DNA of 50,822 nucleotides, filler included, from Sphacelaria rigidula (Eukaryota): assembly GCA_964200075.2 (NCBI GenBank). It is 2 parts of 2 records of this genome, joined end to end, with 100 filler letters (N's around TTAATTAATTAA, not from the genome) between each part and the next. Parts side by side here need not be neighbours in the genome. Positions count along the whole stretch, not along the records: positions 1 to 25,381 come from CAXNAA020000169.1; 1 more part is not named here. One strand, 5' to 3'. Under the pieces are notes generated by a model, which was not told the DNA's origin, searched no databases, and worked only from the letters and a program-made list of their open reading frames with translations. Position numbers and translations under genes: made by a program. This document shows, piece after piece, positions 1 through 50,822 of the stretch (position 1 is its first letter; every line of letters begins with the position of its first letter).

Positions 1-69
1 AGAGCTTGATTCAAAGACCAAGTCTCTCTTCACCGTCGATCTGTTTTCGATCGTGAGATCTGTCCCGAT

Positions 70-520
70 ATTATTGTTAGTCGTGTAGATATGACACGAT
101 TGTTTTTTCCAGCTCGCCTTATAATTCCGTCTCTTTTCTCCGGATTTATGACACGGCGAGTCAAGTTAGCGCGTATTTTTTTATCTTGAACCGATTTGAT
201 TCGCGTTCATGTCTGAATATTATCTTAGTCGTGTAGGCCTGCCACGAGAAATTATTGCAGCTCGCCTTAATTATTTAATTTATTTATTTTTTCGCGAATT
301 TTGTGGGCGGCGAGTCACTTAGCGCGTACTATTCAACTTGGTTTGATTTTTTACGCGTTTCATTTATTTATTTTCAGACATTCTGTTGGTCGTGTAAGTA
401 TGACACGATTTTTTTTCTAGCTCGCCTTATACTCTTCTTTTTTTTTTCGAATTTTGAGATGGCGAGTCAAATTAGCGCGCATTATCCAACTTGTGTTTAT
501 TCGATACGCGTTAATGAGTT
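70..520. repeat. Three imperfect tandem copies of a 150-160 bp unit in the retrotransposon 3' region
   Basis: Recurring T(A/G)GTCGTGTA...CACGA...AGCTCGCCTTA...GGCGAGTCA...TTAGCGCG starting near 78, 226 and 387. Confidence 0.85.
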
Positions 521-545
521 GTTGACATTGTGGTATCTCGTCCGC

Positions 546-2200
546 TCAGTACTCTAAGTCTGCTGACGGCCCGTAGCCTTCAAGACGGAGACGGTACTTG
601 TAATTTTGATGGCTCTTTCTTCCCGGACCTCGTTTGTGGCCCACCACCTTGTCAACGATGTAACGTTCAATTCTTGGTTTCTTTACTTCCGGACGGTCAA
701 GTTGGGGCAGGGGTAGTTTTTTGCCTAGGAAATACTCGTCGAGTTGGTCAAACTCGGGAGCTGAGGCTCGTTCTCGTGGATAATATTGCTTAAGGTGAGC
801 GAGGTGTACCGACGACCCTTTCGCATCTTCGCTTGACTTGACCTTATAGACAACCGGAGAAATTTGTTTGACGACCTTGTATGGCCCCCGCCATGGTAAT
901 ACCAACTTTGGATTAGGACCGTCTGTATCTTGGTGTGGCCTGAACAATAGCACTTGTTGGCCAGGTTTTAAAACAGGATATGGCTTGAGCTTATCATTGC
1001 TTGCCTTTTGTTTGTCTGCTCGTTTTTCCAAGTTGCGTCTGGCAATTTCAAAAGCAATCTGCAAGTTCTTTTGTCTCTTCCGCGTATTGTTCAGCATCCA
1101 CAGCGTGCCTTTTTTCGGAAATGCCCAAAATAATGTCGACATGTAATTTTGGTTGACGTCCGGACATGAGAAAATAGGGTGTTTCTTGCACTGAGGTATT
1201 GAATGATGTATTATACGCCATTTGCACGAAGGGTAGCATAGACGCCCAGTTGTCTTGTTCGACAGTGCTCTATGCATGGCTAACATTGCGCGCAAATTCG
1301 AGTGTACGCGTTCTAGAACAGAGTTGCCTTGAGGGTGGAATGGTGTCGTGCGTGTTTTGTCGAACTTAAGAATCAACTGCAACTGGTATATTACCCGGTT
1401 GTCCAACGCCTTCCCGCGATCAGAATGTAATTTTTTCGGGTATCGCAAATGTCGTGAAGACACGGTCTACCAACATTCTTGCCACAATATTAGCGGATTT
1501 GTTCGGTATGGGAATAAACAGTGCATATTGTGTCAGATGATCCATCACAGACAGTACATACTTACACGGCACGCCCGGGTGACGAATTCGAAACCGTCTT
1601 GTATTCGACAAGATCTATCGATGTCCGCTCAAAAGGTCTGTTCACGGGTACGTGGCCTACAGGCAATTTCGGACGGTTATGGGCCGTCTTTCTTCTCTGA
1701 CATGAGTGGCAACGTTGACACCACTTTCGCACATCTTGGCTCAATGTCGACCAATAATATTTGTTCTTAATATTTTCATACGTCGGTTTGAATCCAAGGT
1801 GACCTCCAGACAACAGATGATCGTGATAAGAGTGCCGAACGAAATTAACCAGAGCTTCTGGTAGCACTAGTCTATCGCGGTCGGTGCCTTTTTTTCGAAG
1901 GTTCCCTGGCAAGTATGACCTGAACAAAATACCGTCACGAAGCAAAAAGTAGGACATAAAAGTCAGTGCCCCCTGTTCCGGTAACGATGCGTTGTCGTCT
2001 GTCAGATATTGAATATAAGAGCCATATTCTTTTGCCCGTTCGGTTCGCAACTTGTCTTTGTTTGCAGATGTGAAAATATGTGTAGCGTTTGTGTGGGTAG
2101 CATTGACGGTAAATAGCTCTCTGTCGCTCTGTACTGGTTTGAGATTATCCAATTTATCCACTGAAATTTGAAACGGTTGGTGCGGTTTCTTCGCGTGCAA
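546..2200 (-). pseudogene. Gypsy integrase with C-terminal chromodomain (multiple frameshifts)
   Basis: HHCC zinc finger (HDHLLSGGHLG...CQRCHSCQ), DDE core (SIDLV, LHSDRG, VLERVH), GPY/F motif (KLVLPWRGPY) and chromodomain (YIVDKVVGHK...YRLRLEGYG), spread over ORFs 1562-2200, 1420-1611, 1048-1239 and 546-1463. Confidence 0.93.
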
Positions 2201-2311
2201 TTCGGGATCTTCTGGGACGTTCCGACAAATTGGCGCGAGCAGGGGTTTGACCTCATTATTCTGGTCTCCTTCAAACCGAAAGAGCCTTGACAGAGTGTCC
2301 GGAACGGTATT

Positions 2312-3872
2312 TCATTTTCCCGGTTTGTGCCTCACAGTGAAGTCAAAGGACTGTAAAGCTATCGCCCATCTTGTCAACATATTGCTCGTGTCTTGCATGG
2401 AGTAGAGGTACCGTAGTGCTGCATGGTCTGCCACACACGAGAAATGTTTTCCCCATAAAAAGGGCCTCCAGTGTTGTATAATTAATACCACTCCATAACA
2501 TTCTTTGAGTTTAGCGGAGTAGTGCCCTTGAGCATGATCGAAACGCTGACTGCAATACGCTACGATTGCAGTTTTTCCCCCCTTTATCTTGGGTGAGCAC
2601 CGAACCAGCACCCTCTCCAGGCGCGTCAACTTGAATGGTGAACTCCTTTGAAAAGTCTGGGAAGTAAAGGACAGGAGCGGTGGTGAGAAGCCTTTTTACT
2701 TCGGCAAAAGCTGCATCGTGTTCGTGATCCCAGCGTTTTGTTACTTCCTTGGCTGCCTCTTTTTTCGTTACATCTACCAACGGGGCGATTACCTGTGCGA
2801 GATTCGGAATGAATTTTCTCACAAAATTAACCGTCCCTAACACTGAACGTAATTGTTTGATGTTCGTTGGTGTAGGTAAATCCAAGATGGCCTTTACGCG
2901 GTCTTCCCCAATTTTGATCCTGTCGGCGGACAAAGTGTAGCCGAGGTACTTGACCTCCTTGGGACCAAACTGTGCTTTAGAGGGCTTCAGGGTAAGACCC
3001 GCTTTTTTCAGTGCTTCGAACATGTCTTCCAGTAGGGTGAGGTGACTTCCCCATGTGGAGGAGCAGACGATCAAATCATCCATGTACACCAACAGACCGC
3101 TCCTGGGTCCAAAGTGTGAGAAAGTAAGAGCCATTATTCGCGAGAAAATGAACGGGAAAGATGCTAGGCCGAACGGTAGCCTATTGAAAACCCACTTACC
3201 TTTCTCTGTAACAAGGGTCGTTTTTTCTTTCTCCTCCTCCGCTATTGGGATCTGATGGAACGCGCTCTGCACATCAAAGACAGAGATAAATTTGGTGCCT
3301 GCCACCGTATCTACATGACTTTCCAAATTAAGCATTGGCCATGATTTTCGCACAAGACATTTATTGAGCGTGGATCTGTATTCAACACAAAATCGGGCGG
3401 TACCATCATGTTTAGCTACGATCGTCACTGCCGAGCCCCATGGGCTGGGTCTTTGTTCGATTATTCCGTCTTTTTCCATCTCCTGTACGCAGTTGTCGAT
3501 GACTTCTTGAATTCTGGGGTTGGCTCTGTACGGGGCCCGATCGACGGGCTTGGTGCCCGGGACAAGGGGAAAAATTTCTTCCCCAATTGTACAACAACCT
3601 AATTTTCGTTGTGACAGTGAGAACACGGACCTGTAATTGATGCATAGGTCGAGTACTTGGCTCTTCTGATTTTCAGAAAACGTGCTATGTTTAAATGCAT
3701 TTTGGAGCGCTGTTGTAAGTTCTTCTCGGGCGTCAGTATTTTGCCGTTCAGCTTGTGAAGTTTCACCGGCGTTTCCCGTCGGGTCATTTTTTTCGACTTG
3801 TGTGATGTGTCCCAAAAGTAAAATTCTTGGGAGTTGGACGTGTTTATTCGACGGGTTTGCTACTTGAACCAT
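2312..3872 (-). pseudogene. Gypsy reverse transcriptase and RNase H (frameshifted)
   Basis: RT motifs PSPWGSAVTIVAK, FDVQSAFHQIP, RLPFGL, YMDD and YLGY. RNase H motifs TIQVDA, VAYCSQR, ECYGVV, DHAAL and RWAIALQSFDFTVRHKPGK are split over two frames. Confidence 0.95.
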
Positions 3873-4016
3873 AGCTGTTTTGTTGACCGCTGACCAGGTG
3901 AGGGATGTGCGTGCTACAACGAGGCGGCTAAAAGCATCCGGTACTTTGTTGGATTGGAGGTCTTCACTCGTTACAATTCTTGGCTCAATGACCGCTTCAG
4001 TCGTAAATTTTGGCGG

Positions 4017-4926
4017 TTAATTTGTTTCGACCAGGAGAGCCATCTCACTTCGCGGCGGGACGGAGCACCTTTTTGATATATACACCGGTACATTTCCAGC
4101 CGATGCTACCCGTATGACAGAGCAATAATCATATTCTGAAAACTTCGAATGAACTTTTCTGTCTTTTCTTCGGTGAGTAGCTGTAAGGCGAACTGTTGAA
4201 CTACGAAACGCCAGGGTTTCTGCGTGCCAATCGAGAATCCCGCCAAATGCGCTCATCACCGAATTCTTTATCAGCATGAGATCTGGCCCGATATTCCTGA
4301 GGACAGATGCTTCGACGGGCATGGTTATGTCACCCAGCGTGAGGTCAAAGCGAATGAATCCCTTGAGTGATTGGTGAACCGTCAGCACTTCTTAGATCGA
4401 CAGAACGCGATGGGACGGATTGAATGTCCTGCTCTCTCAAAGTGGGATGTGCACGAATGAACTTGAGACTGATTATGGGAAGATCCGAAGCAGTATCAAT
4501 GGTTATGGCCGAAACCTCCATTCCGTTGACTCTGGCGGGAACCTCCACTCTTGCTGATGCAGGTCGTAACGTTGCCGGCTTCCTAGTGTAGCGGGCCAAC
4601 GAAGACACGAAGAGAGGCTCGAATTCTGCCGAGCCTGGGGGCAAAATTTCGGATCTGTGCTTTTCAATATTTTTTAGAGACGTCTTGGTTATAAAAGCAG
4701 CTTGGGGCGCAATTTCCAGGTAGCGATGCTTCCCACGTAAAATCTGATCTTGACCTGTTGTATTCCCCACTTGCTCTTTCGTTCTAGCCTTTGCAACTGT
4801 AACCTCTTCCACATGTACTCTCTTACATGACCTCACAGAAGAAGCTACGCCTTGGCTAGCAAACTGCAGACGTTTCTTGCCCTTTTTATTTCCCACCAGA
4901 GGGTCGGCACCTATTTCGTGGTGCAC
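4017..4926 (-). pseudogene. Gypsy gag C-terminus and aspartic protease (frameshifted)
   Basis: ORF 4345-4926 has ITIDTASDLPIIS (D-T-A variant of the DTG/DSG site). The retropepsin fold continues in another frame at 4017-4388 (GFIRFDLTLG...DLMLIKNSVMSAFGGILDW). Confidence 0.75.
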
Positions 4927-4929
4927 AGT

Positions 4930-5900
4930 TTTTTCCCTCGAGTTTCCGTACTTTTGCGTAACACGTGTTACCTTAGAACCTCCATCTTTGATAGATTCTA
5001 CGGTAGTTACTCTTCTCGCTTCATATACTCGACAGAAATTTCAGTGTGGCATGATCCGTCACCCAGGTATAGAATGTCGACCCCCATAAAACGGGGCGCC
5101 ATGATGTATCGGGGTTTTTTTTTACACCCACATAACATTCCCTGGGTCTCACAGAGTGCTGCCGCTGAGCGTGGTTCAAACGTTGGCTGCTATATTTTAT
5201 GAGCACACCTCGTCGCCTTCCATTAGATCGAAACCGAGCCGGCCTCTCCCGTTGACGCCTCTGGTTGGATGGCTTAGAAAATTCTGGGAAATTGAGGACC
5301 AGTGTGTTCGTCAGAAACCGTTATGTTCTACAAGGCTGTGCCATGTTCAGGCTTCCAACGCTGAGGGCTGCGCAGTCACTCCTACGAGGTTCGATATAAG
5401 TTACCTTACGAACGGAATCGTGCCGATCACTGAAAGTAAGTGCTTGCGATGTTGGTCGGTTTGGTCATCTCCTACTTTGATACCATTCGCTGACAGCGCA
5501 TGTCTCAGGTACTGTTTTGGTCCAAATTTAATTGTCGATGGTTCAGGGATCACGACCGACGCTGTTTTTAGAGCTTGAGCATGCGTTCGAGTCAGTAGGG
5601 TAAACCCCCTGCCCTATCACGAGGTCAAACAGATGAGTCCACTATTCGTTCATCGCTAAAATATCCGCAATTTCCGGTGGTGTACCGTAATTTCTTAATT
5701 TAAAGATCCAGATCAAAATATCCGCGTGGATGTGACCGGATGATCTTTTGAAGTGAATATGAGTAGGTCTGATTCGAAATCAACGACCCTTGCCTACAAC
5801 CTTGCTCTTCACTCTGTCGGCAGGTTGAAGAGGCGTCAACCCATAATGCAACGCCACCCGTCCGTTGGGGTACCGAGTAACATGCAACATAATATCAGTC
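4930..5900 (-). pseudogene. Second, heavily deleted Gypsy pol fragment (RT C-terminus and RNase H) paralogous to the adjacent element
   Basis: Minus-strand peptides ALKTASVVIPEPSTIKFGPKQYLRHALSANGIKVGDD, LSVIGTIPFVR, LVLNFPEFSK and YSSQRLNHAQRQHS...WRPVLWGS...DHATLKFL mirror those encoded at 2312-3050. Confidence 0.8.
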
Positions 5901-6099
5901 CGCGAGTTGAGCTATTCATGTTGAACGACCGTGGACACATCGCTTGTTCGACGGCTGTATTACGAAAGCTGCTTAGGAGATGATGAGTCAAAATACGGAG
6001 GCTGTTCATATTACACACCGCACTCCGTTTTTTTTTTCGACTCTTGGGTGCTATCGGACTGTGTGTACTCCCTCTTGATTTCAAGAGTTTGTCGGTTAT

Positions 6100-6455
6100 G
6101 GGTTTATCCCCCCTATACACCTCTCCCTTGTTGCATGCGTTCTGTGATGTAGAGCATTGAACCGTCTGCAATTTGCAACTCCTCTCAACTTATGAGCTGT
6201 GAGATGCGGCAAGGCCGTCCATACACCCTCTTTCACTTGCTAAATGCAAGGGTATGATAAGGTAGTGAATTCGCAGATTGGGTAGTTCCACCTATACATC
6301 TCCATTTGCATGCGTTTTGAGATGTGAGCTTTCAAACTGTCTGCAATTTGCAACTCCTGTCAACTTGTGAGCTGTGAGATGCGGCAAATCCGTTTGTACA
6401 CCTTGCGCGTGCTAAGTGGTCGGGTATGTAAGGTAGAGCATTTGCAGGTTGGGTA
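6100..6455. repeat. Tandem duplication of about 176 bp
   Basis: TTGCATGCGTT...TCTGCAATTTGCAACTCCT.TCAACTT.TGAGCTGTGAGATGCGGCAA occurs at about 6131 and 6306. Confidence 0.85.
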
Positions 6456-6808
6456 CTACTTTCTTCAGTGCTATCTCAAATCACCGCGTTTGTAGAGGTC
6501 GGCCTGCTTGATTGATTGCAAATCCTCTAGTACTAACGCAGTGGTGAGAGGTGAGTTGATGGGTGTGGCTCCGCAACTTGACAAGCCCTGAATGAACACA
6601 TGACCACTCTGACCTCTCAACCGAAAGAATTGTGCACATGACCCATGCATTTCACCTGCTATTGCACTCCTTGCACAGCCCTGGCGTCCCTGGCGTCCAA
6701 GCAACATCTTGTTGTTTGTTCTTACGAGCGCCTCGACCGGTGTAGTAGGTGTCGCTGTTTCTGCGTTAGCTAAAAATATCTAGTGTGCCCCGCACACGTG
6801 TTTACTAA

Positions 6809-6822
6809 ACTGGTGTTCGCCA
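6809..6822 (-). promoter_or_regulatory. Primer-binding site complementary to the tRNA-Ser(GCU) 3' end
   Basis: Minus strand TGGCGAACACCAGT lies 1 nt after an LTR-end CA. It matches the complement of the tRNA end seen at 7005-7017 (TGGCGACACCAGT) with one extra A. Confidence 0.75.
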
Positions 6823-6823
6823 A

Positions 6824-6958
6824 TGTGCAAGTCGTGAGACTCCTGGTGACGGTGGAAACCGTCGAAGGTGGCCGATGATTTCCCGCGGGTTATGTAGTCA
6901 AGGACTGACCGTTAGTCGTGGGGTTGAGGCGAAGTGGATCACTCGGGAAAGCTCGACG
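6824..6958 (-). repeat. 135-bp duplicate of the LTR 3' end (putative R-U5)
   Basis: Colinear with 7019-7153, with about 9 mismatches counted by eye. Confidence 0.9.
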
Positions 6959-7017
6959 TTGGCTTGCTAAGTCAATGCGCCTCGCACGCGTGAGTTCGAA
7001 TCTCACTGGTGTCGCCA
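6959..7017 (+). pseudogene. 5'-truncated tRNA-Ser(GCU) copy (anticodon arm to CCA) embedded in the retrotransposon
   Basis: Anticodon stem-loop TTGGC-TTGCTAA-GTCAA (GCT at 6966-6968), long variable arm, T-arm GTGAG-TTCGAAT-CTCAC, acceptor 3' strand TGGTGTC, discriminator G and CCA. The D-arm and 5' acceptor strand are absent. Confidence 0.88.
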
Positions 7018-7018
7018 A

Positions 7019-7319
7019 TGTGGAAGTCGTGAGACTCCCGGTGACAGTGGAAACCGTCGAAGGTGGCCGATGATTTCCCTCGGGTTATGTAGTCAAGGAT
7101 TGACCGTAAGTGGTGGGGTTGAGGCAAAGTGGATCACTCTGGAAAGCTCGACGAGCGCGAGCGAGTTAGCCCGAAAACGAAGTCTGAGAGTCTTGGTCAA
7201 GAGTGATGCCCCAGGGATAGCCAGCAGTTCGCTGGGAAAATCCCTGTTACCTTGGGGTCCCAGATTCGGCTGTACAGATATGGCAGTTTCGGGGCTCCTG
7301 CGAACTTACCCCTGTAACA
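7019..7319 (-). repeat. Putative 5' LTR (301 bp)
   Basis: Minus strand starts TGTTACAG and ends TTCCACA, then 1 nt and TGG (PBS). The outer boundary at 7319 is inferred from the TGT...ACA termini only. Confidence 0.65.
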
Positions 7320-8461
7320 GCCGTTCACTAGGTTACACGTCATGAAAGGAAATCTCTCCGCACATGACCAAATGGCGATCTCCTCAAATCACATTTTTTC
7401 CTGGGAGATGCTGGTGATCAGTACAAGACGTATCTCATGGTGGAGTGCCGTTGTTGAAAAGGCAGTCTGAACGCCCGACCGCCTGCAGTCAGATCACGTG
7501 AAGCAATCTATCAGGACGGTAATCTGTTGAGGCTACCCAGATTCGGGCACAGAGCATACTGATCATTTTTCTTTCTCGTTGGTTCACACCTTGAGATTAC
7601 CTGGACGCTTAGGTCCCCTCAATTTGGTGCATGGTCAGCGCGGTAGCATCAGGTGGCTGTGGTGCGAGTTACAGCCTTGGTTGCATTGCCAGCCTTCGGC
7701 TTCACTTAGGTGAACAACTACAGTGAAGATATAAAAGGCAGCCCGCATCAGCCACATGTCGTCAATATTAGGGCAATCCAAATGAACTTCATCTCGCTGG
7801 AGAAGGCATGGTTGTCGAATTAAATAGCAAAACGTGAGACGTGTCGGGTTGACAGCCATGACTGCCAGCACCATAATTTCTTTCCCACGGGTCCTATCTT
7901 TTCAGGGTATAAGACATTGTAGACCGAAACGAGGACAAAGCTTTTGGTCCTCATGTGTAAACAAAAGAGAGCCCGTTCCAGCCACCCGACCTTCGCTATA
8001 GCGGTGTCGTGCTTTTGTCGTGCTATCGAACAACAACTCATACGGTACACATCGAACGCTATGACGTTGCAGTCATTTCAAAATGTATTCAACTGCCGGT
8101 ATCTACCGGTGTAACGGCTAACACATATCACCATCACATTACCAAAAATTCCCACAGGATAACCTCCGGTAATTGTCGGCGATCCACATTTACCCAAATC
8201 GCCTGACCTTAGGTTACCCGAAATATTCCTGTTCAGATGAACCCCACAAGATTATGCCTGAAACAATACTGTACGGGTACATGCTCATGTGTTGAGGGTG
8301 GTTCTCACCTAAGGAAACATTATTCTCCGTAGTCACACAACCCACAGGTATTGAGCAGACCTCATTTTTGTTCCAAACACGCGCTCAAAATTGGCGGTGA
8401 GCTGCCCCCTAGATATCACACAAGTCAGTTTTCTCTCAATACTGCCGCCGCTCCCCGGTGG

Positions 8462-8881
8462 TGTAATGGTCCGACTGTCGTCATGAGGGTGGAGAGAACG
8501 GGGGTTTGATCACCGATGCGTGGGGTTTTTCTTCATAATGTATGATTTCCACCGTGGAAAGCGTGAGAACGTGAGTGAACAAAGTAGTCGACTGGGTTTG
8601 TGTCACGTGAGTTGACGACGCGGGGCGGGAGTGCTGACCCAATCCGCGAGACCAAAAATGAAAGGCGCGTACCGGGGGAGAGATGGCTTGATCCCTTGAG
8701 ACCACGGATTCACCCTGCGGAAGGGGAGAGGTTAAAAGTGTGTGAGAAATACATGTCAATATCTGTACCGGGGATAGCACATAACACATAGGAAATGAGA
8801 ATATTGAAATGGCCGTGTTCACATGGAGCCCACAGCACACAAACCTCTCCACAACAAGCCGTTGACAGGACGGACTACACA
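8462..8881. mobile_element. Putative solo LTR (420 bp)
   Basis: Begins TGTAATGGTCCG and ends CGGACTACACA (imperfect inverted termini). Flanked by the 5-bp direct repeat GGTGG at 8457-8461 and 8882-8886. Confidence 0.65.
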
Positions 8882-9728
8882 GGTGGGACAACTGAAGGTA
8901 GATGAATGGCAGATACAACGATACTCGGAAGGTAACTCGCAATACTGCGTGCGCCAGACTTAGGCTTATTGCAGTATGTTCTTGTTTTCATTCACTGCAT
9001 TGCCCCCTCACAAATAAATACCAAAGCTGATGTGGGGGGTATTGAACCAGGAGCCGGGAATAATATTGCTCACGCCATTGAGGAAAGGGTATGGACCTGC
9101 CGGTATGCATTGGAAACGTGGTTGTCCCCCAAGAAACATGTTCCAACATGTGATTTCACGCCGACCGTGGATATAGCGACTGATCGGTATACACCGAGTC
9201 GAAAGGAGGCGTGATGTATCGTTGCGACAAGGTATGCCAAACACCATATATGCGGGATGTAATGTTTGTCCAGCATATATATATATGTATATATATATAC
9301 GTTTGTTGGCCGTGCCCATTGCTTGGCTATGATACGGCCCGTCATTCAACACGTTTTGGACAATACACAGTACATGCTTCGGGCGGAGTAAATCTTGGCA
9401 AAGGAGGCAAAACGACAGTTGCATGATAAACGGTTGGGGTCCTAATTACCGGGTTATAGTAGCACAGCAAGCGCTCAATGTCACCACCATCAACCCACGT
9501 AAACAGCAGTCATTTCTACAGTGGAGTGCACTTGTGGTGTGTGCAGTTTCGGGATTGGGCGAGAGCCAAACCACATGAAGCCAGCAGCAGTGCTGCCTTT
9601 TGAGAGTGTGCACTCCCCGAAAGTGGGTCATATATCGTTGCCTCTTGCGCCAACATAGTTTTCCGTCGAACTATATTGAACATACTCGGCCGTAAAGTGC
9701 TGTGGCGACGGGCACACTACAAGCTTAC

Positions 9729-12700
9729 CTGGAGTGACCTCCGTCTCCTTCAACCGAAGCTTGGTTAAAATAATATCCAAATCCTCACCGCTACCCACCT
9801 GGGCAACAATCACGCACAGCGATAGGCATGGGGAAGTATACAAGTGTCCATCAGCACTCGTGCACGCACGCCTTCTAAATTTTAGGTATCGGAGGGTGCT
9901 TCATCCGGTAGGGTAACCGGAATGCAAGTTCTCGGAATTCGAGTCAGACACGAAGGAAATTTGAAAAAATTGCACCAACTATCAAGGGTCTCGAGAGGGG
10001 GTGTACTCATGATCTCGCATGCGATAGTCTAATGACGATTCACCTCGGATCCCTACAAAGCCGGGACGGAGCACGCCGGGTTTTCGCCTCGGTCCTGAGA
10101 GGGGGGAGTGTACTCATGATCTTGCTGGTTCTGAGGGGGGGGGGCAACATAAGTGGGTGTTGAATGGGGCGCGTGGGTGTGTGATCGCAGCCTCCTCTAC
10201 TGCGTACAACATCCATTGCGAGGTCCACAAAGAGATTGAAAGATCTTCATCGAGTGCAGTCAAAGCAGCTCAGGTAAACGATACCCCCCTGGCGTCTAGG
10301 GTCGCCGTCAGATCTTTGTTTCTACCGAGCTGTAAAAGCACAGCAGGCCATTTGCTCTGGGAAATCAGAAGAGCACTTGGACGTCAGTCGCACGGTGGCG
10401 ATCCACTGAGAAGACACCCTCTAAGAAGGAGCACAACTAGTCATTTCGATACTTCTGATACCTCAGTACTCAGCCTGTATGGCTTTTCGAGGCTCACCTC
10501 CTCAGGGTAGTAGTTGTCCATCGCTAGGCCGTTGTTGGCGGCGTTCGTGATTGCACTTGCAATCGATGCTAGATCCATTTCAATGCCGATCGCCTGACAG
10601 CCAACACGCACACAGCACACACGGCGGTCGATATATTGCTACGCAGGGTTAGCACACAAGGAAGCGTACATCCTGAGCAAATCACAACAATTCGCGGTTG
10701 GGGAATCGCGTGGTTCAAAAATAGACACGCCTACAGGATCAGGAAAAGCTTCACGGAAGATGTCTTGCATAACATACGAAGATGTCCAACTCTCAGTTTC
10801 GGGGGTGAGTAGGTATGTGAATGTAGGAAGGGAGGGGATGGGGCGGGGCTTCTGTTGACTCGAACAGTTCTGATTGCTCATCGGGATCCTTCTGCTTACG
10901 CAACTTGTGTTGTCCTCGCCGGTTTGACAATCGCATTCCACCTTTACGTCCCTTCACTATCCCACTCCTGACAAGAAAATTATCAATGGGAAGTGGGTCT
11001 ACAATGCTGTACACGATACTACCCATTCGAGTCAAGGAGTTACCAGTGCAATAGATCCTACCTCTGTGGCGCCAAACTTGAGCGCTGCTAGCCCCAGTAT
11101 ACCGCTGCCGCTGCCATAGTCGAGTACTCTTTGGCCTGAAGACGTTCTTTCCAGCCAGTTGCAGCACCTGCCGACGTTGAAGATTGTCTAGTCACTGGCC
11201 TGTGTACATATCAGGCTGGACCCCAAGGACTTCACGATGCAACTTGTGCAGAACTGCAAGAAACAAATATCGATGTCGGAGTCGGGGTTTTCTTGTGCAG
11301 GCAGCACTGACAGCAGCCGCACACAAAGCCGCCGGTTGCACTTAACTCAAAGCCAACCTGCGCGTGTACCTTGCAGGAGCACACCAATCTCCTCCTTTTT
11401 TTACGTGCCGCGCAAGGGCTCACTACACAAGGTTGTTGAGCTACCGTGTATTGACGCGAGGAGAAACAAGGTATAACATACACCCACCCCTATAAACACC
11501 CATCGTGCACGATAACGTACAATAAGGTGGTGGCATGCTCCCCCGTTCCGAATGCCGTCCCGCCCTCCAGCACGAGCTCCACCTCAACACGTGGAGAAAC
11601 ACGCGTATCGGGAAGGGAATAGCGGTTGCGATATTAAGAATGCGGCGTAGATCCCACGTGGGGTGTGATTCACATGAAGCATGAGCTAGTCACACCAGCC
11701 ATACACACCCTCAAGATGTTTTCATGTGTCTTGATCCGACGGCAGTCGAGTGAGAAAAACGACGGTCAGGACCCCCTACGGTGTCGAGTGTGAGGAGAAT
11801 GTTTCGGTTGACGACGGTATCGACGTAAATGTATTCGCGCCGAGGTTTTGTCGGCGACAACTTGGCCCACTGGTGCAGTTATTTTTATCGTTCCTCGCTG
11901 TCAACAGCTTCCAAAACTGGTGAGGTTGTTTATAGCGTTGTTCGCCGTAAACAAACACTTTGACCTACTGCAGCCTGTCCAGATGTGACACAAAATCAGC
12001 ACTACCCTTGCAACACAGCCTGTCCGACGAGACTATTCCACGAGGTACGCTGTTACATCGCATGAGGATCAACTGATGCCAAGTGAACACTCGAATCGAG
12101 CGTTTGCGTACCCTCACAGCGCCGAAAACCACGGTGTCACCTTCTCCGGCCCAAGCTGGGAGGCCGGCAAGGGATCATGCCACGGAAATCGAATGCGTAG
12201 TTTCCCCGCCTGAATGGGCTCCCATCCTTCCTAGAACGCGGATCAGAAACCGTCGGGAGAGAAATCAAACATCAGGACCACGGCGGTGCACAGCAACGAC
12301 ATAGCATCAGCACGTATGCATGCAGTAACTAGCAGCGAGTGATTACCGGCGCGCCTACCTGTGCGTTAGAGCGGGGGGCGACGGGTGAGGCGAAGGCGTT
12401 GCCCTCGCTGTGCAATGCACATACCGACCATCCGCATGGTTTGTGGATTGCATGCCGACACCACCGTTCAAGTTGGTGTCTGATCCAAATTCACAGAGGC
12501 GAGGCGCAATCGCCGACTGCCGTGTGCTATTGAATACGCTACCAAAACATTACATTCGAGGCACCGGGAGCTAGAGCACGAACGAGCTGGACGACACACC
12601 ATCCTCCCCCTCTCTTGCTCGACAAAACACTCTTTAGAGTTGGTAAAGACTACAGATGAATTGTGACGCAGCGCTGTTTTATGTGAAGAGGTATCGCCAT

Positions 12701-14582
12701 GGTACCTGCACGGTCTTGACCCAATCCTGATCCTCCACGTCATCCACCGCATAGCTCAGGGGCGAGGCCAGCTCAAACACCTGAGTGAGCGTAAAAGTGC
12801 GTACAGTCGCACTATTCATAGCTCAGACAACATCGCACACTGCACAGTCCGCCACATCCGGTCGCCCTAGGACTGCGATATCGCACTCTGGATGGGCAGC
12901 AACTCGTAACCTCAATGGATTGGTCATATCAAAAAGTGGCGGTTTCAAGTGCGACTATTAAGGAGGTTTGCACTCAAGAAAGACGCATGACGCCTTACCG
13001 ACGTCATACCTTCGTACGCCCAAGAGAATTAAATCGACTTTAGATTGCCACATGACGATCAAATGAACAACGTCATAAAGTCACGCAAAAGGGCCATACC
13101 TTTCAACTAAAAAAAAGCCATATATCCGTCGTCAAAGAATCTCAAGTGCACAAAAGGATTAGATCAGGGTAAAAAAATGATGTTTTCATCGCTCGAAAAT
13201 TCATTGTATGACGGGAATACCGTCGAATACGGACACCACCGTCGAATACCGACATCGGCCAGACTGGTGACTGTTTAAAATGCGCGCTGCAGCTGAAGAC
13301 CAGAAGGTAGGTGTCACGATAACAGAGAAGAGACAGCAGACGACTGCAGCGAAGAACCAGCGATAAATCGAATATCTACAAAATACCACACAACTCACAA
13401 ATTCTCTGTTTTGACTACAGCGGCGTCGTACCTCAACATTTCCTGCTATATGGACAACAAAGCAGCGGAACATACATCACGCCTGGAGACGTGAAGAAGA
13501 CAAGGCGTACTTATTCATCAGTAGGGAGCTGCGGTGTATTCGAGTAACTTGACATCTCGAGGTGCTCGATTCAACTGGCTGTTCGCTCACTTCTTCGACG
13601 CTGTCAACAACACTGCGAACATCCCAACGCTGAGGGAACAGCGCCACCACGCGGCTGTTAGCGCCCCACATCTCCTTCGATCCGGTGGAGGACGGAGCAG
13701 GGAATCTGGAATCAAATGCCTGATCAACACGAAAACACAAAAGTACGAGAACGAATGTCTGTTGCCACATGTTCACGCGGGTTCCACGGACTATCGCCTT
13801 CGCGATCGAATGTTTCGGGTCGAGAAATGAATTTGGTAGGGCCTGGGAAGTCGGGCGAGACATGACGAGGGCTATCGACGAAATAAAAACAGCGGCGGAT
13901 ACAAGTGTGGTCTCGTGCCTACACAGACGCTGCAGATCTCTCCATCACAAACAAACAGCCCGCGACATGTTCCGCGCTTAGCGATCTGTTGTGAAAGCGC
14001 CACCTTCGTTCCCACTATTCGGGTATCTTTACACCATTTTCGCCCCTTCGTATCGCCCTGACTGTCCTTGGCAAATACTGGGCGGCACAACTGTTTCGGC
14101 AATGAGGCAGCGCTGCGGGGTCTCGTCCGTTTGAGCGTTGTGCGTTTGATATCATTCCTGGGGGTTGGGCCTGAGTATGAATCCATCATTTCGTTCAATT
14201 TGTGTGAATGTGGCTGTCAAACAATCTACTGCAGGCCCATCTATCCTTCGCCTTCAACGAGTAGTGCCACAAAATGAAAAGCACAGGAAGCGCTACCGCG
14301 AGGTTTCCACCAGTGCTGCCCCCAACCACGTGCAAACATTAAATTCCAAACGGTTATGCCAGACAATACGTGAACTGTACACGGCATCCGCTATTAGCAC
14401 AAGAGACGCCTCTGCAAATCGACTCTCATGAATGCACCTGAGGGATGACGTCATATCTCAGAACGGGCTGTTCGTCCTCCGTTCCTTTAGCTGTATCGTC
14501 CACCGACACTGACATGGCCCCGATATTCATCAAGAACTCGCTCAGCTGCCAGGGGTCCAGCACATTGCTCCCTTTGCTGTCT
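9729..14582 (-). CDS. prmA: Ribosomal protein L11 methyltransferase (PrmA-like, probably organellar); spliced, N- and C-terminal exons not located
   Basis: GT-AG exons in consistent phase: 14438-14582, 13591-13674, 12706-12780, 12141-12230, 11521-11582, 11062-11167, 10498-10593, 9729-9798. The joined peptide has PrmA motifs LSEFLMNIGAMSVSV, VVALFP, EDQDWV, WEPIQAG...FPWH, AFGTGEHATT, VLDYGSGSGILGLAALKFGA and AIGIEMD...NAANNGL. Confidence 0.9.
9993..10145 (-). repeat. Short poly(C)-tailed interspersed repeat (family A) with a partial tandem end
   Basis: Reverse complement of GGCGAAAACCCGGCGTGCTCCGTCCCGGCTTTGTAGGGAT...CATGAGTACACCCCC, also seen at 25214, 30252 and 50074. Confidence 0.85.
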
Positions 14583-16387
14583 CTGTCGAAGGGAGATTCG
14601 ATATATGAGTGTCATATCGGTACAATACGTTTAGTGCATGTGGGCTACAAGCTAATGATCTGAGCGTTGTTCCCATGCCACAACATGTTGGTACAACTCA
14701 AGTAAGGTTCTCGCGCAATTCCTCGCCGTGTCAACCCGAGTGCAAGACACAAAGTCTTTGCGATGCCGACAAATTTATTGCTGTTTGACCATATAAAAAC
14801 ACAAACTATTGACGTACAATCATCGCCGATCGACATGCTCGCATAACCAAGTATCCTCGGCGGGCGTGGTGTGATCAATCCGTATGGTAGATTGCGGCGA
14901 TCGCTTGCACGGTGTTTATGTCCCAGGGTTAGAGTTCTGAGTTAGCGATCGAGTGCCTTTTACTTCAAATCAACCTCGATGCCGACTATCAAAATGTTCG
15001 GGGCCACACGATGATAAAGTCGCAGGCCCTCACCAGCAACGTACTCCAGAGCATGCTCACGGGCATGAGCATGTATGGATGCGCATGCCTCGGAAGCAGA
15101 GGAGGGTAAGGACACGGCGTGACCAATGATTTGCAGATGCGTAGTTACTCGATGGGCGACCTGCCTCCTTACGCAGTCCTCTTGCTGTGTGCAAAATAAT
15201 TCATGCGGTGAGTTTCATTTTTCGGCGAGATTGTGGACGAGCGTTGGTATCTGGGCGTAGGAGCTCTTATGGGATAAGTTGGAAGATGCGCGAGGAATTG
15301 CGGGAAACACTAGTGGATGCGCGGTTTCGCCGAGCCCAGCGGCATTGATGCGGTGGGGTGTCAAGTGCCAGATATATGTGTACAACTCAGCTAGCGCGCG
15401 GTGCCAGGGTGGCTACGGAAGCGGGCTGTAGAAATGAGAGGCGGCAGGAAGCGAGTGAGGGAGCGAGCTCTCACGGGGAAGGATCAAGCGGAAGATTGGC
15501 AATCGCGAATAGTAGTGATGCTTCAAGCAACATAGCGGGTTTGGGGCGCGTATTTGCGGCGATGCGGACGTGATTGTCATAGAGTAAGTTTTGTATTACG
15601 GTGCGTATAACGGGAGGTACAGCATGCTGAGGTTCTTAGGCAAGGTGCCTTGTGCTTATAGCTCGATAAGGAGACGGCGGTAGCAGCGTTGGCAAGAGCG
15701 GTATGAGCTTCCAAAACGAATGAAATGTACTTCTGGCCAAACATGTGTGGGTATGAGCTTTCGAGAGAAATGAGTGATGTTTTTGGCCTTGCATGTCTAG
15801 GTGTGAGCTTTCAAAATGAACCAATGGGTTTGCATTTGTAGGCATGCGAGAAAGCGGGGCAGCGCAGGGTAAATCGTGTTATAAGAAAGGGGGATGACAG
15901 CATAACTGTGCGGTAACACGGACCACAATTTCTTCACTACAGATGTGAACGGCGCCTCGCCGTGCGGTGATTTTTCCGCTTTTATTTTGTGATGAATGTG
16001 AGCGACGCCTTGCCGTGGGATGAATTTGCCGTTCTAGTTCGTGTTACCATTGAGGGTAGTGCGTGTATACCGCGTGCTTATCAAATTAACAAGAAGCGGT
16101 TTGCACCCATGCGTGGCGATCGACGCAGCCCCGCCACCGAGTAAGCGGTTTCCAATCGCTTCCTGATAACGTGGAAGGAGCACCGTGTGATACATCCATG
16201 AAAACCAGCTCAGGAATGAGTCGGACACGACGTGCCACCGTGTAAGCAGTTGCAGTCGCCATGCTTGATGTGGTAGGACCAAACACAAATATACTCCTGT
16301 GCAGTATGATAGTTCAGCAATCACCAGTTGTTTTAACAGATCTGGGGAGAAGCCATGCTGGTTTCAGTTGTAAATATCAACTGATAC

Positions 16388-17218
16388 AATAGTTTTTTGC
16401 TGAAATAGTTATTTGTGTAATTTTTTCGCAGTCGACGATTTTCAAATGTGTTTTCGCGTCCCACCACATCCAACTGAACGTTTGATAAAGTTCGGGGATC
16501 GGGAGATACTAGGTATTCGCTCCTCATTAAGAAACAAAATCATCTCCGCATTCAATCTTGAACGACTTACGGGTTGACCGGTTTTCGGGGGGTCCTGGGA
16601 CCACCTAACCCCAGGTTCTGCCTCCCACCTGTTTACTGCGCTAGAGCCGAAAATCTGTGTTTTTGGACCAGTGACGGTCGATAAACCCCTCTGATCAAGG
16701 AGGCACCTACGCCGTATCACGCTGACAACACCATTTAAGGACTATGTCCTGAGAACGATCTGCTTCTTTTCCCGATATATATATTGACGCTGGGACTTTC
16801 GAGTGCTAAGGAAGAATAATATAGGAGAAAGTTCAGGAAAATATCCAACTACGAACATTGCCCTACCGAGCTCTGCAGAGCACAGGGAGGATGAGTCAGC
16901 CTCGATCGCTTTCGTGAATAATTTCACAGATCCTTACTTTTTGTTGTTACCTATTCATTGGGCTAGAGCCGAAAACAAGCATATTTCAACCGAAACTGTC
17001 AGTAACACCCCCCTGTCAATTCAGTCCGGAAGACGTTCAATATTGAGCGCAAACATGATATTTTTATTTCGGAATGTTGACCGGATGCCCAGTATTTCCC
17101 GATCCCCAGACTTCGGGATCAAACATTTACTGAGATGAGCGGTGGCATGCGAAAAACGGTTCAAAATCGCCGACTACGAAAAACTCACAAACATCCCCTA
17201 TTTCAGCTGAAAACTACT
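16388..17218. mobile_element. Degenerate fold-back / non-autonomous TIR-like element
   Basis: Arms of about 180 bp at 16388-16570 and 17030-17218 are diverged reverse complements (GGGGATCGGGAGATACT vs AGTATTTCCCGATCCCC; GCTGAAATAG vs CTATTTCAGC). Confidence 0.65.
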
Positions 17219-17599
17219 GTAGAGCGCCCAGAGACGGGTTGCGGCTGGTGGTTCCTGAACACGTCCACGATAAACTGGGACGGGGACCTTAGTCATCAAC
17301 AACATCGCTTCGCTCTTTGCGCACAACGATAACAGAACCCAGTAACGAATTCACCCCCGACTTGCGCGTGTATACCGTGCTGCTGTCACATAGATTGACG
17401 CGGACGCACGGTGGGTAGCGCAATTAACAGAGGACAGGCATCCGTGCGATGGGAGTCGTGGAGCACCGACAACCGAATCTGAGAAAAGACGAGGCGCAAT
17501 GAGCGCACCAAACATGGATGGATAGGGATTCCGGCGTGTGGGTCCCTTCCACCGCGGATATCTCGGACACTTGGGGAAAAGTGGGTGGTAGGACGCCAT

Positions 17600-18620
17600 G
17601 TGAAATTACTTTTCGCGATACTAACGGCGTTGTGCCGGGTTCGCTCCAGGGCCAAGCTGATTTGGGGGAGAAAGTGTGACTCAAAAGCACCCTGGCCGCC
17701 AGATTTTACCATGGGTGAAACAAGGGGTCAATTTATTCTGTTGAGTTCTTCAGGCAGAACTCCAAAGGAGAGTCCTTGCCGAGGTGGTTTCGGAAGGAAG
17801 TTTTCTCGGGTCGAGTTTTTCCGAACAAAATCCCAGCAGAGCACGTCGATTTTGTAGCGGCAGAAGTGAAAGGTTCGGTCGCGACATGCCTCGTCCGATT
17901 GGAGCAGACTAAGGGTGAAGGGTACAAGTGGAACGAGGCGGCGTACGTAGACGAATTCAAGCGTGAAGCGTAGAGCCCACAGAGTCGCGCCTGATGTACG
18001 GTGCAAGACCACTACACGAGTACCATAGACACGTGCCTTTCACCATGAACACGGCAGGGGGCAGCAGCCTGCAGGTATTGCGAGGGCAAAATGTTTCCAG
18101 GGTTCATTGGACGAAAATGAGTATTCCCACCTCGTCATGTTACACCATGATTCATGACCATTGTTTAGAGTTGTGTTTCGGGATGAACATTACGTGTGAA
18201 GCGTTCTACCGGTTGGACGGAACGAGAGCACATACGTGCACCAGAAGGTGTTCGAGGTGAGTATAATCGATACTTCTCGGGGGGCAAACGGATATCAGCC
18301 ACCACCTACATGGACGATGCTTCGTGAACGGGGTCTCAGGCCTCGCAGGCCCAACCTGAGTGCGTGCAGTGAAAGTCAGCGGCGGTAGTGCTAGCGTTGG
18401 CGGTATCGGTATCCTTTCCGGCAAGGTTGTATTTTGAGTGCGCAAAACGTGACATTGTCCCGAGGAAGGTGCAAAGATTCCTGGGAATTTTGTTCAACAG
18501 CGGTAGAGTAGCAGATCGAGGACCACGAGACAAGCTGGATGAATTGAACGCCTTATTAAGGGTAGGTATGTCCCAAAAGAGTGATAAAGAGGCAGCCTTA
18601 GAGAAAACGGGGAGATGCAT
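17600..18620 (+). mobile_element. Decayed reverse transcriptase of a DIRS/Ngaro-like (tyrosine-recombinase) retrotransposon
   Basis: Frameshifted plus-strand peptides FRDTNGVVPGSL, WVKQGVNL, FPNKIPAEHVDFVAAEV, HVPFTMNT, LPVGRNES, YMDD (18307-18318) and KRDIVPRKVQRFLGILFNS...PRDKLDEL. The DIRS assignment is by recalled motif style, not a search. Confidence 0.7.
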
Positions 18621-19477
18621 AAATCCGACATTAATACATAATCGGGAACCATTTTCTCCGCGTACCCTCCTTCAACGTGCGGGGAACCCCAGCGACTGGC
18701 CACCGTTGCGAGTATTTGTCTGCTGGCTTGTGCTGAGATTCAAATCCTTGTCACAAACCACTCCATGCCGGTGTTGTTTTTCTGAAGTAAATCATTGATG
18801 TTTCGGGTGCTCTTGAAGGCATCTCCTCCGCTTCAGTACAAACTACAGCAATAATCCTGGCTCAAGCTTACTTGCTTGCATTTGAACGCAAGGACCGGGC
18901 AAGGGCTGTAACGACTACACCTATCGCAAACCCACCTTCCACCATGTCAAGGTTGGGGCCCAATAGGCCAGTTTCCACGCCCTGCTAAACAACCGAGAAG
19001 CCAGTTCGAGGATGGTCGTGAGCTGTTGAAACGTCACGAGATGAAGAATCACCAGTAAGCAACATCCTCGGCCTGACGTTTCGTATGCAACGTGTGCGGA
19101 TCACGAAACAACAGCAGCCCTGTGCTGTCGTAGCAAAATACAGTACAGTACAGTACATTGTAACAGCACAGAACTGAGAGCCTCCCCGCCTGCTGGTAGG
19201 ACACTGCAAACAATAGAAACGTCTTCGCCACCACTCCATGACGTCAGACTCAGCCGCCAGCATGATGCATGCCTGTGCGGCAGCGACGACCTGTCTTGAG
19301 ATTACGTGGCCCATGGCAAACACTATTTCTGTGACTACAGTGCCTATCGTTACCGTTACATGCTGACCAAAACGGACCCGGCTGGCCGGGGTGGATAGCC
19401 AAAGCACACTTTTCATCAATCGGCGTAAATGGTTAACAAGGAATCCGCAGCTTGTCGCCTGTTTTGCAAACACGGAA

Positions 19478-19726
19478 AACACTTTCCACGATAGCCCCCC
19501 CAAAAAATGTGGCTGGTTTATGGAGGCAAAATCTACACGTAAATCAAAATAAATAAAGCCGAGCATAACAAACAGCTGGGAGTTCCCACGCTTGGGTTCG
19601 TTTTCGCCAATGTCGCCCACATGAGGCGCTTTATGCAGCCTGAAACCAAATATCAGGTGCTGTGTGACCATTTTTCTCGTGACAGTTTTGGGCTTGTTTT
19701 GGGTGGGGGCTATCGTAGAAAGTGTC
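19478..19726. mobile_element. MITE-like element (about 250 bp), copy 1
   Basis: TIRs ACACTTTCCACGATAGCCCCC / GGGGGCTATCGTAGAAAGTGT. The internal sequence is homologous, in opposite orientation, to 43927-44186. Confidence 0.75.
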
Positions 19727-22700
19727 GGCATCCGTCCAGAAAGTGGCGGGAACGAATTCTCGCGTGCGTCAAGGGCAGTTACTGGCAAACGCTACAACAG
19801 GAGTTGGCCGTCACATCGCCTGTCGTGTAAGCTGCCACCGTCTGCTGCTCGGGATAGGGAGTGCACTAGATCAAAGCATTTCTGTATCAGCCAGTACTTG
19901 AATGCTTTCCAGCCCTTTCCCTCGCTGGTACATCTGTTGCTTTCATTGTGTAATAAATATGTGAATTTATGTGGGCCAATAATGTAATTAATTCTGTGAA
20001 GGTCCACCGGCCGTCGGGGACGCCTCAGAAGGGTGGCAAGCACTGCTATTTTTTGTACAAAAATCAAAGGTTTCACCCAAACACTTACTTGGCCAGATAC
20101 CAACAGACACATTCAAACAATAGAACACGAACAGATGTGAGAGAGCCGACTGCAGGTACGTAGTTATATTGCACCTGCAATCACATTACGTCAAACACAT
20201 TCCACTGGCGATAGCATACTCATATCAAGTGATGATATCTGGATACTTTTCTCGTGACTGAATACGTACCCCGGTTGAATGTGCGTGTTTTTCGAGACCA
20301 GGCTCACCTTGCGGTTTACCGTACGTTCTTAGAAAATGTAACACCAAGAGAACACGGGAGCGTTTCCCCCATCAGCTGCTTTCAGGCCGGAGAGCAGGGA
20401 ATCATGAATTAACTTTCGTGATCTTGCCGTGCCGCAGATATGATCTCTTTTCATCCATTTTTAACCATTCGGAGCGTACATTCATGTCTGTTTGGTGGCA
20501 TGGTTACAAGCCATGACTCGAGACATAAATATATATATATATGCATACATATCCATGATTTCAAACGTGCCCCCAAATAAGGATGAAACAGACAGACCAC
20601 GTGCCCGCTTGCTTGATTGAATGCTGGAGGGGCGGGCCGCGGGCCGCGGGCCGCGGGTATTGCTTCCGTGCGCTGCTGATTCATGCTGCTTTCGTGTGCT
20701 CTTGCTAGACCCGTGCCAGCATTGAATGATCATAGACCTCATCAAAAGAAGAACAGTCTTATTTCAAAGTTCAAACTTTTGTATAGATCTCTCGGATTCA
20801 CTTTCCTCTATCGTGATATTCCGTTGACCGGAAGGAAGTATAGTAGGAGCTCCAAACCAACACATGCCGTGGATTCATTCGAAACCTGTTTGCTCCGCCC
20901 TAATTGAATGTCTCCAATGTACTCTTGACCGTGTGTCTACACGCAGTACGCAACTGCTGCATCACCTGAGCGGAATGCTTGTCCTTGGTCGATAGGTAAT
21001 CCATCGACGCTGCTTTCGCTCGCTTTACGTCGGTCGGTGAGCGAGGTGCCCATGTAATTGGTTCAATACCAACCAAATAATAGTGAGAGAGGGCCTGTGT
21101 GTTCACCTTCCGTCATTGCGCTGTAGTAGCTCAAAGACTGTTAAGCCTTTTGGCACTGGCGATGAAAATGTCTGGATTTCGCGGTGCTGTTTTTTTTAAC
21201 GACATATGGATGACGTTTTTGGCTTTCACGCAAGACTATCAGCCCGGGGTGTGTTTTCAGACTCGTATACTGTATAAATGTGCCCAAGTGCAGCACGAGA
21301 CTCCGTATACAGAAAAAACACAGGCGGTGCCGATTTTTGTTTGCATAGAGTTCAGGCACGCAAGTGCTAATTTTGGCTGTGTACACAAAGTTGAACACAC
21401 TTGACCCGTTGCATTCTCATTGGACAGAGCTAATCCGACCGCACCGGGGTGATATTTTTGGTGCGCGCATGACGCATGCTGGTGGATCCTTCTGTAGCCT
21501 TCCGCCGTAAAACTGATTGCTGTCGGTCCCTATTGTTTCCATCTTTTCTTTCATGTCGGGGCTTGAAAAATTAGGCGTCCAGCCCGGGGACGGAAGGAGA
21601 TGGTTCCCAAAGGGTGAACATTATATGTACATGTATCATTTCACATTTTCCACCACTTTTGCCGAGTTCTCTCTGGCGGCAAGGCATTGTTCCCCGCGCT
21701 TTCTTTTGCAGTGCACTGAGAAGGCTCAACGGTACAATACCGTTCAGGTTTGGGTGTCATCTGATACCTGTGGCGCGTGTTCTGACCACCGAAAGTCGCT
21801 CAAACTGGCCCTTTTTCGCGGGGTGTCGATCCCGAACCACAAAAGCCTTTTTCAAAATCAAGAAAAAACTCGAGACAAGAACCCGAACCACAAAAAAGCC
21901 TGTTGAAGATCATGAAAATCTGCAAACAGGATTACCTTTGATTCGGTGATGCCATTCTGATTTGGTGACTTGGTGACGCCGCTTGTACCCCGCACAATCA
22001 TCTCAGACACCATCGATTCGCGATGCTGTCACCAACTGATACTCTCACCACACCCGTCTCCCGGATCTCATAAACCTCGGCTTCAACTCAGACACCGTTA
22101 TTGTCAGTTCACCGTGGATGCACTTGCCCTTGTACCTTACTGCTCCTCCCACACTGAACTGACTCACCTGGCTCATCACACAGGCAATCTCGCAGGGCAA
22201 TGTGATCTGAAACGGCTTCTAGATACTGCAGCCACTATAAACATCTAGGAAAACTCCCCCTTCTGCACAAGACATCGGTTCTTCCCCAACACAGAATCGA
22301 GCCTTTTTGGCGGGGTATATATATTTCCCCCGTGTTTCTCTTTGTCGCGTTCTCGTACATTTGGGAGCACGAACACACACACCGGTTATATCGCCAATGT
22401 CACGAGAGCATGAGAGCAAATCAGTTGGAAACGATTGAACATTACCTTGGCCTCAGTCAGGAGCAACACAAGACCGTGCAATGGGCCGTTGGCGAGGTGA
22501 ACAAGGCACACAGGACGGCATCACACGAATGTTTGGCCGCAAAAACAATCACCCTGTTTAAAAAAAAGGCCCGGTGATGTGGAAGCCACAGTGATGCACA
22601 AAGAACATGCCAAGGATGTTCCACGCATTCCGATTTTTCGGGAGTGCCTCCCGCTGTCATGTCTTTGTGGCACGAGAGCTACTTCGCACTCTGGCACCTC

Positions 22701-24737
22701 CGAAATACCACACATACATGTCCTACGCCGGCGGTTCCGCCGTCGGCCTCCGTCCGATCTTCACCGCAAACACGATCACTATACTGAACACGAAGATACA
22801 ACAGCTACTCTTGACCATATATTTTTGACTTGCGTCACCCCCGGGAGGCCCGTACCAACCTCCCGAAGGGGAACCTTGTATAACATATATTCCTTTTTTG
22901 TTGAATCCTGCGTGTTTGTTCGTAAAGTATTTTTTTCCATGTGCTTTCAAGGGTGGATTCTTTTTTTTGTACATATCTTGTGTTCGTTCGTAATTTTTCT
23001 TGTATTTTTGCTCCTGCTTTCAGTACCCAGTATATTTGTGAGAGGCACAAGGGAGTATAACGACTCAAAAGATGGGCGCGTATGGGCGGTGAAAGATGCA
23101 AAGTGGGACTAACATTGAGGTGGATATTTTAGGCCTGTCACGGCTCGTTGTTTGATGAGGTCCCTGCCAAAACATCTTGCTGTACTACATGTTACCTTCG
23201 GTGATATTGCACCCTGAACAAGGCCGGTTTCTCATCACACTGAGTAACCGTAACTCCTCACTTCGCCGCGTCATGGCGTGTTCACGGTTGTATACAGGCT
23301 GGTTCAAGTTCATCACCCAAAATTGTGTCATCCGCAAATGCTTTTCGCAATACCTACCCAATAGTCGCATACATGGCATCATACTGACCGCCATGGACAG
23401 CTGAAGAGCGTGACATAGCCGGATTTGTGTGTAAGGCCATAGTGGTAGCGCTAAGGGCGAAAAGGTATATCGACCAGTCAGTGCCCGTCAAATTGTTCCG
23501 AGTTCGAAATTACGAATTCCAGCTCGTAGACTGTAGCCAACAGAAAAATGGGATTCCTGCAGGAGACGTGTGAAGGGTTTGAAGTGCAAAGCGTAACACA
23601 CATTTTATGGAACCTATTTTTCACAAGTTTTGTCTGTATTTGTATGTGTGTATGCTCGCTGCAGTTGCGTTTTTTTCTAGAAATCGCGATAGCTTCCGCC
23701 AACGCTGTCTTTCTTGTTTTGTCGTTTTTGTCTCCTGTTGGCAGGGGTTGGCCGATCTGTCTTCACCTCAGTCCATGCAGCCGATGGCTATGGTCGACGA
23801 CACGGCGGGTGAGACGCGCTCGTTAGATAGATATGTTGCAGAAACTCTAACAATCGCTGGTAGGAAAACGATCGAGTTATTTCGTCCCATTTGCATCGTT
23901 GTTCAGCTCGTGAGCCTTTTTGAAGCGTCGTCCTTAGCTGTCGATATTGTTGTTGGTGATTTTACAGGGTTGAGCTCGGCCGACGATACCGTAGGTTTGT
24001 CAGTTGTGCTAGGGATTCCACCGGAGAGGAGTACCTACGCCTATTTCTCGTCCAAAATACACGCACACCCAGCAAACGACGATCCAACTCCACCATGAAT
24101 ATCAAGCGGAGGCTTCTGAAAAATGCGCGATAATTGCCATCAATGCGCCATGATGGCCACCAGTGTGGGGATATAGGTCTGTCTGGTAAACAGTTGTACT
24201 GCGTGTATCCAAAGTAGGCCGTTCCAAGCGCTTTTCGAAAACCTTTCTCGCTCGATATTGCGATCCATGTAGCAACAAGGCATGGCGAAAGTTAACGGCG
24301 GGTATAAATCTAACAGTTGCAGTCACCGATGAAATAAAAAAAGTCATGTACATGTCTTGGCCAGATTTCTGTTCGTCGCAGACGTTCAAGCGGTTTCGTA
24401 GTACTTTCTGTATTCTTGGTTGTAAGAATGCTTGAACCTCGTACATCTCGCGACCGTCTCAGCACGAGGAGGCGCGTAGGAGCCGTGCAGATGAGCGGAA
24501 CACTCCGCGAAGCTACGACTCGAGAAAAAGCAGTTGATCCCCAGTTGTGTCGAACTATTATGGTAGATATTCCAGCATGCTGCTTCAACGGCCGAACTCC
24601 GCACCCGTCAAGTGTAAACGTTTGCAACATGAATCTACCCAGCCATCGAAATGGCCAAACCTCTTGGATTAAACTACTCGGTACAGGCATGTTGCATCAA
24701 ACGTTTCAGCAAGTTTTGCTGCCCCCCCCCCCTCCCG

Positions 24738-25330
24738 CCAGCCTGGTGCGACGGAAACCTGGCGTGCTCCGTCCCGGCTTTGTAGCGACGGACCTCCTAT
24801 GGAGTTGGCGTCGGTTGGCAATGACGATGTAAAACACGCCGCTCATTGCGTACGCTAGACTACCAGGTTACCAATTATCTTTTGCCCACTTGCGTTTTTT
24901 TTGCGGTTACCATGATGATGGTGGTGGGCGAACTAGATCCTATTTTTCAGGGTGGGAGAACCGCGATTCCGCGCAGAGGGGATGATCGTACTACGTAGTG
25001 TTGAATTGGTGAGACACCCATGAGGCAGTGTATAAGCCGCGGCTACCTCTGGAAGTGACGACACCAAAAAAGGAAGCATTTCATTGGAGGCGGTCATCCA
25101 AATGCAAGACAATAAGTACGCTTCGGATGGAACAATCTCAGCAGGATGCAGCTCACCCTTCATGCTATTCGCCGAACACATCACGGCGCTTTACGCTTGG
25201 TCATTGATACCGCATCTGGTCCGGCGAAAACCCGGTGTGGTCCGCCCCGGCTTTGTAAGGATGCGAGATCAATGGTCATATATATGACTACGGCATGTTA
25301 AATCATGAGTATTCCCCCCCCCCCCCCCCT
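24738..25330 (+). repeat. Composite repeat: family A fragment, 165-bp internal segment, full family A copy
   Basis: Family A at 24738-24790 and 25214-25330. Segment 25011-25177 is homologous to 30071-30236. Confidence 0.75.
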
Positions 25331-25381
25331 CCTCAACCAAAACTAAAACGATGAACTAATTCTTCCGTGTCAGTGAGTGGA

Positions 25382-25481
25382 NNNNNNNNNNNNNNNNNNN
25401 NNNNNNNNNNNNNNNNNNNNNNNNNTTAATTAATTAANNNNNNNNNNNNNNNNNNNNNNNNNNNNNNNNNNNNNNNNNNNN
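25382..25481. other. Assembly gap with artificial six-frame-stop linker
   Basis: 44 N + TTAATTAATTAA + 44 N, 100 bp in total. Confidence 0.97.
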
Positions 25482-26150
25482 GGTGGTGTGGTGCTGGGGC
25501 CTGTCAGGGCGGGGGGGGTGGGGGGGCGGGCGGGGGGGGGGGGGGGGGGGGGGGGGCGGAAGGCACAGCAGGGGGGCGGATCACAGTGAGAACATCCTCA
25601 TCAATTACTGAAACCTGGGTAATGAGTTCAAGTGCTTGCGAGGGCGGCAAATTGATGGGAGGCGATCCCAGTGTTACAGGAGTAGCATGCCAGAACGTCA
25701 AGGGTAATGCCTTCCTCCAGTGTCTCATGAGGCGAAACAGCAAATGCACGAGTTATGACACTTAGTTAGTTCTGACTGTTCGTAAATGACAAAAATGAGG
25801 GGGAAAACACGAGCTCGGTGGGTGAAAACCAATTGTGGTTCCGATATAACAGTAGGTTATCGATGCAGAATCTAGCCCTCCGCAACGATGCATGTCCTTG
25901 ACATTCCGCTAGACTCGGCCCGTCAGCTATGGAAGTATCACGCATTGTCTTGACCAAAGTGTAATAGGAATACCCGGAATACGAATACCGCAAACTAATC
26001 ATTGTCAAAGCTAGGAATGAATCAACCGGGACGTGCTGGCTGTCTTGAAATGCCTCTGCGTGTACTTCAATTTTTCAGTGTTTGTAAGATGTTGACCGAA
26101 TGATACTCGCACCACCTGGTGTACTGTAGCGTGTCGTGGATTACTCTTAC

Positions 26151-29100
26151 CCGACTATTGTGAAGAACACCATGTACAGCATCCAGTCAAATTCGAAGTT
26201 GTTGACGAGGTCCATCCATGAGAGCGCCTTGTACTGCACCTCCAATGTGTATCCATAGTCTTTCAGGTCACCGTTTATGTCCACCTCGCAAGGCTCTATA
26301 CCCTGCGGAGTAGAGTATAACATATATTGAAGATGAGGATATATTGTACGATATATGTCGGGACCGAAACGACGGTCCACGCTGAAATTAACACCAGTTG
26401 AGTATTAAACAACACACCCAATCGAATTTTGCGCTGGTGATACACTCGTACGTCGAGTTAGGAGTTACGTGTGTATCATTTTAGCATACTCCAGTACGCG
26501 TCGGGGGCGCGCGGGGGTACGAGACTCAATTGTTGTCGAACACCAATACTTATTCTCAAGCGTAGTTGGAATTTGTTGCAGACGCTCTATCGAGTGTGCA
26601 TGATTGAGAGGAAGTTCTGTGTGAACGCAAACCCGTCGATAACGTTTCAGTTTTAGCAACAACGGAAAAACGTTCAGGCTGTGGGTCGACGTCTGCGAGT
26701 ACGACGCTGCAAAACGTGTGATGCCTGTCAGTAGCAGTATCTCCACCACTTTAGCGGCATAGAGTTACTGGGTTTGAGGCTGGCGATATCTGACATTGAC
26801 ACCAAAGCCGTTGGCGATAGAGCTTGGTTGTTCCTGTGCGGGACTTTGATCTGATCCGGTGATTTTTCACGTACGCGTTATCCAGTACAACGGTTCGATG
26901 CCATCTGGATCGAAAAACAAAAGCGTAATTGACATTCAGTGGTTGGGGGGCCTTTGCGAGCATGATTCAATAGGTAGGATTATCACATTGATATGTACAT
27001 GCACACGCGAGCTTTCGTTGGTGCATGACCCGACGGTGATTGCAGGTAGCAAGCCACTCACTCGGGGATGAGGAACGTGAGAAATTGTACCCGGGATTCA
27101 GCTCAACGAATCTATAATGGAATATGTTATCTCTAAAACATACTCTCCTAGGACGTCCGGTCAAAATCTATTTTAAGGCGGTTGCAGTAGCGATATTTCA
27201 TGGGCTATAGCCCTTGCCGCGTTCCCCGTACCTGGAGGCATCTTTTCTGCAATTTTTCGTGTGTGGTGATCCCATTGGTTCCTCTAAAGTAGGCGCACAA
27301 AGGTGCTCAACTTCACGGATACGGTGAGCGAGGGCGAACGCTTTCTCTTTGTTCATGAGATGGGGAAAAGCACCAATTCCTGCCCTACCACTGCTGCGAA
27401 GTCGTCCAGAAGAACCTCGCTTCCGCCGTACTCGACCGGAGGGATGGTCGTGCACAGGTCGTCAAATTCGAATGACATGTCCACCATGCGTTTTGTCCCT
27501 CGCTCCCTCTGGTAGTAGTTGATGGTTAGCTGATTTTCCAAGACCGAACACACGCCACGGCCAGTGCGACGGGTGTCCGTCAACGCCGAAACGAATGGAG
27601 AGGTCTTAGTGTTTTCGTCAGTATCGATTGTGTTATAAACCTGTTGTCTCACAAAGGTTGATCGGCTACGAGTATAGTGACGGTTCCACGACAAGCGCAC
27701 CCAAGGTGAATAGACGGACATACTTCGGAATAAAATGGAGTACAACGCATGCTGCCAAGCGACCACGGTCAACTTGCGACGCCATGCAAGTAAGCGTGTT
27801 GGAGTGAATTCAGTCGTGACAAAGCTAAGCGTCCTCGACATAGGCAGAACTCACGCCAAAGCAACAGGCTCGTTCGGCGTTCTCAGTACTCGGCAACGTG
27901 GGCAATGTAGGCAACGCGGAACCGAGTGAAAAGGCAGCTGGAAGCCGATATTTGTCACCCGCGTCATCGAGCCAACACCGGCTCACACGACCGAGGTCCA
28001 ATCATAGGTTCCGGAACAAAACATGGATGAACTTGACTTCATTTCGTTTATACACTGAATATTCACCAACCAACTGCATTTCTGCGTACACTGAAAAACC
28101 TTCATGTACTACGTTCATATTTTACTGGCTGTTACACTAAAGGCCGCGGAGATACAGAGCTTCTGCTGCTGCTGCTACTGCTCTTCCCCATACTGCTTGT
28201 GCAGCAAAAGGTTGGTACCTACTATATAATGGCAGTAGCGTTGAATTGTGAGGTGGGGTGATAGTGGCAACGATCAGCTGCGTCCATCAGTCGTTGAGTG
28301 CACGCAACATTCCGGAGAGACCGTTCGTTTGGATGCGGGCTCCTTCTCCCGGCAAATGGCTGTCATTCTTGTATCGCGGATCAGGTCGCCACTTTCACAC
28401 GGCCTCGACATTTGTTAACCTTCCTTTGCTTTTCACGTCACTCACGCTCTCAACGACGAGAAAATAAGATACTCCTCAGAAGATCCCGTACCTTCCGGGA
28501 TTCGAACTCAACCCCCCGCCCTAACCGATTTGGAGACGTGCCATTCAGACCACCGGGGCGCGGCGGTACCACATAACTTGGGTACAATGAACGGGAGTCG
28601 ATGCCAATGTTTCGCGTTCGCATCAGGTGGTACGTTTTCCCACCCGTAGTCCTCAACGGTGGTTCATATGATATGGCCTCGTTTATTCCAACGGACACCT
28701 TTAACAGCATTGCTGACGATTCGTGGACTGTGATTCCGAAGTGGTCGCAACACTCACCTTGACGTTCTGGGGCTTGGTGAACTCTTCACCGGGTTTCTCT
28801 TCGGATACCTCGACAGGAACAAATAGGAAGGTTCCCAGTAAACTCTGGATGTTGCACGAACATGAGAACATCGATGTGTAGTGCAGGAAAAAGCGAAAGG
28901 TCACAGTCTATTTCTTCGTAATCTCGCACCACAGAACGCGGATACGCTGACGTATTCATTTTATGACGTCGTTTCACTTGTATGCTGCAGTGAAAGGCAA
29001 GCACTGGGTCGTTTCTTATATAGGACTTGGTACGTAGTGGTCACGGAGAGATTGGTGGCCACAATAAGAGTGGTGGCCACAATGAGAGTGGTGGCCACAA

Positions 29101-32100
29101 TGAAAGTGGCGGTCACAAGAGTCCTGGTTCCTGACTAGTTCCATGTTACACCAAGTAGCTCGTCGGGGCGATGCAAACTCAAGGTAAAGCCATCCCGTCA
29201 GCTGGGAATGAAGCGAGGCTTGAAATATGATTACCAAGCGGGGAGGCGTACTCCACCTCGACTAGCAGTGCACACGTCGACCCACTACGTAGAGTCTGAG
29301 ACACAATGCTGGGACGACGACGTATCGCTGACCTCTATTTCCGCGCTCCGGCCCCAGCGAGTGAGGATGTTCCCCGCGTCGTCGACAGCTTCTTCGAACT
29401 CGGACGGCTCGAGCGGATCCTTGGTTACATGAAACAACGTCGTGCCTCCTGGGGCCTGGAACCACCTGCGCACGCGAAGCACCACACAAAGGTACATCGA
29501 TCGCATGACATTTCGGGTGATAGATCACTCTCCGTTACCACCCGTGTGATGATGAGTCAACATCAACATTTTGAGGCAAGAACCAATGAAGTTGCACCAT
29601 ACACACTGTCGCGTAAAACATGAAGCGCCAAAAAGCCCCGACACTTGTATCTCTTACTAACGTTTTACACGGCATGGAAGTAGGCTTTTGACCCTATACT
29701 GTTGGACGGGAAGGGTGTTCGATTCGTTCATGTCGCCTGGGTAACCCCCTGAAAGCTCGTTAAGCCAAGGTCCTGTGTTGATAAATGTCGTGTCACGCAT
29801 GGAGACAAGTGCAGATCCATTCTCTATGAACACGGAGCATGCGGCTGATAATTGTGCAACCGCGAATACTGAGCATCTCCTATTATGCGTTTACTATAGG
29901 TACCCGTGTTTGTCTTCACACCCTCGCGTCGGGACGAGTCTACAAGGTCGAACGACGAACGAATCTCTCCCCCGAGCCTGGTCCGGCGAAAACCCGGCGT
30001 CCTCCTTCCCGGCTTTGAAGGAATGCGAAGTCAATGGTCTATGATCATGGCATGCAAGAATATGACGGTTAGACACCCATGAGGCAGTGTAAAAGCGGTG
30101 ACTGTCTCTGGAATCGGCGATACCACAGGATAAAGCAGCTCATTGTTGGCTGTCATCCAAATGCAAGACAATCAGAAGGCTTCGGGCCGAACAATCTTAG
30201 CAGGAGGCAGCTCACCCTTCATGCGACTCGCCGAACNNNNNNNNNCGTGCAAGCCTGGTCCGGCGAAAACCCGGCGTGCTCCGTCCCGGCATTGTAGGGA
30301 TGCGAGGTCAATAGTCTTATGACTAAAGCATGCATGATCATGAGTACACCCTTCACCCCCCAAAGAAAAGCTCCGTCTCGAAAGGGATGCGTGGTCAATG
30401 GTCCAACGACTAAGGCAAGCAACAAATGAGTACGCCCCCCCAAAGAAAAGCCTGGTCATGTGACGACGAGTATTAGATCACCACTGGCATTGAGCATCGA
30501 TTTCTGTCCAACATTTGTTTCGTGACTCACGCCCGTACACGTTTGACAACGATCGCCTGGCTCTGAATAGCAAGAGCCTATCTGCTGGTATTTCAGGCCA
30601 GGGCATTTTGACCACCTGATGAAAAATACTGACGGGCAACCATATTTCCCACCTGGTTTGGGCGGAGGCTGTTGTAATGTCTTCTTCGTAGGTGCAGTCG
30701 AGGTAGACGCCTCTGGTTTCTTCATCTACCACTAACTCGCCACTGTCGTCGTAGCGTTCCTCGGTGGTAAGATAGACCAAGCACTCGTCCGAGAAAGGAG
30801 ATTTTCCGACGTTCCGCCACTGGTTGATCGCCTGTGTTTGCTCGTAGGGTATCTGTTCAAACAACACAGAAAAGCATGGCCACGATGCAACTTGCAGCTC
30901 AATCGTGTGCAACTAACTGCAGAGGAGCTGGGGACACTTGCGGCGGGAGTATTCGAACATGGCAAAGCACGTGACCTTGAAATAATAAACTACAGACTGC
31001 ATATTCAAAACATATTTGCACGCTGAAGGTCTGCACTACACAATGCAATGGAGCAGGGAAAGTGGAACCACAAGAGCGTCGCATTCATTCAGGAGGATAG
31101 CGCACTAAAGTTCCAAGAATGGCGTAAGGAAGGCACGCTTGTGGGGCTACTGGACAGCTTGATCGCCCCTTGCACATTTGAATTCGGACCACAAAACACT
31201 CACGATTGTGCAGGCTGGATGTGACTCCACCAGTTTCGCGAAGCTCATATGATTCCCGTAGCCAGCGCAGGAGCTCAAAAAGGGAAAGTACGGTGTTGTA
31301 AGGAACGTGTTGGCCCCGGAATCGTCCCCGGAAGCCCACCAATTAGAATCCTCGTAGCCAGCGGTGTACGATGTACGCACGACCTCTCTCTCCGGAAGAG
31401 ACTCATAGTCTGTGATGCTGATATTCTCTCCGTTGTAGAATGCCTTGAAATCCGTGGATAAGAACGGCCATAATATAGCGCAGCGAATGTGGATCAAGAC
31501 ATCGCGCAAGCGTGGCACCCTCCGAGCGTATTGCTGGTTCTTTACACGAGTAGAATCTTCGATTGGGGACGCCAAATACATGTGATCGGAGGTGCATGGC
31601 CTGAGTTAGAGACATTCTCTACGCCGTGAAGCGCGCGCTGGATGTAAAGAGAACGCAGAGGAATGAAGAACAAAATGAGTAGGAATTTCTACACTCCTCA
31701 CCATGATCTACATACGGGTATTACATCAGAGTATCCTCTTCCGGAGTCACCGCATCAACTTGTTGATCGAATGCACCATCTCTGGGATATACCGCAGGAC
31801 ACTCCGGACCCCCTGGGCCCCTATTCAGCATCTATCCCACCCGATGGAGTCATATTAGGTGGTTGATCTCTACTTTGCAACCGGTCGCACCGAATGTATA
31901 TCGTTACCGGCATCTACTGCAGAACCGACCCCATATGGCAGAGATACTTCATGTTTTTTGTCTGTTGTACCATCCAGCTGGTCTGCTTCGCACGCGGAAA
32001 GTGTTGTCATACTCTCTGAGATTGTCAGATGATACCACAGTGTGACCAATCCAGCAAATCGTAAGCTCCGACTTGACATAGGAGAAAAATTACTTGACAA

Positions 32101-35100
32101 TACGCTTCCAGGAGTCAAGTCGTGCGTGCACATTTTCGTAGTAGACGAATAGCGTTTCATGGGCGACATTCGAGTCTTTTCCGGGAACAAACGGTGTTTT
32201 GGCGCTTGAAACAAGTCATCTTTTGAATGAAGCAACCAAGAACGTACGTTGACGCCAACCAAAGGCCCACATCAGCGTGCGACAGTATACATAACATGTT
32301 ACCCCCGCTGGATGTTGACTCTCACCTCCTGAGCGATGTATCTGCCGTACTTAGTATAATATGAAGGATCGGAAACATCGATGTCGTACATTCGATCGAT
32401 CAGTACCTGCGAGAGGGTGAGTATCAAGAACAATGCACAACGGCAGAAGAGACAAAATTGAGCTTTGAAGGACAAGCACGCCTACTGATACTAGATGTAC
32501 CATGCTCCATGTATATTTCCGGAGAGGTACAACCATCCACGGTAACTAGGAATCCTTTTTCTGTCTGACGTTTGCGTGAAAGGTGGGTGCTGTCATGCAA
32601 TTTCCTTCCATCGTGTTCCTCCCCGTGCCCGCTGAAGAGCACATTTTATGTGAGGCGGAGCCTTCGTTGCGTCAGGCGATAACTGTCTCAAGGAACGTCG
32701 AACCGGGTGGAGAACTTTGTTGGCACGAACGAGCGTCCGGTATGTTTGCTGCGCTGTTGACACGCGATTGAGCATCCGTGACACGATAAAATGATCCAAC
32801 ATGGGCGTAAACAATGTGCGTGAGGCTACCTGTAAAACTAAATGGTATCAAAAGCGTCTCCATTACATTTTCTCGACGACTACTGCGCTATCTACGATGC
32901 AGTGTGCATCGGCCAACAAATGTTCGCGATCCGCGGCGATGATCTGTCGTTCACGGTCGGCCGTACCGTAGGTATTAGGTCGCGCCGGAAACGTGTCCAC
33001 AACGGGGGTGTTCACAGAGGGTGTTTTAGATGCTCTAGGATCCCACCAGCAGTACCCACCTTGTTCTCGAATACTTCCTCTGTGCTCGCTGGAAGCTCTC
33101 CAGGAACTCGAACGCTGTCCTCAGGTAAATTATACGGGAGCTGGACAAATCAAGTCGTACGCGAGGGGCGGAGAATGTCGTGGGTCAAAGTCCACCCTCC
33201 AGGATTTCTCCTGTCCCAGGTCTCCGCAAAGTTCTACGGAGGTCAGACCATGCGATATCCCAGCGGGAACTTAGTTATCATGTTCTCTATTTGGTTCTAG
33301 ATATGTGCGTGAACCGGGCACAGTGGCCCCCTGGCACGCGTTTTGGGCCAGAAACGTTTTGACATACCACATAGCACACACGTATCACCCAGTCGGTTCT
33401 CCTGCGATAACACTTGATTCTCGTCTTGTGACTAGCAATCTCGCACCCTTAGCCTCGGTTTCGTGAGCGCATGCAAGAGATTGGAGGAGAATTGCTGACC
33501 GAAGAGCACACATCAGGTTCAACTCTGTAATGCCCAAATCAAGTACAGGGTTACCATGCTTTGTGGTCCTGCAATCGTGAAAAACACGTCTAAAAATGGA
33601 CAAACATACACAACACCGTACTGCCCATCATCTGACTCGTTCGGCATCGAATGCATGCTTTACAGTATCGTTACGACCGGTCAGAAAATATATTATTATA
33701 GAGAGGAACCGCCGCGAAATTGGTACAACTGACACCATGAGGTCGGGAAAAATGCGGACTCGATCACCGTCAGGGGCGTCTAGTTTAACATTGTTTTCTG
33801 AGAGTATCTGATTTTCAGTCGTCGACAGTAGCGCGAAGGGTTTGTTTGACGGTGTCAATTTGATGACGATCAACGCGGTGCAGGAGTGCGCATCCAATCC
33901 GCGATATCAAATATAACACGTGCACCGGGGGAGGAACAGGCTGATCTATTCGGGCACGATCTCGTCCAAAGGAAAGGCATAGGTTAAAAATGAGACGAGG
34001 ATAAGAGAACGTATGCATGAGCAACACACAAAATAAATGGCATAGGTCAAGCCAATACCTGAAGATCGTCGAAGTCGGCTTCATCCAGGAGGAAAACGAA
34101 TGATTCCCGTGAAGGTTCAAGGGGCTTGTAGTTGGATCTCCCAGGAGTAAAGATGAACAGTTCTCCCACATTCTGTAGCATGCTATCGAAGTCAGAGTAG
34201 TACATGCCGTGCAGCAGCTCGAGGGTCGCGGTTACCTCGATTTCTTTCAGTGCCGTAATCGAAAAGCTGATCAGGTTATGCTTCGTATCCGGGTACCTAC
34301 CGGTACCGAGTCGGGGGTTGAGGGCAAAGGGAGAGAAAGGGAGGGCGGCGCCGGATGGAAGTATAGTAGGAGCTTGAACACGATATATGTTTCCCCGACA
34401 GTGAGAGGATTGCCAAGTCGGGTTGTACAATGATACTGACGTGTCGCACCGAAAAAGGGGAAGAGAGTTTTTTTTGTAAGCGTAAATCGTCGCCCCGGCG
34501 GCCCAGTTGGTAACCTCGAAACCTTCTGATGGTTGGGTCGTTGTTTCGAATCTCGGAACGATCTGGGAATTTTCTCATACAAGTCCCAACAGTGGAGAGC
34601 GACTATGTCGTGCGTACACAAAAATCGACTCAATGGTCAACGAGGGAAAGGGAATGCTGAATTCCTCTCGCGAAAAAAACATAAAAGGCAAGCAGCGCAG
34701 AAGGAAGGTGGAGAACGAGAAACAAACAAAAAAAGCAAAAACTTCTGTGTTGCCCTTCCTCCTGTGTGGCCCCGGCTGGTGCGCCCACATATACCGCGAA
34801 GGTGTACACCGGCGTCCAGAATAGATGAGACAACAACACACACAAAGCCACTTGTAATGCTGCATGGACGCAATACTCAAACGTCCGGATTATGTTTCAG
34901 AGTCAGAATATCCTACATGTCTCGGAGTACAATCTATCGAGGCCAGATATGCGTGACCGTAATTCTGAGAAATACAAATCAACGTTTTTCGGGGACATTT
35001 GTCGGAATACAGGAGCACTAGCTGACTTGCTAGTATTGCGGGAAATACAAGCAAAGACATCAGACCTTGTCAGCGCGGCTCACGAACCATATTTTCCTTG

Positions 35101-38100
35101 TCCGACAATCAAGAATCACTGAAAATAAGATGTGGAAATAATGAGCCGGGGCATGAAATGCAAAGTTAACAATCGGATCCATTCTACACGCGATGTAACT
35201 CCTCTGATGGCTGACATTTTCGTCGATTGAATACTGCCGGCGTCCACCATTCACCTCCTTCCAGATGAGGGATCTTGTATATAGGAGCACGCTTTATGAA
35301 TGTTGGCAATTCTTATCAGGCTTCGCTCCTTTGAAATATATAAAAAAATATCCAATTTCGCGTTCAGCGTCTTCATTCCTGAGTACCGACTACTCCGACA
35401 CGACCTCATCAAGCCACTACCGACCCAAATGTGAAATATATAAACACCATTCACGGGCGGGGAGCAGGCGGGGTGATATCGGTTAGCGCGAATGTAAGAG
35501 CGGGTCCGCCCGCCAGAGGTGCGACTACACACGGACATCGGCTGCACCCCGGTGGCCTAATGTTACAACTGACTCCATCAGGTCGGGGAGAACATGGGTT
35601 CGACTTCCGCCAGATGCGTTGAGTTTGGAATTTCGTCATTACTTTCTGACTCTTGTCGTGAGTAGCACAAAGAACTTAGTTGACTGAGGGTGTTTAACGA
35701 GAGTGGGCGTGGTGCAGGAATGCTGGTCCGACCCGCGATACAAAACTGCAAGGCCTGTACCGGGGGCGGTGGGGGATAGGGTGATCGCTCGAAGCCACGG
35801 ACTCTTCCCGAGGAAGAGGGGATTTTTACAGTGTGATGGACATGGCAAACATTGTGCGTTCTCTTCAGTAAAGTAGCAGCAGAAACTCTAGACACGAACG
35901 CTCTTAGAGGCTATACCACATAGCTGGCGTATTGGAACTACAAGCATCAGCTGGATCAATAAACCCAAGTAATAGTGCCGGCTCTCTGCTGAGTAACTCA
36001 CCCCTGATCTGTGGATGTGTCGGAAAAGTAGGGCGGTAGACTGTGTGATTCGCACTGGCAGCACCCGGGTGTGGTCTCGTACACTTCGCCTGAGACACCG
36101 GTGAGAGGTTTGGACGCGCAAATGAATCTTTAAGTTCAGTAATAAATCAACAATTGCATCGATCCTTCCCTCAGCGCGTGAACCCTCGAGGATAACTGAC
36201 GGGGTGTACAGGCAGAACGGTTGTATGCTGAGAAAACGGTGACAACGGTCACCATTTCGCAGCCAAGCTGTGTAGTGCAGTGTATACAAGCACAGAAATA
36301 AGGGGTCTCTGCTTGTACGCTGTCGATGTCACGTGCTCCTCTTCGACAAGTATCATCGTGTGGAAAACAAACTCGGCATAAAACATAATCGCACCCCACT
36401 CGACTTCAGTCGGGGTGAAAGACTACAACCTCGGGCGGAATGACGGGAGTGGTGAACACACTATTGTTCCAAGACGAGGTCTCGTGTTTGGGCGTCGCAA
36501 CCAGGAAAGCATCTTGTACTTTCGTTCGCGACTTGTTTCAAGATGAACGTTTTCGTCGTTGCTGTAGGTCTAGAGCTCTAACGCGATACCGGCCATTGTA
36601 TTGCTGAGTATGCACAATAAAACATGGTGGGCGAAGACGGGCTAACAGCGTGGACGGGCGCCTATAAACACTCCCAAGGTGTTGGGTGTTACTCCGGTCC
36701 ACCGATCATCACGCAAAACGTTCTCGGGAAGTTGCCTCCTCACGCTTTATGTGACCTCAGTGACTAGTGTTTGAGCGGCTCACTCTGTAGGTGGGAATGT
36801 CTACGTAGCGGAAATGCTCGGATTCCCCGGGTATTTGCCATTTTCTTTTCAAGTAGAGAGACGCTCGGTTTACGTCGCAGAGGTTATCATTGCACGGTTT
36901 TCCCGCAGCCGTACCACCGCTAGGTAGGTATAAAATATACCGGAACAACGGCACAGCGCCTGTTTTATCTGTACATTTTCAATGTCCTGCACCAAACTCG
37001 ATATTTTCCGCGTACAAGGCACCATGTCGGAGTGAGACTTGTACGTCACGTACGATCGTACCAACACACCTTGGCGGCCATCTGGGGTGTGAAACCACGA
37101 CCCCGCTTGGATCTCTCCGCTCAGCGCCTTTCCGTCATTATCAAGTAGCATCTCCCATTCTAGGATGGGCCAGTCCACATCATCACAGAACGCTGGAATC
37201 TGCCGGCAACGGTACCTGTTCGAGCAGGAGCGAAAGAACGAGCGATCACGCGTTCTCGTCAATATTTGAACGTTCTCCCGTCAGTTATCGAAAACAAAAA
37301 GGGAAATAAAGCCTGGTGTGATGAACAACAGATAGTTGCGGCAGCATTTGAGAGGAATATACCGTTATACTGTTGAAACATCAGCTTACCATCACTTCAC
37401 CTCTGAGATCGAGCGTGTCAAACTAGTAGGTACTTCTTACTACGCTGGAGGCCGCTACAGCGGCGGGTGTTTTTGCTGCCGTGACAGGGTCATAGCTGCG
37501 CACCGTGAAGTATGCATCTTGTTTTATCTTCATGCGCGCCGTTCAAAGATACTGCACGATTCGACCTCAACTGCTGTTGGAACTTCAATGACTCCGTCTC
37601 CTTCTAGATGATTCGGAAGGGGTAATCGCGTTGACAGATCAAATTTAGAGCTCGTTTAACCGTAGATGCGGACCACGAGAAGCAGCGGAGGACTTTAGAC
37701 CGTCTTGATGAGAATGTTTATTGCGATCTGGAATTCAGATTAGATCGAGGTTACATAAATCACTTTTGGGAAGGCCAGTATTATCGTGCAATCCCCATCT
37801 CGCATATCACATCAATCTGGGATGATCATGTGGGTCGTCATATCCATCCAGAATGCGGGTACCCTCGGGGATATGAATACCCATCTGAAATACCCATCTG
37901 TGATGTCAGATCAATCTCGTATTCTCATTTGTGATGAAAAATATCTGTCTAACAATTGCTATTCATTAACCTGGGATATCCATCTAGGTCATCAATCTAG
38001 GATATGGTGTCCACCCGGGACATCCACTTATAATATAGATACTTACGTGGGATATCCACGTGGGATATAGGGTATGAGCATCCACCTGAGATGTTCATCT

Positions 38101-41100
38101 GAGATATCGAACTGGGATTCCATCTCGAAAATCTATCTGAACAATCCATCTGGAACATCCACCTGAACCCGGCACATCCCAGGTGTACGATGATCTGGGG
38201 CATAAATACCTCCTTTGGACACCTCACCCTAACTTCATTCTGAACCTTGACCGCCTAATCCTACGGCAGAATATCCCAGATAGAGAACTGACATGGATCT
38301 GACTTTGCAAGACACTTTACGTGGACGTGAGCTTCAGATGGACAGGCCGGCATTTGCTTTGCTTTGTTCGTTTATTTGTTCGTTTTGTTTAGTTTTGCCT
38401 TGTTTTGCTGTGTCTGTCCGTTTGTTAATGGTTTTCCGGTTTACTCTTTATGCCTGTTCCATCTTCCGTTTTTTTCATTTTCCTTCAGCGAGTGTTCCCT
38501 TTTTAATTTTATCTCGAGTAGGTCCATACTGTGCGCACGATCGGATCCCTGGGCGGTCAGTCCATCTGCAACAACCATTTTATCAATTCCACGTGGATGT
38601 GGACATCCCGGATGGCTGTTCCAGTGAATATTGAGACTGATAAGATAAGCTGATACCCCAGATAAATGTCCCAGGCAACCATATTCATCACAGGTGGAAT
38701 GTAAAATAAGATGAGATAGCGCTTTTGTGCCCACAGCAACCAGTACTGGGTTCTACAACCAACTTAGTTTGTCTTGATCTGTACCGAAGTTCTCAGATTC
38801 GCTTGATTCAATAGCGGTCGTTGGTCACGACAGGGTTAAGGAGCTAATGCGAAAATCTCGGCAAAATCACAGCACGTGCAGAAAATCCTCGAACAGAACA
38901 CACGCAGATAGTTGCGCAACAAATGTAGTCGATCTGGCGCCAGCTCCTGCTTTTCTACAGACAGCAAATACTCATGTTATAGAAATCACTTCAGCATTGG
39001 AGGAGAGACAACCCTATACGTGGAAACATTGCTGCTACGGAAAACAATTATTTGATTGTTTGCGCATCTTGTACTCGGCGCACGCCTGGCATAAATTGTC
39101 ATGCTTGACTCAATTTCGATCAGGTTTGACTCGAGTGAGGTACCTCGTACTCACATGACCAATAGATAGCGATGGTTCACTAAGTTTGGTAAGGAAGCCC
39201 ATTACGGTGATGGGCGATCATGTTATGATCTGCATCATGTCTGCGCGTGTTTGAGCTCGGTGTCAACCCCTCGTTGGAGCATGACAATATATTAAGAATA
39301 CCGGTTGGAGTGTGATGACTGTGTACGGCGAATTTCTGGGAGTGTGGAACACATGTCGGAGACAATCACAGGATGACATGGAGTGAAACCAGTCAATTTC
39401 TCGGACAATGCTGTGTAACTGACACTGTTCAATTGAACTAGCCACCAGCTCATGGCCCTGAGAATCGACGTCCTCTCCACTTACCAGTCAGGCATCGGGA
39501 AAGAGTCCACGACATCCGAACCACCGCACTCGACGGCTGTCCCATTGATGTCGAAGCAGGTCTCCAACGCGTACGTTTGAAGGCACGTTTCGTAAGTCTC
39601 CGCTTGTAAGTCAACACTAAACAAGTAGGGCAAAAACATCACAGGGGCATGACAAACGCGCCGACGGTATGGGTCGAATGGCGTCAGGTGCAGGCTAACT
39701 GTAGGTGGGCGCCAAAAGGCTCTTGATCAGACGTCCACCCCTGACCCGCCGCTGGTGTGAAGCCTCTCTGCTAGGAGAACTCACGCTGTTTGGCAAATGA
39801 CAAAAGCATGATCGACCATGAGTGTCGTCCAAGAACGGACCAACAGCTTGCGTGCGCTGGTTCCTGACTTGTGATCTGTCTTTTTTGCCGCCATACCAAT
39901 TTCCCAATAATCATTGAGACGGCTAGGTCTCCGTTGCGCGCCCTACCGATCGGCAGTGTCAGTCACCTCGGAGTGGAGCAGGTGGGTGGGTCTTCCTCCC
40001 ACTCGCACTGATAGCTTGTGGGGCATGGCTTGCAGTCGATGTAAACGGCGAGCTGGTAGTGTTGACCGTAGGTCATGTTGCGCGTGAGGCCCGATACATC
40101 TAGCGTAATCGCCGCAACCTGTCGAACGAGCATAGTAAGTCGCGTTCAACCGTGAAACTGTCAACAAAGCGGTTGATCTATGTGCCCAAGTGCTGAACCA
40201 TTCGTTTGAAAATGCCCACCCACGGACATCATCTGTCGAACGAGCATGGTAAGTGAAGTTCAACGATAAAACTGTCAACAAACCGGTTGACCTATGTGCC
40301 CAAGGGCTGAACTGTTCGTTTGAAAATGCCTACCCACGGACACCATCTGATGGGCACTGCATGGAGGATGGTGCTTCTGTCGAAGTGCCTGTATCACGTC
40401 ATCACGAGGGCTGAGGGTTGTGAATTACGCACTAGACCATCAACGTTTTCGGCCGATATCTAGATCTCGATGAACATAAAAATGTTTTGAGTATCAGCTA
40501 TGGCTCACAGTAGAACGAAAATCGTGCTTGAGGAGTACAATTGGCACCAAAAATACAGTTTTCTGAATCTCAATGGTCGGGTCGAAGTTCTATAGTACGT
40601 TGCCTACTGCATTTTCACGTCACCATTCACTACATACTATTGAGGACATTGGATTTACATTGTGAGTACCACGCACATACCGTTGCTTCGTGTTTATAGA
40701 TACTGAACACGAAATCACTTCGTACGCAGAGCGCTAGGCATCTGCATCCATGGTACAGCCTTCTCTGCGCGCACACCTCGAGAGAATCAAGTCTCAAAGA
40801 CCCCAGAGTGAAGTCGTCCCTCCCTGTAAGTTCGGAAAACTCGCTTCCGTTGTTGACGTGGTCCGTGTAGTTGGGGCTGAACATGTATCGATCAGGGACA
40901 GCGTTCAGTCTCCTTAGAACGCTTCCGTCCGCCTGCCCGCCAACGATGAGCACGTGGATGGGGGTTATCGGTTGGTCGTATTTGTAATCGTCGCTTCAGA
41001 ATGGTAAATCCGGTCTCAAACCTTACCTCAAAACCAACAAGTGCAAGGTCTTCGTCAGAATTTTACCTCAGAGTGACCACTGCGAGATATAATGCACGGC

Positions 41101-44100
41101 CTCGGCGCCTTCAAGTAAAGTATCCAATTCAATACTACGACGAAGGCAACGTCAACGAAGAGTACATTGTTGCACAGTGATTATATGCCTCTATGCTTGC
41201 CTCTGACTACGGTCAATTTATCGCACTCGAAAAATAAACTAGTGGCATAGACGTACATTTACCGCACACAATTACAGTGGGTATATCTCACTCAACGCTT
41301 GAAATTTGGAAAATTAAAATCACCACACCTTTCCTGCAGGTCGGAGTAATGCCATAAAGGACCAGCTTGCCGCATTTCACGGTGGTTCAAGGCATGTGGG
41401 GGATTGTTTCATGCAAAGCTTTGGGCGGTGAAAATCCGAAGACATTCCTCAAAATAAGTACCATGAATTTACATTTCACGACGATGTTGAATCGGGACGA
41501 CACCTGAGATGCGCGTGGGGCAAATGGTTACCCGTGTTGAAGAAATCTAACTCGACGAGGTTCAAGGATGTGAACACGGCTTCCCAGTTTCAGGCGCTGG
41601 AGCAACTTATAGCTCAGACAGCAGTCGAGCGTGTCTCGATGATGGAGATGATTGAAACGTCGTATTATTATCGAAGAACCGTGATGGTCCACAGTCACTC
41701 TCGATAACTAACTTACGAAAGGAGATATGCTCGGCGTTCTATGCTCTACCGAGGGATAGACGTGGACAACAGTAAGTTAGCTGCCAGAAGGAAGTCGGAA
41801 GGAAGTGAGAAAAAGGGGGGGCTGGTTTGGCTGCCTCGCTCTTCCCATCACTCGACGTCTAGAAAACCGCTGGGGAAGTCACCCGTGCTGATCACCCCCT
41901 CGCTTGGGAAACCATCCGTGCTAATCACCCGTTCGCTAGGGAACCACCCGTGCTAATTACCCGCTCGCTAGGAAAATTACCCGCTATTCTCGAAGTCTGT
42001 TGTTCTCGAATAACTCTTGTTCCTGGAACGTACTTCACCAATCGTGCTCACCGATGAATCTACCAAATTGATAGAGTACAGGGTATACTACGTATTCCTT
42101 AACAACCCATATTGATATTGGTGTACGGGCCCGCATCATGTCTTGTGGGTGTTTTTCGACAGGAAATATTACATAGACTAATGGTAGTGCCCTCCGATAC
42201 CACACTCCCAGTGCATACCTCACAGTTGTAGATATCTTCCGATCCCAATGCCGAGATTGTACCGTTGGGGCACTTGAGCAGCCGTTCGCACTCGCACATA
42301 TCGAGTCGTCCTGGTAGGCCGTCTACATCGATCCACACCAGGGTTTCCAGACGTTCTTTTGGCGGTTGATGCCGGACGATATTGGGCGCAGTAAGGCGAT
42401 GCAGGTGCAGTATGTCTGGTTCAGTTAAGTAAGCTGCGATTGTTTTGCCCCATTGGGATTACATACGAACTTCGATGGAAACGTTGATCATCGTGACCAT
42501 TTCGGTAGCTTTGATTCCAACCACGTCCGAAAATTCCTCTGAAACGCAGTGTAAAAAAAGTGTAGTGAACGATAGGTACTTCCAAAAACCGGTGCATCCC
42601 TATCAACGTAGGCGATTGCGCCCACGTGATGTTCTTGACTGATCACACTGTCTGATACAGATCGTACTTGGTCGAGCTGACTTCGTCCGAAGATCACTAA
42701 CCAGCATCTCTCTCGTCAACCTTTTGGTTATGTTGTTCACCCAGACTTCGTTTCCCTTTCCCCTTTCTTCGCTTTCTCCCTGTTTTCTTCTTTCTCCTCA
42801 CGCCTCACCCGCACCGATTTGTGCATCGCGTTTTTTCCTAAATTTCACCGGGGAGCGTTCTGCGCTGAAGATTTCTTACCACCGAACTCTTCGACGTATC
42901 GCACAGCCTGGTAGAGATCGTAGACGTAGGGATCCATGGCGTCTCGATTGCCCGCTACTAGGTCTTCGTACTCGCTCTTGTACTCTGTTTCCACCTGTCG
43001 CGGGTGTCATCCCACGAAAACGGTAGGAGCGATACGAATCTTTAGCGACCATATCGCCGAAGCACTGATCTTGCGCAGTCTCCTGGCACAGGATAAGTTG
43101 ATATTATGCTGCGTACAGCTGAAAGTATGTCAATATCAAACGTATTCGAAGACAATCTACCATGTGAGGGGGGCGCTCCTGTGTGTGAACGTGAGCAGGG
43201 GCCACGTTCGTGATTACGGCTCTACACTTCACTTCCCGAGTGCACGATCCTTGGGACTTGGCATTTTCGGCGGGAAACAAGATGCTCTTGTGCGTCAAAA
43301 CGATTGACAATAGCAGTCAACTCTTCATGCGTCCCCCCGACCAGAATCGCATATTTCTAAAACACCTTCACAAACGGGGTTGTTTGCTGATAAATATACA
43401 GAAGTAACGGAAGTATTTGCAGCGGTATGGCATTCGCTACGGCAGGGGCGTCTCAGTAGTACAAAACCCATACCTCGTCCTTGAGATCGGCGTAGGATGT
43501 ATAATTCCGAGCAACTTTCCACGTCAATTGAACTCCAAGTCCGGATGACGTGTTCAGGGAAAGGGCTCCGGCGGGAGTCTGCGACACGGCGTGCACCTAC
43601 GAAGACCATCGTGGATATGCATGATGAGAAACGTCAGGTGCTGAACCTCTAGATTGTTCGAACAAGAGATCGGCTTCAAGTACGAGAACCATGCTGGCTT
43701 CGGCGGCTAGCCAGTCGAATGTTGGACACTATTTTCAAAAGAAGACAGCGGCGTCAAACCGTAACAGATTCGGGCACTGGTATGTACAGAGGGGAGGTAC
43801 GGAAGGGGTGTATGATAGTCCCGAAAAGAGACGCGGGATAAAAGTGCTAGCGGCAAGAAGGTGGACAACACTGTTGTGGAATACAGTGCATGGGAACTCC
43901 GGACGCCATTTAAATATCACACGTTCGACAATTTCCACGATGTCCTCTACCCTCCTCCTGAAATCAGCCCAAGACTGTCACAATAAAATGGTCATACAGC
44001 GCCTGATGTTTGTTTTCAGGCTGCATGAAACGCCTCATACGGGCGACATCAACGAACACAAACCCAAGCGTGGGAATCCCCAGGTGCTCGTTTTGCTCGG

Positions 44101-47100
44101 CTTTTTCAGTCAGAGTTACGGGTACATTTCGCCTCCCCAAACCAGCCATTTTGTTTAGGGGAGGGGGAACTATCGTAGAAAGTGTCATTCCAATATTTGT
44201 CTCTGCATATCTCAGCCAAGAACATAAAAACCTCATTGAGATGTGAGGAGAAGCGAAGAATCGTTAGCCCCGCAAGCTACGAAAATAGAATAAATGTCCT
44301 GGCGGAAAGCGTTGGTTCCAGTTTCGAGTCAAGACCGCCTGCTACAGATAGGCGGACGATTCCTTGTCTGTTACAGATAGGTAGACGACTTCAACGCCCT
44401 ACCCTCACTCAGGCCGACTCCGAACAAATCTTACGTAAGGATCGTATGGAACCGCCCCGGACGTAAGGTTCAGCGCAACGCCATCTCTGCTGTCCTCTGG
44501 GAATTCGCAAACGGTGCTTGTGAGGTGAATCCGCTCGAACCAGAAGTCTCGTCCCCCGTTGTACTCCTCGTATATGCTGGCAATTCCTAGGTCGTCCAAA
44601 TCGCCACCAGTGCACTTCCATAGTCTATACACGGCCACGATTACGTGCACCTGTTTTCCCGTATGCCACAGAAAATACGATGCGGAGGGTTTGCGAGGTA
44701 CGACGGGGGTGAACCTGAGGAAGTGGTGTTGCCTTGGAATGGTGAACCGTGGTCTGCGGTTTGCTAGTTCTGGGAAGTCGAAAAACCGATCAATGTGTCA
44801 CACATGGATACAATGGCATTCACCATCGCAGATGTTCATCAAGAGTCTGAGATTGCCTGGGCACGAGTGCGGTAATCCTTTTGTGCCAAACTCTCGATTG
44901 TGTGTCATTGTGTAAGCTTCAGGGGCGTTTTCATACCTGATTAACACAGTCACATTCCTGGCGATCAATGGCCGCCGCGACCAACCACCACTTATGATCC
45001 CGCGCGCACGACAAGTCCACCGCAATCGCCTCATTGATAATCGACGGCCGAACGTATTCCTCAGAATCCAGGTCATAATCGTTTGCACCGTCTTGCCCAC
45101 CCGCCTCTGCACGACTGCGCACGTCCTCGCTCAAAACCGAAGCGATTTGGTTCGTGTACGGTGAATTTCCCGGTCGTGCCACGCGCAAGTAGTCCACGGC
45201 AAGCGTATTGGGGGGATCACTCGACTCTTTGAGCCAGCGAGTGTAGTAGCGCTCCTTGTGTCCAATGTCGATCGCGGCTAGACAGCGAAGATCGTGCGCG
45301 CTGACCATCCGAACGTCCTGGTTGCGCGTGGATTTTCCAAGCGAGCGAAGTCGTCCGGTCAGGTCAATTGGGTTGCGATTGACTTGGGTTCGAATCCAAA
45401 GCCACTGTACAACAGCCCGCGCGTAGTCTACGGGTATCTTCAATTCAACACTGCTTTGACGTCGGCCCAGGAGCGCTTGTTGCTGCGTCGGATCATGTAT
45501 AGGTATGACGTAGTTGTGCCCACGTTTAGCGTACTTCTGATCATGTGCTGTACCTTTGATGTATTTCGCGCCCACTTTTAGCGTGCGCCCCGGCGCACCT
45601 TGCACACCGAAATCGCCCGTTCACACCGAATATGTTCCAGTTTCTTGCGGCGAGATCGTGTCAGTGCGAGTCGAAGAGCTCACGGAAAACACAAAGCTTT
45701 CTCACAACTTTAGGTTTACCTCATCACCCAGGTACTTGAGTGTTTCGACATCCAAGAAAGGATTCGCCTGCTCCACGGTCAGACCTCTATTGACAGCATC
45801 GTCGGCCATTTGACCAGTCCGAGGGTCGGCAGTACCCGTTGGACAGAAGTAGTTCTCACTGCAAGCCTGGGAGAGGAGGCAACACAACCGACCAATGGGG
45901 ATAAATCATTGATGACCTCCAAACTTCGTCGAGATACGAATAACGAGGAGACACGAGGTTAGTGTAATCGGGTGCCATGTGCAAGGATTTTCAGTCTACT
46001 GATGCAAGAATTTGTTCAAGACAATAGTTTCGAAACAGACCTTACTAGAAGCTTGAGTTGGGTTGTCCCAGGCCACGTAACCTAGATTTCCAGGGTGTCT
46101 CTAGAACCCATTCTTCCAGGATACCTGGGATACCGGCTGTCGGCAGTACCGAATATGCCAGGGTATCTGAGATGTCAACTGTCGAACGTACTGAATACTC
46201 CAGGGTATCTGGGGTGCTGACCGCCGAAAGTATCAAGAACTTTGGTGCACCTGGGATACCGACGGCCACGAGTCCCGAACTTTCCCTGGTGTCCATCGTA
46301 TCTACTGCTGACAGTGCGGAGTGATGGTGGGTGCCAAGGGTATCGACTGCCAAAAGTATCGAGTATTCCATAGTAGCCGGGTTATCGGTCGCCAATGATA
46401 CCAAGTATTCAAGGGGACCTGACAGGGTACCTGGAATACCGACACTTCACAATATCCCGCCTCGAGCCCTAATGCATTCGCGCCACCCTTGAAACTCTTG
46501 TGCAACGGTCAGCACGTCGAATGTTGGTTCAACAGGTTGTTTCTCATCATGTTTCTGAGAGGCACGTTCCGTTAAACTGAACAGGATACAGTAAACTCTG
46601 ACAACAGGTAAGGAACTCTTTATTGCACCGACGTTTGTCAGAGAAGGGCAGTATTTCCGGAGATGAGACACGTTAGTACAGTCAAAACGATCTGCAAAAA
46701 GAGGGGTTGCTGTGATGCTTTGTCCGGAATAACGCCATAAGGGAGAACCGCAGCGCAATACTGTGCGGTCGAGGCATGGGTAGGAGTAATTTTCTGTGCC
46801 ATGAAAGGAAAAAAAGGTGCGGCTATTGCACGTTTGAGTTTCCAAGACCATAGCGTGGAATCCCCAAAGACAGTCCGCACCGCGGGCAAGCAGGCAAGCA
46901 ATGGGGCAGCCCTCCGGAAACACTGTAATGCGGAAAAAAACAGGACTTGGATGGAAATGAGTTTCGAAAGCAAAACGACATTACCCCCCTGAAAGCTTGA
47001 CTGTATAAGAATACCTGATTCTCCACGGAGCAAGTCATGATATCGAGATCGACGTTACCAAGGGAGCGCATAGAACGGCTTGCGGCAAAGAATGCTCGAA

Positions 47101-50100
47101 GACAGGAATGGGCGAAGGAATATAAATGAACCCTAGTACTTGATACATACGTCAAAGATCTGCTAATATACACAAGTAAAAAAGTACAAGAAGTGACTTG
47201 TAATATCGATATGTGTGTTTTGCACAGAGGTGGTAGCTGTCGGTGAGCACCAGCCGCAACTATACAACAGTTTATCCCTTGGGGAGCTCTCTCCCTTTGT
47301 ACCTGACGATAGGCTTGACCCAGTCCAGTGCCGTCGGTGCACACATATCCCACAGGACACAGGCGCGTGAATTGACCCTTTTCACGAAAACCCACGATAT
47401 CAGCGGAACGCACGAGATAAAAACAAAACAGTTCATCAGCCGGATTCAACTATTATAACGAAAACCGGTCCTATCGACGGAGCTAGCTGGATATCGCTGC
47501 TGTCGCCCACACTTCTCTGCAATAAACCTTGGAATATGGGGCGAGGGCTCATTCTAGGTGATCCCGAACATGATTCACAAGATCAATGCCTGCCACTACC
47601 TATGATCTGTCAAGCCTTGTCGGGCGATCACAACGGCGATAATATCTCCAGTATCACCACCTTTATTGCACTGCTAGTCGAGCGGTCAGCACGATATCAA
47701 CCAACGGGCGAATAGAGCCTCTGGGAATAAAAAAAAACATTGTACTCGAGGTACGTTGTGAAGACCTGAATGTGTGCGTTTCACCACGGATTCGAAAACG
47801 GCTGTCAGATAATATTAATCGATGACAACGATTCTACTAGTGCACGTCGAGATAGTGCTAGTGATGACGCACAGGAGCTTCGCGGTGCGGATGCGTTGCA
47901 TATCATCTCGTAGCAATAATGGGCATGAACTGGTTGCGCAGAGGGTAAGTACCGTGAAGCACCAACGTCTACTATCGTAGGTATTGGCCAACACAGGACC
48001 AGCGAAACATAACCCTTCGACGGTGAAATACCCCGAAGGTGAACCACGAACGCTCACTGCCATATCTGTATAACATCACCTCAGGAGCCTCGAGATCTGG
48101 ATCAGGCGTGGTGCCAAAATCGCACACATATCCCTGCGGGATAACGGGTAAGCCGGCGACATTCGTTCAGGGGTTGGGAGAGACACCAAGTCGAGCGAAC
48201 AATGCTTGATGGGCGACCACCGGTTTTGCGTCAGACGTCAACTGGACCACGATATACTTTATTTTTGAAGCACGAACTGTATCCTGCAACGACCATACCT
48301 GGGCAGGTGATACATATATATATATATATATATATATTGGAAATGCATCGGATTCACCCTAACGAGCGCTGTGGAACTTTTTGTATTGATAGCGAAGATG
48401 TCCTTCGGCTCACGCGCTCTTTGTTCACAATGGCCACACATCACCGCATACCCTTAAACAACAGTGCGCTTTGCAGATTTCGCAGTGAATTCGGCTTGTT
48501 GTACAGTCTCGCCGCTTCACCAGTCCAACAGAGTTATGACAAACAAATACCAAAGAATAAAATATACATCAATATCCTCACGACGCATCGAACCATTTCT
48601 ACTGGTGGTAAGAGGAAACACAGTACGCACGGACAGGCAGTGGCGAACGCACTCATAAAGTGCCTTAGACTTGCAGCAAGAAGCGCAATGGAGCGCCGGT
48701 CACACATCACCGCTGTCTGCATGCTCTTGAGCTTTCAACGCGCGGACATACATGAAACGTATGCCGCATATTTGTGGTAGTCTTGGCCCTTTGGCCGGTT
48801 TCACCTCTCGGCAGGGGAAGTACACGCTCTCCTCGGATTTCGAGGCTTCCTCGCAGATGTAGCCCTCTGGGCAGGCCTCCGCTTCGGTACTCCCGGTGTC
48901 ATCACACACGATATCGGCCTTGCAATACATGCATCGTTCCAGATCAAGCGCAATGCGAAACGAAGCGTGAGGATGGATCACTTCAAGGCACATGCGACGA
49001 CACCACGCGCTCGAACTTTCCCACCCAAATCTACTAAAATTGCGAGCAGAGGTAGTGTAGATGGTGATCAACATTCACCAAAACCGTCTGCATTTGAACG
49101 TAGTTAAGAGGATGAAGTTTTATTTGCTGAACAAATACCTTTATCCCCGTGAACGTCAGCAAGACCCCTGCGAGGTGGTTGCTGTACCCTTGATCCCCAT
49201 GCAGATGGACCTTCCTGACCTCGTCGAAAAACAGCCAATATACTCGACTGGATTACACGCGCGAGCGAGCTGATGGCTTTGTATCTATCAGGGATATCGT
49301 AACGATATTTGCTTCACCCCGCACCTCACACGTTCCAGGGTACCAGGTATCGCTGAGGAGTGCGATCTGTCTCTGGCCTTCTTGGTCATGATCTGGGTCA
49401 GTGTAGACCATGATCTCTTCATCGGCTGTCGCGTAGACGCTGTCATTGCTCATCAGCTGGTCGGGTAGAGTAGCACAGACAACGACAGCGTTTCGAGTGC
49501 AACACCGATGAGATTTACGACCGACGTTCGCGTGTGGTTTTTACAATCAAGCCAGGGGAAGTTGACAGTGGGTTGTGAGAGCTTCACACAACATTACCGC
49601 CCAGGACGATGCATAAATGCCCCAACTCTGGGTACCTTACTCTTCGTTCACGAGAGCGGTTACAGCACAGATTTCTCTAGCAGATGATTTCACAACGGAA
49701 ACTGATATTCTCCCGAGGTCTATCTTGACCTGGTCGAGTAATTGCGCACACCACACGAGCGAAAGTCTTTGATTTGAAGTGGTTATTCATTGAACTTCAG
49801 GCGCTTGCAGTTTCCAAAGGTCAGCCTTGAGTCTGCCGTCGTTTGAAGGCAGGCATCAAGCTGCTTCAGCACTACTTGCCTGGTATCCCGGGGTGCAGTT
49901 AAAGCTAGCGTCGTACACCCTGGAGCGCGGAAGGTCGATGAAAAGACTGCCCTTCCCCCAAAAGCCATCGTACTCTTCCTCATTCCCATACTCTTGGTGA
50001 TGAACGCCAGTCTGGATGTCATATTGAGGCCCATAGTAGTCACGCATGCGCTGGTAAACCTGCGCAGGGAGGCAGGGGGGGTGTACTCATGATCATGCTT

Positions 50101-50822
50101 GCCATAGTCATCAGACCATTGACCTCGCATCCCTACAAAGCCGGGACGGAGCACGCCGGGGTGCATCGAGGGACGGAGGGGTGCATCGAGGAAGTCGATC
50201 GCTAGAGTCAAACCTCATTGACAACGTATCTCTCTGGGGCCGGGGCTTATTTACCATTCAGAATGCTCAAGGATAAACATCAGATATACTGTACGCAAAA
50301 GTCCCCGTATGCTTAATGAAATCCGCGAATCGTAGTGTGTTCATCTCGGCTTCGGACAATGATGGCAAATCGTCTTCGTTGATCGGTTCTTCTGTCCCGA
50401 CAAGACACGATCTCAGGGCTTGCATGCCATTACGTTGTTGTCGGTGAGATTTGCTGCAAAAATCGCCCAACCACCTTTGTGGCGAGATGTGAAACGGTTT
50501 CGGGGCACCTCGAAGCCAGAATATTTTGCTGTATGGTGACCTGATTGCTTTGGAGTACTGCATCATGTGACTTCTTTTGTCGACACCAGTGCTACGGATC
50601 TCGTGGAAAATGGCAAGTCCGCACGTACGTGAAACCAGCGCGTCAGCACATCTCGCACGTGTTTTTTGTTTGTTTCTTCATGAGCCTTTAAACGCCCCTC
50701 CGTTCCTCGGGTGCTTAACACGTTGTCTCGAGGGTCTAAATCCCCCCTTTCCCCACCGACTCCCCCACCCCCCGGCCCCCCCCCCCCCCCACTCACCGCC
50801 CGAGCCTCCGCCAGCCACTCCA
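26151..50822 (-). CDS. Large uncharacterised Cys-rich protein with GCC2/GCC3 (ephrin-receptor-like) repeats and a predicted transmembrane region; partial at both ends
   Basis: Phase-consistent exons 5'->3': 50279-50391 (ends uncertain), 49880-50059, 49325-49456, 48805-48918, 48080-48133, 47303-47377, 45720-45866, 44937-45317, 44435-44650, 43474-43596, 42880-42994, 42219-42355, 40777-40932, 39967-40118, 39485-39616, 37070-37215, 36002-36089, 34059-34296, 33060-33140, 32326-32406, 31204-31443, 30653-30852, 29333-29465, 28758-28844, 27389-27529, 26151-26302. Repeats CPEGYICEE, CREGYVCDFGT, CPVGYVCTDGT and CSENYFCPTGT. The last exon ends in hydrophobic WMLYMVFFTIVG. Structure above 50391 is unresolved. 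Confidence 0.85.
29047..29120. repeat. 18-bp minisatellite, about 4 copies
   Basis: GAGAGTGGTGGCCACAAT units. Confidence 0.85.
29975..30441 (+). repeat. Composite repeat: family A copies around the 165-bp internal segment
   Basis: Family A at 29975-30057, 30252-30360 and partially at 30383-30441. Internal segment 30071-30236. A 9-N gap lies at 30237-30245. Confidence 0.8.
37790..38700. repeat. Degenerate low-complexity array of CATCCATCTG/GGGATATC motifs with a T-rich core
   Basis: Dense recurrence of CCATCT(G), GGGATA(T) and ATATCCA within an intron. Confidence 0.6.
40119..40350. repeat. 114-bp tandem duplication that includes a 3' splice site
   Basis: CTGTCGAACGAGCAT...ACCCACGGACA.CAT units start at 40119 and 40233. 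Confidence 0.9.
41869..41985. repeat. 31-bp minisatellite, about 4 copies
   Basis: GCTAGGGAACCACCCGTGCTAATCACCCGCTC-like units. Confidence 0.85.
43927..44186. mobile_element. MITE-like element (260 bp), copy 2
   Basis: Termini GACAATTTCCACGAT / CTATCGTAGAAAGTGTC. Inverted homolog of 19478-19726. Confidence 0.7.
46060..46445. repeat. Degenerate minisatellite of about 40-45 bp units
   Basis: Recurring CCAGGGTATC(T)...ACTG..G.CAGTAC.GA.TA motifs within an intron. Confidence 0.6.
48313..48337. repeat. (TA)n microsatellite
   Basis: Run of TA. Similar runs occur near 9275-9299 and 20528-20542. Confidence 0.9.
50074..50161 (-). repeat. Family A short repeat next to a splice acceptor
   Basis: GGGGGGGTGTACTCATGATCATGC...CCCTACAAAGCCGGGACGGAGCACGCCGGG. 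Confidence 0.9.

Follow-up and report, generated by a model that had tools for sequence, protein, structure and literature searches.

How does a complementary copy of most of a mature tRNA, CCA end included, come to stand between two copies of the same LTR end in a genome? The question is raised by a retrotransposon in a 50,822-nt stretch of the Sphacelaria rigidula assembly GCA_964200075.2 (i.e., the window, to which all positions given here refer). Read in the direction of the element, on the minus strand, an LTR end is followed by a 59-nt copy of the primer tRNA, by a second LTR end, and by a primer-binding site (PBS). An earlier note, made from the sequence, had described the locus in this way, and we recovered each of these parts at the positions that it had given (Table 1).

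Structure of the element and its duplicated LTR end

The retrotransposon is a Ty3/gypsy-type LTR element on the minus strand and an old, inactive copy. Its pol remnants gave minus-strand Pfam matches to RVT_1 (E = 1.3e-24, frame 2511-4016), RT_RNaseH (E = 9.5e-21, frame 2312-2695), Integrase_H2C2 (E = 1.5e-18, frame 1562-2311), and Integrase_p58_C (E = 3.8e-08, frame 546-1466). Because these domains are scattered across several reading frames, this copy is broken. In the protein collection, the nearest named relatives of the reverse transcriptase (RT) frame were brown-alga proteins of about 70% identity (best, 67 to 72%); a search of viral contigs with the same RT found no relative.

The window contains the 5′ LTR only, the 3′ LTR lying beyond base 1. 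A step in contig depth at 7391/7392 places the outer LTR end near 7391 to 7393, where TGTG reads, and thus gives an LTR of about 373 bp. Inspection of the LTR by eye found nothing usable among promoter or poly(A) motifs for placing R within it, and no TATA-like motif about 30 nt upstream of 7153. Two further tandem duplications lie within the element. One of the ~179-nt units at 6109-6455 is absent from other family copies, in which a contig joint leads from 6198 to 6430, and the repeats at 68-512 are three in number, each with a common 45-nt core, and lie in an A/T-rich stretch.

Table 1. Features of the retrotransposon, in the direction of the element (positions in the window)
Feature	Position	Strand	Basis
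5′ LTR, ~373-375 bp, termini TGTG...CACA	7019..7393 (outer end ~7383-7393)	-	Depth step and sequence reading
Upstream 135-bp LTR end (U5 side)	7019..7153	-	Direct repeat
Single T between LTR end and tRNA complement (pairs with the first base that was added to the primer)	7018	-	Sequence reading
59-nt complement of mature tRNA-Ser(GCU), CCA to position 27	6959..7017	-	Rfam tRNA alignment, gene identity, fold
Second 135-bp LTR end, differing from the upstream copy by 9 mismatches	6824..6958	-	Direct repeat, alignment
Single T spacer before the ordinary PBS, same as the T at 7018	6823	-	Sequence reading
Ordinary PBS, 14 nt (13 match the tRNA 3′ end, plus one inserted A)	6809..6822	-	Alignment
Apparent decayed anti-tRNA-like leader, co-linear with tRNA positions ~27-62, 27 of 42 aligned positions identical	6766..6808	-	Alignment
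Tandem duplication, ~179-nt unit, 80% identity, 5′ internal region of the element	6109..6455	-	Repeat search
pol remnants (RT, RNase H, integrase zinc domain, integrase C-terminal domain, in this order)	546..4016	-	Pfam
~150-nt tandem repeats, 3′ of the integrase frame	68..512	-	Repeat search

The repeat search returned the LTR end as 142 nt at 94% identity, with a spacing of 195 and 1.7 units; when the two copies were aligned, 126 of 135 columns were identical. Each copy ends in ...CACA, and one base past this end, at 7017-7005 and again at 6822-6809, the sequence matches the 3′ end of tRNA-Ser. The tRNA piece is antisense in the sense strand of the element and belongs to the same tRNA species as the PBS (13 of 13 PBS bases). 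Both junctions then continue with CG.

Identity of the 59-nt piece

The piece at 7017-6959 opens with TGG, complements the 3′ part of a class II tRNA, and stops exactly at position 27. Its first 28 nt correspond to CCA (3 nt), the discriminator base (1), the acceptor strand (7), and the T stem, T loop, and T stem (5, 7, and 5); the remainder comprises the variable region (14), an anticodon stem strand (5), the anticodon loop (7, with anticodon GCT), and the other stem strand (5). The Rfam tRNA model covered the anticodon arm, variable arm, T arm, and 3′ acceptor strand with 20.1 bits (E = 0.16, 601 bases). This does not reach the gathering score of 29, since LTR sequence stands in place of the 5′ third of the tRNA. 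The anticodon arm, the long variable arm, and the T arm are intact. In the predicted fold of the 59 nt, the anticodon and T arms were present, and the energy was not unusual (z = -1.0). Across the whole window, ARAGORN and Rfam at gathering scores found no whole tRNA gene, and Rfam at E values up to 10 found no further tRNA-like match.

A scan of metagenome contigs with a 23-nt pattern (T arm plus acceptor strand) returned 11 loci, of which 4 carried tRNA-Ser(GCT) genes, 6 carried tRNA-Ser(AGA) in dense tRNA arrays, and 1 was an unrecognized tRNA-like stretch; the LTR was in none of the 11. The piece was identical over 27 to 28 nt, including the 27 nt of 6988-7014, to five tRNA-Ser(GCT) genes in the four loci of the first group, which come from other organisms and not from the host. 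One of these foreign genes matched the piece at 43 of 56 positions over tRNA positions 27-73. CCA was encoded in none of the five, each being followed by T-rich sequence. At position 58, the copy has a plain A, as do the foreign genes, and there is no misincorporation footprint; at position 32, it has T where all five foreign genes have C, which makes a misincorporation possible at this place.

An apparent decayed anti-tRNA leader next to the PBS

The site after the second LTR end had previously been described as a short ordinary PBS. The PBS is indeed present at 6822-6809, but it is adjoined by what appears to be a decayed anti-tRNA (6808-6766), which that description had overlooked. This leader ends at the same point of the tRNA as the intact copy. 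Its co-linear score was reached by 17 of 5,000 dinucleotide shuffles and by 5 of 4,006 real 50-mers of the window, and its unconstrained local score was reached by 36 of 5,000 shuffles and by 36 of 3,130 real window segments. The likeness to an anti-tRNA is on these counts beyond chance, though moderate (P of about 0.001 to 0.01). The best-matching core of the leader is the variable arm, and since this is the part in which the window tRNA differs from the foreign genes, the likeness is to this tRNA and not to tRNAs generally. When a foreign tRNA was used as a proxy for the 5′ part, no signal of likeness extending into that part was found (1,345 of 3,000 shuffles scored equally).

The 195-nt unit has diverged unequally. 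Its LTR-end part is 93% identical between the copies, whereas its tRNA part is 64% identical, with indels; the upstream tRNA copy is therefore younger than the leader. Since other copies of the family have the leader as well, a primer copy had probably been acquired in this lineage on one earlier occasion. The decayed leader thus has a bearing on the idea of a family that stably carries an anti-tRNA, and it is a different bearing from the one proposed in the earlier note. As a separate observation, in the leader and PBS region (6762-6822, plus strand) the stretch homologous to the variable arm is a perfect 6-bp hairpin with a 3-nt loop, in a register that differs from that of the tRNA variable stem.

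Family copies and contig depth

Contigs of four public runs (X1 to X4, of which X2 and X3 represent one sample) were aligned to positions 6000-8600, and one of the runs with this stretch carries the label 'algae metagenome'; the summed contig depths reported here are not copy numbers. The flank was reproduced without difference over 7354-8471 in X2 and X3 contigs and over 7700-8475 in X4 contigs, and X1 contigs differed from it at 40 of 1,111 places. From 7392 outward, in the unique flank, the summed depth was 29.6, 76.9, 35.2, and 8.77 in X1, X2, X3, and X4, respectively. Inward from 7391, it was approximately 80,000 to 104,000 (X1), 162,000 to 250,000 (X2), 53,000 to 97,000 (X3), and 657 to 747 (X4), and many contigs diverged at 7383. 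In the internal region (6000-6782), the depth exceeded the unique value by a factor of some tens. The LTR is very abundant, and the internal part is much rarer.

Family contigs covered 6593-6838 at about 95% identity and at a depth of up to 687 in X1, against 29.6 in the unique flank of that run. Because these contigs derive from other copies, the leader together with the PBS is the normal arrangement of the family. Among the contigs listed, none bridged 6958/6959 or the whole tRNA insert. In the bin 6957-7043, the depths in the four runs were 26,607, 53,880, 20,168, and 210; the 25 LTR bases of this bin alone, taken at the depth of the next bin, would yield 29,204, 71,885, 26,433, and 215. 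As the observed depth was at or below the LTR-only expectation in all four runs, the insert does not occur at LTR-like abundance; it may be present in one copy or in tens of copies. A search with a 17-base pattern of LTR end plus PBS matched at least 120 places in prokaryote genomes and 6 places in viral contigs; these were chance matches, and the LTR accompanied none of them.

An X4 contig at a depth of 76 (unique depth, 8.77) has a backward joint from 7136 to 7034, by which about 103 nt of the LTR end are repeated; three extra letters stand between the units, and this is a different tandem duplication of the LTR end, in other copies. An X2 contig at a depth of 95.6 (single-copy depth, 76.9) has a joint from 7014 to 8443. 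In it, the tRNA piece is matched up to the discriminator base, four other letters replace CCA, and the abundant repeat that starts at 8443 follows. This contig may represent the genuine tRNA-Ser gene of the host, with the repeat inserted just downstream.

Proposed origin by copying of the primer

The anatomy of the locus gives good support to the conclusion that plus-strand strong-stop DNA copied the primer tRNA-Ser(GCU). Because the tRNA copy is antisense in the sense strand of the element, it represents plus-strand DNA made on a tRNA template. Because it starts at A76, one base past U5, it begins at the junction of primer and minus-strand DNA, and a template of this kind is available to plus-strand strong-stop DNA only. 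We consider primer read-through to be the best explanation of the arrangement as a whole, and a likely one, though well short of certain. The earlier note had proposed that RT copied far into its own primer tRNA, then switched template, and that the aberrant cDNA was integrated. The anatomical tests support the long copy and its integration, and the template switch enters the account as a reconstructed step.

In the mechanism that we propose, plus-strand strong-stop DNA would be primed at the polypurine tract and would copy U3-R-U5 from minus-strand DNA. Synthesis would then run into the attached tRNA-Ser(GCU) primer and continue past the usual limit of about 18 nt at position 58, for 59 nt in total, from A76 to position 27. 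It would stop before position 26, which is assumed to be m2,2G and would block the Watson-Crick face; alternatively, it may have proceeded two bases further, with the CG common to both junctions acting as microhomology. The freed 3′ end would move to minus-strand DNA, at a point 135 nt short of the LTR end; the new template would probably be the cDNA of a co-packaged second genome with its own primer. There, the LTR end and the normal length of primer would be recopied, and an ordinary second strand transfer via the PBS, followed by integration, would complete the process. The leader of the family may, on the statistics of its likeness, be the product of an earlier read-through that was integrated and then became the founder of copies.

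By count, the end of the copy falls exactly at the 26/27 boundary, with G and m2,2G at position 26 in the host being assumed. In eukaryotic tRNAs, position 26 is normally m2,2G. According to one source, m2,2G26 is almost always present in full, whereas modification to m1A and m3C is often sub-stoichiometric (PMC8062790). Read-through at 58 and a halt at 27, seen in the light of this difference, suggest a primer that was poor in m1A58 and on which RT stopped at m2,2G26. Several points weigh on the other side. Reaching position 27 requires passage of position 58 and also of position 32 if this carries m3C, and the switch point is without clear microhomology unless copying extended two bases further. 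Two additional tandem duplications, of 150 to 180 nt, lie within the element, and the family has the joint 7136/7034, so that the duplication may not need a mechanism linked to the primer. The junctions rest on the assembly. That read-through to the 26/27 boundary took place at least twice in the lineage, with a first product that was replication-competent, is a tentative proposal, to which we give somewhat less than an even chance.

Alternative explanations

The read-through might have occurred in an earlier cycle; the progenitor so produced would have had one LTR end and, as its leader, a fresh 59-nt anti-tRNA. The double form would have arisen later, by copy-choice between two co-packaged RNAs (one with a fresh leader and one with a decayed leader) or by minus-strand synthesis to the RNA 5′ end and an end-to-end jump onto extended strong-stop DNA, in which case the 135 nt would be R plus U5. 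On this account, the nine differences between the LTR ends are differences between templates. It also draws on the base at 6854, which is private to the downstream copy, nearly all family contigs having the base of the upstream copy, and on the other LTR-end duplication in the family (the backward joint from 7136 to 7034). It needs, however, an extra, unobserved progenitor; a fresh anti-tRNA joined straight to the internal region was in none of the contigs listed; and the LTR has no TATA-like motif about 30 nt upstream of 7153. We regard this course of events as rather unlikely and, because it still needs primer read-through, as a variant of the main reading and not an alternative to it. A tandem duplication at the DNA level, by slippage or unequal exchange, would have doubled a 195-bp unit that carried a long anti-tRNA leader, one copy of which then decayed. 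The exact spacing of 195 with 1.7 units would fit such an event, as would the two other tandem duplications in the element (6109-6455 and 68-512). It predicts equal divergence along the unit, but 126 of 135 positions are identical in the LTR end against 27 of 42, with indels, in the tRNA part. Moreover, the leader had decayed before this copy arose, as other members of the family already have it in that state, and the contigs suggest that sister copies with a single unit have the decayed leader only. Slippage also leaves unexplained why the unit has its boundary precisely between tRNA positions 26 and 27, and we consider a duplication of this kind improbable.

The abundance of the LTR, whose summed depth exceeds that of the unique flank by a factor of 75 to about 3,500 in the various runs, raises the question of a chimeric join within a highly repeated sequence, since repeats of this kind are error-prone and no junction-spanning contig was among those listed. 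Such a join would have needed homology that the locus scarcely offers: the sequence common to the PBS and a tRNA gene is 13 nt long with an indel in it, too short for an assembler overlap, and at the other junction (from position 27 to the LTR at -135) homology is absent altogether. The junction of CCA, A, and LTR is also impossible to obtain from a tRNA gene without encoded CCA, and the flank is confirmed by contigs. An assembly artifact is therefore very improbable in our estimation. Least credible of all is an unrelated tRNA-derived SINE or tRNA pseudogene that inserted into an LTR end that had been duplicated. There is, 1 kb away (8444-8600), a tRNA-like repeat of very high abundance, but the piece lacks the 5′ third of the tRNA with box A, has neither a tail nor a target duplication, and possesses CCA. 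It is, in addition, antisense, placed one base past the LTR end, and derived from the same tRNA as the element's PBS.

Comparison with known retroelements

One study gives the normal length of primer copied into plus-strand strong-stop DNA as about 18 nt, with a stop at m1A58 (PMC8599865). The locus resembles retroviral and Ty plus-strand strong-stop DNA in having a primer-tRNA template joined to minus-strand DNA, in the start at A76, in the strand, and in the adjacency to U5. It differs from the normal product in that 59 nt were copied, compared with about 18, and in that position 58 was read as a plain A. When HIV-1 was produced in TRMT6-deficient cells, the stops at positions 58 and 54 were lost and plus-strand synthesis continued into the tRNA; synthesis past position 54 left a tail that was unable to pair after strand transfer, and the cDNA was not integrable, according to that study (PMC8599865). 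In contrast, the extended product at the present locus is genomic, apparently rescued by the second LTR end and the normal PBS.

Copies of tRNA made by RT have also been found joined to retroviral DNA, according to accounts given in a later paper. A cloned circular DNA of Moloney MLV, unintegrated, held a reverse-transcribed spurious tRNA between the LTRs (Colicelli and Goff 1986, per PMC12220202), and hairpin-induced tRNA-mediated recombination in HIV-1 replaced an engineered hairpin with tRNA inserts of 63 to 65 nt (Konstantinova et al. 2006, per PMC12220202). As summarized there, these cases share with our locus tRNA-derived DNA made by RT, tens of nucleotides in length, and joined to retroviral sequence; here, unlike in those cases, the tRNA is the element's own primer, the element's own PBS follows, and the copy is chromosomal. 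In mouse MusD/ETn, complementarity to tRNA-Lys3 extends to 22 nt, the base at the m1A58 position being mismatched (bioRxiv 10.1101/2025.05.12.650695). Both systems have genomic complementarity to the primer beyond the 18-nt PBS, but MusD/ETn has 4 extra nt, whereas the present locus has 41, no mismatch at position 58, and a duplicated LTR end.

The non-autonomous elements Helenus and TRIMp3 contain a tRNA-like unit in the sense orientation, with the pol III boxes A and B, inside the LTR, which is attributed to insertion of a SINE (PMC10886601). Like them, the present element is an LTR retrotransposon with tRNA-derived sequence within it. It is not of the Helenus/TRIMp3 type, since the piece is antisense, is without the third that holds box A, includes CCA, and is located at the PBS and not within the LTR. 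In a search of mostly non-subscription literature, we found no description of an integrated arrangement of LTR, anti-tRNA, LTR end, and PBS.

Implications for primer use

That RT can copy the primer beyond position 58 is established by biochemical work and by retroviral DNA that was either unintegrated or engineered. A chromosomal copy with 59 nt of the element's own primer, a recopied LTR end, and a PBS would be a natural record of the rescue of such an intermediate. Its end point may serve as a readable footprint of primer modification in vivo, through at position 58 and halted at position 26. If the decayed leader is what it seems to be, the event is heritable and recurrent and bears on the choice of primer and on the evolution of extended contacts between primer and template. 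The whole leader next to the PBS, in some tens of internal copies by contig depth, would then descend from a DNA copy of the primer tRNA, and primer overrun would not always be a dead end, being a heritable route by which extended primer complementarity is gained, refreshed, or changed. Joints of tRNA and strong-stop DNA could likewise enter chromosomes. One proposed model traces tRNA-derived SINEs to strong-stop DNA from which the primer had not been removed. A perfect target of 59 nt also far exceeds the 18 to 22 nt discussed for mammalian elements, which bears on exposure to silencing by 3′ tRNA fragments.

Other repeats and tRNA arrays

The repeat at 8444-8600 (plus strand, probably longer) has a tRNA-like head with D-arm-like and T-arm-like motifs and a run of T at its end (8525-8529). 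Its summed depth was 0.5 to 1.4 million, against 30 to 77 in unique sequence, and many contigs diverged at 8443/8444. ARAGORN and Rfam did not recognize it; it looks like a hyper-abundant tRNA-derived SINE or an amplified pseudogene. Elsewhere in the window, direct repeats at 25008-25177 and 30067-30236 (5059 bp apart, 82% identity) are possibly the LTRs of another element, and a second repeat family occurs three times, in mixed orientation, at 9999-10088, 30262-30351, and 50079-50160.

In the metagenome scan, the contigs at loci L003, L005, and L010 (about 7 kb each) and at L001, L004, and L011 consisted almost wholly of tRNA genes. Three of the tRNA-array contigs, which are unrelated to the retrotransposon, carried 46 to 47 genes in about 7.1 kb, in near-identical order.
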